Origin: a virus
Lineage: Duplodnaviria; Caudoviricetes
Length of the DNA: 64,000 nucleotides
IMG/VR virus record: IMGVR_UViG_2765235885_000002
Coordinates: 1,689 to 65,688 of that record
Strand: one strand, 5' to 3'
Positions 1 to 64,000 of the stretch are shown here, piece after piece. Each line of letters starts with the position of its first letter. The first letter of the stretch is position 1. The notes under the pieces are model-generated. The model was not told the DNA's origin. It worked only from the letters and a program-made list of their open reading frames with translations, and searched no databases. Made by a program: the position numbers and the translations under genes.

Positions 1-10
1 CACGACGGTA

Positions 11-69
11 CATCCATCTGGATGTTAAAACAATTCCCGGTTATGGCCTGCATTGCGTCCAGCTGGATG
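11..69. promoter_or_regulatory. Two related palindromic operator-like boxes
   Basis: CATCCA-TC-TGGATG (11-24, perfect) and CGTCCA-GC-TGGATG (56-69), directly followed by TATGCT (-10-like, 71-76). Confidence 0.55.
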
Positions 70-105
70 CTATGCTTTAGGTACACCACAACGAGGGAGA
101 AGAAA

Positions 106-354
106 ATGAGCACCAACCACCAGATCATCACCAACCACCTCGAAACCGCACTCGAGATGCACCGGAACATCCAGCTCGGAGCCTGGGATCACGCAATCAC
201 CGCGCTAGCCCTCGCATCCGCCGCCGAACTCCCCCTCCTGATCGAAGAGGCCGAGGGCATCATGGGCCGCATCGAGCACGACTACAACTGCAAGTGGTGC
301 GGCGGCGACCTGGACGCCGGCACCCCGCCCCAGAGCTTCTACTGCACCAACTGA
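106..354 (+). CDS. Hypothetical phage protein (82 aa) with C-terminal CxxC
   Basis: GAGGGAG RBS before ATG 106; followed by hairpin. Confidence 0.7.
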   Translation: MSTNHQIITNHLETALEMHRNIQLGAWDHAITALALASAAELPLLIEEAEGIMGRIEHDYNCKWCGGDLDAGTPPQSFYCTN

Positions 355-361
355 CCCGAGA

Positions 362-384
362 GGGGCCGGGGGATACCCGGCCCC
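362..384 (+). terminator. Intrinsic terminator-like hairpin
   Basis: Perfect 9-bp stem GGGGCCGGG/CCCGGCCCC just after the stop at 354. Confidence 0.6.
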
Positions 385-516
385 AGGCCGTCACTCTCGT
401 TCCTTCGCATAACGAACCATTCGCTTTGCCTGGCCTCGTTCGCGCAACTGCCGAATTCTTATGACTCATTGCTTCGCCGATCGAAACATCCGCTCTCCGA
501 CCCGAAAGGCCCGACC

Positions 517-699
517 ATGACCGACACCCTCATCGCCCGCACACTCCACATCAGCTCCGATCACTACGACCTCGACGCACTCCTCCAAGACGCAGAGATC
601 ACCTTCACCCCACGCGGTCGGCACGCCATCTTCGACGACGACGAGATCGACCTTCTGACCGAGCTCGCGCAACACCACCGCCTCAGGGAAGTCGGCTGA
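517..699 (+). CDS. Hypothetical protein (60 aa)
   Basis: GAAAGG RBS before ATG 517; strong GC3 bias. Confidence 0.7.
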   Translation: MTDTLIARTLHISSDHYDLDALLQDAEITFTPRGRHAIFDDDEIDLLTELAQHHRLREVG

Positions 700-769
700 C
701 CGCACCCGAAGTCAGTACTGTCCGTAACGAACTATCTTGACCTTCGGTCGAAACCAGCTCGAACGACGA

Positions 770-805
770 ATGCTCCCCACCACCCGCGAAGGTGATGGGG
801 AGCAT
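770..805. terminator. Bidirectional terminator-like hairpin between convergent genes
   Basis: ATGCTCCCCA-C-CACC / GGTG-A-TGGGGAGCAT, 15-bp stem with one mismatch. Confidence 0.7.
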
Positions 806-880
806 CTCTAACAAAGAGGCTGTGGCCTTGACGGCTGAGCTACCCCACCCATGCGGGTGGATCGTCCAGCACAGTTCGGT

Positions 881-1222
881 CTAGGCGGTGGGCTCTTCGG
901 CGACCGGCTCGGTGACGGTCTCGTCGGCCGGTGCCGGCGTTCCCGACAGTGCCTGCTCGAGAGCATCCGCGACACCACCGATCTTGTCGGCCGTCGCCTG
1001 ATCGAGGGTGGCCGCCTGGGCCGCATCCTCGCTGGCGTCGTTGTCGATGACAGCCTGAGCTTCGGCCTTCGCCTCACGGAGCTGCGAGACTGCCGAGCCG
1101 ATGACACCTTCGAGGCGTGCCAGTGCGTCGTCTACTGCGGTCATGAATTCCTCCTGCTGTTGAGCGAGCTCGGCGACTCCGGGTGGTGTGCCGAGTTGCC
1201 GCCATATCCATTCGCGGATCAT
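881..1222 (-). CDS. Acidic alanine-rich coiled-coil phage protein; possible second start at 1144
   Basis: Open frame with RBS at both ATG 1222 (AGGGGG) and ATG 1144 (AGGAGG). Confidence 0.75.
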   Translation of the reverse strand: MIREWIWRQLGTPPGVAELAQQQEEFMTAVDDALARLEGVIGSAVSQLREAKAEAQAVIDNDASEDAAQAATLDQATADKIGGVADALEQALSGTPAPADETVTEPVAEEPTA

Positions 1223-1287
1223 GGCGTGCCCCCTTTCGGTTGGGGATCTGTGAGCCCGGTTTCGGGCATGGGAAACGCCCGCACTGT

Positions 1288-1303
1288 TCGCACGGGTGTT
1301 CGA
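1288..1303. promoter_or_regulatory. LexA (SOS) box, near consensus
   Basis: TCGCAC-GGGT-GTTCGA vs actinobacterial consensus TCGAAC-N4-GTTCGA (1 mismatch); TAGCGT -10 at 1311-1316. Confidence 0.6.
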
Positions 1304-1384
1304 GTTCTGTTAGCGTGATGTCAGCGGGACGCGGTCAGGAAGGGAAGCCTGGATCGTGTCCCGCGACTACGTTCGGGAGGCGTC

Positions 1385-1609
1385 GTGGAGCTGTACCGGA
1401 TCGGCGACCGATGGGCCGAACCAGCCCCGAAGCGTTGCGCCGCAGGGCACGTGCTCGGGCCGCGGCAGGTACTCGTCGGGTCGCAAGTATGCGGCGCGGA
1501 ACACGGTCACCACCGCGCCCACACCTGCATCCAGTGCGGCTCTGTCGTGTACACGCCGCCCATGACCGCCGAATGCAGTGATAGTAGCTTCGACGGCCGC
1601 GCTCGGTAG
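1385..1609 (+). CDS. Small Cys/His-rich putative zinc-binding protein (74 aa)
   Basis: GGAGG RBS, GTG start; CxxGH...C...H...CxxC pattern. Confidence 0.75.
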   Translation: MELYRIGDRWAEPAPKRCAAGHVLGPRQVLVGSQVCGAEHGHHRAHTCIQCGSVVYTPPMTAECSDSSFDGRAR

Positions 1610-1610
1610 A

Positions 1611-2552
1611 TCAGGCGACCGAGCCGAGATACGCAGCGAGACCATGCGACGCATGGGTATCGAGGTTCAGCCGGCCTCTGTCGTAAATTCGGATCGTTGT
1701 CGAGATGTCCCGGTGCCGGGCGGCGAGCTGCACTTCCCGCAACGGGATACCCGCGTCGATGGCATTGGCGATCGCGCCGTGCCGCAGCGTATGCGGCGAC
1801 ACCACCATGTCGTTGATCGCAGCCTTGTTGGCGATGCGCTTCACGACCCGGTCCGCGGAACGACGAGTCATCCGCGTGCCGTCTCGACGGATGAACAACG
1901 CACCCTGCTTGTCCTCGAGCGATTCGATCACGGCATCGAGTGCACGCATGATCACCGGAGGCTGTGGCAGGGCGGCTGGATCGCCGCCCTTGCCGATGAA
2001 CGTGACGAGTCGATGCCCCTTCGAGTGATGCAGGACATCAGGAACGTTCAGCTCGCAGACTTCGCTAACGCGCATGCCGAGGTACGCCATCAGCCCGCAC
2101 ATCGCGTAGTCCGATACCGACGACTCGTACGCGGCCCGCAGGAACCGTTGCGTTTCCTCGCGGTTGAGGTGCACCTTCTGTGACAGGTCCAGCCTTGGCT
2201 TCGCCATGCGCACATTCCGGCACGGATTCTTGAAGATGTAGTCATCGTCGAGGGCGTACTCGTAGAACTGCCGCAGCGAGATGACGCGCCGGTTCACGCT
2301 GCGAGCGTTGTTCCCGCGGACGTCGGTCATGTAGCGGACGTACGCCTCGATCGTCATCCGGCGAGCGTGGAATGGGTGTAGGCCGTTGGCGTGCTCGGCG
2401 CACCATTCTCGGAACAGTCGGATATCCCGTCCGTACTCGACCCGGCTGGCGTCTCGGTAGCGGGACAGGAAGGCATCGATCAGCATCTCGAACTCGGCGT
2501 CATCCGGGATGGTGACGTTCGCGGGCAGACGGGTACCGTAATCGGCAGTCAT
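1611..2552 (-). CDS. Tyrosine recombinase, Xer-like (no arm-binding N-domain)
   Basis: Catalytic set visible: GMRVSE (R), GKG (K), HTLRH (HxxR), ARH (H), IRIYDR (Y); N-terminal core-binding domain; probable start ATG 2552. Confidence 0.93.
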   Translation of the reverse strand: MTADYGTRLPANVTIPDDAEFEMLIDAFLSRYRDASRVEYGRDIRLFREWCAEHANGLHPFHARRMTIEAYVRYMTDVRGNNARSVNRRVISLRQFYEYALDDDYIFKNPCRNVRMAKPRLDLSQKVHLNREETQRFLRAAYESSVSDYAMCGLMAYLGMRVSEVCELNVPDVLHHSKGHRLVTFIGKGGDPAALPQPPVIMRALDAVIESLEDKQGALFIRRDGTRMTRRSADRVVKRIANKAAINDMVVSPHTLRHGAIANAIDAGIPLREVQLAARHRDISTTIRIYDRGRLNLDTHASHGLAAYLGSVA

Positions 2553-2641
2553 AATCCAGGTCCATTCTGGTTGTGGCGAGGCCCCAGCTTTCGGTGTTCG
2601 CAGCACCTAGCTGGGGTCGACTTATTTCCAAGTCTCGCAAC

Positions 2642-2663
2642 ATCATACCGCGCGGCACCGACA
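2642..2663 (-). promoter_or_regulatory. PafBC/RecA-NDp-type DNA-damage promoter for the recombinase
   Basis: Minus strand TTGTCGG-TGCCGCGCGG-TATGAT = exact TGTCGG-N10-TANNNT. Confidence 0.75.
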
Positions 2664-2709
2664 AATAAGTGCCCATCCGATTGGTGTTATGCCCCGCGAT
2701 TGGGGAGTG

Positions 2710-2913
2710 TTAGGTGCGAGGCCCGTGCACAGCTTCGATCGCGTCTTCCAGGTTCGAGCGTTGTTGCGGAGTCGAGTTGTTCGCCAGTAGCTGCTTCATG
2801 AATGCGACGTGGTCGGCGTCTGCGTCGGACGGCGTCACGCCATCGAATAGCAACCACACGTGCTTCGTAGGGATTTCACTGTCGCGGATCATCTGTTCTG
2901 CCATCTCAGCCAT
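2710..2913 (-). CDS. Hypothetical protein (67 aa), probably leaderless
   Basis: TACGGT-N7-ATG at 2926-2911; no RBS. Confidence 0.55.
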   Translation of the reverse strand: MAEMAEQMIRDSEIPTKHVWLLFDGVTPSDADADHVAFMKQLLANNSTPQQRSNLEDAIEAVHGPRT

Positions 2914-2950
2914 GAGGAGCACCGTAGCGCGCCAGACCGGGCGGTACGGC

Positions 2951-3139
2951 ATGATGTCGCGGATGGAGACAGAGTCGGTCGTCGGTCGTTTCGCACGCTG
3001 GTGCCGCAAGGTCGTAGACGAAGACTCGGCACGGGTCGCGACACTGGGATGCGCCACGGGTTGCGGATCGATCTCGCGCGCCGTCGATGGTTGCTACTGC
3101 TCCGAGAAATGCAGGACCATCGACGCCTCGATGTGGTGA
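2951..3139 (+). CDS. Small Cys-rich hypothetical protein (start 2951 or 2963)
   Basis: Starts at repeat copy 1; CxxxC...CxCxxxC C-terminus. Confidence 0.5.
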   Translation: MMSRMETESVVGRFARWCRKVVDEDSARVATLGCATGCGSISRAVDGCYCSEKCRTIDASMW

Positions 3140-3167
3140 TCTCGAGTAGCGCGGCCCTTAGTACGGC

Positions 3168-3830
3168 ATGATGCGACCGATGGGACTACCGGCAAACCAG
3201 ATCTACAGCGTCAAGAGTCTCGCGGCCTTCTACGGGCTTCGACCACACCGGCTCAGCGAGGTCGCGCGGTGGGCGCAGCACCGCCACAAGAGCACGACCG
3301 AACTACGTTTGCCCTGGTGGAACTACGCCGCGATCGAAGCCGTCAGAACGGCCCTGCCATCGCACGCGAAAGTGTTCGAGTACGGCGGGGACGGATCAAC
3401 CCTCTGGCTTCATGATCTCGGCGCGGATCTGACGTCCGTCGAGCACGACCCCAGCTGGTACGACGTCCTGCGAGGTACCTTGCCAGCCGAATGCACGCTC
3501 ATCCACGAGGCAGCAGCACGCACCGGCACGATCTGTTCGCAGTCCACACCGGGACTGTTCTACGACGACTACGTCCACGCAATCGACGGCATCGAGGACG
3601 GAACTCTCGACCTCGTGATCGTCGACGGCCGCGCGCGAGTCGAGTGCGTGAAGGCGGCGAGAAGCAAGCTCGCAGCCGGTGGACTCATACTTCTCGATGA
3701 CTCGGACCGATCCCAGTACAGCCGAGCTGCCACTCTGCTCGCCGACTGGTCTCGATCCGACTACAGGGGCGCGAAGCCTGGTGGTGGTGGTGTCGTACAG
3801 ACCACGGTCTGGCGACGGGATAGGGCATGA
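3168..3830 (+). CDS. Class I SAM-dependent methyltransferase (small-molecule/glycan O-methyltransferase type)
   Basis: VFEYGGDGST motif I, SVEHD, LDLVIVDG, LILLDDS motifs. Confidence 0.85.
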   Translation: MMRPMGLPANQIYSVKSLAAFYGLRPHRLSEVARWAQHRHKSTTELRLPWWNYAAIEAVRTALPSHAKVFEYGGDGSTLWLHDLGADLTSVEHDPSWYDVLRGTLPAECTLIHEAAARTGTICSQSTPGLFYDDYVHAIDGIEDGTLDLVIVDGRARVECVKAARSKLAAGGLILLDDSDRSQYSRAATLLADWSRSDYRGAKPGGGGVVQTTVWRRDRA

Positions 3831-4042
3831 TGTCGCGCATGGGCATTCGGGCCGACGCGCGTGCATGGTGGCAGTTCATGGCCGCTACATGGGACCGCAG
3901 CCTCGCGAAACGTGAACGGCAGATCGAGGATGCCCAGTATCTGTGCCCGTACTGCCGCAGTCCCCGCTCCGAGTACGGTGCGGAGACCTGCGGCGAGACG
4001 GATTGCGTCCAGATCGCCAGGCTGGCGGACGACCCGATGTGA
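3827..4042 (+). CDS. Small Cys-rich hypothetical protein
   Basis: ATGA overlap with the methyltransferase; CPYC...CxxxxC. Confidence 0.6.
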   Translation: MMSRMGIRADARAWWQFMAATWDRSLAKRERQIEDAQYLCPYCRSPRSEYGAETCGETDCVQIARLADDPM

Positions 4043-4978
4043 CTACAGGACCGCTCTGATCGTGGAGAGTGGCACCTGTTTCCTGATTCCGTTGTCCATG
4101 ACGTACACGCCGATGACCGGGGTGAGTACACCGTCGCGAAGGATTTTGACGGCCGATACGACGCGGCGTGACGCATCGACGGCCGGGTCCCATATCGCGT
4201 CGAGGAATGCGATCGTCGCGGCCGACTGCGCAGCGTCCTGTCCGGTCGAGCTGTTGTGGTCACCACCGTCGGTTATCTGCACCGAGTTGACCGTGAGTTG
4301 AGCACCGTACTTGTCGCGCCAGACGATCGCGTTGGTGTTCGGCGGCACGGTGCCGTCTCCGGTCGCGTACTGCTGGATAGCCTTGCGCCCCGACCAGACT
4401 GAAGTGGCGACCTTCATGGGGTCGTATTCGTCGCTGATGGCAGCGAATTCGGTCGAGTTGGTGACTCCGTAAGCGGCGTTCAAGTTCGCGAGGTCAGTGC
4501 CGGTCGCAATGGCGTACCTGTTGGCGAGATCGAGTGTGCCGGACAGGCACACGAACCCGATGCACTTCGGTGCGATGGCCGGCTCCCGCGAAGCCAGGTA
4601 CGCTCCGACGAGCCCGCCCATCGACCGGCCTACCACCACGACCGGTCCGACCGACATCAGCGCGGACACGTCATCGAACAGTGCTCGGTACGCTGCGCGA
4701 CCGGCTGCGTTGCCCCAGTTCGCTCCCGCGCCTCGGCATTCAGCGAACGCCCATCCGTTGTCGATCAGCCAGTTTCGGAGTGCCGCGTAGCCGCTGCCGT
4801 TGGAGAACTGACCGTCCGCTGATGCGGGGTCGGATCCAGGGTTGCCGTGGCAGACGAGGGCGAGAGGGACAGATGCAGCCAGTTTCGCTGCGTTTCCCAC
4901 GACGTAGATGCCTGGCTCGCCAGCACTGGTCGTGTACGACGTGCTCGTGTACACGGTGCCGTTCGGTGTAGTCGGCAT
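4043..4978 (-). CDS. Alpha/beta-hydrolase (esterase/lipase), coupled to last tail gene
   Basis: CHG oxyanion region, GRSMGG nucleophile elbow, terminal DH motif; TGATG overlap with upstream gene. Confidence 0.85.
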   Translation of the reverse strand: MPTTPNGTVYTSTSYTTSAGEPGIYVVGNAAKLAASVPLALVCHGNPGSDPASADGQFSNGSGYAALRNWLIDNGWAFAECRGAGANWGNAAGRAAYRALFDDVSALMSVGPVVVVGRSMGGLVGAYLASREPAIAPKCIGFVCLSGTLDLANRYAIATGTDLANLNAAYGVTNSTEFAAISDEYDPMKVATSVWSGRKAIQQYATGDGTVPPNTNAIVWRDKYGAQLTVNSVQITDGGDHNSSTGQDAAQSAATIAFLDAIWDPAVDASRRVVSAVKILRDGVLTPVIGVYVMDNGIRKQVPLSTIRAVL

Positions 4979-6582
4979 CAGGCCAGACCCCACCGAGAAC
5001 GCAGGAACGTCTTGAGGTTGGCCTTCTCGGTGGTTGTGAGCAGGCGGTTGAAGACCAGGAGCGTTCCGATCGTGCCCTTGAGGAACGCGTCGACGCCCCC
5101 GCGGTTTCGTGCACCGACAAGCATGGTGCTGAGAGTCGAGGCGGACGACAGCGCGGAACCGTTGTGGGGAACGGCGGTGTCGACTTCGAGCTTTCCGGTG
5201 TTCGCTGCCGTGAACTCGGCGCAGAAGAGGTGCGGCGCTCCATTGTTGAGCTGATCGGAGGCGGAGGTCAACTGTTGGCCCGCGCGCGACATGATCCAGT
5301 TCTCGGACCCGCTCTTGCCGATCTCGAAACGGTTCGAGGTTCCGTCCGGGCCACCGACGAAGACCTGCGTCGTGGTGAGCGGGATGTGTCCGACGACGAA
5401 GACTGTGACGTCTGTGCCGCTGAGGCTCGGTAGGGCTGGTGTCGTGTAGTGCGTTGCGCCGCCAAACAGGGCTGCGCGTCTCGTGCCGATCGCGTTGTCG
5501 GTGGCGACGGCCCCAGCTCCCGATGCGAGCGCCAGGTTCCGTCCGTTGCCGGAAAGGTCCGCCCATGTCGTCATCGCGCCCGCCGCGACTTCGAGGGAGT
5601 CGAACCACATCATCGGCGAAAGGCTGGCGGGGGTGAACGCGGAAGGCTCGACAACGAACAGAACCTGTCCCGCCGTGATGGCCTGGTTCGGATTCTCGCT
5701 CACGACGATCGACGCGGCTGCTGGCGTACCCCATGCGACACCGTCAGCAGTCTTCACGGGCACCTGTCCCGTGGTGCCACCAGAGGGCAAACCGGACGCG
5801 ACAGTCCACAGCGCCAGCTCGGTCGCATCGAACTGTGCACGCGAGGTTCCCGCCGCGGTGCGCTTGCCGGTGGAGCCGTTCGGAAGTAGCACCGGGGCGT
5901 TGATCGCATACGCCGTCGACGGCTGCCAGAGCGGGGCATAACTGTTTGCAAGTACCTCTCCGAGTGGTGTCTCGGTGTCCCCTGCTGCATCTGCGATCTG
6001 CTCGACAGTCAGCCCGCCGCCAGTAGGAAGCAGAGCGCGCCCCGCTTCGAGCCACGCCTCCGGGTCGTCCTGCGGTCCGGCGAAGAACACCAACTCGTCG
6101 GCCTCGGTCTGGACGTCGACGACACCGAAACCCCTCGGGCCTCGGGTGATCTGCACCGCCGTCGACGACGGCGCAGTGTTCACCTGATCGGCGAGATCGA
6201 TGTCCACGCCTGCGACGGCCCAGAAGTAGATGTCGTTGATCTGAACGATCTTGTTGCCGTACTTCGGGTTGACGAACACCGCCTGCCACTGGAGCGATGC
6301 GACGTTGGTGTTCGATGCGTCAGGTGCCGGGACCGTGACGAAGTCGGTCGCGCCGTTGACGATGTCGCCCATCGGGCCGATCTCGATGTTGTCGAGTGTC
6401 GTCAGGACTTTGAGCTTCTTCCGGCCGGCGTCGTCGTACTGGAGTGGGGTGCCAGGCTTGACCATCGGCACCAACTTCAGCTGACCCGACAGTGCCTGAT
6501 CATCGGGCGCGATGTCGGAGTCGTTCCCGTCCTTGACGAGCGCGGTGATGTTCACCCGCACCTTGCAATATCCCAGCGGCAT
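4978..6582 (-). CDS. Minor tail protein / receptor-binding protein with C-terminal LamG/concanavalin-like domain
   Basis: Position at end of tail operon; WFDS...W.DLSGNGR and IG.LLVFNR.L LamG-like motifs. Confidence 0.75.
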   Translation of the reverse strand: MPLGYCKVRVNITALVKDGNDSDIAPDDQALSGQLKLVPMVKPGTPLQYDDAGRKKLKVLTTLDNIEIGPMGDIVNGATDFVTVPAPDASNTNVASLQWQAVFVNPKYGNKIVQINDIYFWAVAGVDIDLADQVNTAPSSTAVQITRGPRGFGVVDVQTEADELVFFAGPQDDPEAWLEAGRALLPTGGGLTVEQIADAAGDTETPLGEVLANSYAPLWQPSTAYAINAPVLLPNGSTGKRTAAGTSRAQFDATELALWTVASGLPSGGTTGQVPVKTADGVAWGTPAAASIVVSENPNQAITAGQVLFVVEPSAFTPASLSPMMWFDSLEVAAGAMTTWADLSGNGRNLALASGAGAVATDNAIGTRRAALFGGATHYTTPALPSLSGTDVTVFVVGHIPLTTTQVFVGGPDGTSNRFEIGKSGSENWIMSRAGQQLTSASDQLNNGAPHLFCAEFTAANTGKLEVDTAVPHNGSALSSASTLSTMLVGARNRGGVDAFLKGTIGTLLVFNRLLTTTEKANLKTFLRSRWGLA

Positions 6583-6585
6583 AGC

Positions 6586-6801
6586 TCAGACCTCACTTTC
6601 GATGTAGCCAGCAGGTTCGGGACCGATGCCGGCGTAGGCCTCCGGCTCGGGTACGACGAAGACCGGTTCGTAGGCGGGCAGCGGAACAGCTCGGCCGGTG
6701 AACGAGACGTCGGGACGATCGGTTCGGGTGATCACGAGCATGTCGCCGTCGCGATGCGCGGTGTACTCGAACCCTTCCTCGTCGGTGAATGCAGCTGACA
6801 T
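6586..6801 (-). CDS. Hypothetical tail-region protein
   Basis: AGGAG RBS; in tail operon. Confidence 0.7.
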   Translation of the reverse strand: MSAAFTDEEGFEYTAHRDGDMLVITRTDRPDVSFTGRAVPLPAYEPVFVVPEPEAYAGIGPEPAGYIESEV

Positions 6802-6811
6802 GGGAACGCTC

Positions 6812-9352
6812 CTATTCAGGGTCGGGGAGATCTTGGGCCAGGATGTATTCCCAGCCGCCGGAGTTGCCGAAGTCAGCTCGACTCAAGCCCAGCTCGGTGT
6901 ATCGGTACGCCGAACCACGCGGTATTGCGTTCGCCGTGTCGGGGTACGTGAGCACCGACGTCCACGTGTCGGTACCGGTCAGCTTGAACACCGTGAAGAC
7001 GTTGCTCTCGGCGCGGAGCTTGAAGACGTCACCGGAATTGACAGTGAAGTCCTGCGACGCGAGAACGCCGCCGCCCAGCCACGGCCGATATGCCAACGTC
7101 ACACCGGTCGAGCGGACCTCGGCATCGACGTAGCTGCGGACACGGAGGTACGCGGGCCTGGTCGTCGGCGTCCGGATCTGGCCGGACACCTCGTGATCGT
7201 CGCGGGCCATCTTCGCCGTCACCCGGTACCGGCGGCGTCCGTTGTCGATGAGTCCGCCGGGCAACATGATCGCGCCCGACACGACCACTGCAGCCGCGCC
7301 TTCCTGGCGGGAGAGCGTCGGTGGGATCGCGCCCGAGGAGAAGTCCTCGAAATAGATCACTGGTTCGGGCAGCGGCAGATTCGTGGGCTGTCCGATCCCG
7401 ATCCACAACAGCGCCGACGCGGGGGTGAATGTCAGCGACGTTGCGGCGATCGTCGACTGCTCAGCGACGACCGACGACGAGATGATGCGGCTGGCGATCT
7501 GCGGTGGATACAGCAGACCCTCACGTGGGACGGACGCGTTGTTGATCTTGCCGACCAGCTGGCGCTGCGAGTTCGTCGGACCCGGCTGGTGAATGGCCAG
7601 CCACACCGATTCGTTCGCCTCGAATACCAGCTCGTTCGGCAGGTTGTAGATCTGCTCCCCCGGCCCGCTGATCGCTGCCGTCTGGTCGGGTGAGACGTGT
7701 TCGATCAGCACCGCACCATCATCGGGATTCATCCGACCGACCAGGATGTAGATCGGATTCGGCGACGAGCTGGGAATGGTGCCCAGCGCGTAAACCACCG
7801 ACCCACGGCCACCGGTCCACTGCACCCGAACGAACCCTGCCTCTATCGAGTTCTGCGGTGGCAGGTACGTCGGATCCGATCGCGACACAGAGAAGCTGTC
7901 ATTGTGGCTGTGCGGGTCCAGTGTTCGGTCGCCGGTGGTGGAACCTGTAGTTCCGCGCACGTGATCGTGTGTGCTCCACCCACTGCCCGATGTACTCGAC
8001 ACGCCACCCGTCAGACCCGTCACATCTCGATCACGGGAGATTTGGTGGAACGTGCATTCGTGGTTGGTCATGCAATGGTGGTAGGGAACCACCGGCAGAC
8101 CCTTCTGCACACCGACGATCGCGGCCTGCACCGCGTTCACCTGTTGCTGCTGAGCCGCCCCGATCGCCGCTGCGGCCGCTTCGGCTGCGGACGTCGCCGC
8201 CACCGTGGCTGCCGCGGTCGCATCTTCGACGACCGTGACTACAGCGTCCTGCGCTTCCTGCGCCGCCGTCGCCGCACCGTTCGCCGTTTGCACCGCCTGC
8301 GCGATCGCGGACTGGTTGGCGTTGCTGACCGCGAACGCGGCGAGTCCGCCGGACCACTGCGGCACGGCGAGAATCGCAGTCCAGCACTGCACCGAGAAAC
8401 CGGACGTCACGTGCGCCATGTCGATCGGGTATCCCGAGGTATCGGTGTGCTCGAGCACGACCACGTCGTCGATCACGACCTGATACTTCGTGCCGACCAT
8501 CCGGAGCTTCGGTGTCGAGGAGTTCGAGTACGAGCGGGAATTGTTGATGTTCCACTGCGTCCGGGTCATCGACAGACCCGATCGCGTGAACCGACCGATG
8601 CGGCAACGGTTCCCGAAGAAGTCAACGTAGACACCCTCGGTCATGTCCGCGTTGCACCGGCCGTACAGACTGGTGGCCGGCTGAGTAGGTGTGCCCTTCG
8701 GATGGATGACCACGCCGACGGTGTAATCGCTCGACGTCGCCAGGAATGGGCACCGCGCGTAGCGGATGCCGTCGTCCGGGAATGCCGATCGGGTCATCTG
8801 CGCGGCCTGGTCGTGGATGCCGAGTGCTTCGCCGTCGCCGAACTGCACCCACGCCGGAATCGTTCCTGGTTCAGGGGAACCCAGGACCGAGTCGTTGTCG
8901 CCGCGCTTGAAGTTGTCGTAGTACTCCGACCCCGCGGCGAGCTTGTTCTCGATCGCCTGCACCCGCGACGCCAACGATGCATCACGCCCGAACAGCAGCG
9001 ACACCCACGACCCGAGGTCGGTGTAGTCACCGTCCTCGACACCGGTGATCGCCTCGACGAAATCACCGACGATCGGGACGCCCTCGACGAACTGCGTCAG
9101 CCCGTCCATCGTTCCGCCGCCGAGGATGTCGAGGATGCCCTGCGGCTTCGACACCGAACCGGCGGTACCCTCGAAGATCGCTGCGAACACGAGGTCAGCG
9201 GCTTCCTGTGTGGACTTGATGTCGCCGCGGTTACCGTATGCGTCGAGGGCTTCACCGGAGGAGTAGAACGTCGGAAGGTTCTGCTCGTACCGGTCTGACG
9301 GGTACTGCTCGTAGCTTTCGTGATCACCCCACGGATCGACGTCGAGCGACAT
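6812..9352 (-). CDS. Minor tail protein (846 aa)
   Basis: Large beta-rich ORF in tail operon with central Ala-rich coiled coil. Confidence 0.8.
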   Translation of the reverse strand: MSLDVDPWGDHESYEQYPSDRYEQNLPTFYSSGEALDAYGNRGDIKSTQEAADLVFAAIFEGTAGSVSKPQGILDILGGGTMDGLTQFVEGVPIVGDFVEAITGVEDGDYTDLGSWVSLLFGRDASLASRVQAIENKLAAGSEYYDNFKRGDNDSVLGSPEPGTIPAWVQFGDGEALGIHDQAAQMTRSAFPDDGIRYARCPFLATSSDYTVGVVIHPKGTPTQPATSLYGRCNADMTEGVYVDFFGNRCRIGRFTRSGLSMTRTQWNINNSRSYSNSSTPKLRMVGTKYQVVIDDVVVLEHTDTSGYPIDMAHVTSGFSVQCWTAILAVPQWSGGLAAFAVSNANQSAIAQAVQTANGAATAAQEAQDAVVTVVEDATAAATVAATSAAEAAAAAIGAAQQQQVNAVQAAIVGVQKGLPVVPYHHCMTNHECTFHQISRDRDVTGLTGGVSSTSGSGWSTHDHVRGTTGSTTGDRTLDPHSHNDSFSVSRSDPTYLPPQNSIEAGFVRVQWTGGRGSVVYALGTIPSSSPNPIYILVGRMNPDDGAVLIEHVSPDQTAAISGPGEQIYNLPNELVFEANESVWLAIHQPGPTNSQRQLVGKINNASVPREGLLYPPQIASRIISSSVVAEQSTIAATSLTFTPASALLWIGIGQPTNLPLPEPVIYFEDFSSGAIPPTLSRQEGAAAVVVSGAIMLPGGLIDNGRRRYRVTAKMARDDHEVSGQIRTPTTRPAYLRVRSYVDAEVRSTGVTLAYRPWLGGGVLASQDFTVNSGDVFKLRAESNVFTVFKLTGTDTWTSVLTYPDTANAIPRGSAYRYTELGLSRADFGNSGGWEYILAQDLPDPE

Positions 9353-10410
9353 TACGTCACCCGAGTCAGACGAATCCGCAGCTGCGCGAGATCCGGTCGG
9401 ACACCCCAGCCGAGCAAGTTACCGACCTTCTTCACTGCGGTCACGAATAGCACAGTTTCGGTGTTCGCAGGAACCACCCCTTCGGTCGAACCAGGCTGAA
9501 TCGCGACATTGGAGTGCGCGCGCAGAGCTACCTCACGCCAGCCCTCACCGTCCTGGCCCTTGCCGTAGCCGACGATCGCACCAGTGGTGGCGTTGTCTCT
9601 GCGGATCTCGATGTCGATCTGATGACCGGACTTCGCCTGCACATCGACACCACCGGCAAAGTCGAACCGATACGCATACGTTTTCGCAGGGATGGTGATC
9701 GAGATCAGCTGCGCGCGAGTGTCAGTCGACGCCTTCGTGAACGCGGCAGGGAAACCATTCGGCGGAACCACGTACTCTTCGATCGCCGTCGGCGGGTTGT
9801 ACCAGTGCAGCTTGTTGTCCGCAGTCTCGTGACGCAGCGACTGCCCCTCTGCCGGCGTACCGACGACATCGACCGAGGTGTAGATCGGGCCCGACGGACC
9901 CGGAATTCCCGGCTCGCCCTGCGGCGGTTCGGGCAGATCGAGATGGATCGCGTATGGACCACCGACGGGCCCGGCGATCTCCATCACCGCGTCACCCTCG
10001 ACGACACCGTCGTAGCTCACCGAACCCGGCTGCAGAACCGGTGCCGGTCCCGGCACGCCCTGCGCCCCGTACGCGTTCTGGTAGACCACAAATGTCGACC
10101 CGTCCCACACATACTGAGAGTTGTTGTCCACGTTGCGGTACGACCAGTTCAGCTGGTCCTCACCAAGCGACGACTGCAACGAGACCAGTTGCGAGGTAGA
10201 CCTGTCGCCCTTGTGGATAGCGCCAGGGATTCCTGCCGGACCGGGCCCACCCTGATACGCGGGCAGACCGAGCTTCGCCTGCTGCGCGGAACCGTCCTGA
10301 CGGCGACGGACATGGAGATAGGTGTCCGTCATCGGGGGCATACCTGCGGCCTGCGGGATGCCGATGATCTCAAGATCGACGTTGATAGTCTCGATCGGGT
10401 CAGTCGCCAT
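9352..10410 (-). CDS. Minor tail protein with short collagen-like GxY runs
   Basis: GPAGIPG, GEPGIPGPSG; synteny. Confidence 0.75.
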   Translation of the reverse strand: MATDPIETINVDLEIIGIPQAAGMPPMTDTYLHVRRRQDGSAQQAKLGLPAYQGGPGPAGIPGAIHKGDRSTSQLVSLQSSLGEDQLNWSYRNVDNNSQYVWDGSTFVVYQNAYGAQGVPGPAPVLQPGSVSYDGVVEGDAVMEIAGPVGGPYAIHLDLPEPPQGEPGIPGPSGPIYTSVDVVGTPAEGQSLRHETADNKLHWYNPPTAIEEYVVPPNGFPAAFTKASTDTRAQLISITIPAKTYAYRFDFAGGVDVQAKSGHQIDIEIRRDNATTGAIVGYGKGQDGEGWREVALRAHSNVAIQPGSTEGVVPANTETVLFVTAVKKVGNLLGWGVRPDLAQLRIRLTRVT

Positions 10411-10786
10411 CGGAGTCCCCCTTCACACGCGCGTGAGCGCGAACCTTTTCTTTCAGCGACCGCCACGCCATGTCGCGGGTTTCCTCGAGCGCGACGATGC
10501 CGGTCGCGCGGTGCATCAGCCGGAACGCCTCGTCAGCGCCGATGGTGCGGATCTCGACCTCACCGAAGTCGGGTGTGTTCTCGACGTCCTGCCGCGAGAC
10601 CCACTCCCCCTGGTCGTAGACCACATTTGCCTGCCAGTTCAGGATGGACTGGGCCAGAACGTTCGTGACACCGTTCTGCCCGCCGGGCAAATTGGCTACG
10701 GTCCCGTTCGACAGCGGGGCCGCCTCGAGGAACTTCCCGAGATCGATGACGGCGGGATCGGTCACCTTGTACTTCGGTTCCGGCAT
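10400..10786 (-). CDS. Small tail-region protein (possibly DUF2744-like)
   Basis: AAGGA RBS; synteny ahead of minor tail genes. Confidence 0.55.
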   Translation of the reverse strand: MPEPKYKVTDPAVIDLGKFLEAAPLSNGTVANLPGGQNGVTNVLAQSILNWQANVVYDQGEWVSRQDVENTPDFGEVEIRTIGADEAFRLMHRATGIVALEETRDMAWRSLKEKVRAHARVKGDSDGD

Positions 10787-10816
10787 GCCATTTCCTTACG
10801 TGTGATCGGGTGGAGG

Positions 10817-11152
10817 TCAGAACCGTGGTCGAATCGGCGGCGGCGGCAAAATTGGGCCGCCGGCATCTCGACATGTCTGGACCACGACAAGTTCCCAATC
10901 GACCTGTAGGTCGATGAACTCTTCCATCCGCTTGACCGTGGCAACGAGGTCGTTGACCTGATCCTTGTACGGGGATATCAAAGTTAGGGCGGCGGCGGAA
11001 AGCGTTGCCGCTCCGGATGCTTCACTGTTGCCCGCGTCCGCGTTGACCTTCCTCTTCTGCGAGGAGATCATCCACAACTGCGCAGCGAGTACCGCCACTG
11101 CGAGTGGGGTGATGACCGAGAAGACTTTCAGGACAGTGTCGAGCCATGTCAT
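10817..11152 (-). CDS. Membrane protein (1 TM + coiled coil) of lysis cassette
   Basis: N-terminal hydrophobic helix; ATGA coupling. Confidence 0.7.
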   Translation of the reverse strand: MTWLDTVLKVFSVITPLAVAVLAAQLWMISSQKRKVNADAGNSEASGAATLSAAALTLISPYKDQVNDLVATVKRMEEFIDLQVDWELVVVQTCRDAGGPILPPPPIRPRF

Positions 11153-11625
11153 CGATCGCCCTCACCCTCTGCCAATGCCGGCGGATCAGCGGGACGCGGA
11201 ATCATCAAAGCCCGGGTCATACGTCGCCGATCTTGCACAATGTTCCAAATTCGCAGACCGGACGCGGCAGTGACCGCCACTCCGACGCTTCCCGCGGTCA
11301 TCGCCCGCGTTCCCAACGCAAACGCCGCGATTCCATAGCCGAACCACAAGACCCCGATGATTGCCAGAGATGTGATCTCCGCTGAGGTTTCTTGGCGGAT
11401 CTGCTCTGGTGTCCGTGATCGGCTCGAGTTCCATGTAGCAATCAACCCGCCGAGCCCACCGACTCCCATGATGGCGAAGTAGAAGTTCGATCCGGTGGGC
11501 CATGCGGTGTCGAGCGCAGACGAGATCTCGAACGGTGTTGCGACCGCAAGGATCCCGATCCAAGTGGAGAGCGCGAAGGCAACCTTCTCGAAGGAGCCTG
11601 CTCTACGAACGACGAGTGGTTGCAT
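11149..11625 (-). CDS. Four-TM membrane protein of lysis cassette
   Basis: Four hydrophobic segments; GAAGGGGAG RBS before ATG 11625. Confidence 0.75.
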   Translation of the reverse strand: MQPLVVRRAGSFEKVAFALSTWIGILAVATPFEISSALDTAWPTGSNFYFAIMGVGGLGGLIATWNSSRSRTPEQIRQETSAEITSLAIIGVLWFGYGIAAFALGTRAMTAGSVGVAVTAASGLRIWNIVQDRRRMTRALMIPRPADPPALAEGEGDR

Positions 11626-12082
11626 CTGCTCCCCTTCGGTCGCGGAGATGAAGCAGTGCTGACGCCCGGTTGTGAAGTGCAAGCAGTGCGAACGCGAGAC
11701 GGCCACGGCTGTTCGCCGCGGCGGCCAGGATATGAATCCAGGACACCCAGGTGTAGACGACGATGCCGGTCAGGCCCGCTGTTTCGAGTTGCCGAGCAGC
11801 ATCGAGGACGGCGATCGCGAACAGGGCATACCCCGTTGCCGCCGCCATGTAGGCGTGAAACAAAACGCGAGCCGAAAACTTCGACGCTGCAAGCAATACG
11901 ACGGCGACCATCAGGAAACCAATGCCCCAGATGACTTCGCCACCGAACTGGCGGAGTGTCGCGTACGACGGACCCGCGATGCGATCAGGCCCTCCGATGA
12001 TGAACGCGGCTCCGAGGAAGAATGCGAGAACGGCGGCGCGGAACGGTGGCAGATACACGTCCGCTTCGCCCTGCCCCGGCAC
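11603..12082 (-). CDS. Four-TM membrane protein of lysis cassette
   Basis: Four hydrophobic segments; GTG start overlapping holin TAG. Confidence 0.7.
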   Translation of the reverse strand: MPGQGEADVYLPPFRAAVLAFFLGAAFIIGGPDRIAGPSYATLRQFGGEVIWGIGFLMVAVVLLAASKFSARVLFHAYMAAATGYALFAIAVLDAARQLETAGLTGIVVYTWVSWIHILAAAANSRGRLAFALLALHNRASALLHLRDRRGADATTRRS

Positions 12083-12567
12083 TACTGCACCTTCGGTGGC
12101 TTGATGCCGAACGAGTTCTGGACGTACGACACAAGACCCGTCAGCACAGCGGTGCCGGCGAGCGCCCCGACGACCTTCCAGTCGTCCCAAGAGAATGCGT
12201 TGAAGTCAGGGTTGGCGATCGACTGGGTCACGACGTTGCCAGCTGCCACCAGGACGACAGCGAACAGCCCTTGGAGGAGTGTTCGCCAGGCGCGCGACTT
12301 GGCCTGGGACTTGATCCACCCGATCGGATCGAAATCGCCGTCCTCGGTGATGACTGCCGCAACCGGGATGTTTGCGAATAGCTCGTTCATCCTGCGCTGC
12401 CCCTCGGCTTCGAGCCGATTGAACAGTTCATCGGCACGCGTCTGGGCGGACACCACCTCCGCGTTGAACTGGGAGACAGCACCTTCGAATCGAGCAGTGA
12501 GATCGGCGGTCACCTTGCTGGTAATCTCTCGGGTGAGGATGCCAATGGCTGTGTTGTCGGCCATCAC
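12082..12567 (-). CDS. Holin
   Basis: Directly after endolysin; RAWRTLLQG followed by two TM helices. Confidence 0.75.
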   Translation of the reverse strand: MMADNTAIGILTREITSKVTADLTARFEGAVSQFNAEVVSAQTRADELFNRLEAEGQRRMNELFANIPVAAVITEDGDFDPIGWIKSQAKSRAWRTLLQGLFAVVLVAAGNVVTQSIANPDFNAFSWDDWKVVGALAGTAVLTGLVSYVQNSFGIKPPKVQ

Positions 12568-13376
12568 TTGTCCTCCGGCTTGGTCCCGATCTTGGCTTCG
12601 ATACGGGCAAGGGACTTCTCGATGCGGTCGTTCTGTGCGATCGCGAAGTTCTCCTGCTGGATGATCCGCCCGAGCGCATTCACGATCGAGCGCTTATCGA
12701 TTCCGGTGATCTCAGCGTCGCCGAGCTGGGGCCATCCCCGCTTACCGTCTGGGCCAACCGGGCCCATCAGCTGGTCGAAAACCTCTGCTGCATTGGACAT
12801 GTCATCCTCCTGCGGTAGTAGCGCGTCGCCGAGTGCGAGTGCGCGGTAGTAGAACTTGCGACGGTCGTCGATGCCGTTCTGGCCGCCGTTGACGGCGTAG
12901 GTGGCACCGACCAGGTCTTGCCGATCGGCGAAGTCATTCATGCGGCGAGAGACCGTCCAGTAGAACGCCGCTGCGAGGAATCCCCAGTGCGGCTCTGCGA
13001 CCTTGAGCGGGTTCTTTACGAAGTACTCGGGGTCGTCGACCAGACCTTTACTTGCGGCCCACCGCGAGAACGACCGGTAGTTGTTCTTCCCAGTGAGCTG
13101 AATTGGTCCACGGCCCTTGTACAGTCGCCCGTCGCCGTCGACCTGCGGGGTGTTGCCGAGGTCGGTACGGGTGTCGTAGGCATCACCCGATGCAATTTCT
13201 TCCATCCACTTCAGGCCACCGGACTCGTGCCCGATCTGGCTGCACCACATCGTCACTCGCAGAACCGTGGTGCAATCAGCCGCGATCAGAGCGTTGTTCC
13301 ATGCAGGACAGAGTTCCTCGTATCGATCCATCGAGACCCGGTTGTCCATCGCCTTCGCGAGTGTCTGCGCGTCCAT
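12564..13376 (-). CDS. Lysin A, glycoside hydrolase family 19 (chitinase-like) half
   Basis: SQIGHESGG, YKGRGPIQLTGKNNY, AVNGGQNGIDDR motifs; C-terminal GWPQLG domain. Confidence 0.92.
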   Translation of the reverse strand: MDAQTLAKAMDNRVSMDRYEELCPAWNNALIAADCTTVLRVTMWCSQIGHESGGLKWMEEIASGDAYDTRTDLGNTPQVDGDGRLYKGRGPIQLTGKNNYRSFSRWAASKGLVDDPEYFVKNPLKVAEPHWGFLAAAFYWTVSRRMNDFADRQDLVGATYAVNGGQNGIDDRRKFYYRALALGDALLPQEDDMSNAAEVFDQLMGPVGPDGKRGWPQLGDAEITGIDKRSIVNALGRIIQQENFAIAQNDRIEKSLARIEAKIGTKPEDK

Positions 13377-13657
13377 CAGCACGACCTCCAGATGCCGTCG
13401 GTGACGAACCCGTGCATGCCGCAGTCGTCGCACATGATCGATGGATTCACCGTGAGCGGTTCCACCCGAACGATGCTGTGACCGTTGTCGAGCTGCAGGG
13501 CAGGTGCGATTATCAGTGTGTTGCCGTCTCGCGGCCGGGTGCACACGTGACGAACACGCCACGCGCCGTTCGGGTAATGCAGCATTGTGATGCCGCTTCC
13601 CACCTCGACCTCCGTGTCCCACCCCGACTCGACCAGGACGGCCCGAACCGCACTCAT
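13376..13657 (-). CDS. Small Zn-binding protein (DUF6527-like) between the two lysin halves
   Basis: HVC...LTVNPSIMCDDCGMHGFVTDGIW; TGATG-coupled on both sides. Confidence 0.6.
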   Translation of the reverse strand: MSAVRAVLVESGWDTEVEVGSGITMLHYPNGAWRVRHVCTRPRDGNTLIIAPALQLDNGHSIVRVEPLTVNPSIMCDDCGMHGFVTDGIWRSC

Positions 13658-14175
13658 CAGCGCGGACCGGTGAACTGTTCGAGGATCTCGGCCCACTGGG
13701 CGTCGTCGTCCTGTTCCGATGTTTGCTCGCCGGGCCAGAGCGCACCCGCGAGCCACGGCAATGGATCGATCTGCGAGCCGGGTCGCCAGACCGTCGGGTG
13801 CACTTCGAGATGCAAGTGCGGGCCTGTTGCCTGCCCGTTCGCACCGACGAACCCAATGTGCTGGCCCGCGTCCACCCACTGGCCTTGCTTCAAGCCGGTG
13901 GCGAACGCGTTCCACATGTGGCCGTAGACCGTGGTTCCGCTGCCCGCTTCAGCCGGATGGTCGATGACGATCCACTGCCCGAATCCACCGGCGGCACCGA
14001 TGTGCTGGATGACGCCGGCCTGGCAGGCATAGATCTTCCGGCCGTCACTGCCGCCGGGGTAGCCGAAGTCTTGGCCCATGTGCCCTTCGCGACGGCCCGT
14101 CACGGGGTTGACGCGTACGCCGAAAGGTGACTCGTAGGTGACACCTCGTTCGAGCGGATTGAACCTCGCGGCCAT
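13657..14175 (-). CDS. Lysin A, M23 peptidase half
   Basis: HMGQDFG (HxxxD), YGHM, GPHLHLEV (HxH); AAGGAG RBS. Confidence 0.92.
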   Translation of the reverse strand: MAARFNPLERGVTYESPFGVRVNPVTGRREGHMGQDFGYPGGSDGRKIYACQAGVIQHIGAAGGFGQWIVIDHPAEAGSGTTVYGHMWNAFATGLKQGQWVDAGQHIGFVGANGQATGPHLHLEVHPTVWRPGSQIDPLPWLAGALWPGEQTSEQDDDAQWAEILEQFTGPR

Positions 14176-14210
14176 AGCGACTCCTTCGATGACGATTTGA
14201 TAAGTGAGTT

Positions 14211-15797
14211 CTATGCGCCGAGCGCGACGCGGGTCAGCCAACTGCCGATCTTGCGGATTTTTCCGAGGGCCAACTGGCCCGGTTCGCGTTCTGCCTCACC
14301 GGATCCGATCTGTAACGTGAAGCGACCACGCACAGTTCTCGAGTACTCGTAGCTGATCTCGGTGAGCTTCTCGACGCGGATTTTCCCTGAAGGTGTTTCG
14401 TACCCGCAGGGCTTGCCCTTCTTCAGGTCGCGGCCGACGTAATACGGTGCGCCGTTGGACACTTCGACCGACTGCGACACGTAGCCGCGGTGATCGAACA
14501 GGGTCGTCTTCATCGACGCGTACGCGTTCAGCGACAGGCCGGTGACCGACGATTCTCCGAATGCCTCCCGGAATCGCCATGGTCCAGCCTCACGGGCCAG
14601 ACGGAGGTCCTCCTGGGAATGGAACGCCATGACGACGTCCTTGACCTGATCCTCGAAGATTCCGAGCTGCAAAACCGGGAACCCAGGGATGACACTTCCT
14701 GCGGCAGAGGAGATTACGCCCAACAAAAGGTTAGCGCCGGTAACAATCGCTTGATTTAGCCAGTCAGGAGATTTTCCACCTACAGTCGCCCTCGTGGCGA
14801 GGGGAATGTGGGTGACCTCTTCGCCGTGATCGATCGTCGAATGCTGACCGTTCCGATAGACCGGGATTCCCTCGAGCTCAGGATCGGGATCGTTCGGGTT
14901 CAGGATCGGGTACGTGATCCACTCGATTGCGTCCTTCGCCATCGCAATGCCGGTGCGGATCAAACCGCCGACAGCGTTGCCCTCGAACGCAAGTGGATCA
15001 CCCATCGGCTCGAAGTCGACGACCATCGTCGGACGAGTCAGAGTGACGAACTCGGGGAACGGTTGCGGATGCTCGCCCGGGTTGAACCACGTCATCGTCA
15101 TTTCGAGGTTCTCGGTCTTGCACACGTCCTGCGCGAAGTCCATGAACTTGTCCATTCGCGCGACACCCGCGGTCCACGGTGTGCCGTCGAACAGTCCCTT
15201 CTTGCGAGGGTTGACCATCAGTGGCCACATCGCGTTGCGGAACAGGTTGTACGTCTGCGGGTCGAGAAGATCACCCGAAGGGATCGACCAGAGGGGTGCC
15301 TGTAGCCGAATCAGGTTCGGCGTCAGGGCCATCGACAACAGGGTTGCCGCCGGTGCGAAACCGCTCCACTCCTTCGGCCACTGGAACTCCGGGGGGAACC
15401 AAGCGTTGGGAAAAATCCGTACCCAGTTCAAAAATTCCAGTGGTGATACGGCGACGATCTGGATGAACTTCTTGCGGGTACGGCGGTCCTGGACCCGCGC
15501 GAAAGTAGTTGTGAACCAGACTGTCTGATAGCCGGGCAGGTCGACGACGATCGGGCGGACCGCATACTGCGACTGCCCGTAGAAATACTCCTCCCAGACC
15601 TCGTTGTCCGGCACCGTCATCGTCAGCGATCCCGGGACGTTCGATTTGTCGTTGAACTTGATCTCGCGGAAGTCGCCACATCGCGCGAACAGCTCCATGT
15701 ACTTGGACATGAATCGGATTCCTGGCTTCGGGTTTCCGTATAACTCTTTGTCCTCGTCGGCCTCGGATTGGAACTGTGCGTAAGCCTCGCGGCTCAC
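14211..15797 (-). CDS. Minor tail protein (baseplate hub type)
   Basis: Second gene after tape measure; 528 aa. Confidence 0.8.
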   Translation of the reverse strand: MSREAYAQFQSEADEDKELYGNPKPGIRFMSKYMELFARCGDFREIKFNDKSNVPGSLTMTVPDNEVWEEYFYGQSQYAVRPIVVDLPGYQTVWFTTTFARVQDRRTRKKFIQIVAVSPLEFLNWVRIFPNAWFPPEFQWPKEWSGFAPAATLLSMALTPNLIRLQAPLWSIPSGDLLDPQTYNLFRNAMWPLMVNPRKKGLFDGTPWTAGVARMDKFMDFAQDVCKTENLEMTMTWFNPGEHPQPFPEFVTLTRPTMVVDFEPMGDPLAFEGNAVGGLIRTGIAMAKDAIEWITYPILNPNDPDPELEGIPVYRNGQHSTIDHGEEVTHIPLATRATVGGKSPDWLNQAIVTGANLLLGVISSAAGSVIPGFPVLQLGIFEDQVKDVVMAFHSQEDLRLAREAGPWRFREAFGESSVTGLSLNAYASMKTTLFDHRGYVSQSVEVSNGAPYYVGRDLKKGKPCGYETPSGKIRVEKLTEISYEYSRTVRGRFTLQIGSGEAEREPGQLALGKIRKIGSWLTRVALGA

Positions 15798-16648
15798 AGC
15801 AATCCCTCATGACGCTGCGGGACCGTCGCCCACAATTTCGTATGAGTCGATGCACCCGTGACCTGGAATCGGATACGTGAGACCACGCCTCTCGGAATGG
15901 GATTCGGGAAGTGTTGTGCCTTCATCAGCCCCCACAGATTCCGCCCACGATCGGCTGACATGGATGCACGTTCACGGATCGTTTGGACGCGCTCGTCGGT
16001 GTCGATGAAGATTTCGCGGCCGGCGGCCAGGGTCACGGGAATGGTGACGTCCATGCCCTCGTACATCAGGCGGAGGCGACCGGGCCCGGTGAACACGAAC
16101 TTCGGCCAACCCGGCGCTTCAGGACCTGGATAGAGGTAGAGCACCCCGGATCCTGCACCGGTCTTGTTCTGCCATTCGTCCTCGTCGTCCTTGGTTCGCG
16201 AGTGCGGCTTGTCGGCGATGAACACCGTGTCGTATGTTGCTCCTCGCGCCAACGCCGGATCGGAACCGAACGCGGGCTTGAACGACCCCCGCCGGGTGGC
16301 GAGCATCCGCCACCCGGTCGACTCCGTGAACGCGCACAGCCAGCCCTGACGGTCACGCGGAATCAGCGCCTTGAGGAACTCCTTTCGGCGCTGGAAGTCC
16401 GCGTTCGACTCCCCGAGGATGTGAATTGGGATGTCGAGTTCGGCATGATCCACGACACCACCGACATAGTCCTCACCCTCATCAAGGGCACCCGAATCGA
16501 ACAATGAGTCGACATCGATGTGGCCGAGACCGTCCGGGCCGTTGCCGATCCAGAATCCCGGCTCGCCGATGACACCGTGACCCGACAGCGGGATCACGAT
16601 GCCACCGGGCGAGACGTAATGGATGATCGACTTGCTCGGGCCGATCAT
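15794..16648 (-). CDS. Distal tail (Dit-like) minor tail protein
   Basis: ATGA overlap with tape measure stop. Confidence 0.8.
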   Translation of the reverse strand: MIGPSKSIIHYVSPGGIVIPLSGHGVIGEPGFWIGNGPDGLGHIDVDSLFDSGALDEGEDYVGGVVDHAELDIPIHILGESNADFQRRKEFLKALIPRDRQGWLCAFTESTGWRMLATRRGSFKPAFGSDPALARGATYDTVFIADKPHSRTKDDEDEWQNKTGAGSGVLYLYPGPEAPGWPKFVFTGPGRLRLMYEGMDVTIPVTLAAGREIFIDTDERVQTIRERASMSADRGRNLWGLMKAQHFPNPIPRGVVSRIRFQVTGASTHTKLWATVPQRHEGLL

Positions 16649-19600
16649 CCTCCCCACCCTGAGGTCGAGACAGCGTCGGAACGGACCAGCCGATTCGCCT
16701 CTGTACGAAGCAAGTTCAACAGCTCGTTGAGATCGAACGTCGTGACATCACCGAGCTGAATCAACGGTCCTCCCTCATTACCTGCGGGCAGCGGCTGATC
16801 TCCCCCGCCGCTTGCCACAGCGGCCGGCTGCGAAGCCAAATCCGGTGATGGCTGCGAGGTAGGGATGATCGGGAGATCGGCGAACTTGCCGAACCCGAAG
16901 AAATCGAGCGTGTCCTTGACGGTGCCGCTGGCGAAGTCCGACGCCGTCTGACCGGCGTAGTCCGACAACGACATCGACGACGCACCCGAACCTGAGGACG
17001 TCGACGCTGACGCTGACGGAACAGATGCTGCAGCCGACGCGGCTCCGGACGATGGCGATCCCGCTGCTTCGAGTCCGGCATCGGCCGGGCCCGAGGCGCT
17101 GGCTGGGAGTTCCTCCGGAGCAGGGTTCCCGCCCGTGAATGCCGACGCCGGCAGATGCCAGAAGTCGGTGAACTGCGAATCGTTACCGCCCACGGTGCCG
17201 CCGAACTTGCCGCCGCCGTACGCGCCACCCATCTCGAAGTTCTCGCCCGTCGGCAGAGTGGCCGCGGTGTGGCCGCCGCCGGGTCCGCCGTTCTTGAACC
17301 CGACGAGCAGATCCCCGGCGGTGCCCTTGCCCTGGACGAACCCTCGAGCGGCGAGCTCGTCAGCCTCGTTGCCAGTGGCGAAGCGGGAGCCGAACGGGTC
17401 TCGGCCGGTCGCGAAGTTCGCGATCGCCGACACGGCACCGGAGCAGTCGCCCCAGTTGACGCCGCCCCACTCGTACGGCTTCCCGTCGACGCCTCGAGCG
17501 AAGTCCCGGAGAGCGTCGGTGGAGATCAGACCGCCGTCGGCGAACCCGAGGAGCTTGCGGCCCCGCAGGATTACATCGACGAGAGCCGAGTCCTCTTCCT
17601 GACCGAGCACGTTGCCGGTGTAGTCACCGGAGCCGAGCAACGATCCGAAGCCGCCGACCATCGAATGCAGGAAGTCGGCCGAGGGAACCCAGCCATCGTT
17701 GATTGCCTCGAGGATCGGCAAGGTCTCCGGAGTGACCGAGCTTGCGCGGGTCATGAACTCGCCGTTCGACGCCCGGATGAGCATCGAATCCGAACGGGGC
17801 CCGCCCGGTCCGCTGAGCTTGCCGCCGTCCCTGAACATCGGGATGTTCGGGGTGTCGAGGGTGATCTTCGGGATGTCGACACCCAGGACAGTTCCGCCAC
17901 CGATCACCAGCTGGAAGTCGTTCCACTTGCGGATGATCCAGTTGATAGCAGCCTTGAAACTTTCGGTGATTCCGTCCCACATCCCCGACACTGCGGATGT
18001 GATCCGGCCCGGAAGTTCGGTCACGAATCCGACGAGCTCGCCGAACTTGCCGACTACCCAATCCTTTGCCTGGCCGGCCTTTTCGCCGATCCACCCGAGA
18101 GCATTTCCGAACGCGGTGATGCCGGCCGAGACGAGATTCCACATGTAGTCCCACCCGGCACGGATGGCATCCCACGCCGCGGAGACGATCTTTTGTCCGA
18201 TCTCGGTTTGGGTGAAGAACCAGATCAGACCGGCGACGAGTGCCGTGACACCGATGATGATCAGCGAGATCGGGTTTGCATTCAGTGCGATGTTGAGCAG
18301 CCACTGCGCTGCGGTCGCGGCCGCGGTCGCGATGGTGCCCGCCACGAGTGCAACCTTCTGCGCGACGTACGAGACACCGGCGCGCGCCGCCGCTGCACCG
18401 TTCGCAGCCCACGCCGCGGTGTTCGAGGCGAGGGCTGCGGTACCGGACGCCACCGCGGTGGCAGCAGTCCTTGCCGACGTCGCGGCCGTCGACACAGCTG
18501 TCTTGGCCGCCCCGAATCCGTCCTTGATGGCCGAGGCTCCGGACTTCACCGAATCGATTGCCCCGGAGACTGTTTCCTTCGCGGACATGAATCCGTCCTT
18601 GACGGAGGTGATGCCTTCACCGACGGAATCGAATACGCCCTTGGCGGTCTCGAATCCGGCGACTGCGCCACCGAGTCCGGTCATTCCTGCGACTGCGCCG
18701 AGCAGTGAGCCCTCGTTCTCGTCGAGTGCACCGGTGAAGTCGCCTACTAGTGGCAGGACGTTGTCGCCGAGCATGTTGACGAACGTCGACTCGATTCCGC
18801 GCTTGAAGGTTTCGAGCTTGGACGAAGCGTTGTCGTTGAGGGTTGCGCCCATCGCGTCGGCCGAGCCTTCGAATCCGGCCATCGCGTTCTCGGCCCCGGT
18901 GAGCCCGGAAAGAAATGCGGGGATCTGGTCGATCGACAGGTCCTCGAGCGGGGTGCCGAACAGTGCGATCGCGGCGTTCGCCCGTGCTGACGGATCCTCG
19001 ATCGCTAGCAGTCCGTTGGCGGTCTGGGTCAGCGCGTCCTTGGCGACGGCTCCACCGGTGGCGATTGCGTTTGACATGGTCTGCGCGTCGAGACCGATAG
19101 CGCCGTAGGCCTCGGCGGATGTCTTGGACATGTCCGAGCCGCGGATGGTGAATTCCTTGAGTGCGTCACCGGTCTTGTCGAGCGCGAACTTTCCGTTGCC
19201 CGCAGCGGAAACGAGCATGTTGAAGGCGTCCGGGCCCTCGATGCCGAGTGCCCGGAAGTTGGTGCCGTACTCCTGCAGGATTTCGGGGAGTTCTTCGCGC
19301 ATCGCTTTCGGGACGCGCTGGAAGCTGGTCGTCATCAGGTCGAACGCCTGCGTCGAGTCGACAGCGAGCCCGTTCTGGACGAGCTGGGCGGCGGTCTGGA
19401 TCGCCGAGTCGACATCGGTGTCGAAGGTCTTGCCGAAGTTCACTGCCCGTGTGGTGACCTGCTCGAGGCTGGCTTCGCCCTCGTACCCGAGAGTGGCGAA
19501 CGAGGACTGCGCCGAGTCGATTGCAGAGGTGACATCGGCCATGGAGTCTCCGAGACCGGAGGCGTACAGCTTGCCGGCGCGGACGCCGTATTCCTTCGCC

Positions 19601-20205
19601 AGTTCGGGCGATGCGCCCTGAGCGGCCGCCAGCTTGGAGTAATCCGCTTGGTTGGCCATTGCCTTGCCGACACCGGCCATTGCCCCGGAGACACCGGCTG
19701 CGCCGGCCGCGAGACCGGCCAGCTGCTTGATGCCGCCGCCGAGACCGCCGAACATGTTCTTGAGTCCGCCGCCGGTCCGCTCGACGCTGGCACCAAGATC
19801 ATCGGTCGCCGACTCCGCAGCGGTCTCGGCCGCCGTGAGCTGGTCGGTCGCCGTACGTGCAGCGCGGGCAGCGGCTTCTGCACCACGGTTTGCTCGGGCG
19901 ACAGCTTCGAGAGCTGCCGCGTACCGACCACCGCGGGTGATGCCGCGTTCCTGCATCTCGACGAGCTTCGCCTGCGCCACAGTCTGTTTGCCGGTGGCGT
20001 CAGCTACTCGGTCCTGCGCTTTCGCGACCAGAGCCGACGCCTTCTCCACCGCCGCGCGCGAGGACGCGATGCCGCCTGCGATGCCCTCGCCGACGGCACG
20101 GCCGGCGCGCTCCCCCGCGCCGGCCGTGCCCCGGGTTAACGCTCCCGCGAAATCGCGGAAGCTGGGAAGGATGGGGAGCCAGACCGTATCGCCGTCATCA
20201 GCCAT
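16645..20205 (-). CDS. Tape measure protein
   Basis: 1186 aa Ala/Gly-rich; ALLKQWLLNIALNANPISLII-like TMP region; C-terminal GKPYEWGG..DCSG hydrolase-like segment. Confidence 0.95.
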   Translation of the reverse strand: MADDGDTVWLPILPSFRDFAGALTRGTAGAGERAGRAVGEGIAGGIASSRAAVEKASALVAKAQDRVADATGKQTVAQAKLVEMQERGITRGGRYAAALEAVARANRGAEAAARAARTATDQLTAAETAAESATDDLGASVERTGGGLKNMFGGLGGGIKQLAGLAAGAAGVSGAMAGVGKAMANQADYSKLAAAQGASPELAKEYGVRAGKLYASGLGDSMADVTSAIDSAQSSFATLGYEGEASLEQVTTRAVNFGKTFDTDVDSAIQTAAQLVQNGLAVDSTQAFDLMTTSFQRVPKAMREELPEILQEYGTNFRALGIEGPDAFNMLVSAAGNGKFALDKTGDALKEFTIRGSDMSKTSAEAYGAIGLDAQTMSNAIATGGAVAKDALTQTANGLLAIEDPSARANAAIALFGTPLEDLSIDQIPAFLSGLTGAENAMAGFEGSADAMGATLNDNASSKLETFKRGIESTFVNMLGDNVLPLVGDFTGALDENEGSLLGAVAGMTGLGGAVAGFETAKGVFDSVGEGITSVKDGFMSAKETVSGAIDSVKSGASAIKDGFGAAKTAVSTAATSARTAATAVASGTAALASNTAAWAANGAAAARAGVSYVAQKVALVAGTIATAAATAAQWLLNIALNANPISLIIIGVTALVAGLIWFFTQTEIGQKIVSAAWDAIRAGWDYMWNLVSAGITAFGNALGWIGEKAGQAKDWVVGKFGELVGFVTELPGRITSAVSGMWDGITESFKAAINWIIRKWNDFQLVIGGGTVLGVDIPKITLDTPNIPMFRDGGKLSGPGGPRSDSMLIRASNGEFMTRASSVTPETLPILEAINDGWVPSADFLHSMVGGFGSLLGSGDYTGNVLGQEEDSALVDVILRGRKLLGFADGGLISTDALRDFARGVDGKPYEWGGVNWGDCSGAVSAIANFATGRDPFGSRFATGNEADELAARGFVQGKGTAGDLLVGFKNGGPGGGHTAATLPTGENFEMGGAYGGGKFGGTVGGNDSQFTDFWHLPASAFTGGNPAPEELPASASGPADAGLEAAGSPSSGAASAAASVPSASASTSSGSGASSMSLSDYAGQTASDFASGTVKDTLDFFGFGKFADLPIIPTSQPSPDLASQPAAVASGGGDQPLPAGNEGGPLIQLGDVTTFDLNELLNLLRTEANRLVRSDAVSTSGWGG

Positions 20206-20623
20206 GCGGACCACCACCCTTCGGTTTCTTCGGAGGAGCGATCGATTCGAGATACCGAATCGCTGCTTCGTTCGATGCGCTGCCGCGGTCGCCGATCACC
20301 GCGCCGGACTTGGCCCACGGGAACGCCTTGAACTTCGGCCACTTCGGCTTCATGCGTTTGGTCCACACGAGCCGCTGATCGAGCCAGTCGAGCTTGTGCC
20401 ACAGGCCCCAGAGCAGGGCTTCGTTGTTCGTCCAGTACTGACCGTCGAGGCCTGCCCTATGGACGGCACTGCCGTCGGGCAGATGCTCTTTCAGGACGCG
20501 AACCTGACGAATCGAGATCTTGCCCTGCCAGAACGCGGCGACGACGTCGAAGTGGTACTCGGCGATCAGCGCCGCTTCGAGCGCCTCTGCATGCGGTTGG
20601 AGGACGGTGTACGTCGTGTAGGC
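20198..20623 (-). CDS. Tail assembly chaperone C-terminal extension (read by -1 frameshift)
   Basis: Open -1 frame with no RBS, overlapping the 3' end of the upstream chaperone. Confidence 0.75.
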   Translation of the reverse strand, partial: AYTTYTVLQPHAEALEAALIAEYHFDVVAAFWQGKISIRQVRVLKEHLPDGSAVHRAGLDGQYWTNNEALLWGLWHKLDWLDQRLVWTKRMKPKWPKFKAFPWAKSGAVIGDRGSASNEAAIRYLESIAPPKKPKGGGPHG

Positions 20624-20919
20624 CCCGACTCGTCGGTGTTGTGCTCGACCCACAGACGCTGTGCGTTCGCGACCTGCGCCGATCCGCCGCCCATTTCCCA
20701 GAACTTCTGGGCCTGCTCGTCACCGAGGAAGAACAGGACGTACCCCTCGAGGTCGTCGTTGTCGAGTTCTTGCAGCTCGGACTTCTGATCGTCGTCGAGG
20801 ATCAGCGGGTCGAGGCACTGCCAGGTCTCACCCTTGAAGACGAACGGGAATTTGTCACGAGAGCCAATCTCCTCTTCGCGCTTGGCGGCGATTGCATCGA
20901 GATCGATTTCGAAAGCCAT
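20566..20919 (-). CDS. Tail assembly chaperone
   Basis: Between major tail and tape measure; GAAAGG RBS. Confidence 0.85.
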   Translation of the reverse strand: MAFEIDLDAIAAKREEEIGSRDKFPFVFKGETWQCLDPLILDDDQKSELQELDNDDLEGYVLFFLGDEQAQKFWEMGGGSAQVANAQRLWVEHNTDESGPTRRTPSSNRMQRRSKRR

Positions 20920-20968
20920 GGTGGGCCTTTCTGTTTCAGCGAGTTGGTGGGTCTGCTACAGATGGAGA

Positions 20969-21015
20969 GACGGCGGCGCGGGTGAAGACCCACCACGGAA
21001 ACCCGCGCCGCCGTC
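20969..21015 (-). terminator. Strong hairpin after major tail gene
   Basis: Perfect 15-bp stem GACGGCGGCGCGGGT/ACCCGCGCCGCCGTC. Confidence 0.7.
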
Positions 21016-21017
21016 GA

Positions 21018-21590
21018 CTACGCGGGAAGTTCCCAGTTCTCCTTGAAGAGGCGCTTGACCGACCAGCCCTCGGCACCGGGGTACGCGGTGATGGTGACCG
21101 GGTAGCCGATCAGCTCGCCCTTGGTGTACGTCTGCGATCCGCGCTCGGTGACCTCGCCGAGGGGCACGAGGAATCGGCGTGCGTAAACGCCGTCGATAAT
21201 GTCGATACCGAAGGCGCGCAGGTCCTGGTCCTTGATGTCGCCGTCCACGAAGGAGACGACACCGTCGGTCTCGACCATGTCCTCGGCCTTAACCTTGTAG
21301 AACAAGCTGATCGTGTCGAAACTCGTTGTCCAGATGACGGTTTCCCACGAGATAGTCTCGGAGGTAGTCGCCACACGGATCGGCGAGTTGGACTGCCACG
21401 GCACGAACGGCGTGGTGTCGGCATCACGGTTCTCGGTGATGCCTTCGTCCGAGATCCAGCCGGCGTCGGCGAATGTGCTCGTCCACGCCGACATGAGGGT
21501 CGGGAAGACGGCACCCTTCGCGCCGAAACGCAGTGCACCGGTAACACCGATACGGGCAACGTCGCTGCCGTACGGAGAGGGAGATGTCAT
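21018..21590 (-). CDS. Major tail protein
   Basis: GWISDEGITE, LIGYPVTITAYP motifs; synteny. Confidence 0.9.
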   Translation of the reverse strand: MTSPSPYGSDVARIGVTGALRFGAKGAVFPTLMSAWTSTFADAGWISDEGITENRDADTTPFVPWQSNSPIRVATTSETISWETVIWTTSFDTISLFYKVKAEDMVETDGVVSFVDGDIKDQDLRAFGIDIIDGVYARRFLVPLGEVTERGSQTYTKGELIGYPVTITAYPGAEGWSVKRLFKENWELPA

Positions 21591-21662
21591 TACAAGCCCC
21601 TTTCATGGGCATGACGAGGTTGCCCTGAACCTGTTGGTGCAGAGCTGTTTACGTGGTGGAGG

Positions 21663-22049
21663 TCAGAGTGGCTTGCAGAGGAAGTCGACGACTCCGCCGT
21701 ACCTCAGGACTTTCGGGTTGTAGTCCGGACGACGAACAGGCCGCGTCCTCTCGTCGACGACGATCCCGTCGGCTCGCCAGTTGTTCAGCCAGTCACTGCC
21801 GCGCTCGGCGAGGGCACGGAGATCGGCCAACGGATCCGGCCCCGACTTCAGACCGAAGTACAGGACGTCAACGGAGACGGTCGTGCGAAGGTGCCTTCCG
21901 TTGAACGGCTTGTCCCGCGGAATGTCGTCGATGGTGACGACCTGGATGATCGGCGGAGTGAAGTCGGGGGGCAGGTCGGTGACGGTGCGTACCCCGAGTT
22001 CGGCAGTCATGCTCTCGCACAGCAATGCCAGTACGTCGGGGAACGTCAT
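21663..22049 (-). CDS. Tail terminator
   Basis: Synteny; P..PDYNP.V.RY motif. Confidence 0.75.
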   Translation of the reverse strand: MTFPDVLALLCESMTAELGVRTVTDLPPDFTPPIIQVVTIDDIPRDKPFNGRHLRTTVSVDVLYFGLKSGPDPLADLRALAERGSDWLNNWRADGIVVDERTRPVRRPDYNPKVLRYGGVVDFLCKPL

Positions 22050-22373
22050 CTAACTGCCCGACAGTTTCGGCTTCGCCCCTGCTGCCGGTTTCGTGTCTGC
22101 TCCCTGGCCGGGCTTGGACAGTGAGTTCGGGCCGTCCGGTACTGGCGCGCTGGCGTCAGTGTCCGCGGCCTTGACGTCGGCCTTCGCGTCTGGAAGATCG
22201 GCATCGGTGGAGTCGGTCGAGGGGGCGTCCGGTTCGGCCACTGGCTTCGGGTCGTCGACGTAGGTCGCCATGCCGGTGTCGACGTAACGCGCTGCGGCGT
22301 GCTCGTCCTCGAAGTCCTCGGTCTTGTCGATCTTCGAGTCGTCGCGATGCAGCGACCATCGGATTGTCTTCAT
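22050..22373 (-). CDS. Hypothetical acidic/Pro-rich protein
   Basis: AGGAAGG RBS before ATG 22373. Confidence 0.6.
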   Translation of the reverse strand: MKTIRWSLHRDDSKIDKTEDFEDEHAAARYVDTGMATYVDDPKPVAEPDAPSTDSTDADLPDAKADVKAADTDASAPVPDGPNSLSKPGQGADTKPAAGAKPKLSGS

Positions 22374-22386
22374 GCTGTGTGCCTTC

Positions 22387-22659
22387 CTATTTCGTCGCCC
22401 GCGACGCGCGGCCGATCGCCCGGATCCGGGGAGTGGTTTCGGTTCCGTACTCTTCGTCTCGGCTGGACGAGACGACCTGTGCGAACGCACGTCCGCCGGG
22501 CCTGATGCCTGACACAACGGTGATGCGGGCAGACCCGCCTTCCGAGTTGGTGATCGCCTGAGCTGTGGCCGCGATGCGGCGAGCTTTCGCGATACCACGC
22601 TGCTGCAAGGCGGGCATGCGGTTGATCTGCTTGTACATCTTCGGGGTCATTCGCACCAT
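22387..22659 (-). CDS. Neck/tail completion protein (HK97 gp10-like position)
   Basis: Basic, EEYGT motif; synteny. Confidence 0.65.
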   Translation of the reverse strand: MVRMTPKMYKQINRMPALQQRGIAKARRIAATAQAITNSEGGSARITVVSGIRPGGRAFAQVVSSSRDEEYGTETTPRIRAIGRASRATK

Positions 22660-23012
22660 CAGCCGGTCACCTTCTCCAGTTGGATCTCGATGTGGTGCAC
22701 TGCATTCAGAATCATGGGATGCGGCCACCTACCGATCTGTGTGACGTCGTACGACTGTCCAGCCCACCGAACTCGGTCGGTGTCGAGCACATCGATATCG
22801 ACACCCGCTTGGGAGATCACCCGGTACCCGGTGGTGACCGTCTGCCGGAATTCGTTCTCGCCGGACTCAGTCTGGGACAGAGGCTGCATTGACACCGGCA
22901 GCGGAACGGGTGTCAGTTCGGCGTCGTCCCAATCGATCACGTCGTTGCCGTACGAATCCCGCGTGATCACGGGACGTTCAATTTCGATCATGCTGGTGTA
23001 GCCGGCGACCAT
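22659..23012 (-). CDS. Head-to-tail stopper
   Basis: DSYGN..IDW, DRVRWAG.SYDV motifs; synteny. Confidence 0.8.
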   Translation of the reverse strand: MVAGYTSMIEIERPVITRDSYGNDVIDWDDAELTPVPLPVSMQPLSQTESGENEFRQTVTTGYRVISQAGVDIDVLDTDRVRWAGQSYDVTQIGRWPHPMILNAVHHIEIQLEKVTG

Positions 23013-23389
23013 CAGCAATCACCGAAGAACCAGGCGGGGGCCGTTGCAGGCCCGATCCCGAACAGTGCCTTATGGGCATCAGTGAAGTACAACGTCGCTG
23101 ACGGATTCAGCAACGTAGCCGAATCCGCGATACTCCCCACCGTCGTCGCATACGACGACTTACCGAACTGATCATCGGTGACCGACAGCGCCGACTTCAC
23201 CATGTCGATCGACACAGCGCGGGCGATGAGCTCGCGGTCGTCATTCATGTCGAGATCGGACATGTCGACGTTCCGACGAATCAGGATCGCAGCGAGCTCG
23301 AGCGCTGATGTCGCGCGCACTCTCTGCTGATCAGTGAGGGGACGCCACTGCTCGACCAGCTGATCTACGGTCGCGTAAACGACTGCCAT
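23012..23389 (-). CDS. Head-to-tail adaptor
   Basis: YATVDQLVEQWRPL; synteny. Confidence 0.8.
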   Translation of the reverse strand: MAVVYATVDQLVEQWRPLTDQQRVRATSALELAAILIRRNVDMSDLDMNDDRELIARAVSIDMVKSALSVTDDQFGKSSYATTVGSIADSATLLNPSATLYFTDAHKALFGIGPATAPAWFFGDC

Positions 23390-23408
23390 GAACGTCCCCT
23401 CCCCTGCA

Positions 23409-23891
23409 TCAGCTCAATGCCGCGATGAGGTCGGTCTTCGACATCTTCTCGGCTTCCTTACGGTCGAAGCCCTTCTCGACGGCGTAGTCCTCCCACACCT
23501 TCACCAGGTCGGTCGGCTTCGGCTTGGCCGGATCCGACTTCGGGGCAGGTGCAGGCTCGACCGTGGTCGCGACCGGCTGGGTCTCCGAGACAGGCTCCGG
23601 AACAACCGGTTCCGCAGCAGGATCGACGGCGAGGGCATCGTCGAGTGCAGCCAGGATCGAAGCCTGGTCGGCGTCCGCCGGGAGACCGAGACGTTCGGCC
23701 AACGCACCCGACAGCACTACATCCTCGGGCTCCACGACATCATCGACGTCGGGCGCGAACGCACCGTGGCGCTCGAACTTCTCGACAACAGCATCGGGAA
23801 AGTCGACGACGTCACCGAACAAGGACTCACGGCGAACACCGTCTATATCTGTCCAGCGGATGACGCTGTGCGCAACTGTTCGGATCGGCAT
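23409..23891 (-). CDS. Hypothetical head-region protein
   Basis: Follows capsid; C-terminal W..YA...G...A..MSK.DLI helix pair. Confidence 0.7.
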   Translation of the reverse strand: MPIRTVAHSVIRWTDIDGVRRESLFGDVVDFPDAVVEKFERHGAFAPDVDDVVEPEDVVLSGALAERLGLPADADQASILAALDDALAVDPAAEPVVPEPVSETQPVATTVEPAPAPKSDPAKPKPTDLVKVWEDYAVEKGFDRKEAEKMSKTDLIAALS

Positions 23892-23893
23892 GA

Positions 23894-24802
23894 TCAGCCC
23901 GCCAATCCGGTGACCTTGCGGATGGCGTAGGGATTGGTGACACCCATGACCGGCTGCACGTACGACTGAACCCAGTTCTTGCGGGTCTTCTGTTCACGCC
24001 ACGTCTCCGTGGTGAGGCCCACCTCGTAGTCGAGGAAGCCGACCTGTCCGGTAGCTACCGCATAAGCGACACCGGCAGGGATCTCGTTGGAGGCGAACAG
24101 TGTGATGCCGTTCGTGGCGAGGATCTGAGCGAGTGCCGCGCCGTACGCGATCTCGATGTTCGTCTTCTCGACCGGGTTCAGCAGCCACAGGTCGTACTTG
24201 ACGCCGAGCTCTTCCTGTGTCGCGAACCTCTGCGCGAATGCGAGGTCAGCGTGCGGCAGGTCCTGGTTCGGAGTCGGGTTCGTTCCGCCGAGCTGAGCTG
24301 TGGCCCAGTTGTTTCCGACGAACGTTGTCGCTCCACCGAGCGCCGCGATTGCGGAATCGAGCGTTGCGACAGCGCGGGTGTTCACCTTCTTGACGATGGT
24401 GTTCGACAGCTGCGTGGTCTGGATGTCGAAGTACGCAGCATCGTTGCGCTTCACCGCGTTGTCCGAGACCCAGAACTTGCCGCCCCAGTCCTCGACCAGC
24501 GCGACCTTCTCGTCCAGACGTTCGGACCCAACGATCGGGTACTCGTCGGAGTCACCGCGCTGTTCCACGTCATTGGCGAGGTACAGCTCGTTCTTGATGG
24601 CCTGCTGGTAGCGCATCGCGCCGCCGACCACTGGGACACCCGACGTCGCGAAGATCTTGTCGACGATGAACGAGTGCAGGGTGATGTCCGCGATACGGCG
24701 GCTGATGCGGTTGGGCTGCTTCAGTGCGGTATCGACGGTCAGCTGGTTGTTGACGATGGCGGGCGCGCCGAGCGGAAACGCCACCGGTGCCTGAGTCGGC
24801 AT
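23894..24802 (-). CDS. Major capsid protein
   Basis: 302 aa; GAAAGGGG RBS; HK97-fold synteny. Confidence 0.9.
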   Translation of the reverse strand: MPTQAPVAFPLGAPAIVNNQLTVDTALKQPNRISRRIADITLHSFIVDKIFATSGVPVVGGAMRYQQAIKNELYLANDVEQRGDSDEYPIVGSERLDEKVALVEDWGGKFWVSDNAVKRNDAAYFDIQTTQLSNTIVKKVNTRAVATLDSAIAALGGATTFVGNNWATAQLGGTNPTPNQDLPHADLAFAQRFATQEELGVKYDLWLLNPVEKTNIEIAYGAALAQILATNGITLFASNEIPAGVAYAVATGQVGFLDYEVGLTTETWREQKTRKNWVQSYVQPVMGVTNPYAIRKVTGLAG

Positions 24803-24866
24803 GGGTACCCCTTTCAGAGGTGGTTATGAGCGAGGTTCGCTCGACACGCGCCCGGGTTCGGGCATG

Positions 24867-24899
24867 AAAAAACCACCGGACCAAGGGGTCTCGGTGGTT
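24867..24899 (-). terminator. Intrinsic terminator with U-tract upstream of capsid gene
   Basis: Minus strand AACCACCG-A-GACC-CCTT-GGTC-CGGTGGTT-TTTT. Confidence 0.7.
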
Positions 24900-24921
24900 G
24901 CGCGTTCGGAGTGGAGGTGGG

Positions 24922-25296
24922 TCAGTACAGGCTGATCTGAGCGTCGCTACCGGACGTGGCTGCGGTGACGGCGTAACCGACTGCAACTCCGGAAGTCTTG
25001 GTGACTGCCTGACCGGCAGCGCCTACCTCGACCTCGGCGAATGCAGCGATCGCGCCGGCCGCAGTCACGTACGTGACCCGGTCCTTTCCGCGGGCGATGC
25101 CGACGACGGCACCGGAGGCCGCGTCATACTTCGAGACTCCGCAGACGCGTCCGGCCGCGGTGGCATGCGCGACGGCGATGTTGCCGTTGCTGCGGTTGCC
25201 CGAGATCGCGAGGAAACGCTTGCCGGTGACCGCCGCGGTCGCGCGTCCGGTCAGATCCGTACCCGGGTAGTAGACGTCGATGTTTTCGTTCGCCAT
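24922..25296 (-). CDS. Capsid decoration/cement protein (DUF2190-like)
   Basis: Ala/Gly-rich 124 aa between protease and capsid. Confidence 0.75.
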   Translation of the reverse strand: MANENIDVYYPGTDLTGRATAAVTGKRFLAISGNRSNGNIAVAHATAAGRVCGVSKYDAASGAVVGIARGKDRVTYVTAAGAIAAFAEVEVGAAGQAVTKTSGVAVGYAVTAATSGSDAQISLY

Positions 25297-25298
25297 GA

Positions 25299-26528
25299 TC
25301 AGGCCTCCTTCGAGCGAGTGTTGAACCAGCCGAGGTCTTCCTCGACGGCGTTGGCAGGAGACTGGCCATGACCAGATTCTTCGACCGGAACGAGGTTCTT
25401 CGGAAGCTGATCGATCAGCTTCCGTGTGCCCTCAGGGTTGTCGGTGAGCAGATTCAGGAACTGCTCGCGACTCGCGGGTGCGATACGACCTTCCCTGATA
25501 GCGGTGTCGATGACCGCGTTGTTGGCTTCCTGCATCTGCTGTGCACGGGCCTGGTCGCCGCGCTCAGCCTTGGCGATCAACTCGGTGAGTGCCGCATTCT
25601 CGACCACTCCGAGTCCGTTCTTCTGGATGACCGCGAGTGCGCTCTCCAGGGTTGGTTCGGCGGCCTCAACCACCGGCGGGGTCTCGACCGGCTCGACCGT
25701 CTGCTCTTCGAGCGCCTCGTCGATTGCCTTCAGTACGGTCTCGTCGTCAGCATCGGCACCGAAGCCGAACCGCTCAGCGAGGCCTTCCTTCAGAGTGTCC
25801 ATTACGGACTCCTTATCTTCTGGGTCCCCAGCCTCGTTGGCAGAGGAGTTTGTGGGTCGGTGGCCGTTGCGTGCCAGTGCCGACAGGTCAAATCTGTTCT
25901 TCGCCTTCTGAACCGGCGTCTCGTCAACCGCATCCGACGTGAACACTGAGTCAGCGAGCCCTGCGGCGACGGCCTCTTCGGCCGAGTACCACGACTCGTT
26001 CTTCATCGCCTCAAGCCAGGTATCGACGTCTCCGCCTGTCTTGCGCGCGTAGATCGACGCGATGTTGCGATCCTCGTGTTCGAGGTCGGCGGACATCTTC
26101 GTCATGTCGGCTGCGTTGCCGACACACATGCCCCAGGCGTTGTGGATGAAGAACTCCGCGTTCTCCATAATGCGAAGCTCGTCGACACCCGCCGCGATGA
26201 ACGAAGCCGACGAAGCAGCGATGCCCTCGACGATTGCCACTACCCGCGCGTCGTGACGACGCAGGGCGTTCAGGATCGCGAGGCCTTCCCAGACCTCTCC
26301 GCCCGGGGAGTTGATGAGTAGTTGAATCTCAGTGGTCTTCTCAGGGAGCTCGTCAATCGCGGCGACGAACTCCTTCGCAGACACACCCCAGAACTCGCCC
26401 CACGAATCAATCGGGTCGTACAGCCTGAGCACGGCAGTAGTCCCATTGTCGGATGATCTGGTCTGTGGAATCTCTGCCTTGACAGGCGTTCGCTTGAACG
26501 CCTGACGGTTTCGCAGGAATGGGTTCAT
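25299..26528 (-). CDS. ClpP-like capsid maturation protease fused to scaffold
   Basis: INSPGG, GIAASSAS, FFIHNAW, ESWYSAEEAV motifs; coiled-coil C-terminal half. Confidence 0.92.
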   Translation of the reverse strand: MNPFLRNRQAFKRTPVKAEIPQTRSSDNGTTAVLRLYDPIDSWGEFWGVSAKEFVAAIDELPEKTTEIQLLINSPGGEVWEGLAILNALRRHDARVVAIVEGIAASSASFIAAGVDELRIMENAEFFIHNAWGMCVGNAADMTKMSADLEHEDRNIASIYARKTGGDVDTWLEAMKNESWYSAEEAVAAGLADSVFTSDAVDETPVQKAKNRFDLSALARNGHRPTNSSANEAGDPEDKESVMDTLKEGLAERFGFGADADDETVLKAIDEALEEQTVEPVETPPVVEAAEPTLESALAVIQKNGLGVVENAALTELIAKAERGDQARAQQMQEANNAVIDTAIREGRIAPASREQFLNLLTDNPEGTRKLIDQLPKNLVPVEESGHGQSPANAVEEDLGWFNTRSKEA

Positions 26529-27043
26529 GCTGTCTCCAATGATTCGATCTCCGCGGAGCGTGACCGGCGGAAGGTCCGTTCGGCGTGGCAGTTCGCGCAC
26601 ACGACCTCGCATTTCGCGATTTCAGCTACCAGACGTGCCCGCCCTGAGGTCGGCCCCATCTGCCCGATGTTGAAATGCTTGTCGCCGAGGTGGTCGAACT
26701 GCATGACGTAATACGGGTACTGCACGGCACAATCGGCGCAGGGCCGCTCTTTCAGAGACCGAATCAGTTGCCTGTTCGTCATTCGATAACGGAGCTTCGC
26801 AGCCTCCCAGGTTTCTGGGCTATTGACTCGATACTTCGCTGCCGCCTCACGGTTCCGGCCACGCGTACCGTGCCGCGTCTCTTCATCAAGCCCTTTCCAG
26901 TGGGCATGACACTTGTCGACGTGGGCTTTTTCACACGCTACGCAGGGATCTTCTCGCGCTTTTCGGTGTGCTTGGTAGCCCGCATCGTGTCCTGTCCGGC
27001 CCTCTGGGTAAGCGCGCGTCCGAATTTCGCAGACACCACTCAC
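26525..27043 (-). CDS. HNH endonuclease
   Basis: CADC...FDH...EIAKCEVVCANCH. Confidence 0.85.
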   Translation of the reverse strand: MSGVCEIRTRAYPEGRTGHDAGYQAHRKAREDPCVACEKAHVDKCHAHWKGLDEETRHGTRGRNREAAAKYRVNSPETWEAAKLRYRMTNRQLIRSLKERPCADCAVQYPYYVMQFDHLGDKHFNIGQMGPTSGRARLVAEIAKCEVVCANCHAERTFRRSRSAEIESLETA

Positions 27044-27056
27044 GGTTCTCCTTCGG

Positions 27057-28397
27057 TCAGAACAGCGTCAGTGCGCCGTCGGGTTCGATGCGTGCCCTCG
27101 GTGGCCGCTTGTTCGAGTGGTTCTCGGTAGCCGGTGGCGGCGGGAAGTCCTTCGCAGGCAGTCCGCTGGATTCGCGGACATACTCCTCGAGGCCACGGTC
27201 CGGGAACAGGATCTTCGCGTCGACGAGAGTCTTCAACGCCGCCGCGGTTGCGTCCTGCCGAGATCCGATCTCGTCGAACACAATCCGCGGTGCCGGTGCG
27301 TCCTCGCCGAAGTTGATGTCGACGAGGTCCTCGACGATGTGAGCATTCGCCGTGTCAGCGATCTGCTCCGCCAGGGACTGCACCGACTGCGCGAAAGTGT
27401 CGTTCAGAACTGAAGCGAGCGAGTAGCTTCCACCGCGGTCCAGGTTCAGGAAGTGCGCGAGGCCGGCGAGGGCGATCTGCTTGTCGTGGTATTCGATCGC
27501 CAACTGCATGTCCGGCAGGTTGCCCTGCACGCCGAGCAGTTTCAGATCAGCACCGAACGGCAAACCAACACCGGAATTCGCGCCGCCCTTGTACGCCGAT
27601 GCCATCTTCTGCAGCTTGATGATGTCTTCTTCGCTGGCACCCTCGGCACCAGTAGCGACCGGGACACCCATGCCGTTACGGCGGGCCGTACCGGCTTGGA
27701 TCTTCATCAGCTCGTCCTTCAGCAGCCAATGCTTGTAGGCGGGCCGGAGAAGCGAATTACCGGACCACTGACCAGGTTCCGGGTCGCGAACGTATGCCAC
27801 CAGCCGGGACACCCCGATCTCGATGCCGCCCGCCAGCATTCGTTCCAAAGTCAATGCACCTTGGGGTGCGCGCTGCACGATCGAGTCGAGGCCGCCATCG
27901 AGCGCCACGTTGATCTTGCTGATCGTCTTCTGGGGACGCGGTGCCAACTTGCGGAGGTGGGCACGGATGTTCGTGCCTTCACCCTCGATTCGATAGACCT
28001 GCTCGAAGAACGAGTGACCGTAAGTCAGCATCAGCAGAGCAGTCTGCAGATGCTGGTTCCACGAAAACCGCCCCTTCGTCCGCGGCAAGGACAGGGCAGT
28101 TTCCGCGCCCTTGATCTTCAAACCCAAGTTGCGGGCAACGAACTCGGCCACCTCATCCGAGGCACCGTTCTGGTCGATACGCCACGCGGTCTGCCGGATC
28201 GGGAGACCGATAGCCGAAATGACAGAGGACACTCGGCCGTCCTCACGCAGCATCCGCGAGTACACGTCGATGCACTGCGGCCACTGCAGTTCCGGCAGCC
28301 GCTCGCTCTCATCCCATTGCTGGTAGTTCAACCCGTCTGGGTTGACGTATCCGGACTCCTCGAATGCGGGAGGAGGCGGCGGTTTCGTATCGACCAT
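27057..28397 (-). CDS. Portal protein (DUF935/Mu gp29-like)
   Basis: YGHSFFEQV, G.SLLRPAYKHW..K, GGSYSLASV motifs; follows terminase. Confidence 0.9.
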   Translation of the reverse strand: MVDTKPPPPPAFEESGYVNPDGLNYQQWDESERLPELQWPQCIDVYSRMLREDGRVSSVISAIGLPIRQTAWRIDQNGASDEVAEFVARNLGLKIKGAETALSLPRTKGRFSWNQHLQTALLMLTYGHSFFEQVYRIEGEGTNIRAHLRKLAPRPQKTISKINVALDGGLDSIVQRAPQGALTLERMLAGGIEIGVSRLVAYVRDPEPGQWSGNSLLRPAYKHWLLKDELMKIQAGTARRNGMGVPVATGAEGASEEDIIKLQKMASAYKGGANSGVGLPFGADLKLLGVQGNLPDMQLAIEYHDKQIALAGLAHFLNLDRGGSYSLASVLNDTFAQSVQSLAEQIADTANAHIVEDLVDINFGEDAPAPRIVFDEIGSRQDATAAALKTLVDAKILFPDRGLEEYVRESSGLPAKDFPPPPATENHSNKRPPRARIEPDGALTLF

Positions 28398-28414
28398 CAG
28401 CTACTCCTCCTCTC

Positions 28415-29914
28415 TCAAAATGCGCCCATGATGTCGAGTTCGTCGACATCCATAAGGTCGGTGTCCATCGCCGGTGACGCCGGCGGCACCACGACTCGGC
28501 TACCAAAAGTCAGCAACCCGTAATGCGCCAGAGACGCAGCGACAAGCGGCGAAATCTGCGCCTGCCCTTTGCGGTTCCACGCCCGACCACCCGCGAGATC
28601 ACGCCACTGCGCGGCCTCGATCGCGCCGTACAACAACGGGTCACCCGTATGCGACAGCTTCGCGTTGACAGCATCGTCGTAGAAGTTTCCGCAGGCCTGC
28701 ACGAACTCGGTGGTATTCGTCGTCTCGGCCTCGATACCGGCCTGCAGCAACGGATTCACCAACGTCATCGCGGGCGACTGCTTATCGATCACCAGTGCGC
28801 ACGGTTCCCACCGTTCGATCAGCCGGATGATGAACGGCACTACCTCGTCGGACGGTGCCTGATGGAACCCGACCTCGACATGCACACCGCCACCGGACAC
28901 GCGTTGCGCCGCAGCGATCGAGCACCACTTGCGGTCAGGGGTCATGTCCACGGCCAGTGCAATCGAACCCGTCAACGTCGGTGCCGCGTTCGCCATGTCG
29001 GACCACTGCTCCAAGTCGATGACATGCTCGACGTCGTCCGTGTCCGTGTCCGGCGGCCAGATCCCCATCGCCTCGCGACGCCATGAATCTTCGTCCGGGA
29101 TGTTCTCCCGCATCCGCAGCATCGCGTCGAGCGGAGTGCGGTGCGGATACGACGGATTGAACGTGTGGAACTTGGACTGATCGTCCGGGTCTGTGTCGGG
29201 GTCAGCCGAGATCTCGCAGTAGACCTGATGGAGGGTGAGCCCGGCGAGCGCCTTCTTGCGCTTCGAGGTGAACGCATCACCGTCATCGGTCGGCCGCGGC
29301 GGCGTGCCGATGAAGAACACGAGACCACCGTGCTCATGCCGAGCGGCGTTCGTCGCCGGCACCATATCCTCAAGCGCCTTCACGCCCAGAATCTGCGCCT
29401 CATCGAACACCTCGACATCGATCGCATCCATACCGCGACCAAAACCCTGCTCGCGTGCACCGAACATGATGATCGATCCGTTGACGAATCGAATCTCCTG
29501 CTCGCCGTTCGCAGTACGGATACCGTTCGGGGCGATGTGCGGCCACAGCTTCTCGCGTCGCACCATCGACTGCATCGAACGGAACGTGTTCGTAGTCGTA
29601 CGGTTATGGTGCGAAGTCCAGATCGCTCGCAGGTTCGGGAACTCCAAGCACAACCCGATGATGAGATTGCCTACCGTGTAAGTCTTGCCGACCTGCCTCG
29701 GAATTGACGCGACGACTCCACCGATGGACGCCGCATACTTCCCCGACTCACGGCACCCCAACGCGACAGACCCGAAACCCTGCTGCCACTGGTCGAACGA
29801 CACTCCGACGTCGAGCAGCCTGCGGTAGACCCGCGGAAACTGGGAGGTGACAATCCCTTCGGGGATGACCAAGTGGCGCGCGACATCAGAGAGCCGACGC
29901 GTCGAACCGGTCAT
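28415..29914 (-). CDS. Terminase large subunit
   Basis: PRQVGKT Walker A, FDEAQ Walker B, C-terminal nuclease domain. Confidence 0.95.
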   Translation of the reverse strand: MTGSTRRLSDVARHLVIPEGIVTSQFPRVYRRLLDVGVSFDQWQQGFGSVALGCRESGKYAASIGGVVASIPRQVGKTYTVGNLIIGLCLEFPNLRAIWTSHHNRTTTNTFRSMQSMVRREKLWPHIAPNGIRTANGEQEIRFVNGSIIMFGAREQGFGRGMDAIDVEVFDEAQILGVKALEDMVPATNAARHEHGGLVFFIGTPPRPTDDGDAFTSKRKKALAGLTLHQVYCEISADPDTDPDDQSKFHTFNPSYPHRTPLDAMLRMRENIPDEDSWRREAMGIWPPDTDTDDVEHVIDLEQWSDMANAAPTLTGSIALAVDMTPDRKWCSIAAAQRVSGGGVHVEVGFHQAPSDEVVPFIIRLIERWEPCALVIDKQSPAMTLVNPLLQAGIEAETTNTTEFVQACGNFYDDAVNAKLSHTGDPLLYGAIEAAQWRDLAGGRAWNRKGQAQISPLVAASLAHYGLLTFGSRVVVPPASPAMDTDLMDVDELDIMGAF

Positions 29915-30239
29915 TGATCATTCCCATCAGCAGCTCGTGCTCCGGGGCCACCTCACGAAGAGCGGACTCCAGAGCACGCACACGACCGGGAGCATCGTCT
30001 TCCCTCGCATCGATCGCCTCGATCTCGTTCGCGATGTCCTGCAACCGCTTCGTCAAAGAAGCGAGATCACGCGGTGGACAATTGGGATTCGAGACCGCCC
30101 CAGCGATCCGATCCCGCATAGCCACCAGCAACGCCCGATGAGAGCCGCTCATAGCTGCCACATCCACCGACTGCGCCTCTGTGAGGGCAGGAGCCATCTC
30201 GTCAGCGGACACAGCACGCAGAGGCTTCGCAGCGGTCAT
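29886..30239 (-). CDS. Terminase small subunit
   Basis: AGGAGG RBS; PPRDLASLTKRL motif; overlaps large subunit start. Confidence 0.85.
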   Translation of the reverse strand: MTAAKPLRAVSADEMAPALTEAQSVDVAAMSGSHRALLVAMRDRIAGAVSNPNCPPRDLASLTKRLQDIANEIEAIDAREDDAPGRVRALESALREVAPEHELLMGMINDRFDASAL

Positions 30240-30344
30240 CAGGGACACCTCCTAGAGAGCAGCCGTGTGGAAAAGCAGTAGAGAGAGATGGTGACTAGCC
30301 GAAGCGTTGGGAGTCGTTTGACCCCTCCCCTCAACAATCTGAGG

Positions 30345-30392
30345 CTCTGACCAGCGGAAATGCAGTCCGCGGGGTGTTAGGCCTCTGACCAG
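30345..30392. repeat. 10-bp direct repeat in probable cos/packaging region
   Basis: CTCTGACCAG at 30345-30354 and 30383-30392 in the gap between HNH and terminase small subunit. Confidence 0.5.
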
Positions 30393-30395
30393 GCG

Positions 30396-31238
30396 TTATA
30401 CCGCTATGGGCTCGTCCACACGGTCAGCCTTGGCTATGTTGCATCCGAGGTGGGCTGCTTGGACGTTGGTGTAGCGGTGTGGTCCGCCCCGTGAGATCGG
30501 GATGATGTGGTCGAGGCTTGCGCTATCCATGCTGGGGTAGGCGCAGTCCGGGTCGATAGGTTCGGCGCAGATGCCGCAGGTCCATTGGTCTCGCTCGTAC
30601 ACTTTGGTGCGGTTGATGTGCTCGTAGTCGACGCCAAAGTGGAGTGCCCTCTTGCGGTCGCTGTTTCGATGTGGCTGCCGTGTGGTGGTTGTGTCGTGCA
30701 GTCCGTTCGCTATGCGCCTCTGCGTCAGGGTTTCTATCCGCTTCACTGCTGCGACTGCACGCTGGCATGGCTTGCATCGGGTGGTCTCGTACCCGTGGGT
30801 GGTGGTCTTCGTGAACGGGATCGAGCAGTCGATGCAGTTGCCGCTCACGTATCGGGTTGACCGAGCACGGGTCGCGCATGTCTTCGTGCAGTAGAGGTTC
30901 CGGGAGCCGGTCGGCTGGAACGCAGAGGCGCACTGTGCACAGGGCCGGATGGGTTGCGGTGCCTTGCCGGCTTTCGCGGCAGCGCGGCGTTTAGCGGCGG
31001 CAGCCCGGTTGCCTGCTCGTTTGCCATCCGGGGTTGTGCTGCGTCCATCGTTCGGCCCATTGGGTCCGCGCACAGTAGCGCCCGGGTTCTTCGCGCGGTA
31101 ACGCTCGTTTGCTACTCGCTTCGAGCATTCCTGGCACATGCTCGATCGGCCATTGGCACGGCTGCGGTCGATGTAGAACTTGTCCAGTTCCATCTCTGTA
31201 TGGCAGGCGCGGCATGTCGCGGTGGGTGTTACGTTCAT
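30396..31238 (-). CDS. HNH endonuclease with multiple N-terminal Zn fingers
   Basis: VYERDQWTCGIC...LDHIIPISRGG.H...NVQAAH..CN. Confidence 0.9.
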   Translation of the reverse strand: MNVTPTATCRACHTEMELDKFYIDRSRANGRSSMCQECSKRVANERYRAKNPGATVRGPNGPNDGRSTTPDGKRAGNRAAAAKRRAAAKAGKAPQPIRPCAQCASAFQPTGSRNLYCTKTCATRARSTRYVSGNCIDCSIPFTKTTTHGYETTRCKPCQRAVAAVKRIETLTQRRIANGLHDTTTTRQPHRNSDRKRALHFGVDYEHINRTKVYERDQWTCGICAEPIDPDCAYPSMDSASLDHIIPISRGGPHRYTNVQAAHLGCNIAKADRVDEPIAV

Positions 31239-31268
31239 CGGGTCGACCTCTCACTCAGGTTGGCCAAT

Positions 31269-31297
31269 CCCCGGGAGTGTTGACGCACTCGCCGGGG
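31269..31297. promoter_or_regulatory. Hairpin upstream of HNH gene
   Basis: CCCCGG-GAGTG-TTGACG-CACTC-G-CCGGGG. Confidence 0.55.
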
Positions 31298-31314
31298 TTC
31301 TTACGTTGTTGCGG

Positions 31315-31668
31315 TCACCAGGCCATGGCGCACCATTGGCTTCGGTCATCGACCTCGGTGTCGAGTGGTGCATCCGGTGGGTCGCCCGTGACCGCTGGGC
31401 GTAGGTGGTCCTTCAGTCCAGCGCCGCGGCGTTTGTTGCAGATGCCATGCAAGAGGCGGTCTGCCTTTGTGCCGGTATGCAATGCGCGGGAACGGGAATG
31501 GTCACCGGCGAGTGTCTGCCCATCCCAGTTGAGTGCGTCGTCGAGCCACATCGGGAGTCCGCACCACCAGCACGGTGAGCCGTCAGTGTGCTTGGCCTTG
31601 AGGGACTTGACCTGTTGGCGGTGAGCATGGCCGAGGCCGCGTTGGGTGGTGGTCTTCTTGGCGGCCAT
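31315..31668 (-). CDS. HNH endonuclease, packaging-associated type
   Basis: RGLGH.H...CWWCG...DHS...LLH..CN; upstream of terminase. Confidence 0.85.
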   Translation of the reverse strand: MAAKKTTTQRGLGHAHRQQVKSLKAKHTDGSPCWWCGLPMWLDDALNWDGQTLAGDHSRSRALHTGTKADRLLHGICNKRRGAGLKDHLRPAVTGDPPDAPLDTEVDDRSQWCAMAW

Positions 31669-31814
31669 CAGAACTGGGTGGGTCTGGGCACGCGTTCGAG
31701 GAGTGCGTCGACTCGGTCGCGGTAGATCTGGGCGGTGACCTCGTCGCCTCGTTCTTCAGCGCCGCGGGCGAGGAGGCGGGCGTCGACGATCTGCTCATTC
31801 AGGGTGGGGAGCAT
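31668..31814 (-). CDS. Hypothetical protein (48 aa)
   Basis: GAGGTG RBS; TGATG-coupled to HNH. Confidence 0.6.
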   Translation of the reverse strand: MLPTLNEQIVDARLLARGAEERGDEVTAQIYRDRVDALLERVPRPTQF

Positions 31815-31862
31815 GACGGCACCTCGTTTACCCGCCGGTGGCGATAGTTGCCTTTGCACTGG

Positions 31863-31934
31863 TCAGCGAGTTGGCCTACTCATCACCCAACGGACGATGC
31901 AGGCGATGATCTCGGCCCACAGTTCGCCGATCAT
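31863..31934 (-). CDS. Micro-ORF, 23 aa amphipathic (MIGELWAEIIACIVRWVMSRPTR)
   Basis: ATGA overlap with preceding micro-ORF. Confidence 0.4.
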   Translation of the reverse strand: MIGELWAEIIACIVRWVMSRPTR

Positions 31935-32029
31935 GGGCAGTGCCGAGTCAGTACGACGCATCCACTCTTGCCATGGACCCGGCAGTGCGGCACACACAGG
32001 AGCCGGACCAACCCCGCGCGCCAGTGCAT
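31931..32029 (-). CDS. Micro-ORF, 32 aa Cys/His-rich
   Basis: TGATG overlap with preceding micro-ORF. Confidence 0.35.
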   Translation of the reverse strand: MHWRAGLVRLLCVPHCRVHGKSGCVVLTRHCP

Positions 32030-32124
32030 CAGAACAGGGACAGCAACGGGATGATCAGGCCAGCGATGCCGATGATCGCTTTGCCGACAGCAAGGTACGT
32101 CGAGAACGGGTATCCGAACAGCAT
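32029..32124 (-). CDS. Micro-ORF, 31 aa hydrophobic single-TM peptide
   Basis: AGAAGGG RBS; MLFGYPFSTYLAVGKAIIGIAGLIIPLLSLF. Confidence 0.55.
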   Translation of the reverse strand: MLFGYPFSTYLAVGKAIIGIAGLIIPLLSLF

Positions 32125-32413
32125 GACGAGTGCCCTTCTGTCAGTGGGAAGTTGAGCCCTCGATGTGGGGCTGCAGCGTTGACCTAGCGCGGGAACGCAT
32201 CACAGGGCGCTTTACCGGTGAGAAGTCGCGAAGAGCCGGCGTTCACAGCGGCATCGAGGGAGTTGGTTGGCCGCGCTCCGTGTTGACACGGACACCGCCC
32301 GGATTCCGGGTGATGCTGGGGAAGTCGCGGCCAAGAATGTGGGCGCTATTCGACGGATGTTTCCGGAAACGCGTACACGTCTGTTACCTGCGGATCAGTG
32401 TGACATAGCGTTG

Positions 32414-32692
32414 TTAGCTATGCAAACCTTTGCGGTGGCGTGTCGCCTGAGCGATCCGTTCGACGTCGTAGAGGTTGACGAGATGGCCCCAAGGCTGGCG
32501 GGTTACAACCGGTTTGAGCAGGCCCCTGCTGATCCACTTGCGGAGTACTACCTCTGTGCGTCCCACATGTGCGGCGGCCAGTTTCAGTGTGAGCAGTTCC
32601 GGTTCCTCGAAGTCGATCGACGGCGGATTGAGTACATATCCGGATGACTGCCTGATTGGTGCCTCTACGTTCACGGAACCCTCTTCCACCAC
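32414..32692 (-). CDS. HTH DNA-binding protein (MerR/excisionase-like), candidate late regulator
   Basis: LTLKLAAAHVGRTEVVLRKWISRGLL; last gene before late leader. Confidence 0.7.
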   Translation of the reverse strand: MVEEGSVNVEAPIRQSSGYVLNPPSIDFEEPELLTLKLAAAHVGRTEVVLRKWISRGLLKPVVTRQPWGHLVNLYDVERIAQATRHRKGLHS

Positions 32693-32711
32693 CGCAAGGA
32701 ATGAGACCCGA

Positions 32712-32894
32712 TCATCTTAGCAACGCTAATCTTCTCCGTTCTCGTTCTACGGCCTGCGCTGGGAGTAGCCAGCCTCGTTGGATCTGGCGTAGCCAGGGTT
32801 GATGCGACCAGAAGCGGTACATGTCATTTACTTTGGGCGGCTTCGGCCGTTCCAGTTCGACCCACCGGCCGCCCTCACTACCTGTCTTGGCCAT
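32712..32894 (-). CDS. Hypothetical protein
   Basis: In early operon. Confidence 0.5.
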   Translation of the reverse strand: MAKTGSEGGRWVELERPKPPKVNDMYRFWSHQPWLRQIQRGWLLPAQAVERERRRLALLR

Positions 32895-33201
32895 CGATAT
32901 CCGGCCATTCGTATTCGACGTCCGGGTATGGCGGTTGTGCCCTGGTGGCGTAATGCTTGCCGTCGTGATGGGCGGGCAACTTGCAGTGAACGGTCAGGTC
33001 GCCCGCGAGGATCATGTTGGTGGCAGTGGCGGTGCACCGTTCCCACACAGATCGGGCGTGCCACTGTTCGTGATGACCGCGGTTTACAGACCAGACGAGG
33101 GCTGAGCATTCCGGGCACTGGTCGAACGAGACGTCCTCCGGCTCGGTACTGCTGGGCGGGATTACCTGCATCGTCGCCACGGTCGTCCAGTTGTTGCTCA
33201 C
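32878..33201 (-). CDS. Hypothetical protein with CPxC...HHxxWH zinc finger
   Basis: GTGA coupling; motif visible. Confidence 0.6.
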   Translation of the reverse strand: MSNNWTTVATMQVIPPSSTEPEDVSFDQCPECSALVWSVNRGHHEQWHARSVWERCTATATNMILAGDLTVHCKLPAHHDGKHYATRAQPPYPDVEYEWPDIDGQDR

Positions 33202-33614
33202 CATGCCCAGTTCTCCTGATAGTCGGGGTGATTCGAGTACACCGATGCCAGGTGCCACAATGCTTCCTCGGCGATGCCATCCCATCCTGGCTCAGTGCAA
33301 CCGTTGGCGATCTGCTGTAGACACTCGACGGCTTTCCGTTTGGCTGCGACGTCGCGCAGTACCCGCGCCGGATCGTGCCGGGCGATGTGCTGCACGTCCG
33401 GTTCGTCACTGATCCACTCCGACGATGCCGGGAACTGGTCCTGATCGAAGGCGCACACAGCGATCTCCTCGTGCGGCCCGCCACGGACAGTCAGGGAGTG
33501 GCCCCGGTCTACCAGTGCCCACGGTCCCGGTGTGGCCTTCCGTGCCTCAGCTTCGTCCTCGTCCAGTCGGCGGATGATGAACTCGAATCCCGTACTTCTT
33601 CTCTGCTCGTTCAC
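33198..33614 (-). CDS. DUF6221-like protein
   Basis: ATPGPW...HIARHDPARVLRDV.AKR...LA.VY..HPDY.E.W. Confidence 0.75.
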   Translation of the reverse strand: MNEQRRSTGFEFIIRRLDEDEAEARKATPGPWALVDRGHSLTVRGGPHEEIAVCAFDQDQFPASSEWISDEPDVQHIARHDPARVLRDVAAKRKAVECLQQIANGCTEPGWDGIAEEALWHLASVYSNHPDYQENWAW

Positions 33615-33928
33615 TACTCGTCCTCGATGTCGTTGAGGCTGAACACGGTGGTGTCGGCCTTCGGTGGGTCCACGACGTAGATGGCATCGGCGGGCACCAG
33701 GGTCGACACGGTGACGGTCACATCGGCGACCATGTCGATGGACTCGAGCATGCTACGCACCTTCGGTTCCATGCTCTGTAAGCAGATGATCATTTTCGGT
33801 GTGGTGGTGAGTGCTCGCCGCCACCGTTCTGTCGAGCAGTTCACGATGAACGCCGACATCGCGGCGGCACCGTCGTTGAGCATGTCTACTGTCGCCTGCG
33901 GCACCTGACCGGGTGTGGTTCCTGTCAT
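33614..33928 (-). CDS. Hypothetical protein
   Basis: Coupled ORF in early operon. Confidence 0.6.
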   Translation of the reverse strand: MTGTTPGQVPQATVDMLNDGAAAMSAFIVNCSTERWRRALTTTPKMIICLQSMEPKVRSMLESIDMVADVTVTVSTLVPADAIYVVDPPKADTTVFSLNDIEDE

Positions 33929-34203
33929 TGCACTGCCCGCCGTGTCTTTGGCCAATACCAGGTGCCGTGCTCGTCTCGGCGGAGACCGACTCGACGCAGC
34001 ATCGCCGCCGTGTTTTCTTCGACGACGACCCGGGCGAATTCATAGACAGCTGGCAGCTGCTCGTCGGTGATCCCCACTGCCCGGAGTTTCCGGTACTCGT
34101 TCTCGGCGTGGGCGTCCCGTTCCGCAGTGAGGAGCCGTTCACGTTTCATGTGCTCGTCTAACACGGTTTTCAGTTCGTCAGACTGGCTTGAGGGTTCAGT
34201 CAT
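33925..34203 (-). CDS. Hypothetical protein
   Basis: Coupled ORF in early operon. Confidence 0.6.
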   Translation of the reverse strand: MTEPSSQSDELKTVLDEHMKRERLLTAERDAHAENEYRKLRAVGITDEQLPAVYEFARVVVEENTAAMLRRVGLRRDEHGTWYWPKTRRAVQ

Positions 34204-34853
34204 GCTGTTGCGCCTTCCGTGTTGGCGGCAATGATGTCGGCGATCTCGTCGAGATGCACGAGGCGGTTCCATGCATCCCATCCGACGTGGATATGTCTGC
34301 ACCGAGGAGAGCTGGAGACGAGTTCCGCTCCCCGCCATGTTTCGACCCGCGCGGCCGACGGCGCGAACGCTTCGGAACTGTGAGTGTGTCCGTGCAGCAG
34401 CCACTCCCCCTGATCCCGCAGGCGGTACTGGACTCCACGGTCGGTCTCGCTGTGATCGCCCTCGTACGGGAAGTGGGACAGCAAAACTCGTTGCCCTGCG
34501 ATCTTCCTGCGGGCGAACAACTGCACCGACGTGAACGTTTGCATGAACGCGCGCTGACGGTTGTGACTGTTGCGGTTCGCCATCGGGTGCACGCTGTCGT
34601 GGTTCCCTGCGATCAGATGTATCTCGAAGCCGCCCTGTTCGCCGAGTGACGCCAGGCGGGTCAGCGCGACTCCTTCGGCTGCCGTACCCCCGGCCGTCAG
34701 GTCACCCAGGATCCACAATTGGTCACCAGGCTTCACGGTCTCCTCGATCGACTCGAAGATCACAGCGTCGTGCTCGGCGGTCGTGTCGAACCCGCGGCTC
34801 TCAGCGACTTTCAGATGGCCCCAGTGGGGATCGGACGTAAACCAGACGCTCAT
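34200..34853 (-). CDS. Calcineurin-like metallophosphoesterase
   Basis: SDPHWGH, LGD, GNHD, SHFP, HGHTH motifs. Confidence 0.92.
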   Translation of the reverse strand: MSVWFTSDPHWGHLKVAESRGFDTTAEHDAVIFESIEETVKPGDQLWILGDLTAGGTAAEGVALTRLASLGEQGGFEIHLIAGNHDSVHPMANRNSHNRQRAFMQTFTSVQLFARRKIAGQRVLLSHFPYEGDHSETDRGVQYRLRDQGEWLLHGHTHSSEAFAPSAARVETWRGAELVSSSPRCRHIHVGWDAWNRLVHLDEIADIIAANTEGATA

Positions 34854-34869
34854 AATCGGTCACCTCGCT

Positions 34870-35028
34870 TCACTGACTGACACATCCCAACCACGAGAAC
34901 GGACGATCCGCGGCGACAGGCGGCTCGATCACATCGGGACACTGATGCTCACGCCCATCGCTGAATAGGTACTGAGTCCCACAGAAACCGCAGCGGTAGT
35001 GCGGTCCGTCGTCAATCAGGGAAGTCAT
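34870..35028 (-). CDS. Small Cys-containing protein (52 aa), not in ORF track
   Basis: GAGGAG RBS; CGFCG...H.C. Confidence 0.5.
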   Translation of the reverse strand: MTSLIDDGPHYRCGFCGTQYLFSDGREHQCPDVIEPPVAADRPFSWLGCVSQ

Positions 35029-35245
35029 TAAGCAACTCCTCTGGGCTTCGATTGGCTTCGACCACAGCTGGAGGCGTGGCCGACGGCTTGACGCAGCACG
35101 TTGAGTTGCGAATGGGGCACGTCGTCACTGTGTGGGTGGATGAACTGCTCACGATGCCGGGTTCGCTAGTGAAGTGAACCCACGTCCAAGGTTGCCCGTT
35201 GTGCTCCTCGGCGAACTTGGTGATCTGGTCGATGATGTCGGTCAT
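35012..35245 (-). CDS. Hypothetical protein
   Basis: AGGAG RBS, ATGA coupling. Confidence 0.55.
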   Translation of the reverse strand: MTDIIDQITKFAEEHNGQPWTWVHFTSEPGIVSSSSTHTVTTCPIRNSTCCVKPSATPPAVVEANRSPEELLNDFPD

Positions 35246-35598
35246 CGCTCTCCTGTTCCTGCAGTTTGGTACGCGCCCATCACGGACTTGTTGACGGATT
35301 GCCAAGCGCGAAGCTCGGATTCAAGAGCCTTTGCTTGCCTGTCTGCATGGCGATACATGGCATCAGCGACATCACGCGCCTTGCGTAGGTCGATCGTCGC
35401 GAGCTCGCACGTGTACCTCTTGCCGTTCGCGGGCCCACTGTCGGCGGCCCAAGCCCTCGCATACGCAATGTCGAGAGCGTGATCAGCCTCGAGGAACGCA
35501 ACGTATCGTCTGTTGCATTCGGTGACGCCGTTGGCGATCCGGTTGGCGCACTCCCGGATCGCGGCCTCGACACTCACAGGATTGAAGACTTCAGGCAT
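35242..35598 (-). CDS. Helical coiled-coil phage protein
   Basis: Coupled ORF in early operon. Confidence 0.7.
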   Translation of the reverse strand: MPEVFNPVSVEAAIRECANRIANGVTECNRRYVAFLEADHALDIAYARAWAADSGPANGKRYTCELATIDLRKARDVADAMYRHADRQAKALESELRAWQSVNKSVMGAYQTAGTGER

Positions 35599-35842
35599 CG
35601 GGTCCCCAATCCCCTACGTTGCGCCGGCGGACAGGATCAGTCGGCGTGGGTAGGTGGTAGCCGGTGGATGGTTTGTAGCGGGCGGCGCGTTCCGCCTCCA
35701 ACTTCTCGGCCAGTTCCTTCGCTTCGGCTGCGAGTTTCGCCAGATGCGACCGTTCCATCCGAGACAGTCCCCGGCCGTCCTTCACCGCACGCTGCCGGAT
35801 CCGCACTTCCTCCATGTGGATCTCGTACGCCCGATCACTCAT
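35591..35842 (-). CDS. Hypothetical protein
   Basis: Coupled ORF. Confidence 0.6.
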   Translation of the reverse strand: MSDRAYEIHMEEVRIRQRAVKDGRGLSRMERSHLAKLAAEAKELAEKLEAERAARYKPSTGYHLPTPTDPVRRRNVGDWGPDA

Positions 35843-36024
35843 GATCCCTCCAACATTCGACGCTCAGGACTACCCACCGGATAGCCGCGTGCCCGCTCCG
35901 CATCCCGCCGGGCCCGAAGACGGGCAGGCATCGACAACCACCACGCCTTGTTCAACTCCACATCCGTCACAGCAATACGCTCACCGTGAAGGCCGCGGCA
36001 CTCGACCAACTGTTCGCCGGTCAT
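35839..36024 (-). CDS. Hypothetical protein
   Basis: ATGA coupling both ends. Confidence 0.55.
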   Translation of the reverse strand: MTGEQLVECRGLHGERIAVTDVELNKAWWLSMPARLRARRDAERARGYPVGSPERRMLEGS

Positions 36025-36206
36025 GGGATCACCTCGCCCACAGCGGTTCGGTGCCAACCTTCGTGGTGGTCTCGATGCTCTTCGATGACCATTGCGACAC
36101 AGCGAGGGCACATCCACAGCACCAACGGCGGCAATTTCATGCCGTGGTCGTCAACACCACCCACGATCGACAGTCGGCGACCCCACGGCAGTTCGAGTTC
36201 ACTCAT
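36021..36206 (-). CDS. Small protein with CPxC...HHxxWH zinc finger
   Basis: GAGGAG RBS; motif visible. Confidence 0.6.
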   Translation of the reverse strand: MSELELPWGRRLSIVGGVDDHGMKLPPLVLWMCPRCVAMVIEEHRDHHEGWHRTAVGEVIP

Positions 36207-36465
36207 GTGGCTTCTCCTCAGCCGCAGCGCGGACCTGCCGACGTGCTTCCTTCCATCGCTCGGTGCGCGCGAAATAGTCAGGTAGCTCATTTAGTCGGGC
36301 AGCGGCATCGCCTACATCAGGGTCGGTTCGCTCCAACTCACGTAGTTCACTGTCGAGATCGACGTGGCCACACTGATCACATCGCCAACGATTCGGCATC
36401 CGCCCAAGGTCGCGGATCGGTCCTTCATCACCGCTATAGCTCAGGTGCGTGCATTCAGCGGTCAT
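36199..36465 (-). CDS. Hypothetical protein
   Basis: Coupled ORF. Confidence 0.6.
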   Translation of the reverse strand: MTAECTHLSYSGDEGPIRDLGRMPNRWRCDQCGHVDLDSELRELERTDPDVGDAAARLNELPDYFARTERWKEARRQVRAAAEEKPHE

Positions 36466-36755
36466 GCCTTCTCCCCCTCAGCGGCAGCAGCGGGGCCGGT
36501 CGCACGCAACACGGCTTCGGCGAAGCGGTCGAACTTCGCCCACGTCTCATTGCCGCCTGGCGCGCGCTCTCCGTTGATTCGCAGATGTAGCGCGTACTCG
36601 GCCACCGTGCGCACCGACTTCACGTCAGCAGTGGGCACGATGCTGTAGCCGGCGTCCGTCAGCTTCGACACCACTTGCGCAGCGATAGCGTCGGCGTTGA
36701 TGATCTCGCCCCTGATGCTGTCCGCGATGACGTTTACGGCATCTGTTGCACTCAT
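36462..36755 (-). CDS. Hypothetical protein
   Basis: Coupled ORF. Confidence 0.6.
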   Translation of the reverse strand: MSATDAVNVIADSIRGEIINADAIAAQVVSKLTDAGYSIVPTADVKSVRTVAEYALHLRINGERAPGGNETWAKFDRFAEAVLRATGPAAAAEGEKA

Positions 36756-37084
36756 TCGGCACCTCTCTCAACGGCGGTTGCAAGTTCCCTCTGAATGGTT
36801 CGACGACGCTTGTTCCAGAACAGGTGCGGTCGAGATGTCCATATACGTTGGTTCCCGTCGCGGACTTGGCTCCACACGAGTAACCCGCGCTTGTCGCGTC
36901 CAACGAATCGCCAACGTTCCTTCGCTTTCCCGTCCGTCGTTCCGAGAGGTGTTGGGTTGCTTCGGTGGTCACTGCATAGCGAGCCGTACAAGGTGCCTGT
37001 GCCACAGACAATGCAGTGGTTACACCACTCGTCGCAGTAGTCGTCGTGCTTGGGTTCCGCTGGTGTGGGGTTCGGTGTGCTCAT
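36752..37084 (-). CDS. Hypothetical Cys-rich protein
   Basis: Coupled ORF. Confidence 0.55.
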   Translation of the reverse strand: MSTPNPTPAEPKHDDYCDEWCNHCIVCGTGTLYGSLCSDHRSNPTPLGTTDGKAKERWRFVGRDKRGLLVWSQVRDGNQRIWTSRPHLFWNKRRRTIQRELATAVERGAE

Positions 37085-37272
37085 CCGAGTGCCCTTGCGA
37101 GTTTCGTCATGGCGTGCATTTCTTCGCGGTCGGTGATAACGATGTCGAACTCGGAGTCACGGGATTCGGGGAAGTAGTCGGTCACCTTCAACGCTTGCGC
37201 CAGTGTCGCAACGCGAATGATGCGGCCGTCTTGTGACGCCCAATCCGGTAGGTCCAGCTTCACTGCGCTCAC
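37081..37272 (-). CDS. Hypothetical protein
   Basis: GTGA coupling. Confidence 0.55.
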   Translation of the reverse strand: MSAVKLDLPDWASQDGRIIRVATLAQALKVTDYFPESRDSEFDIVITDREEMHAMTKLARALG

Positions 37273-37454
37273 AACACCACCCCCGAAGCGGGCAGCAACA
37301 CAGACTCGTTCACGGCGAGCCGCAACCCGCACGACTCCTGCACTTCGTACCTGCCCGAACCGGCCGGGTTCTCAGCGAGGACGGTTGCTGCGAACGGCTG
37401 ATCTTCGTCCGGGAAGTCAACGAGAACTTGATCCCCTCGGCGGTAAGTGCTCAT
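37269..37454 (-). CDS. Small SH3-like beta-barrel hypothetical protein
   Basis: CAGGAG RBS; YRRGDQVLV...ATV...RYEV pattern. Confidence 0.6.
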   Translation of the reverse strand: MSTYRRGDQVLVDFPDEDQPFAATVLAENPAGSGRYEVQESCGLRLAVNESVLLPASGVVL

Positions 37455-37591
37455 GGTGTCTCCTGTGGGTCATCGCCGGTGTGCTCGGTTTCGTTCTCGA
37501 CAAGCAACCGTTGGTAATGCTCGAGCACGGACCCACCTTTCAGGCGCGCGTCGAACGATGCTTGGGTCCAGCACTTCTCACATGCGGCCAT
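37451..37591 (-). CDS. Micro-protein (46 aa), not in ORF track
   Basis: CAGGAG RBS; MAACEKCW...DPQETP; flanked by 18-bp direct repeat. Confidence 0.6.
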   Translation of the reverse strand: MAACEKCWTQASFDARLKGGSVLEHYQRLLVENETEHTGDDPQETP

Positions 37592-37610
37592 CTGGTGTCT
37601 CCTGTGGGTC
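37454..37610. repeat. Perfect 18-bp direct repeat flanking a micro-gene
   Basis: TGGTGTCTCCTGTGGGTC at 37454-37471 and 37593-37610. Confidence 0.9.
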
Positions 37611-37955
37611 GAGGGCAGCGCGGAGGCGGTCGACCGGGACGACCTGCTCGCCTTTCCAGTCGTCAGCCCATGGGTCTTGTAGGTGCGGCGCGGACTCCAT
37701 CAGCTTCCGTACTCGTGCGATGGTGTTGTCCCGTTCCCGCACCGCAGCCAACAGCGCCGGGATGTCCTCGCGGGCATGAGCGATGAACTCGGTGTTGAAC
37801 GGCGGGCCGTCGGGCGACGAGTGTGTGGTTGCAACCAACGTGAGCCCGTCGTCGTTGCCCAGAACTTCCTGTGGGTACATCCCCTTCGCGAGCCACGGTC
37901 CCGCACTGGCTGCGTTGGCTCTGGCTTCGATCTCCGCGAACTCCCCGCCGCTCAT
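37578..37955 (-). CDS. Ead/Ea22-like domain protein
   Basis: AASAGPW...FIAHAREDIPALL. Confidence 0.65.
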   Translation of the reverse strand: MSGGEFAEIEARANAASAGPWLAKGMYPQEVLGNDDGLTLVATTHSSPDGPPFNTEFIAHAREDIPALLAAVRERDNTIARVRKLMESAPHLQDPWADDWKGEQVVPVDRLRAALDPQETPDGRM

Positions 37956-38146
37956 GCTCGGCCTCCCGCAGTGCGAGCAGCAGCGTCGTGGCAGTCGCAT
38001 TGGCACATGTACGTGTCGTAGCCGCCACTGAATCCGGTGCAGAAGTACCCGTTGCCTGGGCCGCACGAGACACCGCAAGAGCAGTTGGTTCCGTGGAGTC
38101 GCCCCGTTGATGTGCGGTATGAGCCAGCGGTCAGGATGTCTCTCAT
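37952..38146 (-). CDS. Small Cys-rich protein
   Basis: ATGA coupling; CQCDCH. Confidence 0.55.
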   Translation of the reverse strand: MRDILTAGSYRTSTGRLHGTNCSCGVSCGPGNGYFCTGFSGGYDTYMCQCDCHDAAARTAGGRA

Positions 38147-38505
38147 TGGTCCGCTTCCTGCCATTCAGGTACGTCGCGGTATGCGATGAAGACATCGACT
38201 GTCGGATCGTCGCGCTTCCACTCATCACGGGTTTCTTCGGCCCACGCACGTTTCCGGTAATCGACTCCGACCGCGACGACCGTGCCGAAGGTGTCTCGGT
38301 AAGCGGCTGAGTATCGCCGCGTGGTGCCTTCGTTGGGCACGATCTCGATGTTGGGGAGGGCAGCAACCACAGACGCCACATGCAGATCGTGCGTCTTCTC
38401 CGGGCCTTCCTTGCCGCAGGAGCACTCCCAATCGCCACTATGGTTTGTGCCGCCGCGGTGCTGTCCGAGTGCTTCGGCCAACACCCCCACCACACCCGCG
38501 GTCAC
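38143..38505 (-). CDS. Hypothetical protein; C-terminal half paralogous to 44814-44999
   Basis: 43/60 aa identity by manual alignment. Confidence 0.7.
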   Translation of the reverse strand: MTAGVVGVLAEALGQHRGGTNHSGDWECSCGKEGPEKTHDLHVASVVAALPNIEIVPNEGTTRRYSAAYRDTFGTVVAVGVDYRKRAWAEETRDEWKRDDPTVDVFIAYRDVPEWQEADQ

Positions 38506-38891
38506 TTGACATCCACATCAGGGATCAAGGTCGACGGGTTCACGACAACGCGGTACTGATCGACACTCACTGTCGCAGGGTCGAGCTGGTCGACCTTGTA
38601 GGTGGTGACCGCATTCAGACCGACGAAGTTCTTAACGATGCCCATCGGTGACTGGCACGTGACTTCCAGCTGAGCGGGTTCTGCTTCGATATTGCAGCGG
38701 CCGGTAATGACTTGGAGAAAGTCGCCGGTGATGTTGTTGATTGTTGTGATTTCCCGGGCGATCTCAAAGTTGGCGGCGGCGGTCGAGATATTCTCCGAGG
38801 CGACGTCGGCGGTGTTCTGACTGCCGCAGCCAGCGAGTCCGACGGTTGCGACAGCTGCTGCGGTGGCGATCACGATCTTCTTGATGGTCAT
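38502..38891 (-). CDS. Lipoprotein
   Basis: Signal peptide with LAGC lipobox. Confidence 0.85.
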   Translation of the reverse strand: MTIKKIVIATAAAVATVGLAGCGSQNTADVASENISTAAANFEIAREITTINNITGDFLQVITGRCNIEAEPAQLEVTCQSPMGIVKNFVGLNAVTTYKVDQLDPATVSVDQYRVVVNPSTLIPDVDVK

Positions 38892-39682
38892 GCTTCTCCT
38901 CGTAGTGCTGCACGTTTGGCAGCGCGCTTCGCTTTCGCACGCTCGTTTCTTTCAGACGCCTGCACACGGATGCATTTGCCGCACCGCCTTGTCCCTTTAT
39001 TTCCAATGAACACCGTGTTCTCGTCGGTGTACTCATGTCCGTTTACGCAATGCGTTTTCGTTTGCTCTATGGCGTTTCCATGCCGCCGCATGTCTTCCAT
39101 GTTTTCTACTTGGGTGCCGTACTGCAGATTTCCGGGCGTATTGTTCAAGCTGTTTCCGTCGAGATGTCGAACAACCATCCCCGCCGGTCGAGGGCCATGA
39201 AACGCCTCCGCGACCATAGAGTGGACGGTGCGATCTGTACGCTTCCTGTTGCGGTAAAGGTGCGCCCTTTCGTAGCAGACACCGTCCTTCATCGGGGCCG
39301 TCGTCTTCAGGATTCGACCTCGAATCGTGGCGTCAGCGCCCATGCGATGCACAGTGCGCGTCTCTGATCGAATTCTGCCCAAATCGCTGACCTCATACAG
39401 ACCTTCGTAACCGGGAACCGGTTTCCATTTCTCGCCGGGCAGGTCCTCCACGACTGGTGTCGGTTTCCGACTCAGCTGCCAGTGACGGCTACACAAACCC
39501 TTGGCAAGGGTCTTCTGATTGCAACTGTCGACCGAGCACACTGGATTGGGTGAATGTCGCGGGCGTAGCGTCTTCTCTGGGTCGCCGTAGCGCGCCCACC
39601 TCTTCCAGTGCATATCGCACCAACCATGGGTGGACGCGCCCCTGCGATCACAGCCAGCCACAGAGCATTGGATATGATTCAT
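38888..39682 (-). CDS. NUMOD4-HNH homing endonuclease
   Basis: EKWKPVPGYEGLYEVSDLGRIRS (NUMOD4), VHSMVAEAF..VVRHLDG...NN..NLQYGT..EN (HNH), KTHCVNGH. Confidence 0.92.
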   Translation of the reverse strand: MNHIQCSVAGCDRRGASTHGWCDMHWKRWARYGDPEKTLRPRHSPNPVCSVDSCNQKTLAKGLCSRHWQLSRKPTPVVEDLPGEKWKPVPGYEGLYEVSDLGRIRSETRTVHRMGADATIRGRILKTTAPMKDGVCYERAHLYRNRKRTDRTVHSMVAEAFHGPRPAGMVVRHLDGNSLNNTPGNLQYGTQVENMEDMRRHGNAIEQTKTHCVNGHEYTDENTVFIGNKGTRRCGKCIRVQASERNERAKAKRAAKRAALRGEA

Positions 39683-39792
39683 AACAGCCTCTCTTCTCGG
39701 TGTATCGAGAGATGGGGTTAGCGCCAGGACGGTTCTTGCCGGAACCTTCTGGCGCGCTTCATATTCTAACACTCTAATCACCATTAGCGGCG

Positions 39793-40716
39793 CTAACCAG
39801 CCTGCAAAATCATTCGTGCCCAATCGGATTCGCGGACGACAGCTCGGCACGTCGAACTTCTGCACTGAACCAATAGTGGAGGTGCATAGTTCAAACGTTG
39901 GACAGTCGCCAACACGGGAGACCCATCCGCGTACCGTTTCGTCCGCTTCACCAGCCTCGACGACCGCGACACCGACCCGCCCGGGTTGATCACACGGTCA
40001 TAGACATTCACCGTCTCGGTGACCTCGACAGGCTTCCCGTTCCGCAGCAATGGTTCCGTCGAGTACTTCGGTGCGAATGCCGGCGTGAATACAACCAGGG
40101 TGGTGTGACCGCAGTCGGGGCATTCAATGCCCTTCGCTGGCTTCGGGCGTTCCTCGTACGGCCACCGCGCAAGATTCGTCGCCCGCTGATCGCACAGTTC
40201 CGACGTGAAATCCTCGACCCACTCGTGGGTGGCGATGACATCGATGCGCTCGAGCATCCACCTTGCTACCGAATCGACGGTGGCGATACCGTCCGAACGC
40301 ATCCCCTGCACCCGTAACGCACCATCCGTCGAGTCCGCCGACGCCAACACCTTCCACGTGTTCGACATGTCCGGTGCCGGCTGGCCAATCGACTCCGCTG
40401 TGTACTCGGCCCACGAACACAGCAGCCCGAGGGTTTCGTCGGCGGCGTCGACGGCGGCCGCGGAGATCGGCAACTTCGACGATGCTTTCATCGGCGCGGT
40501 CTTCTCGAAATCACCCTTCACAGGTTCGAGTTGCTCCCGCATCCAAGCGACAGCTTTCGGTGTCGTCGCGACGATCTCCCGCAGTCTGGCGAGGTGGCCG
40601 TGGCACAGGTAGCTGGTGCCATCGTTCGCGCCCCTGCGTGGCTCCGAGTGATCCCACACCACATTGCCGTTATCGAGCATGTGGCGGTGCGGCAGCAAGC
40701 ATTTCCGGTCAGACAT
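39793..40716 (-). CDS. Zn-finger-containing phage protein
   Basis: LC..H..RL, CPDCG...C....C motifs. Confidence 0.65.
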   Translation of the reverse strand: MSDRKCLLPHRHMLDNGNVVWDHSEPRRGANDGTSYLCHGHLARLREIVATTPKAVAWMREQLEPVKGDFEKTAPMKASSKLPISAAAVDAADETLGLLCSWAEYTAESIGQPAPDMSNTWKVLASADSTDGALRVQGMRSDGIATVDSVARWMLERIDVIATHEWVEDFTSELCDQRATNLARWPYEERPKPAKGIECPDCGHTTLVVFTPAFAPKYSTEPLLRNGKPVEVTETVNVYDRVINPGGSVSRSSRLVKRTKRYADGSPVLATVQRLNYAPPLLVQCRSSTCRAVVRESDWARMILQAG

Positions 40717-41098
40717 TGATGTCCCCCTCAAAACTCTCCGGTGGGTCGGGGTACATGCCGAGTGGGTGCCGATTACCTGTCGGGTACTTGGCGTTCGCGT
40801 CGCTCATGCGCTGGATCTGATAGTCGATCCGCAGACCCGTTTCGGTGACGTATCGGTCTGTGATCGCACGCTGGATCAGGTGCCGGAGCGCGTCGCGATG
40901 ATTGCCCGGTCCGAACAGTTCGTCGTAGCGGTCGTCGAACAGGATGGTGCGGATGTCGACGTCGCGGTAGTCCGGCTTCGTCAGGCACGACCCCACCAAA
41001 TACGGATGCCCGTCGAACATCTGCGTCACTGCGATCGATGCGAGGTCCAACGCGTCGAGGTCCGGTGCGTCGATATAGCACCACGGGTTTGCACTCAT
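40709..41098 (-). CDS. Minimal Pol-beta-family nucleotidyltransferase
   Basis: YLVGSCL..PDYRDVDIR (GS...DxD) plus later IDYQ aspartate. Confidence 0.75.
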   Translation of the reverse strand: MSANPWCYIDAPDLDALDLASIAVTQMFDGHPYLVGSCLTKPDYRDVDIRTILFDDRYDELFGPGNHRDALRHLIQRAITDRYVTETGLRIDYQIQRMSDANAKYPTGNRHPLGMYPDPPESFEGDINV

Positions 41099-41277
41099 CG
41101 TTCCTCCTGGGTGACCAACGTGACGATGTGATCGCTGTGCGTCGTCCGGGCCGGCTTACAGCCGTAGCCGTTGCTGTTCCGCCATCCGTTGGCCCAGTCC
41201 AGCGTCAGCATCTCGCCGCAGCCAGGACATTTCAGCTTGTCTCCCACCTCGGGATTGATCACGACGTCGTCGCTCAC
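41095..41277 (-). CDS. Small Zn-ribbon protein
   Basis: CPGCG; GTGA coupling. Confidence 0.55.
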   Translation of the reverse strand: MSDDVVINPEVGDKLKCPGCGEMLTLDWANGWRNSNGYGCKPARTTHSDHIVTLVTQEER

Positions 41278-42071
41278 CTTCCCCACCCCCGATTCAGTTC
41301 TGCTGCGGCCCAATCGGTCCACGTGACGTTGGTGCCGGGCACATGCTCGACGGCGTAGGCGGTGTGCTGTGTGCGGGGCGGATTGCCGTAGGGCACGAGA
41401 TACCCGAGCAATCCGGCGGCGGCCGCGGTGTACGAACCGCTACGGAGTCGTGCGAGCCAGTCCGTCGACCGCAGCCCGTCGAGCCTCTTGAACGGATCAG
41501 ACTCATTCAGCTCGAGCGCTGCGTACGGGGACACTCCCGCAGCGATACGTCGGGCCGGACTGAATCGATCGGCGCAGCAGATGATGTCCCGTGGATTCGC
41601 GAGCTCGTAGACGACAGTGTTCGCCGGCCACTTCCCGTGCGACGAATGCAGACCGAAGCCCGGTGCGGGCACGATCGAATCACCCGCAGCGCGAGCTGGA
41701 TTGGCGATGTTCACCACGAACGCGATGTCGAGCTTCGACCCGTTCTTGTTCAGCCACTCTCCCCGCTCGACCCGCTCGAGGAATCGGGACGCGACGATGC
41801 CGCCGAGACTGTACGAGATGATGCCGGCGCGGTTCGGTGATTTGAGGACCTGCCTGGCGAGGTCCTGGACGCCGATCTCGACGCACTGGTCCATGGGAAC
41901 CCCTCGACCGTCCGATGCACCGATACGACCAATAGTCGCCGGGTAGTTCACATCGAACAGTCGGAACCTCTCAGGGTTCAGCTTGCGGGTGACGAGCCCG
42001 CACATGTCGTTCCGGGGGCCGGGCGCGTTGCCGGTGCCGCGGGCGACGTACGTGTCGATGACGACGCTCAT
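41274..42071 (-). CDS. Cutinase/PE-PPE-like serine esterase (lysin B-like)
   Basis: RGTG, VNYPA, SYSLG nucleophile, NP.R, DIIC, terminal H.AY. Confidence 0.8.
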   Translation of the reverse strand: MSVVIDTYVARGTGNAPGPRNDMCGLVTRKLNPERFRLFDVNYPATIGRIGASDGRGVPMDQCVEIGVQDLARQVLKSPNRAGIISYSLGGIVASRFLERVERGEWLNKNGSKLDIAFVVNIANPARAAGDSIVPAPGFGLHSSHGKWPANTVVYELANPRDIICCADRFSPARRIAAGVSPYAALELNESDPFKRLDGLRSTDWLARLRSGSYTAAAAGLLGYLVPYGNPPRTQHTAYAVEHVPGTNVTWTDWAAAELNRGWGR

Positions 42072-42268
42072 GACATCGCCAATGCTGCCAGGACTTCCCC
42101 ACGTAACGCGAAGTCTGCGAGTGGTATTCGGAACGGGTGCGGCGTGCACAATTCCCGTGCTCGTTCGATCGCTGCGAGAGCCTCAGCCAGTTGACGTTTC
42201 AGCCCGTCGATCTCATGCACCGTCGTGACGATGGTGCGTTCGCATCGCTGCTCGTGTTCGATGCTCAT
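42068..42268 (-). CDS. Small coiled-coil protein
   Basis: ATGA coupling. Confidence 0.55.
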   Translation of the reverse strand: MSIEHEQRCERTIVTTVHEIDGLKRQLAEALAAIERARELCTPHPFRIPLADFALRGEVLAALAMS

Positions 42269-42519
42269 GCTGGTCGCTCCACAATCGATGCTAGGGCTTT
42301 GATCTTGTTCTCGCGGTGGTCGCTCCACCGGTCCACACCGTCGGGCAGTTCGACTTCCACGACGGGTGTCGACTGGAAGCCGAGGGTTTTGAGGTGTTCG
42401 GCGGCCGTCGCGTCTTCGGAGACGTCGATGTCGGTGAACGGGACGTTCGCTTTCGTGAGTGCACGTTTGGTGGCGCGGCACGGCATGCAGTTCGGTGATG
42501 AGTAGACGGTGACCTTCAT
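42265..42519 (-). CDS. nrdH: NrdH-like glutaredoxin
   Basis: VTVYSSPNCMPC.ATK..L, G..STPVV, WS..R..KI. Confidence 0.92.
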   Translation of the reverse strand: MKVTVYSSPNCMPCRATKRALTKANVPFTDIDVSEDATAAEHLKTLGFQSTPVVEVELPDGVDRWSDHRENKIKALASIVERPA

Positions 42520-42917
42520 TCGGGTAGCTCCCTCGGGGAATCGAGAATGGTGATTTCGAGCCACATTCCGGGCTTCCCGGACTTGTGGAGTACTACTTCG
42601 GGTTTCGACATCAGCTCTGGAATGTCGTCGGCGACGAGGCCGTGGTCCTGAGCCAATGAGTCGTAAATCGGCTTTGCGGTTGCTGCAACATTGTCCGAGT
42701 CGCGGCGGCCCCTGTCTGCGGGCCGGTAGTGGACTTCGACGACCGCGTGCGGGACACCCGTCGGTAGCTTCGCGGCTTTCGCGAGCCACGCCACCGTCTG
42801 CCGGATCTCCTTGATGGTCCTGGCCTTCGCGTACATTGCCCCTTCGCTTGCACCAGAATCGTTAAGAGACAGTGGTGGCCGCAAATACGGGAGCTTCACC
42901 ACCAGCGGCCCGGTCAT
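42516..42917 (-). CDS. rusA: RusA-like Holliday junction resolvase
   Basis: RDSDNV...K..YDSL......DD motif. Confidence 0.8.
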   Translation of the reverse strand: MTGPLVVKLPYLRPPLSLNDSGASEGAMYAKARTIKEIRQTVAWLAKAAKLPTGVPHAVVEVHYRPADRGRRDSDNVAATAKPIYDSLAQDHGLVADDIPELMSKPEVVLHKSGKPGMWLEITILDSPRELPE

Positions 42918-43207
42918 CTCGCCACCCGCCCAGCAACGATCGAGATGGTGTGCAGGTACGCCTCGCCACGCTGGTCGTACGTCTTCGTGCTGACTGAGAC
43001 GATGGTGTTCCGATCCCATTTCGCGGTCTGCCCCATGATCTCGTCGAGGTCCGCGAGGGTGATGTGGTCCCGCGCTTCGAGTTTCAGTTCGGTGGTGAGC
43101 TTCGCGCGCCGGGCTTCCCGTTCCCGCTTCTCACGCGCTTTCTCCATGGACGCCATCTGCTCGGTCTCCATGTGCTGCTGACGTGGCTGCTGATTCCACA
43201 TGGTCAT
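42914..43207 (-). CDS. Hypothetical protein
   Basis: ATGA coupling. Confidence 0.6.
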   Translation of the reverse strand: MTMWNQQPRQQHMETEQMASMEKAREKREREARRAKLTTELKLEARDHITLADLDEIMGQTAKWDRNTIVSVSTKTYDQRGEAYLHTISIVAGRVAR

Positions 43208-43416
43208 CGCTTCACGACCGCGGTGACGAACGCGACGACGGCGATGAACACGATCACGATCAGGAACAGTGCGAACGCACCCCACAATGGCGCGGTCACC
43301 GCCCACCACGACCACATGATGACCCCCGTCAACTTCAAGACGAGGAACACCAGGAACAGTGCCCCGGTGAAGCCGATACCGGTTGAGCGTGAACTGGACT
43401 GAGATGTAGTGCTCAT
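43204..43416 (-). CDS. Two-TM membrane protein
   Basis: GIGF.GALFLVFLVLKLTGVI.WSWW.VTAPLW. Confidence 0.8.
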   Translation of the reverse strand: MSTTSQSSSRSTGIGFTGALFLVFLVLKLTGVIMWSWWAVTAPLWGAFALFLIVIVFIAVVAFVTAVVKR

Positions 43417-44066
43417 GAGTTCTCCTTGGACGCGCGGATTTCCGCGAAGATTCGATCGAGGTGGGGTTTCATTTCGGCGGGGATACGGCCCCCGTTGGGG
43501 ATGGTTTGCAGCATGCGGGTGGCGTCGTTCGGTTCCTGCCGCCACCCGCGGGACTTGGTACAGAGCAGGCAGGTTCCGTAGTCGCGGCCCTGCTCGAACA
43601 TCGGCACTTCGCAGATGCATCGGGCGTGAGCGAGGGCAACCGTCGAGCACGACATGTGGAACAGTCCGCGTTCGCCGCGCCACAGCGACTGCTTGGGGCC
43701 GTCCCACTGGTGGGAGCAGTTCACGACGTCACGCTTGGTCGAGCGGCCGCCGCACCATTCGCAACGGGTCAGCAGACGTCGACGCCAGCGCTGAATGAAG
43801 CACCATTGGATCTCCCAATGGTGGACGTGCCACTGCCACCGAGTGCCCCTGCATTCGCCACGGAGTGCGTCTTCCCCGTGGGGTTCGACATGCCAGACCG
43901 TGATCAAGTCCGGGAAGTAGTACTCGCGTCCTGCGAGGGTGACGAACGGGCTGACGTGGTTGCGACTGATCTGGATCTTCCACCGCGGTGTACGTCCTGC
44001 TCCCCGGCTTGATTTCTCGGGGTATGGCCGGCGGATGTTGAATGCGACGACTTTCGGGTCATGCAT
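43413..44066 (-). CDS. Trp/Cys-rich hypothetical protein
   Basis: CAGGAG RBS before ATG 44066. Confidence 0.7.
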   Translation of the reverse strand: MHDPKVVAFNIRRPYPEKSSRGAGRTPRWKIQISRNHVSPFVTLAGREYYFPDLITVWHVEPHGEDALRGECRGTRWQWHVHHWEIQWCFIQRWRRRLLTRCEWCGGRSTKRDVVNCSHQWDGPKQSLWRGERGLFHMSCSTVALAHARCICEVPMFEQGRDYGTCLLCTKSRGWRQEPNDATRMLQTIPNGGRIPAEMKPHLDRIFAEIRASKENS

Positions 44067-44817
44067 CTGAGCTCTCCTGGGGGTGTAACAGCTGAGGCTG
44101 AATTCGATTGGTGGCGTTCGGGCCCGGCTCGCAATGGCGGGGCCGCGGGACGCAGCAGTCGGAGCAGATCGACCACAATCGGTGCCGTGCAGTCGGTCCC
44201 GGGCAATCACCCTCGCGACTGCACTCGTACGTCCCGTCGCCGTGGTTGACGAGATCGCCGCCGCAATGGAAGCGAAGCGGCCTGTCCGGATACTCGCGTG
44301 ACCACTTCTGCTCGTACTCGTAAGCGCCCCAAAAGCACTTGTTACGGAGGTGGAACGTGACGGCTGGACCGAGGATCGCGACGACGTTCTCCTGCCATGT
44401 CACCGACTGCTGCCGGTGGGTGACCACTTCCTCGCAAGCGGGGCAGACGCCGGCCGTCTCGAAGCGTGTCGCATTCTCAGCCGACCTCGCAGCCGTCTCC
44501 GTCGCGACGATCTCCCGGCACGGCGTGAGATCACCGCACTTCACACACACCGGGTAGTGCTCACCGAGGATCGGCCACCGCATACCGACGACCCGACCGT
44601 GGATGTCTTCGTCCATCGCGGTCCGCCACGTGTCGAGATGCGCGGGCCGAAGGTGGAGCATGTACGGCTTATGCCACGTCGATTCACCCTCTCGGAGCGG
44701 CGAGTCCCGTACCTCCATGACGCGCCACGGCTTGAAGTCATGGCCGATGATGTCGCCGACTTCCGGCCGGGCCTTCGCAGCACCGTGCTTGGCTCCGTCC
44801 GGCCACCACGTTCTCAT
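44059..44817 (-). CDS. Cys-rich hypothetical protein
   Basis: ATGA coupling. Confidence 0.7.
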   Translation of the reverse strand: MRTWWPDGAKHGAAKARPEVGDIIGHDFKPWRVMEVRDSPLREGESTWHKPYMLHLRPAHLDTWRTAMDEDIHGRVVGMRWPILGEHYPVCVKCGDLTPCREIVATETAARSAENATRFETAGVCPACEEVVTHRQQSVTWQENVVAILGPAVTFHLRNKCFWGAYEYEQKWSREYPDRPLRFHCGGDLVNHGDGTYECSREGDCPGPTARHRLWSICSDCCVPRPRHCEPGPNATNRIQPQLLHPQESSDA

Positions 44818-45018
44818 TGGCCGACCTCCTGCCACTCGGGTACGTCGCGGTAGGCGATGAAGTATTTGCCGTTCGGTTCGTCGCGTTGCCACTCGATGCG
44901 GACCTCCTCCGCCCACGCACGTTTCGAGTAATCGACCCCGACCGTGACGATGTCGCCATCTAAATTCCGATATGCGGCTGAGTACCGACGTGTGGTCATT
45001 GGCCCTCCTGGGGGTGTA
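44074..45018. repeat. Perfect 14-bp direct repeat flanking a two-gene block
   Basis: CTCCTGGGGGTGTA at 44074-44087 and 45005-45018. Confidence 0.8.
44814..44999 (-). CDS. Small protein paralogous to C-half of 38143-38505
   Basis: CAGGAGG RBS. Confidence 0.7.
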   Translation of the reverse strand: MTTRRYSAAYRNLDGDIVTVGVDYSKRAWAEEVRIEWQRDEPNGKYFIAYRDVPEWQEVGQ

Positions 45019-45259
45019 GTGGTTCGGTGATGTCGCGCTCGGATACGTCGGAATCGAGCTGAGTGAGGCCGTCGCTGACGAACGACCCCATCTCGGTATC
45101 CGAGTGCCGATCGGTGGCGTCGTAGCGTTCAGCGGCCTTCATACGAGCGAGGCACGGGAGCCGCCTCCGCTCCCCCGTAGACCACACACACGGCGTACGG
45201 GCCGAGGCATGGCATGTCGGGCAGGGGACAATCTCGGCATCCCGCCGAGCCGCGGTCAC
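44996..45259 (-). CDS. Zn-finger protein
   Basis: CPTC.A....PC motif; follows initiator. Confidence 0.65.
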   Translation of the reverse strand: MTAARRDAEIVPCPTCHASARTPCVWSTGERRRLPCLARMKAAERYDATDRHSDTEMGSFVSDGLTQLDSDVSERDITEPLHPQEGQ

Positions 45260-45990
45260 AGGGCACGCTGCTCACGTAGATGTTCGCAACGAACAACCGG
45301 TTCAGAGCCGATGATCCAGCCGGCGTCGTCGCAGTCGTGGCAAGACTGAATCGCAATGCGCCGAGCCTTCGCTCGATCCACCGTCGATCGGCCACGAGCC
45401 TCATCCCATTCAGCGCGAGCCACGCGAGCTTCCTTGCACCGACCGCAATTCGGAGGGTTCGTGATGTTTTCGTGGTCGGAGCATTTCGGGGAAGGGGCAG
45501 AACCACCCGCGTCAACATCAGTTACCCCCCTACCTAAATCTCCACTAGAAGAGGTCGGGTCGGGTCGGGTCGGGATGGGGTCGGGTCGGGGTTCGCGAAC
45601 AGAGCCAGAACTTCGAGAATTGTTCGGGCGAACTTCCTCCGAAGCATCGCCAGAAGTTCTCTTGGAACGCCGCTTCTTCATCCGCTCCCGCGCAGCTTTC
45701 CGCTCCGCTTCTACCACTGCTTTCATCGGTTGATAGCCCTCCCAGTCATGAAACTGGAAGCCTTGCTCGCTGTCGTTGACTGCCTCAAACCACAACTCGG
45801 ACTTGACCAAAGCGCGTGCAAGCGAACCACGAGGATCCCAACGCTTCGCGATCTCTCGCGGAACAAAACCGTCGGTCAAATTGCGCGCGGACCACGTCCC
45901 AGCAAGCACCCACAGGCCCATTGGGGCGGTTCCGGCACGACGAACCTTCCTGTGATCAGGTAGGCCATCATCCGCTTTAAACCAGGGCAT
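45256..45990 (-). CDS. Replication initiator-like protein
   Basis: MPWFKADD.L.DHRK...GLW...G.WS..NLTDGFVP N-domain, PDPTRPDP linker, C-terminal C.DC...GW. Confidence 0.75.
   Translation of the reverse strand: MPWFKADDGLPDHRKVRRAGTAPMGLWVLAGTWSARNLTDGFVPREIAKRWDPRGSLARALVKSELWFEAVNDSEQGFQFHDWEGYQPMKAVVEAERKAARERMKKRRSKRTSGDASEEVRPNNSRSSGSVREPRPDPIPTRPDPTSSSGDLGRGVTDVDAGGSAPSPKCSDHENITNPPNCGRCKEARVARAEWDEARGRSTVDRAKARRIAIQSCHDCDDAGWIIGSEPVVRCEHLREQRAL
45553..45659. repeat. Iteron-like repeats inside the initiator gene (candidate origin)
   Basis: (GGTCG)n at 45553-45588, palindrome GTTCGCGAAC 45591-45600, GAACTTC at 45608 and 45630, inverted copy at 45653. Confidence 0.5.
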
Positions 45991-46810
45991 CTGGCACCCC
46001 TGGCACCTCTGGCTGCGCAGCCGCACGCCCCTGATCGGACGCCCATTTGCCAATCGCGAAGCCCGCGATAAACGCGACGCATTCCCTTTTGCCGCAGTCT
46101 TCTTTACCCTCGCCTTCGCACCTACAGTTTGGAAGCACCAGCCCGTAGTCGGCGGACATGTGGCGCTCCGCCCGCTTGAACTCGTGGACCAACCAATCAT
46201 CGGCGTTCTCCCAGTCGATCCCTGCGAGACCGTTCAGCACAGGTTCGGGTGCCACGATTTGCACTGCCCGTTCCGTGTTCTCTTTCACGCGCGACCAGCA
46301 GCATCCACAGAAGTAGCGCCACTTGTCGGTCACTGTGGTGTGCGACATGGCGATGCCAGCGAGCTCCTTGAGATCGTCTATCTCGAGACCTGCCGCAATC
46401 AACTGGTCAAGACTGGATTCCCAAGCGTTCGGTAGCGACTGGTGCTGGCGGCCGCGAAAACCGTCGCCTTTGAATCCATCCCAGTGCCGCTTGAATGAAC
46501 GGTATTGCCTAGCGCGCGTTACACGTTCAGCATGACGTTCCGCGGCGACGATTGCCATCGCTCCCGCCCACTGCAGTGCCCGGTCGTTGACTTCACTCAC
46601 CACAGCAGCGTCGGGGTTAGCCGCACTCTTGCCTGCATTGCAATCGACGCATGCAGCGACCAGATTTGATGGATCGTCACCGCCACCGAGAGTGACGGGT
46701 ACAACGTGGTCAACCGACAACTTCACCTCAGGAGTTGTCCCCCCGCAGTACCGGCACTGATGATTGTCGCGTCGAAGAATCTCGAAGCGCAGGCGTTTTG
46801 AAACAGGCAT
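45977..46810 (-). CDS. HNH endonuclease domain protein
   Basis: RFEILRRDNHQCRYCG...DHVVP..LGG...NLVAAC.DCN.GK. Confidence 0.9.
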   Translation of the reverse strand: MPVSKRLRFEILRRDNHQCRYCGGTTPEVKLSVDHVVPVTLGGGDDPSNLVAACVDCNAGKSAANPDAAVVSEVNDRALQWAGAMAIVAAERHAERVTRARQYRSFKRHWDGFKGDGFRGRQHQSLPNAWESSLDQLIAAGLEIDDLKELAGIAMSHTTVTDKWRYFCGCCWSRVKENTERAVQIVAPEPVLNGLAGIDWENADDWLVHEFKRAERHMSADYGLVLPNCRCEGEGKEDCGKRECVAFIAGFAIGKWASDQGRAAAQPEVPGVPDALV

Positions 46811-47155
46811 CTAATCGGCCTCCTCTGGTAGTTCCTTGCACAGGCCGCTATCCGTCAGCATCACGAATCGGCCACCTATCCACACCGCCACGTCTTCCGG
46901 ATCATGCTGCTGCCGAACCAGATAGCCGAGTCGATACGACTCATCGCGGTTGCTCTCGACGGTCGCGTGGCACGGCGAGCACAGGGCCAGTCCGTTCGAC
47001 GGGTACGCGGTCTCAGGGCGGCGAGTACCTCCACTGCCTCGCGGCCGGCGGTGGTGGAACTGCTGGATCGGAGCATTCATACAGATCTCGCAGACACCCA
47101 TCGCGCGTGCCTCGATGATGAGACGGGTGTCGTTGGTGAACGCGCCCGCCCTCAC
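46811..47155 (-). CDS. HNH endonuclease (small)
   Basis: CEIC....QQFHHR.PR..GG...NGLALC..CH. Confidence 0.8.
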   Translation of the reverse strand: MRAGAFTNDTRLIIEARAMGVCEICMNAPIQQFHHRRPRGSGGTRRPETAYPSNGLALCSPCHATVESNRDESYRLGYLVRQQHDPEDVAVWIGGRFVMLTDSGLCKELPEEAD

Positions 47156-47559
47156 TCTGTGAATCCGTTCGCCAGCTCGAGCAACACGTCCGCGTGGCAC
47201 GGCTGATCGAGCCGACACCAGCAGGCCAAATCCTTCCCGCGTAGCTCCGGAAGCATCGCAATCAGCGGCGGGTTAATCAGCCACTCAGTCAGATCTGCTC
47301 GGTACAGGCGCACCGATTCGCCACGTGCCCACTTCCATGCACCGGGCCGCTCCACATCCGACCAACTGTTTGTATGCGCCCAGTCATGGTCAATCACGTA
47401 CGTGACACCGTTCTCGTCGATGACATCGACAGTGGGGCAGCACGGCGACTTAATCACGCGGAAAGGATTGCCCCACTTCGTTGGTCGCCCGACGTAAACC
47501 GCACCGTTGGGCATGCGCCAGCCCTTCGTGCGCTTCCGCTGGATCCGCTGCGGGCTCAC
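47152..47559 (-). CDS. DUF4326 family protein
   Basis: VYVGRPTKWGNPF...LRGKDLACWC....CHADVL. Confidence 0.85.
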   Translation of the reverse strand: MSPQRIQRKRTKGWRMPNGAVYVGRPTKWGNPFRVIKSPCCPTVDVIDENGVTYVIDHDWAHTNSWSDVERPGAWKWARGESVRLYRADLTEWLINPPLIAMLPELRGKDLACWCRLDQPCHADVLLELANGFTE

Positions 47560-48935
47560 TGGGTACCTCCGAAGTCGAAACCGACCTCAATCGGCTTGGA
47601 CAAGCGAGCAACGATCAGCGGCAGATAGTCCGCCTCCCGCTCGATCGCGATACACCGCATGTGCTCGTGCACGCACGCCTCAGCCGTCGTCCCCGAACCC
47701 GCGAACGGCTCCAGCACAACACCATTCGGCGGCGTGACGAGCCGGACCAGCCAACGCATCAGGTCGAGCGGCTTCACCGTCGGATGCTGCACCCCGTCGA
47801 CGGACGGCCGCTCGCTCGCTGGCGCTTTCGCCTCGTAGTGAAACGTCGGAAAGAATCTCGATGCGCCACCAGTGTCGCCGTAGCCCGACCACGCGGCGCG
47901 GTCATAGTGGCCGTAGATACCGTTGTCGCCGGTGGCTGACTTTTCGTCTCCCCGCACATTGCCGCCGGCAACACGGATCCCACTCTGACGATCCAACCGC
48001 TCGGCCTGCGACTGATCCAACGCCACGTTGGACGGCCACCGACCGATCACATCCGACTCCACCCCTACCGAGTTAGTGAGCGCCTCGCGATACCCCTGCT
48101 CGACGCGGGACACCCGTTGAAGAGAGCTCGAGGAACCCGCAGTATTCGTGCGGGGCTCGCTGCCCACTCGGCATGCATTGACATTCAGCGCGCCGGTGCC
48201 GTGGGTCAAAACGTTCACAGCCACCGTGCCCACGATGGGTTTGCGGCCAACTACGATCGGCTCGAACGATGGCTTGAGAGCAGTTCCCCACCCCTGCCAT
48301 TGCCGAGCCGCATCAGTCGCCGGCGCTGTCAGTACGTCGGATACGCCGGCAAAGGCACTCAATGTCGTCGTGCTATGTTTCGCCGTCTGCTGTGCCGCCC
48401 GTGGGTTCGGGCCGACCACGTCCCGTTGTGCGCCCGCGGCCTTGTCAATCGCCTTGGATACGTCGAGGGATTTCGGGAACCCGGAGCCGTACAACCATGC
48501 AATGGAATCTCGAAGCTCGAAGCCAGAGTCCTCGATGGCGGCCGCGAGCCGATGCCAGGTGCGTGACCCGCCGAACGACACGATGTGCCCGCCGGGCTTG
48601 AGCACTCGAAGGCATTCGGTAGCCCACGCCTCGCACCATCGTTGAAAGTTCTTCATGGCGCTCGGGGACAGGTCGTACCGCCCTGCATCCATCGCGCCCG
48701 TGTCGCCTATCTGGTCGTCGCTTCGTTCAGGTCCCCGCCGATGGACACCGGGAGTCCCCGAAGATCGAGACGACCCGAATTCCCCTGGCTGGTCCCACTG
48801 CTTGCCCATGAACGCAATCCCGTACGGCGGATCCGTCACAACGGAGTCGACCGAACAATCTTCGAGCGTGCGCAGGACATCAAGGCAGTCCCCGTGATGC
48901 AGAGTGACTACGTCGTCGACATAGTGGATCGTCAT
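47556..48935 (-). CDS. DNA amino-methyltransferase (N6-adenine/N4-cytosine, beta class)
   Basis: VTDPPY near N-terminus, HPTVKP, VLEPFAGSGTT near C-terminus. Confidence 0.93.
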   Translation of the reverse strand: MTIHYVDDVVTLHHGDCLDVLRTLEDCSVDSVVTDPPYGIAFMGKQWDQPGEFGSSRSSGTPGVHRRGPERSDDQIGDTGAMDAGRYDLSPSAMKNFQRWCEAWATECLRVLKPGGHIVSFGGSRTWHRLAAAIEDSGFELRDSIAWLYGSGFPKSLDVSKAIDKAAGAQRDVVGPNPRAAQQTAKHSTTTLSAFAGVSDVLTAPATDAARQWQGWGTALKPSFEPIVVGRKPIVGTVAVNVLTHGTGALNVNACRVGSEPRTNTAGSSSSLQRVSRVEQGYREALTNSVGVESDVIGRWPSNVALDQSQAERLDRQSGIRVAGGNVRGDEKSATGDNGIYGHYDRAAWSGYGDTGGASRFFPTFHYEAKAPASERPSVDGVQHPTVKPLDLMRWLVRLVTPPNGVVLEPFAGSGTTAEACVHEHMRCIAIEREADYLPLIVARLSKPIEVGFDFGGTQ

Positions 48936-49216
48936 GGGCGGACCTTCCGGAACAGTTCCCGGAACCTCGGGAACGGCTTGCCGCACCCGGCGCACACGGC
49001 CCGACCGCTGACCGACTGCGCAGCCATCGCCGTCCACGCCTTGTGTCCGGCGATGATGTGATCGACACAGACTCGTACCCGGATCCACTCATGCTCAGGC
49101 TGATCGAGGATGCATCCGTGAATATTGGCGACATGCTCGGCGGCCTTCGTGCACCGGGGTGTCCCAACCATGCCCTGCGGTAGCTCGCACACCGGCGGCT
49201 TTGATACGGGATTCAT
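48932..49216 (-). CDS. Small Cys-rich protein
   Basis: ATGA coupling. Confidence 0.6.
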   Translation of the reverse strand: MNPVSKPPVCELPQGMVGTPRCTKAAEHVANIHGCILDQPEHEWIRVRVCVDHIIAGHKAWTAMAAQSVSGRAVCAGCGKPFPRFRELFRKVRP

Positions 49217-49234
49217 GACTGCACCGCCATGACG

Positions 49235-49693
49235 TCAGTCGTGGGGCTTGCCCCTGTACCAGGCCGTCTTTCGCCAGCTCTGCCGTGACTCGGGAGGTTC
49301 ATCGTCGATGAGGACAAGACCGGGCGGGTTCTCCAAGTACTCGATCGCGCTTTTGAGTAGCGCGACGTTGTCCGCGAGCAAGCCGATGGCCATGTTGCAC
49401 CTCGAGCAGAGCAGGCCACGCCACTCGCCGGTCGAGTGGTCATGATCTTTGTTGAGCAGGCGCACGACCCCGTTGCGCTTGCTCCGTTCAGGTTGCTTGC
49501 AAATGTCGCAGACGATGCGGTCGACGAATAGTCGCTGATTCTGTTCTGCTCGGTCATGCACGGCGCGCCGGTTGGTGCTGGCGCACTTTTTGCATCGGGA
49601 TCGGAATGAGGTGCTACCAGCGCGCCTGTTCGCATTTTCGTCAGTGAGTTCAACGCCGCAGCTGCCGCAGTGTGTAGGTGCCGATCTGGGCAT
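49235..49693 (-). CDS. Endonuclease VII-like nuclease
   Basis: CDIC...DHDHSTG..RGLLC..CN..IG; own AGGAG RBS. Confidence 0.9.
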   Translation of the reverse strand: MPRSAPTHCGSCGVELTDENANRRAGSTSFRSRCKKCASTNRRAVHDRAEQNQRLFVDRIVCDICKQPERSKRNGVVRLLNKDHDHSTGEWRGLLCSRCNMAIGLLADNVALLKSAIEYLENPPGLVLIDDEPPESRQSWRKTAWYRGKPHD

Positions 49694-49712
49694 GTGTGGA
49701 TTCTCCTCATCG

Positions 49713-50669
49713 TCATGCGGCCACCGCATGCGTGATGTGTGCACCGACGCGCTCACCGAGCCACTTCGCGACGTTGACCGGGACGGCGTTGCCGATCTGC
49801 TTCTTAACGTCAGATGCCTTGCCGGCGAATTGGTACGAGTCCGGGAATCCCTGAGCTCGAGCGCACTCACGATTGGTGAGCATCCGGAATCGCGGGCCGT
49901 CGTCGGTGAGTGTCGCGATGCCGTGATGGTTCCCGCCCGCGGTGACTGTTGCCAACGGGAAACGATCAGCTCGGCGAGCTTTCGCGTTGCGGCGGTACGT
50001 CACCAGATGGGTGACGCCGCGGTCCTCGATCTGTTCGATCTGCGGTGTCACATACAGCGGTCGCGTGATTGGCTTACCCAGGTCTGCGTCGAGAATCGAA
50101 TCAGCATGCGCACTGTCGATAGTCGACATGCGCAGGTCCACATCGCCGGAACGGGTGAACACGATGAACAGTCGCACTCGATGCTGCGGCAAGCCGAAGT
50201 CCTTCGCGTTCAACGTAACGATCTGTTCTCTGTAGCCGAGTGCACGCATACCGTCGAGCCACCAGTCGAACAGTGACCACTTCCCGAATTCTGCAACGTT
50301 CTCGACGATCACCGCCTCGTAGCCGTGAACCTCGGACGCTGCGATGACCGCGAATGCCGTTGCCCGGTCGATCGCCCCAGCATCAGCACGGAGCCGTTCG
50401 ACGTCGGCCGGTGGCGTCTTACGGCCGCCCGACCGTGCGTGCCACACACACGACGGCGACACCCACGCAATATCCGTCTTCGGGAACGTCCGAAAGTCGG
50501 TCTCGGACAGGTTCGCAATTCGATGCTCGGTATCGGGATGATTCAGCTGATGCGTGTGAACAGCGACCGGCCAATGGTTGGCGCACAACCGGACGTCATA
50601 CCCGGCCTGGCTCAAGCCCTCCGATGAACCACCTGCGCCAGCGAACAAGTCTGTAGCAGTGAGCGTCAT
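49713..50669 (-). CDS. DNA cytosine-C5 methyltransferase
   Basis: DLFAGAGG, SPSC, ENV, QHRVR, RECARAQGFP, QIGNAV. Confidence 0.93.
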   Translation of the reverse strand: MTLTATDLFAGAGGSSEGLSQAGYDVRLCANHWPVAVHTHQLNHPDTEHRIANLSETDFRTFPKTDIAWVSPSCVWHARSGGRKTPPADVERLRADAGAIDRATAFAVIAASEVHGYEAVIVENVAEFGKWSLFDWWLDGMRALGYREQIVTLNAKDFGLPQHRVRLFIVFTRSGDVDLRMSTIDSAHADSILDADLGKPITRPLYVTPQIEQIEDRGVTHLVTYRRNAKARRADRFPLATVTAGGNHHGIATLTDDGPRFRMLTNRECARAQGFPDSYQFAGKASDVKKQIGNAVPVNVAKWLGERVGAHITHAVAA

Positions 50670-50836
50670 GGTCGACCCCGATTCGCGGCGAGCTCAGCAG
50701 CCCGTTCCCGCAACCGATCCGAACGCTCCTGCTCCCGATCCCACTCCGACAAATTCGCCGGCACACGATCCTTCCACCGCGCCGCGTAATGCCCACCATC
50801 CATCGGCTGCTCGAACTCATCAATATGTCTCGTCAT
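50666..50836 (-). CDS. Hypothetical protein (56 aa), not in ORF track
   Basis: ATGA-coupled at both ends; MTRHIDEFEQPMDGGHY... Confidence 0.6.
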   Translation of the reverse strand: MTRHIDEFEQPMDGGHYAARWKDRVPANLSEWDREQERSDRLRERAAELAANRGRP

Positions 50837-51582
50837 GCCGCCACACCCTTCTCAAGATTCGAATAACGTTCTGCCGTACGGGGACTGATATGTGCCATAT
50901 CCGCGGCCGCATTCACCGACATGCCGGACTCGCGGAGCATGAAGAACGCGGCCTTCCGCTCCTCGCGGGTCGCATTCGTCGGCTGGCCAGCCATCAGCCG
51001 CTCCACCACCACCGGATCCGGAAGCCCCGATTCCTCCGGTGCGGATGGCACCTCGAACGGGTCGTCGATATCTGTCCACTCAAACGGGTGCACCCACCCC
51101 TTACGGATGGCCCGCTGCCGAGCGATCTCCGAACCGCCATCGATACCTAGGCGGTTGAACACATCACGAACCGCGACATGGGTCTCCCACAACACAGCCC
51201 CCGTCGAACACCTCACCCTCGACAGAGACGACCAAGACATTCCCACCTCGGTGGCGATCTGCTCCAACGTGTAACCGATGCGCGCCAGACCCTGCAGACG
51301 GCGCACCGAACCCACGGCCAGCACATACGCTTGATGCTTCGACGGACGCCCATCAACCGCCAACACTGCAGCGGCGTAGCCCCTTCGGGTCGACGGCTGT
51401 CCTGACTTGTACAGGCTGATCTGGGTGTCGGTGATCCCAGCAGCCCGGGCGATCATCGCGATCGACATCCCGACCGACTCCAACCGCGCAATGTGTTCAC
51501 GGACCGCAGTGGTATCGACGAGGTCGGCTCGGGAGCTGCGACGGATTCGAGAAACAGGGAAGCCCAGCCCTTCTCCGCGCAT
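50833..51582 (-). CDS. Multi-HTH DNA-binding protein
   Basis: GMSIAMIARAAG, RRLQGLARIGY, GMSVNAAADMAHIS.RT..RY. Confidence 0.75.
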   Translation of the reverse strand: MRGEGLGFPVSRIRRSSRADLVDTTAVREHIARLESVGMSIAMIARAAGITDTQISLYKSGQPSTRRGYAAAVLAVDGRPSKHQAYVLAVGSVRRLQGLARIGYTLEQIATEVGMSWSSLSRVRCSTGAVLWETHVAVRDVFNRLGIDGGSEIARQRAIRKGWVHPFEWTDIDDPFEVPSAPEESGLPDPVVVERLMAGQPTNATREERKAAFFMLRESGMSVNAAADMAHISPRTAERYSNLEKGVAA

Positions 51583-52766
51583 CACTTCACCCCCCGGTAA
51601 TGCTGGGTGAGCGCATTGATCGCGACGTGGTCTTCGGTGGTCTCCAGATCGGTGCCGGTGTCGGACAAGAACTTGTTGACGGCGTCGCCCCATGCAATCC
51701 CCTTGAACTTCAGGGACTTCTCCAGGGCAGCGCGCGCCTCGCCTGCCGGCGTCGAAGTGTCCTGCGCAGATTCCTCCGCAGCCGCCTCAGGTACTGCCTC
51801 GGGCTGGGACTCAGCCTTGATCGCGGCCGCCCGCTCCAACAGCACCTCGCGGACCGTCTGAGAACCGTCGGACTCGTCGAGCATGTCCTCCTCGAACGCC
51901 AACTTCCACGTCGAGTTCACGGACTCCTTCGAGTCAGCAGCCCGGGCGACACGGAATACCTCTTCCGCCGTCACCCCCGACTGCAGATCCCGGACATGAG
52001 CACTCGCCGGATCGCACTTCAGCATCTCGAAAATCAGCTTCTCCAACGTCAGATCGGGGACGATCTTCGGCTTGTCCTCACCCGGCTTGATGCCCATGTG
52101 AACCGATCGAGCACCGACGATCCGTGGGTGTTCGGTGCGGAACATCCGAACCCACACCGAGCAATCGAACGGTGTCTTCTTCTGCGCGTCGACCTTCCAC
52201 GTCTTGTCCTTCGTCGGATTGCCGGCCTTGTCCATGACAGCTACCTCGGCACCCTGCGCAGTGATGACGACGATCCCCGGGAAACGCTTGAGGATCAGCA
52301 TCATGTCCTTGTGGCGCGCGTTAGCCAGGTTCCACAGGTCCGACGTGATCTGAATCTCCGCGTCAGGATTCTTGTCGAGGATCTTCGAGTTCTTCTCGCG
52401 ACGACGGGCTTTCGCGTCGACCCACTCCTTCTGCATCTCCCACTCGGCGGTCACCGAGTCGATCGCGAGAACGACCGGCGGCTTTCCCTCGTCGTGGTAC
52501 TGCTGCGCGAGATCTCGGGCGTCGCGAATTTGGCCGATGATCGTCGACCAGCGGCCGTCGTGAACGATGACCTCATAGCGGGCACCGTCGATAGCGCCGT
52601 ACTCGTCGCCTGCACCCTCACCGAGGTCGAGCCACAGTGTGCGCGAGACCTTGTCGGATGCCGACAGTTCAGCGATCGCCCAGGACTTGCCGGCCTTCTC
52701 TTCGCCCTCGAGCATGATGAGCGGGTACGGGACCGAGCCCGTTGGTGGTCGAGTCTGCAACGTCAT
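51582..52766 (-). CDS. AAA/RecA-fold ATPase (Sak4-like recombination protein)
   Basis: GEEKAGKS Walker A, LAIDS Walker B. Confidence 0.8.
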   Translation of the reverse strand: MTLQTRPPTGSVPYPLIMLEGEEKAGKSWAIAELSASDKVSRTLWLDLGEGAGDEYGAIDGARYEVIVHDGRWSTIIGQIRDARDLAQQYHDEGKPPVVLAIDSVTAEWEMQKEWVDAKARRREKNSKILDKNPDAEIQITSDLWNLANARHKDMMLILKRFPGIVVITAQGAEVAVMDKAGNPTKDKTWKVDAQKKTPFDCSVWVRMFRTEHPRIVGARSVHMGIKPGEDKPKIVPDLTLEKLIFEMLKCDPASAHVRDLQSGVTAEEVFRVARAADSKESVNSTWKLAFEEDMLDESDGSQTVREVLLERAAAIKAESQPEAVPEAAAEESAQDTSTPAGEARAALEKSLKFKGIAWGDAVNKFLSDTGTDLETTEDHVAINALTQHYRGVK

Positions 52767-53359
52767 GCGGCCACCGCCTGAGCGGCGCGGTACTTGCGGA
52801 TGCCCCAACTGATGGCGTGGCAGCTCAGCAGGTAGTGGTGGTCTAGCTCTCGGAAGTTCATGTCGTACCAATCCGTGAAGGCGTACCCGTCGAACTGGAA
52901 GTCGTTGAGTGCGGCGTGCGCGTGCTCCTCGCCCCACTCAGCAATGTCCAGCAGGTCGCTGCGGATCTCACGCCACAGAGGGGCGTTCTCCAGGCCACAA
53001 TCGGATCGATACTCCCGGTCTTCCCAGAACCGCTCGAACACTGCACGTTTGAACATCTCGGGCGAGTAGGTCTTGGACACGGTTGGGCCGCGTAGCTTCT
53101 CGGCCCAGTAGTCCGGGCTGATGTCGCCGCTGGACTCGAACCACGGAAGCATGTCTTCCTCACGCGAGAAGTGGAACGACTGGAGATCGCCGTCGATGAC
53201 GAGATGCCATGGCCAGGTGATGATGTCGAACCAGTACAGCGACGACCCGGGACGCTTGAATCGCAGATGCCGGTACAGCCCGTCGTCCTTCAGGACGGTC
53301 ATCTCGTGCTCGCGGACTTCACCCAGGAGCTGGCGGAGTTGCTTCGGGTAGCGGCTCAT
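52763..53359 (-). CDS. Conserved-looking phage hypothetical protein
   Basis: DDGLYRHLRF...ITWP..L...GD...F...YWAEK pattern. Confidence 0.7.
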   Translation of the reverse strand: MSRYPKQLRQLLGEVREHEMTVLKDDGLYRHLRFKRPGSSLYWFDIITWPWHLVIDGDLQSFHFSREEDMLPWFESSGDISPDYWAEKLRGPTVSKTYSPEMFKRAVFERFWEDREYRSDCGLENAPLWREIRSDLLDIAEWGEEHAHAALNDFQFDGYAFTDWYDMNFRELDHHYLLSCHAISWGIRKYRAAQAVAA

Positions 53360-53682
53360 GCGGCCACCCGCTTGGCGGCGGCACGCATCGCGTTCACGAC
53401 GTCGGACTTATCCCGATCCAGACCGTCATTCCACGTCACCAGTTCCTGACCTACGAGCTCCTCGAGCGCCTTAAATGCATCCGTGATCCCGAATCCTGTG
53501 TCGGCCGGATCTTCGTAGTCGTCGGGCCGCCCGTCTTCGTCGTACTTGAAAGAACCACCACCGGCGAGGATGATCGCGCCGACCGTGCACAGGCATCCGG
53601 CTTCGTCCTGGAACTGTCCGCGTGTCCAACCCTTCACCTCGATCAGGTCAGCGGCCTTGGTCAACACTTCCTGTGCGTTCAT
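53356..53682 (-). CDS. DUF6197-like protein
   Basis: AADLIE..GW.RG....G.LC.VGAI...WND...R. Confidence 0.65.
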   Translation of the reverse strand: MNAQEVLTKAADLIEVKGWTRGQFQDEAGCLCTVGAIILAGGGSFKYDEDGRPDDYEDPADTGFGITDAFKALEELVGQELVTWNDGLDRDKSDVVNAMRAAAKRVAA

Positions 53683-54197
53683 GCTGCGTCACCTGGCTCT
53701 GGTCGGGCCTCGATAGCCAAGACGTCGACGAGGTCGAGTTCGCCGGACTGCCACATCCCACGCACGAGCGGCACCAGATTCTTCGACGGCGTGAACCGTG
53801 CCGACGCCGGCCGCGCCGCAGGAACGACGACATCGATGCCGGGCTTCTGCGGCTCCCCCGCCTTGTGCGCGGCGAGCGCTGCGGCCTCGAGGTCCTTCCG
53901 GGCCCAGTCTTTGATCACGTACCGCACCTCGACGGCGTCCTCGTTTTCCTCGAGGAGCCACGGCAGGATTTCCTCATCCCGCAGTTCGGGTTTCGGTTTC
54001 GGCTGAGTCGGTTTCGGGACCGTCGCATACCCGAGCTCCTCCCGGGTGTCGGGGTCTGCGGACGTGTACAGGTATTCGGTGCCGCGCGGCAGGTCCGCTT
54101 GTAGTGCTTTCTTCGCTGCGTTGATCGCATCGTCTGCGATCTGCTTCACCGCGGTGCCCGCCGCGATGGTGCGGAGTAGTTTCTGTCGGTCGTTCAC
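53679..54197 (-). CDS. Hypothetical protein
   Basis: GAGGAG RBS before GTG 54197. Confidence 0.7.
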   Translation of the reverse strand: MNDRQKLLRTIAAGTAVKQIADDAINAAKKALQADLPRGTEYLYTSADPDTREELGYATVPKPTQPKPKPELRDEEILPWLLEENEDAVEVRYVIKDWARKDLEAAALAAHKAGEPQKPGIDVVVPAARPASARFTPSKNLVPLVRGMWQSGELDLVDVLAIEARPEPGDAA

Positions 54198-54833
54198 GAG
54201 ATCTCCTCGGGTGGTCATCGAAGGTTGCGGGTGACGGTGGCGGCAACTTGGTCGGCGAAGGTCTCTTTGACCGCCTCTTTGAGCTGCTGCTTGGCCTGTT
54301 GGGTGGCGTCGGCGACGGCCTGCTGTAGCTCGCCTTTCATCACCTGGGCGACTTGCTGGCCGACCACATAAGAGAGCCACGTGGTGCCGTCTCGGTTGCC
54401 GTACATGTCGACTTCACCGCGGCTGTTGACCTTGCTCTTGAGCTGGTCCTGGGCCTGCTTGGTGATCATCTCTTTGAGCGTCGTGGTTTCACCGGTGCGA
54501 TCGCCGAAGCGGTTGGTCGGCACGATCGGGTTGGCGATGACCTCCCGCAGGATGGCCTCCACCTGCGCCTGCACGGTGTCGCGCAACTCCTGGCTGATGA
54601 ACTGACGAATCTCTTTCGAGAGGTCGACGTAGAGCTTGTCGGCGACGATCTTCTGAATGATTTCGCGCGGACCAGCGAACGGCTCGGGCTGCTCCAGATC
54701 TGGGTCGCCGCTGTACGGCAAGTTCGGCCACATCGTCTCGATGAGCTTGGCTGGATCGAAAGTGAAGCTGATGGGGGCCAGCGCTTCTCCGCTGACACGG
54801 CTGTCTTCGGCGTTTGTCACGAGTTCTCCTCGG
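54194..54833. repeat. 17-bp near-perfect direct repeat flanking one gene
   Basis: TCACGAGATCTCCTCGG (54194-54210) vs TCACGAGTTCTCCTCGG (54817-54833). Confidence 0.8.
54215..54820 (-). CDS. Coiled-coil hypothetical protein
   Basis: GAGGAG RBS before GTG 54820. Confidence 0.7.
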   Translation of the reverse strand: MTNAEDSRVSGEALAPISFTFDPAKLIETMWPNLPYSGDPDLEQPEPFAGPREIIQKIVADKLYVDLSKEIRQFISQELRDTVQAQVEAILREVIANPIVPTNRFGDRTGETTTLKEMITKQAQDQLKSKVNSRGEVDMYGNRDGTTWLSYVVGQQVAQVMKGELQQAVADATQQAKQQLKEAVKETFADQVAATVTRNLR

Positions 54834-54909
54834 AAATGGTTTGGGTAGGAATGGTTTCGGTGTCCCACCGCGAAGCGGGATCCTCGAATGGGTCGAAGTC
54901 AGACGGCAC
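54817..54909 (-). CDS. Micro-ORF (30 aa)
   Basis: GAGGTG RBS; GTGA coupling. Confidence 0.35.
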   Translation of the reverse strand: MPSDFDPFEDPASRWDTETIPTQTISEENS

Positions 54910-55093
54910 GGGTGACCACCTCGACCGGAAGTTCGACCACAGCGACAGGGCAGGGAGTGGGGCCGTGCCACAGGACGCCAGCGCGGTGGTCATCGACGAT
55001 GAACTCGCGGCCCAGGCGGCCGATCTCGCGGAATCGGGTACCCGGGTCCAGACGCCATAGGGACTGCTCGTCCCAGACCATGCGCCCGGTCAT
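54899..55093 (-). CDS. Hypothetical protein
   Basis: ATGA coupling. Confidence 0.55.
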   Translation of the reverse strand: MTGRMVWDEQSLWRLDPGTRFREIGRLGREFIVDDHRAGVLWHGPTPCPVAVVELPVEVVTRAV

Positions 55094-55296
55094 GGCAGCC
55101 ACAGGATCGTGATCGGATAGCCGTCCAACTCGTCCGGCCGCAGAGGCGTCGGATCGCCCGTCTCGAACCACTCTTCCGGGCCTTCGTCGTCACCCATGAA
55201 CGCCTTCACCGCGACCTGCGCTGTGTCGGTGCGGATCACAGCCCCGACGGGAAGCGTGGGGAGGATGTCGACGGTGACGGTGTCGCCGGCGTTCAC
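55090..55296 (-). CDS. Hypothetical protein
   Basis: GGAGG RBS; GTGA coupling. Confidence 0.6.
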   Translation of the reverse strand: MNAGDTVTVDILPTLPVGAVIRTDTAQVAVKAFMGDDEGPEEWFETGDPTPLRPDELDGYPITILWLP

Positions 55297-55538
55297 AGGG
55301 TGCCTCCGGTCCACACGTAGTGGATCGCCCAGCACAGCAGCACGAGGCAGCCCCAGATGACGAACTTCGACCACGGATCGAGGCGGTCATCCTTCGGGAA
55401 CGCGGCATCGACCTCTTCGACCTCGTACGGGTCTTCGTCCGCTTCCGTGTACGTCGGGCCGGTGGTGGAGGACACGAGCCGCAGATGCCGCGGCACCGCG
55501 GTGATCACGCCGCGATCCACCTCGAGGAAGTCGCTCAT
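55293..55538 (-). CDS. Membrane protein (C-terminal TM)
   Basis: FVIWGCLVLLCWAIHY. Confidence 0.6.
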   Translation of the reverse strand: MSDFLEVDRGVITAVPRHLRLVSSTTGPTYTEADEDPYEVEEVDAAFPKDDRLDPWSKFVIWGCLVLLCWAIHYVWTGGTL

Positions 55539-55921
55539 GCTGCGGCCCTCGCTTCTTCGATCAGTTCTTTCATGCGGCGATAAGCGTTCGGTGCCCCCGC
55601 TGTACGGCTCGGGCTGTTGTCGATGCAGCCCGGCCAGTCCTGCTCGCAGAGCGCAACGATTTCGTCCCAGTGGTCGACGAGATTCCGCCACACAGGCGAG
55701 ATGTCACCAACCGCCGACATGTGCAGCCGGGCGAGAGGGACCGCACGGAACAACCGCTCGCAGCGACGGAAATCGCTGGGGTCGTGTGGGTGTGAGTCGA
55801 ACTGACTCCACTTGGTGATCGGCACACCGGACAGGTGAGAGGCGATTTTCTCGGAGCTGATGCCCCTCTCCCCTGTTGCGAGCCACATCGTGAAGTGTTC
55901 GATTGGGACCAGAGCGTTCAT
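55535..55921 (-). CDS. Hypothetical protein
   Basis: WLATGERGISS...PHDPSDF.RC motif; AGGAG RBS. Confidence 0.7.
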   Translation of the reverse strand: MNALVPIEHFTMWLATGERGISSEKIASHLSGVPITKWSQFDSHPHDPSDFRRCERLFRAVPLARLHMSAVGDISPVWRNLVDHWDEIVALCEQDWPGCIDNSPSRTAGAPNAYRRMKELIEEARAAA

Positions 55922-56181
55922 GCTGCTTCTCCTTCGGACCATGCCGCGGCGACTGGGCCGGCAGCTTCGATGTCGAGTGGGGCACGCCGCGTCCTCGGCG
56001 GCAGCCCGCCGTAACGCCGCACCGCGGACCGCGGCACCCGAGCCAACAGGCGATTACGGGGCAGATCGGCGAGGACAATGACGTACTCGGTGTCGGTGGA
56101 TTCGGCGATGTCGACGGGTGTGCCGTGGGCGTAGATCCCCCACTGCGTCGTCACATCGACAGCCAGGACCTGGGCGCTCAT
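55918..56181 (-). CDS. Hypothetical protein
   Basis: ATGA coupling. Confidence 0.6.
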   Translation of the reverse strand: MSAQVLAVDVTTQWGIYAHGTPVDIAESTDTEYVIVLADLPRNRLLARVPRSAVRRYGGLPPRTRRAPLDIEAAGPVAAAWSEGEAA

Positions 56182-56639
56182 GCCGCCACCCGCTGCATAG
56201 ACTTCGCGTACCGGTCATGCATCACCAAAGTCCCGGCGACGGCGACGTTCATCGACTGCACCGACGGTGTCGGGATCTGCACGATCCGATGGCACCTGTC
56301 CAGCACCGCCGGTGGCAGACCGCGGTCTTCAGCACCGAGCAGGTACAGGGCGCGGTCGTCGTGATGGAACGATTCGTCGAGCAGTTTCGCGCGCGGGTCG
56401 AGTTCCACGCCGATGATTGGGCAGCCGTGCGGCAGGTGCCGCACCAGATCGTCGAAGTCCGCGTAGTGGATCAGTGGTATGCGGCGGTCCACCTTGCTGG
56501 TGTCCGACGCCTGATGCCGGTACCGGAGACCGACTGTTCCGACGAACGCTGCCCCGTAGAGGTTCGCGTGCCGCCACAGAGTGCCGACGTTCGATTCCGT
56601 TTTCGGATGCCACACCGCGATCCCGAAGTAGCCACTCAT
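56178..56639 (-). CDS. SPOUT-family RNA 2'-O-methyltransferase (TrmH/TrmL-like)
   Basis: PK..SNVGTLWR.A (motif 1), LLGAEDRGL (motif 2), V.IP....SMNVAVAG..V (motif 3). Confidence 0.9.
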   Translation of the reverse strand: MSGYFGIAVWHPKTESNVGTLWRHANLYGAAFVGTVGLRYRHQASDTSKVDRRIPLIHYADFDDLVRHLPHGCPIIGVELDPRAKLLDESFHHDDRALYLLGAEDRGLPPAVLDRCHRIVQIPTPSVQSMNVAVAGTLVMHDRYAKSMQRVAA

Positions 56640-57058
56640 GCTGGCACCTCAGCTGGGAACCATTCCTCTGCCAGCTCTTTGAAAATGAGCGCTTTCCCGG
56701 TGTCGACGTTGGCGATGCCGACTGCTACCTGCCCGAGATGAATGCGCGACTCGCTGTGCGGGTACAGAACTAGGACGCGGCTACCGGGCAGCTTCTCCCA
56801 CCGCTCCACGCCGACCGTCGCCATCACCTGCATCAGCCATTGCAGGCCGAACGCGTGACCGACGCGGCGGCCCTTCTCCTTGTCGTACTGATCGAGGCCG
56901 TAACCACCGACACCCGTCCCGCCGCCATCGCCCTTGCAATGCAGCATCGCGGACATGATCCCGTGGTCCTCGATGCCGAGGCGGGTGGACTCGATCGTCA
57001 TCACGTCGGCGCTATACGTCACGCCTTCGTGGACGACGTTGACGTTCAGTGCGTTCAT
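56636..57058 (-). CDS. Hypothetical protein
   Basis: ATGA coupling. Confidence 0.7.
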   Translation of the reverse strand: MNALNVNVVHEGVTYSADVMTIESTRLGIEDHGIMSAMLHCKGDGGGTGVGGYGLDQYDKEKGRRVGHAFGLQWLMQVMATVGVERWEKLPGSRVLVLYPHSESRIHLGQVAVGIANVDTGKALIFKELAEEWFPAEVPA

Positions 57059-57342
57059 GCCGCACCCACTGCGGCGGATGGGATCTCAGACAGGTGCACG
57101 ATGTGCCCGATGCCGCGCAGCTTCCCGTACACAACCTCGTCATCGACGGGCAGCCCCTTGACGCCGGCACGGACCGCGTATTTCAAAGCTGCTGGGTTGC
57201 CCTGAGCGAACATCCAAGAGCCGGCCGAGTGCACCCGATCCCAGTAGTCCTCGATCGTGTACTCCCCGACGCCGATGCCGTCGATACCGATGTTGACGGT
57301 CTGGCCCGACAGTGGATGCGGTGCCTCGTGTATTGCGTTCAT
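57055..57342 (-). CDS. Hypothetical protein
   Basis: ATGA coupling. Confidence 0.7.
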   Translation of the reverse strand: MNAIHEAPHPLSGQTVNIGIDGIGVGEYTIEDYWDRVHSAGSWMFAQGNPAALKYAVRAGVKGLPVDDEVVYGKLRGIGHIVHLSEIPSAAVGAA

Positions 57343-57623
57343 TCGTTTCTCGTTTCGTTTGGGGTGCCGGGAGCAGTGGCGAGACCGCTCACCGGCACCA
57401 AGGAACCCGCGCCACCCAGCCCGGCGGCAGCAGGAAGAACAGGAAGGGAGTCCCAGAACCTCGGTAAGATCCGGGTCAGTGAAACCTGAAGCGCGGCAGT
57501 GATTGCGTCCGCGGTGATCTGAATCAAGTTCGGGATCATGACACCGACGATCAGGGCGTCCAGGTCGCAGTCCGCGCCCATCGGGTAGCCGTCGTAGACC
57601 TCACCACGAGCGATGAAGGTCAT
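57339..57623 (-). CDS. Hypothetical protein
   Basis: ATGA coupling. Confidence 0.5.
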   Translation of the reverse strand: MTFIARGEVYDGYPMGADCDLDALIVGVMIPNLIQITADAITAALQVSLTRILPRFWDSLPVLPAAAGLGGAGSLVPVSGLATAPGTPNETRNE

Positions 57624-57808
57624 CGCGGCACCGCCCCATACAAGGCACGCCACTTCATGCACTGCGACTCAGCCTTGCTCCGCCACCAGAACGTTCGACT
57701 CTTGATGCAACGGCCATCCCTGTACAGGCGCGCCTCATAGGTGTTCGGGATACCGGGAGCGCCGAAGACGTTGAACAACTGGCTGTAGCTGAACGTGTAC
57801 TCGCTCAT
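57620..57808 (-). CDS. Hypothetical protein
   Basis: ATGA coupling. Confidence 0.55.
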   Translation of the reverse strand: MSEYTFSYSQLFNVFGAPGIPNTYEARLYRDGRCIKSRTFWWRSKAESQCMKWRALYGAVPR

Positions 57809-57906
57809 CCCGTCACCTGCCAGAGTGGTGAGGCGGCCAGACCGCCGACGAGGATGCCCGCGAGGATCAGGTGGGGACGGAGACGGTGGAGGGTGCGGCG
57901 GATCAT
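57805..57906 (-). CDS. Micro membrane peptide (33 aa), not in ORF track
   Basis: GGAGG RBS; MIRRTLHRLRPHLILAGILVGGLAASPLWQVTG; ATGA both ends. Confidence 0.55.
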   Translation of the reverse strand: MIRRTLHRLRPHLILAGILVGGLAASPLWQVTG

Positions 57907-58100
57907 GACGCGGCCTCCGCTTCGGCGAGAAGCATTGCCGCAAGACGCCGATGCCCATCCGGACTCGTCAGCTCACCGAGCGAATGCCCGACAACAAACT
58001 CCGCCGGCACCGCAACCCAAACCTCGGGCGGGTACGTGTCGTCTTTGTTCCCGTCTCCATCCCATCCGCCGATAGAAGCACCGTGAATGCGGGCCCTCAT
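57903..58100 (-). CDS. Hypothetical protein
   Basis: ATGA coupling. Confidence 0.55.
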   Translation of the reverse strand: MRARIHGASIGGWDGDGNKDDTYPPEVWVAVPAEFVVGHSLGELTSPDGHRRLAAMLLAEAEAAS

Positions 58101-58432
58101 GCGACAACCGCCGATCGCATGTTCTTCCCGCACCGAACGCAGCGAGCCGAGATGATGCGAACACTCTCCGCCGTGAGCCCTGGCCCGATACCGCTGAATC
58201 GCTTTCGCACTGAGAGGTTCTCGTGGGTGCAGTCGAACAGCACGCTGCGGCCATACCGATCAGCGCACGAGCGACATTCAGCGATGCGTACAGGATGCCC
58301 CGCGTCGTCCGCGTACCCGCTGTTATCACCGGGGAACGTGGTGTGCTCGATGTACATGTCTCCGACGTCAATACGATTGCCGCAGCTGCACTTGCGTTGC
58401 TTGCGGCTCTTGCGTGGAACTGTCGTGTTCAC
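58097..58432 (-). CDS. Cys-rich putative Zn-binding protein
   Basis: CSCG...C.SC...C.H...C.RCG. Confidence 0.65.
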   Translation of the reverse strand: MNTTVPRKSRKQRKCSCGNRIDVGDMYIEHTTFPGDNSGYADDAGHPVRIAECRSCADRYGRSVLFDCTHENLSVRKRFSGIGPGLTAESVRIISARCVRCGKNMRSAVVA

Positions 58433-58896
58433 GCGATCACCTCGATGGGTGTCTCATCGCGGGCGATGGACTCGGATGGGATGTACCTGCCATCCGTGGC
58501 GGACCATCGAGTGTTTCCGACGACGTTGATGATCTTGACGGCGAGAGAGATGCGGATCGGGTCGCCCGTCGTCCAACGGATCTGCGCACCTTCCGGCAGT
58601 GCGTCCAGTGCATCCCGGACCGTCTCCCAATCCCCCTCGAGCACGAGGGGTTCCAGCTCCCGGACACGAGCGATGAGAGCAGGGACATCGGTGCGAGAGT
58701 GGGCGATGAAGTCCGCATCCGTCGATACCAGGTAGGGATCCTCGAATACGCACTCAGATTCCGGGATTGCGGACGAGCCGATACCGCGTGTCCTGGTCGA
58801 GTGGTCGTTGGACCATCCGTCGTAGACATTCCACGGGCCGTCGGTCGCCTTGCTTGCGCGTGCTTCGAGCGCGTCGAGGTCGAGTGGTTCACTCAT
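58429..58896 (-). CDS. Ead/Ea22-like domain protein
   Basis: LDALEARASKATDGPW...FIAHSRTDVPALIARVRELE. Confidence 0.75.
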   Translation of the reverse strand: MSEPLDLDALEARASKATDGPWNVYDGWSNDHSTRTRGIGSSAIPESECVFEDPYLVSTDADFIAHSRTDVPALIARVRELEPLVLEGDWETVRDALDALPEGAQIRWTTGDPIRISLAVKIINVVGNTRWSATDGRYIPSESIARDETPIEVIA

Positions 58897-59079
58897 GCCG
58901 ACATCACCGCCAACCCCGTCACGCCCACGATCAACAGCACCGCGACCACAACCGACAGGACACCCAACCCCAGAATCCGGGCATCAGACTCATGCCGAGC
59001 CCACTGATCGTTACGGATCTCCCGACGATGCCGAGCACGAACCTTCGGGTAATCGATATCGCTCATGCCGACACCACCG
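58892..59079. repeat. 18-bp near-perfect direct repeat flanking one small gene
   Basis: CTCATGCCGACATCACCG (58892-58909) vs CTCATGCCGACACCACCG (59062-59079). Confidence 0.8.
58893..59066 (-). CDS. Small membrane protein (57 aa)
   Basis: C-terminal TM; ATGA both ends. Confidence 0.65.
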   Translation of the reverse strand: MSDIDYPKVRARHRREIRNDQWARHESDARILGLGVLSVVVAVLLIVGVTGLAVMSA

Positions 59080-59548
59080 ATGGCTCGAAGGCCGCGATCA
59101 CGTCGAGGTTCCAAATGCAGCCCGACGCGCAATCCCAACCCCAGTACCACTGCGGGCCATTGTGGCGCTGGGACCACTGATACGGGGCGATGATGATGCC
59201 ATCGAACTCCCCGTACAGGCGGGGCCAATCGACCTCGAATCGGTATGTCCGCGAGGCGTATGTGGACTCGATGCCGTACTCGCTGTCGAACGCGACCAGA
59301 TCGTTGACGGTCGTAAGGCGCAGAATGTTCGCGGAGTCCGACAGTGTCACCACATGCGGAACTGCAAGGGCGTCAACGGCATATTCCTCGAGTCGGCACC
59401 ACGATTCCCAGTCGTCCTCGCCAGCGACCGAGACCCACAACCCGGTCGGCTTGTCGGTGCGCTGGTGTTCCTTGCTGTAGTCGAACCCACGAGCCAGCTT
59501 GAGGGCCGTTGAGTGGTAGTGCACGAGTGCACCGTTTTCGATGGTCAT
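59063..59548 (-). CDS. Hypothetical protein, possibly ADP-ribosyltransferase-like fold
   Basis: VHYH...KPTGLWVS...VDW..L...FDGII...GWDCAS pattern; fold is inference. Confidence 0.5.
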   Translation of the reverse strand: MTIENGALVHYHSTALKLARGFDYSKEHQRTDKPTGLWVSVAGEDDWESWCRLEEYAVDALAVPHVVTLSDSANILRLTTVNDLVAFDSEYGIESTYASRTYRFEVDWPRLYGEFDGIIIAPYQWSQRHNGPQWYWGWDCASGCIWNLDVIAAFEPSVVSA

Positions 59549-59823
59549 GCCTTCACTCCCAACTCTTCGATGACCTGAGCGAGCGCCAACCACTGCGCCC
59601 GATACGTCTCCCGCAACGAGTTCTGCGACTTCCGTGCTGCCGCAGCCATATCCCGCGCCCGACCGATCGCATTCGGAAACAGGTTGGTGTTGAACACAGT
59701 TCGCACACCGTCATCCGTCACAGCCGCAAACACAGGCAGTGGACCGAACCCCGACCGGCGCGGGCACTCGGTGACAGTGACGTCCATTCCGTTGACGGTG
59801 ATGACACGAGAGGCGGCACTCAT
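59545..59823 (-). CDS. Hypothetical protein
   Basis: ATGA coupling. Confidence 0.6.
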   Translation of the reverse strand: MSAASRVITVNGMDVTVTECPRRSGFGPLPVFAAVTDDGVRTVFNTNLFPNAIGRARDMAAAARKSQNSLRETYRAQWLALAQVIEELGVKA

Positions 59824-60329
59824 GGCTTCCCCCCAACGACGGCAACCCAAGGAACCGGCTCACTGTCAGCACGCAAGTACAACGGGTGCCGAGGTGCACC
59901 GTTCTTTGTAATGCCCAGGCACAACAGACGATTCGACCCCGGCATTGCGGCGACCTGACGAACGCGATCGAGCCGTGCATTCGCACCCCAGGCCGCAATC
60001 ACCAGACCAGGACGACCCAAAGCGACTCGCAACGCAGTGTCGTTCTCGGGGCCGACCGGGTCATCAACGGTCCACAAATCCTGAGGTCTGGTTGCCCGGT
60101 ACGCGTAGAGATTCACGACATGGATGCCGTCGTAACCAAGCGTCCGAGCGAACCCGCAGCACCGACGGATAGTAGGGTCATCCTGCGACGCATCTGCAGT
60201 CGACGGATTGAGCATCACGAAGGTGAGCCAAAGGCCGCCACCCCATACTCGGCGAAGTGTGTATCGATACCGTCCATCGGACGACAACGAGGCCGAGCTC
60301 TCCACGCGTTCTGCACTTGGGGCGCTCAT
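59820..60329 (-). CDS. DUF1643 family protein
   Basis: YRY.L.R.W...VMLNPSTAD...DDPTIRRC...VVNLYAYRAT...AAWG...G.PRHPLY. Confidence 0.88.
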   Translation of the reverse strand: MSAPSAERVESSASLSSDGRYRYTLRRVWGGGLWLTFVMLNPSTADASQDDPTIRRCCGFARTLGYDGIHVVNLYAYRATRPQDLWTVDDPVGPENDTALRVALGRPGLVIAAWGANARLDRVRQVAAMPGSNRLLCLGITKNGAPRHPLYLRADSEPVPWVAVVGGKP

Positions 60330-60709
60330 GCGGCACCTGCCTTACGGGCTTCGCTATCAAGGAAGCATCGATCCATCCCGGTGACGACGTCTTCCTCGGC
60401 ACCAGTGCGCAGGTTCTCCAGGAACGCGAGCACACGATCTTTCGGATGCGACTGCGGATACTTCTCCGTCGGCTTGTCGTTGACGCCCGCACCGATCACG
60501 TACGACGACGACCAGGTGGACTCGAACTGATCCATCGCATCCATGCCCAGTACGTCGGCGACATGCGAGAGGACGCAATGTTTCGTTTGGCACGGGCTAC
60601 GGAACGTTGGCCCCTCCCACCACGAATCAGGATCAGTAGCGCGAACCAGTTCCGTGACGTCGGCGAGCAACTTCATCGCCTCGGCATCGCTCGCAAGTGC
60701 TGCGCTCAT
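60326..60709 (-). CDS. Hypothetical protein
   Basis: ATGA coupling. Confidence 0.65.
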   Translation of the reverse strand: MSAALASDAEAMKLLADVTELVRATDPDSWWEGPTFRSPCQTKHCVLSHVADVLGMDAMDQFESTWSSSYVIGAGVNDKPTEKYPQSHPKDRVLAFLENLRTGAEEDVVTGMDRCFLDSEARKAGAA

Positions 60710-60963
60710 TCGGCACCACCTAACGGGCCGCGACTCAAATCCGAACGCGCAGCACGAGACCGAGGCGACGCCAGCCCCGTCACATCCCGGATCACGCAAT
60801 CCTCGATGTCAGAGTTCGCGGTGATCATGTTCTTGACGGCACCCTGCTTCGACGCGTAGTCCTCAGTGGCAGCACCGACGACACGGTGGTTGCCGGCGCG
60901 GCGAGTCCACCGGAAACCGATGCCGCGAGCGCCATAGAGGGTGATGACATGCGGGGCACTCAT
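60706..60963 (-). CDS. DUF1508/YegP-like protein
   Basis: FRW.RRAGN.RVV...E.Y..K.GA..N. Confidence 0.65.
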   Translation of the reverse strand: MSAPHVITLYGARGIGFRWTRRAGNHRVVGAATEDYASKQGAVKNMITANSDIEDCVIRDVTGLASPRSRAARSDLSRGPLGGAE

Positions 60964-61190
60964 GCGGACCTCCGCAACCGGCGCGCGGGAGCCTCACCAG
61001 CGACCCACGCATCCAGATCGTCGACGTGGATCAGCCATGAGCCCTGCGGCTCCACCAACTGGCGGCCACGAAGACCACTACCTGGCTTCGCCTGCTCAGC
61101 CCACAACGCCTTGTACACGGAATTACGATGGCGGCGAACACGATCCGCCGCTTCCTGCACCGTCAGCCACGGTGACGTCGCGACGCTCAT
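60960..61190 (-). CDS. Excisionase-like HTH DNA-binding protein
   Basis: WLTVQEAADRVRRH...W.I...DLDAW. Confidence 0.8.
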   Translation of the reverse strand: MSVATSPWLTVQEAADRVRRHRNSVYKALWAEQAKPGSGLRGRQLVEPQGSWLIHVDDLDAWVAGEAPARRLRRSA

Positions 61191-61981
61191 GCCGTCGCCT
61201 CCAGTCGCTCAAGCAACCGCGACATTCCCTTGGGTGTAACCCGGACCTGGGGGCAGCGGATGTGCACACCACCGTCGTCGTCGACCCACTCGCCGGTCGG
61301 CTTCTCCGCCAGAACGCCGGAGTCCTTCGCGGACTGGTACGCGCGAGGCCGACCCTTGCTGTCCTGGAAGGTCCAGCGCATCATCCGCAGCGTCTCGAAC
61401 AGTCGCTTCTCGCCGGTCTCGATACCCGCACGACTGAGAACACCCGCACACTCGGACACCGAGTAGTCACCATCGGCCGAAAGGAAGTTGTCGAACTTCG
61501 CAGCCTTGGGTGCGAGTTCGCCGATCCGGTTTTCCTGCTCGGCTATAAGTTCTTGCATCGCATGCATGCCGATCGCGAGACGATCCTCACGAGTCATTGC
61601 AGCGGGCGCGGTCTCGGCCTCACGTGTGCGGATCGCGAAGTAGGACTGCGCCGCAGCGATTGCAGGCTTCCTCGGATCGCCATTCATTACGACGAGATAC
61701 GCACCGAAACGCGAGAGCTGGTAGTCGTCCGACGAACGCTGTGCCCCGCTACCGATCTCGACCATTTTGCTGACGCCGACAAAATGATCCTGAGCTGGAC
61801 TTCCACTGTTCTCGCACGCAATCTTTGCGCGATCGAGGGCGGCCGCGAAGTTGCGCCATGTCTCGTACTCGACGGCCTTCGAGAGCTCACGGGCCGACCA
61901 GTACTCCGAGCCGTCTGCTCGAACACGACGAATCGCGTCGAACGGGGATGGCTCCCCATGTCGTACCATTGGTACTGACAT
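61187..61981 (-). CDS. Antirepressor (DinD/BRO-like N-domain + KilAC C-domain)
   Basis: EYWSAREL...Y..WRNF...LSRFGAYLV.MNGDPRK; APKAAKFD.F...GEKRLF..LR. Confidence 0.88.
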   Translation of the reverse strand: MSVPMVRHGEPSPFDAIRRVRADGSEYWSARELSKAVEYETWRNFAAALDRAKIACENSGSPAQDHFVGVSKMVEIGSGAQRSSDDYQLSRFGAYLVVMNGDPRKPAIAAAQSYFAIRTREAETAPAAMTREDRLAIGMHAMQELIAEQENRIGELAPKAAKFDNFLSADGDYSVSECAGVLSRAGIETGEKRLFETLRMMRWTFQDSKGRPRAYQSAKDSGVLAEKPTGEWVDDDGGVHIRCPQVRVTPKGMSRLLERLEATA

Positions 61982-62036
61982 TGATCCTCATTTCTGTGTC
62001 GTTGCCGTCACCTGTTCGCCCAGGTGGCGGCGTTTT

Positions 62037-62348
62037 TTATGCAGCTTTTGCGGTAGTGCGCGTCCCACGCTTGGCGACTTTGGTTGGTGTAGTGGGCGAC
62101 TTCTTGCCCACGAAAAGAGTGCCGGGGAGCACGTCAAGCGCCTCCTCGATGAGCTCACCCATCTGCCGAGTGCACGTTGTCCGCTTGCCGTTGATGAGCA
62201 TGAAGATGAACTGCCGCGAGCAACCGCAGTAGCGAGCGAGCCGCGCCTGACTGAAGTCGTGCTTGTCCATGTACTTGACGATGAGCTCGGGGTCTCTGAC
62301 TTGCATCCAGATTCCTCTCGATCGTTTCCGCCGAATTGCGGTAGCCAC
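62037..62348 (-). CDS. Cro-like HTH regulator
   Basis: FSQARLARYCGCSRQFIFMLING; AAGGAG RBS; divergent from repressor. Confidence 0.85.
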   Translation of the reverse strand: MATAIRRKRSRGIWMQVRDPELIVKYMDKHDFSQARLARYCGCSRQFIFMLINGKRTTCTRQMGELIEEALDVLPGTLFVGKKSPTTPTKVAKRGTRTTAKAA

Positions 62349-62369
62349 AGTCTGCTCTCCTTCGCCTTG

Positions 62370-62530
62370 GTTGTCAACGACTTGCAGACAGAGAGTCGCA
62401 TACCGGTTGACGTTTCGTCAACACTTACACCGGTGTAGTTCAGCAGCGTGCAGGTCACGACCGGTATCAGTTGGTCTACGGTTAGTTGACACAATTGGCC
62501 GTCAAGTCGCCTAGGCCCAGTTGACATTGA
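62370..62530. promoter_or_regulatory. Repressor/Cro switch region with repeated GTTGAC/GTCAAC half-sites
   Basis: GTTGACG-TTT-CGTCAAC (62406-62422), TACACCGGTGTA (62426-62437), further half-sites at 62373, 62485, 62501, 62520. Confidence 0.7.
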
Positions 62531-62577
62531 GTTTTCGGCGGCTTGTGGACCCGGCGTGACTCTCGGAAGGTATTGGT

Positions 62578-63126
62578 GTGCACGAGTTCAATCGGTTCAT
62601 TCAGTCGCAGTGCGACCTACGTGGTTGGCGACCGTCCGAACTCGCCACACGCTCAGGCCTGTCACGGCAGCACGTATCCAAGCTGCTGAACGACAAGCGG
62701 AGCCACCTCGGACAGATGCCCGACGACAAGACCATCGCCGGTCTTGCCCAGGCATTCGAGGGCGTCTCCGAACAGACAGTCCGTGACGCAGCCGCACGAG
62801 CTCTAGGCGCGGTTGGGGAAGCGGAACGACAGGCAGAGCTCGACCTACAGCGGGTGTCGATAGACGCACTGCTGACCGAGATAAAACGAAGGGTTCAAGC
62901 AAATGAAGACACGGGCACGCAGGACACGCAGGGCGATCCGCAGATTGATGGAGAAGCTGGGACTCGCGGAACCCCCAATACACGCGCCGCTCACGGCGGC
63001 GCAGACAAGGTCACACCCTTGCGTAGGCGGAATCAAGGCTCGCAACCTGACCCGGCTATGCCTGGCGCGGCGTCGGAACGCGTGAAGGAGAAGACCGACA
63101 CGCCCGACTTTGAGCCGGGTTCATAA
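62578..63126 (+). CDS. Immunity repressor (XRE HTH; no S24 autopeptidase domain)
   Basis: WRPSELATRSGLSRQHVSKLLN; low-complexity tail. Confidence 0.88.
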   Translation: MHEFNRFIQSQCDLRGWRPSELATRSGLSRQHVSKLLNDKRSHLGQMPDDKTIAGLAQAFEGVSEQTVRDAAARALGAVGEAERQAELDLQRVSIDALLTEIKRRVQANEDTGTQDTQGDPQIDGEAGTRGTPNTRAAHGGADKVTPLRRRNQGSQPDPAMPGAASERVKEKTDTPDFEPGS

Positions 63127-63163
63127 CCAAACCCGCAGGTCAGCTAATTACAGTCGCGTAATT

Positions 63164-63185
63164 TGTCGGTACACCACCGCAGACT
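63164..63185 (+). promoter_or_regulatory. PafBC/RecA-NDp-type leaderless promoter for ImmA-like protease
   Basis: TTGTCGG-TACACCACCG-CAGACT then 7 nt to ATG 63193; one mismatch in -10. Confidence 0.65.
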
Positions 63186-63192
63186 CGTCGGT

Positions 63193-63627
63193 ATGCGATA
63201 CCACCCGTGGCGACGAGCCAGAGACGACTACCCCGAGTGGGAGATCGACTACACCAAGACGCTCCCCGACGGCGTGGCCGCCAAGATCGTCGACGGCGTC
63301 ATCTTCATCTGCGCATCCCTGACTCAGGCAGCGCGTAGATCGGCGCTCGGCCACGAGCTGGAGCACATCGACCGCGGCTCGGAGCATGACATCCCGGACT
63401 CGTGGTTTCGCCGCAAGGAAGAGCAGGCCGTCGACATTATCGCGGCCCGCAAACTCATCGAACTCGATGACCTCGTCGAAGCGCTCACGTGGACTCGTGG
63501 CCTGCCTGACCGCGAGTGCGCGTGGGAACTGTGGACCGATGTCCACACGCTCACGGTCAGGATCGCTCACCTCACGCCGGACGAGCGCCGCTATCTCAGT
63601 AACGAACTCGAACGGAGACAACTCTGA
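63193..63627 (+). CDS. ImmA/IrrE-family metalloprotease (anti-repressor)
   Basis: RR.ALGHELEH (HExxH), EEQAVD..AARKLI; directly after repressor. Confidence 0.9.
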   Translation: MRYHPWRRARDDYPEWEIDYTKTLPDGVAAKIVDGVIFICASLTQAARRSALGHELEHIDRGSEHDIPDSWFRRKEEQAVDIIAARKLIELDDLVEALTWTRGLPDRECAWELWTDVHTLTVRIAHLTPDERRYLSNELERRQL

Positions 63628-63776
63628 TGTGGACCGACTGGACGAACCCAAAGACCGGCATCGTTGAGCAAGTGTGGGCCTGCCGCATGGGTCCGACACT
63701 GAACGAGGTCATGGACGAGAAGTGGGAGGCCGAGCTTCACGCGGCCGACCCTGAGGGAAACGAATGGGGAGCATGA
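63627..63776 (+). CDS. Small acidic protein (49 aa), not in ORF track
   Basis: TGATG and ATGA coupling; MWTDWTNPKTG... Confidence 0.6.
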   Translation: MWTDWTNPKTGIVEQVWACRMGPTLNEVMDEKWEAELHAADPEGNEWGA

Positions 63777-64000
63777 CACCACAACAGGAAGAGATCCTGA
63801 AGTTCGAAAAGCGTTGGTACACAGCGCCAGGAAACAAGGAAGCCGACATTCGTGACCAGCTCGACCTGTCGGCGGTGCGCTACTATCAGCTTCTCAACGC
63901 ACTACTCGACGACCCGGACGCTCTCAAGGCCGACCCGGTCCTCGTGAAGCGACTGCGCCGCATCCGCGATAGTCGGGCGACACTACGAAGGGCCGGATAA
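63773..64000 (+). CDS. DUF3263 family protein
   Basis: IL.FEKRW....G.KEADIR..L.LSAVRYYQLLNALLDDP.AL..DP.LV.RLRR.R. Confidence 0.85.
   Translation: MTPQQEEILKFEKRWYTAPGNKEADIRDQLDLSAVRYYQLLNALLDDPDALKADPVLVKRLRRIRDSRATLRRAG

Follow-up and report, generated by a model that had tools for sequence, protein, structure and literature searches.

A probable ImmA/IrrE-like protease of 144 aa, encoded in the 64,000-nucleotide (64 kb) stretch of phage DNA analysed here (the window), has its gene placed directly behind a sequence with the anatomy of a PafBC-type promoter, an arrangement that recurs, with the same leaderless geometry, at most homologous loci. On balance it appears probable that this damage promoter, driven by PafBC, raises expression of a protease operon, leading to inactivation of the immunity repressor and readiness for excision; experimental data for the phage do not exist. 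The original prediction for this DNA, that PafBC-driven transcription of the protease gene triggers prophage induction, is well supported by comparison and experimentally untested. The features discussed are located in Table 1.

Table 1. Location of the features of the immunity region and of the second promoter-like site in the window
Feature	Position	Strand	Basis or remark
XerC/D-like tyrosine recombinase	1611..2606	-	Pfam Phage_integrase + SAM_1; probable start ATG 2552
Second PafBC-type promoter, TTGTCGGTG-N8-TATGAT	2642..2663	-	Motif read; homologous gene of locus L003 has TGTCGC-N10-TAGACT
HTH_17 excisionase-like gene, leftward operon	60960-61190		Pfam HTH_17
Bro-N/KilAC antirepressor, after the Cro-like gene	61187-61981		Pfam ANT/Bro-N
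Cro-like HTH gene, first of leftward early/lytic operon	62037..62348	-	Pfam HTH_3
Divergent intergenic control region with TTGAC/GTCAA-type palindromes	62349..62577	.	Repeats
Upstream palindrome copy, ACTTACA-N4-TGTAGTT	62423..62440	.	Motif scan
Immunity repressor candidate, 182 aa	62578..63126	+	XRE-type HTH at the N-terminus; acidic, disordered tail
C-terminal motif AASERVKEK (Ala164-Ala165-Ser166 onward)	63067..63093	+	Candidate recognition/cleavage site, no cleavage data
Promoter-proximal palindrome copy, about -47 to -30	63146..63163	.	AATTAC 63146-63151 / GTAATT 63158-63163; abuts -26 element
PafBC-type promoter, -26 element TGTCGG + N10 + -10 box CAGACT	63164..63185	+	Consensus match, homologue enrichment
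Leaderless gene, 144-aa ImmA/IrrE-like (M78/COG2856) zinc metalloprotease	63193..63627	+	Fold, HExxH, family alignment
49-aa ORF	63627..63776	+	Overlaps of 1 nt and 4-13 nt with the adjacent genes
NapA-like (DUF3263) small DNA-binding protein	63764..64000	+	Likely true start ATG 63773

Read directly, the promoter consists of TGTCGG (63164-63169), a spacer (63170-63179), CAGACT (63180-63185) and seven further nucleotides before the ATG at 63193, which no Shine-Dalgarno-like purine run precedes, exactly to the base as predicted; the AATTAC-N6-GTAATT repeat said to abut the motif was likewise read at 63146-63163. The published PafBC consensus is tGTCgg(N10)tA(N3)T; its -26 element spans -23 to -28, position 1 of its -10 box is weakly conserved and a -35 box is lacking (PMC8635444). 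TGTCGG-N10-CAGACT agrees with it at every strongly conserved position: the GTC of the -26 element and A2 and T6 of the -10 box are present, while C replaces the consensus t at position 1. CAGACT departs in this way from TANNNT and is a weaker box than the family norm TAGCGT. A scan of 62250-63300 with the sigma-70 consensus gave no promoter-like site and no -35-like hexamer, the -35 position being taken up by the AT-rich palindrome, and the LexA box TCGAAC-N4-GTTCGA is absent from 63090-63200. From its sequence, 63164-63193 is read as a PafBC-dependent ('sigma adaptation', RecA-NDp-type) promoter, whose dependence on PafBC and induction by damage are inferred. No RNA or ChIP data for the phage turned up, and the sequencing runs gave small shares only (0.17 or less), as contigs, from which a transcription start cannot be read. 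That the window's own host possesses pafBC is assumed from relatives; tandem WYL gene pairs occur in three hosts of related prophages, and in the host of one related prophage, Gordonia soli, a LexA box and TGTCAG-N10-TAGCGT lie upstream of recA.

The window by itself proves little, because the frequency of the motif is near chance: the strict pattern matches once in the whole window against 0.43 expected from shuffles, and the relaxed pattern five times against 0.84 expected. Three of the relaxed matches, at 21472, 57290 and 59322, fall within coding sequence on the minus strand, are followed by no start codon and are taken as chance. The strict pattern being no commoner than in shuffles, together with the deviating -10 box, is what could be said for TGTCGG-N10-CAGACT being a fortuitous match or an ordinary constitutive sigma-A promoter without any link to PafBC, a reading that is hardly credible as it is already contradicted by the comparative data.

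The significance of the motif derives from its conservation upstream of homologues, which had been proposed as a check and which is borne out together with the spacing. The comparison covered 72 non-redundant loci with relatives of the 144-aa protein (36-69% identity), searched for with a 10-sequence alignment among viral contigs and a 5-sequence alignment among genomes. A PafBC-type box (tGTCgg-N10-tANNNT; extended family consensus TTGTCGGTG-N8-TAGCGT) is found at 53 of the 72, and the strict motif in 44 of 66 promoter windows as opposed to 5 matches in 722 kb of other sequence. The GTC triplet, the spacing and the leaderless distance are fixed across these loci; in each one read the -10 box ends 6-8 nt ahead of the start codon, and the transcripts would therefore be leaderless, so that at sequence level this part of the prediction holds as well. 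In the closest relative, L003, whose protein is 67-68% identical, the sequence running from the palindrome up to the ATG is near-identical and the promoter geometry identical, despite divergent flanking sequence and a repressor 3' end that cannot be aligned. Phages Sbash, Dori, Xavia, Che9c, Thimann, Shlim410 and prophiGD12-2 carry the same promoter. An actinobacterial LexA box occupies the equivalent position at 13 further loci, which argues independently for selection for damage-inducible transcription of the protease gene and, like the lack of a -35-like hexamer, speaks against a fortuitous or constitutive promoter; the remaining six, among them REQ2 and GMA4, have neither box. Promoter class requires eight changes on the protease tree, at least two of them forced by well-supported branches, and damage-responsive control has therefore been gained or swapped repeatedly.

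The second motif, at 2642-2663, which the original prediction had adduced to make chance less likely, is real. It lies on the opposite strand ahead of a recombinase gene, a circumstance that had been overlooked. The XerC/D-like recombinase is 54% identical to its L003 homologue, and in both genomes the gene has the PafBC-type box upstream followed by a leader, not a leaderless start; in the window this leader is structured and about 85 nt long (hairpin z -2.95).

The predicted ImmA-like identity of the 144-aa protein is upheld by its fold and its catalytic motif. The AF2 model (pLDDT 96.7) matches IrrE (3dte) with Z 9.9 over 124 aligned residues at rmsd 3.8, followed by PprI (Z 9.4) and Mtb PrpR (Z 8.9), the next tier being at Z 5.6. 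In an alignment of 49 diverse family members, H54, E55 and H58 of the motif HELEH (residues 54-58; 63352-63366) never vary, E77, which fits the acidic third ligand expected downstream of the zinc motif, is kept in at least 90%, and the N-termini line up at M-x-x-HPW; the analysis also corrects start codons in deposited phage genomes. The Pfam M78 / DUF955 match (PF06114, E 0.0076, 16.5 bits) falls under the 22-bit gathering cut-off, and a PF06114 match is precomputed for a relative at 60% identity. Judged by model and sequence, the protein is probably an ImmA/IrrE-like protease, its cleavage of the repressor being inferred.

The sub-threshold Pfam score, the weak resemblance of residues 89-143 to HTH domains (Z 3.7-4.7), the annotation 'helix-turn-helix DNA binding domain protein' in several phage records and the immunity repressor annotated two genes farther upstream in Xavia, Shlim410 and Thimann would also fit a protein that regulates by binding DNA, or a protease that acts on some other target, the repressor then being inactivated otherwise, for example by the Bro/KilAC antirepressor. 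This is quite improbable given the conservation of HExxH and, nearly so, of E77, and given that the entire chain superposes on IrrE/PprI, in which the peptidase core is likewise followed by a helical, HTH-like segment. The gene architecture is that of ImmR-ImmA-Int, and unrelated neighbouring repressors have a C-terminal motif in common.

The presumed substrate is the product of the gene upstream, in which Pfam detects HTH_3 (residues 13-42) and no other relevant domain; with no Pfam match to Peptidase_S24, the claim that this repressor is devoid of an S24 self-cleavage domain is confirmed. Its position equals that of Sbash gp43 and REQ2 gp40, and an XRE-type repressor without self-cleavage domain likewise stands beside the protease in Sbash, REQ2 and GMA4. 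Of 68 upstream proteins, 30 have the pattern A[AV][SRK]x in their final 45 aa, where 0.07 per 45 aa would be expected. This AA(S/R)(R/K) tail motif, which in the repressor of the window lies 17-19 residues from the C-terminus, is found with every one of the three promoter classes, in repressors that are otherwise unrelated. In Listeria, MpaR, of the same protease family, cleaves its repressors after TIAA, a conserved site in otherwise different repressors marking the cut between TIAA and H (PMC6872733). As a cut in the tail would leave the HTH joined to the rest of the repressor, the motif may be a docking site or act otherwise. The TTGAC/GTCAA-type palindromes of the divergent control region, with repeats at 62372-62389 / 62474-62491 and 62403-62414 / 62517-62528 and TTGACGtttCGTCAA at 62407-62421, are probably the phage's own operators. 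The order of the Cro-like, antirepressor and excisionase-like genes beyond it is matched by Sbash genes 44-47.

Beside the promoter itself, it had been overlooked that it heads an operon of protease, small ORF, NapA-like gene and integrase. In the host assembly (L001) the NapA-like gene is followed, with a 1-nt overlap and just outside the window, by a gene for a 400-aa tyrosine integrase; Sbash genes 43-40 have the same order as here, and the 49-aa ORF is missing from L003. The NapA-like protein matches Pfam DUF3263 (PF11662) with E 2.3e-30 and Mycobacterium tuberculosis NapA (9n2n/9n2g) with E 1.6e-20 over residues 4-76 (54-55% identity in the Foldseek alignment, probability 1.00), by which DUF3263 phage genes gain NapA as a structural relative.

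Translational coupling of the integrase to the operon raises the possibility that the promoter serves mainly excision, the protease being pre-made by read-through and activated post-translationally, for instance by ssDNA, with transcription as a mere amplifier. No terminator was found in a scan of 62250-63300, hence none between the repressor and protease genes, so that transcription continuing from the repressor promoter may supply a basal level of protease. Sbash genes 40-43 are reported to be expressed in lysogeny (PMC6426596), from which it follows that protease transcript is insufficient for induction and that dose or post-translational activation must matter. At three loci (L003, L085 and L096), PafBC-type leaderless promoters lie directly upstream of stand-alone, separately oriented serine integrases, which counts for the favoured mechanism as well, and at the six loci without either box, REQ2 and GMA4 included, the protease gene has no separate promoter and is cotranscribed with that of the repressor. 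PprI binds ssDNA (PDB 8sln), and PprI and CapP, relatives of the protease, are activated directly by ssDNA according to work cited in PMC12392091. Such a division of labour is nonetheless unlikely, if still to be reckoned with: the promoter immediately precedes the protease and not the integrase gene in 53 loci, the SOS box of the LexA-type loci is likewise at the protease gene, and the 144-aa protein, aligning only with the N-terminal peptidase and helical parts of IrrE/PprI, misses their GAF-like sensor domain.

The AT-rich palindrome, in a genome of 62% G+C, is a conserved two-copy element and no local oddity, which had also been overlooked. AATTACA-N4-TGTAATT with up to three mismatches has only two matches in the 64 kb (shuffles 0.35), and these bracket the repressor gene. 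The proximal copy is present at 49-50 of the 53 PafBC-type loci and at none of 19 other loci; 25 of the 53 have a second copy upstream, against one match in all shuffles. It is absent at recA of G. soli. A function as terminator was rejected, the AT-rich stem lacking a T run, and so was the idea that the neighbouring repressor uses it as operator: the proteins encoded at this place vary greatly, many being BLAST singletons, the control region already has its TTGAC-type palindromes, and the repressor HTH is closest (53%) to that of the LexA-type locus L048, whose promoter window has no palindrome; one weak match with three mismatches lies further upstream there.

In the mechanism favoured here, PafBC-driven expression of the protease, the XRE-type repressor of a lysogen would silence the leftward Cro/antirepressor/Xis operon until DNA damage generates ssDNA and renders host PafBC active. 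PafBC would then slot between sigma-A region 4 and the -26 element and increase transcription of the operon of ImmA/IrrE-like zinc protease, 49-aa ORF, NapA-like protein and tyrosine integrase, the transcript starting at or beside the A of ATG 63193 and being translated without a leader. The protease would build up and inactivate the repressor, probably via its conserved C-terminal AA(S/R)(R/K) tail, while a simultaneous increase of integrase and NapA-like protein would prepare excision. The palindrome copies may be bound by a conserved protein that modulates both promoters, the best candidates being the phage NapA-like protein or host NapA.

A more elaborate, self-locking form of this PafBC-driven device can be put forward only as speculation, and we do not expect it to hold in full. 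LexA fragments are destroyed after autocleavage via an ssrA-like xAA carboxy-terminus and ClpXP, and the repressor of mycobacteriophage BPs carries an ssrA-like tag. A cut after Ala-Ala, 17-19 residues from the C-terminus, would similarly create an ssrA-like xAA end and send the whole repressor, its domains still joined, to ClpXP. The NapA-like protein would bind both palindromes, shut the repressor promoter and tune its own, and then act as an architectural factor for the integrase. If true, phage induction in Mycobacteriales would be largely independent of RecA and LexA.

The closest known arrangements are ImmR/ImmA of the Bacillus subtilis element ICEBs1, phage phi105-type pairs and the MpaR/CI-like pair of the Listeria monocin and phi10403S (PMC6872733). 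They share with the present module an XRE repressor without self-cleavage, a small HExxH protease encoded behind it in the same orientation and then an integrase, divergent from the lytic/excision operon. In them, the protease is an anti-repressor that cuts the repressor, whereas cleavage is inferred here. While the protease gene of these systems is cotranscribed with that of the repressor and the protease activated post-translationally (ImmA by RecA or RapI), the present one is shorter, at 144 aa, leaderless, coupled to a NapA-like gene and under its own damage-type promoter, with a LexA box in some relatives.

The best structural match, IrrE(PprI) of Deinococcus, is an M78 protease that, in a damage response independent of LexA, cuts the XRE repressor DdrO close to its C-terminal part; it is constitutive, activated by zinc or ssDNA, extended by the GAF-like domain and in charge of a chromosomal regulon, not a phage switch. 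The family consensus is the same as the host motif of mycobacterial PafBC promoters such as recA P1 (PMC8635444; PMC6789036). Within the literature searched, the described PafBC targets are chromosomal repair and stress genes, with no phage lysogeny-switch operon among them, and host PafBC promoters have no AT-rich palindrome upstream of the -26 element. NapA (Rv0430), to which the phage gene is homologous over 73 residues, is a chromosomal nucleoid-associated protein, whereas the phage copy lies in a damage-type operon beside an integrase; NapA prefers AT-rich DNA (Datta et al. 2019, as cited in PMC10665949). DNA comparison of 62000-64000 gave no similarity in the phage collection and only short unrelated matches in the plasmid collection, and no Rfam family was found in the whole window.

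Tum of coliphage 186 is reportedly a trans-acting antirepressor under LexA control. Antirepressors of Gifsy prophages are reported to be LexA-controlled and trans-acting too (Lemire et al. 2011; PMC3121763). Common to these and the present case is that a host damage regulator acts on transcription of the anti-repressor, the repressor needing no RecA-stimulated autocleavage; Tum and the Gifsy proteins bind their repressors non-covalently and are repressed by LexA, whereas here the effector is of protease type and the input in most relatives is an activator, PafBC, rather than loss of a repressor. The 13 relatives with a LexA box are the closer parallel. The gene order and promoter class suggest damage-controlled anti-repression in a new form, with a predicted protease effector under a PafBC-type promoter.

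How temperate actinobacteriophages sense damage is largely unknown, including the phages used or considered in Mycobacterium abscessus therapy and the prophages of clinical isolates. Repressors of actinobacteriophages mostly have no LexA-like self-cleavage domain, and in mycobacteria PafBC rather than LexA carries the bulk of the damage response; coupling of a phage switch to PafBC would account for induction that needs no RecA-stimulated autocleavage. No paper tying PafBC to prophage or lysogen induction in Actinobacteria was found in a literature search that did not cover subscription journals. With the promoter present in Sbash, Che9c, Dori and Xavia, and with mutants of pafBC, recA and lexA already used in published studies of PafBC, the idea is directly testable in M. 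smegmatis; related phages, in which one and the same gene stands behind a PafBC box, behind a LexA box or behind neither, amount to a natural experiment. The wiring recurs in most of the related phages that infect Mycobacterium, Gordonia and Rhodococcus and suggests an awakening by damage that is independent of LexA, as yet untested. If true, a phage switch on PafBC would extend the PafBC regulon to mobile elements.

The reading that PafBC-driven transcription of the ImmA-like protease gene may trigger prophage induction is supported by sequence and comparison; transcription, PafBC binding and cleavage are all inferred. Read base for base, the promoter is built as originally described, with TGTCGG (63164-63169), ten bases, CAGACT (63180-63185), seven bases and the ATG at 63193, no purine run for ribosome binding before this ATG and an AATTAC-N6-GTAATT palindrome (63146-63163) abutting TGTCGG. 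The window's -10 box begins with C, and no terminator was found between the repressor and protease genes; the repressor indeed lacks an S24 self-cleavage domain. A second motif (2642-2663), thought to make chance less likely, is present, but the window counts alone are not beyond chance: the strict pattern TGTCRG-N10-TANNNT matches once, at this very site, versus 0.43 expected, and the relaxed pattern five times versus 0.84, three of the five inside coding sequence. In the window alone, the motif is no more than chance.

Coordinates of features in the window and in related loci (L003, closest relative; L105, Gordonia soli recA region; other L-numbers, loci with relatives of the protease)
Feature	Position	Strand or direction	Remarks
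XerC/D-like tyrosine recombinase and box	1611-2663	minus	homologue L003:9743-10790
Cro-like HTH gene	62348-62037	leftward	
Bro-N/KilAC antirepressor, then HTH_17 excisionase-like gene		leftward	beside Cro-like gene
TTGAC-type palindrome TTGACGtttCGTCAA	62407-62421		divergent control region
XRE-type HTH protein (repressor)	62578-63126	rightward	182 aa, without S24 domain
(D/E)NVT(P/A/S)L tail motif	62990-63020		repressor residues ~140-150; also tails in L003, L012, L017-L029, L034
HExxH protein (protease)	63193-63627	rightward	144 aa
49-aa ORF	63627-63776	rightward	between protease and NapA-like genes, overlaps both
DUF3263 protein (NapA-like)	63764-64000	rightward	integrase next
Serine integrase boxes	L003:8051, L085:5045, L096:5065	minus	6-7 nt before ATG; oriented against protease operon
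Gordonia soli recA LexA box and TGTCAG-N10-TAGCGT	L105:1204 and 1348	minus	

The window covers 64,000 of the 65,688 bases of the virus record. In the bacterial assembly GCA_002259095.1 (contig NOZJ01000009.1) the protease gene is identical and its neighbours are ordered alike; the window's last gene is followed there by a tyrosine integrase of 400 aa, with host genes beyond it, so the window ends inside a prophage lysogeny module. The repressor/protease/integrase layout equals that of ImmR-ImmA-Int, and genes 47 to 40 of mycobacteriophage Sbash follow the window's order; the 49-aa ORF is missing from the closest relative and has no family match. A DUF1643 gene in the early leftward operon (59820-60329, minus strand) has DNA-level relatives in the plasmid collection only in Gordonia, Rhodococcus and Mesorhizobium plasmids.

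The protease matches Pfam M78 only below threshold (E 0.0076). Its ImmA-like identity, as distinct from enzyme activity, is upheld by H54, E55 and H58, invariant in 49 diverse family members (E77 nearly so), and by its AlphaFold model (pLDDT 96.7), which superposes on Deinococcus IrrE (Z 9.9, 124 residues), on PprI (Z 9.4) and on M. tuberculosis PrpR in its IrrE-like domain (Z 8.9). The next matches, unrelated zinc peptidases, score Z 5.6 at most; IrrE's GAF-like domain is missing from the protease. The 264 phage records with the protease (218 Gordonia, 38 Mycobacterium, 4 Rhodococcus) variously annotate it as metalloprotease, IrrE-like protein or HTH protein. Near-identical phage-like contigs of ~39 kb with the module (L089-L092) occur in MAGs labelled Dehalococcoidia, Stappiaceae and Gammaproteobacteria, most likely through mis-binning of an actinophage.

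A full-library HMMER search for the protease family gave 570 family representatives, and 80 viral and 8 genomic loci plus one 68%-identical metagenomic relative were fetched. Conservation upstream of homologues was borne out: among 72 non-redundant loci, a PafBC-type box immediately precedes the start codon in 53; an actinobacterial LexA box (CGAAC-N4-GTTC[GT]A) stands there instead in 13, and 6 lack both. The protease gene overlaps its upstream neighbour in three of these six (L036, L093, L094), and the two must share a transcript, an arrangement that phages REQ2 and GMA4 also have. Of 66 promoter windows, each 100 nt long, 44 contain the strict motif, versus 5 matches in 722,142 nt of these loci outside those windows. 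Judged by sequence, the family consensus TTGTCGGTG-N8-TAGCGT is the published PafBC/RecA-NDp motif tGTCgg(N10)tA(N3)T, a -26 element without a -35 box (PMC8635444). In every case the -10 box's final T lies 6, 7 or 8 nt ahead of the start codon, as expected if transcription starts there, and the alignment of family N-termini at M-x-x-HPW supports ATG 63193 as the start. Between the closest relative and the window the 3' end of the repressor gene is unalignable, versus an almost identical stretch from palindrome to ATG. The deposited protease starts of Gordonia phage Shlim410 (gene 40) and prophiGD12-2 (gene 5) lie upstream of or inside the palindrome/PafBC box and are probably mis-annotated; family alignment and promoter place the true start 7 nt after the -10 box, in Shlim410 at the ATG of M-Y-H-P.

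Since the 13 LexA-type relatives carry the host SOS box at the PafBC-box position, the conserved trait is control of the protease gene by DNA damage, whichever host regulator exerts it. On the maximum-likelihood tree of the protease, promoter class requires 8 changes, at least 2 forced by well-supported branches; promoter control has therefore been swapped more than once. Gordonia soli, which harbours L096, has a LexA box ahead of recA and, ~130 nt further downstream, TGTCAG-N10-TAGCGT; this is the two-promoter arrangement of mycobacteria, conserved in Gordonia. Hosts and phages share these signals. Tandem WYL gene pairs, as expected for pafBC, are found in three hosts of related prophages, not including the window's own host.

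Upstream of the -26 element, AAT(T/G)ACA-N4-TGTA(A/G)TT is found in 49-50 of 53 PafBC-type loci and none of the 19 others, and the palindrome at 63146-63163 is no local accident. It usually ends 17 nt before TGTCGG, and abuts it in the window, L003, L041 and L032. The window holds exactly two copies, the other at 62423-62440 in the divergent control region; 25 of the 53 PafBC-type loci also have a second copy upstream, most often directly ahead of the repressor gene (shuffles gave one match in all). That the palindrome serves as operator of the diverse repressors is unlikely, as the window's own TTGAC-type palindromes fit that role: the divergent control region (62372-62528) contains at least four TTGAC/GTCAA-type half-sites and palindromes, probably phage-specific repressor/Cro operators distinct from the AT-rich palindrome. 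The best candidate for its binder is the phage NapA-like protein or host NapA, without binding data. Of the 53 PafBC-type loci, 46 have the NapA-like gene after the protease, and the other promoter classes lack it. The gene product is closely homologous to M. tuberculosis NapA/Rv0430 (E 1.6e-20), seen on AT-rich DNA in PDB 9n2n; with four loci that have the palindrome but lack this gene, the association is not a strict one.

Proteins encoded directly ahead of the protease vary greatly, many of them being BLAST singletons. Nevertheless 30 of 68 share, 11-32 residues from the C-terminus, a hydrophobic/small residue, Ala-Ala, Ser/Arg and Arg/Lys followed by an acidic tail (background 0.07 per 45 residues), across PafBC-type, LexA-type and co-transcribed loci; it reads PGAASERVKEK (Ala164-Ala165) in the window and also occurs in Sbash gp43 (LAARR) and REQ2 gp40. 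In Listeria, the site at which MpaR cuts, TIAA|H, was marked by a patch conserved among differing repressors (PMC6872733); likewise, the motif here may be a protease recognition or cleavage site, an inference by analogy without cleavage data. The (D/E)NVT(P/A/S)L motif lies in the disordered tails, 20-40 residues before AA(S/R), of several otherwise unrelated repressors.

Sbash genes 40-43 are reported to be expressed in lysogens (PMC6426596), hence some basal protease is probably there already, and the outcome must hinge on dose or on a further activation step; PprI and CapP, relatives of the protease, are activated by ssDNA according to work cited in PMC12392091. Full-text searches, which did not cover subscription journals, found no literature linking PafBC with lysogen induction, and in the PafBC papers examined phages come up only through T4 AsiA/MotA or defence systems. 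LexA-controlled antirepressors exist in coliphage 186 and the Gifsy phages. The window's circuit would resemble these in placing a host damage regulator over an anti-repressor gene, and ImmR/ImmA and MpaR in using a protease as anti-repressor; it would be set apart from all of them by the activator PafBC, by a hybrid promoter without a leader and by the linkage of the protease with a NapA-like protein and integrase.

Further boxes may extend this control. The minus-strand motif at 2642-2663 is a perfect PafBC-type box (TTGTCGGTG-N8-TATGAT) preceding a XerC/D-like recombinase, distinct from the integrase and located between late genes and attachment end, with a leader of ~85 nt and a stable hairpin (z -2.95); in L003, a homologue of 54% identity comes with the variant TGTCGC-N10-TAGACT and a similar leader. 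Stand-alone large serine integrases (MRAIIY... / MPAIIY...) with their own PafBC-type leaderless promoters occur in L003, L085 and L096, and integrase expression itself therefore appears damage-wired. With boxes at both recombinase and serine integrases, recombination functions thus also seem wired to PafBC.
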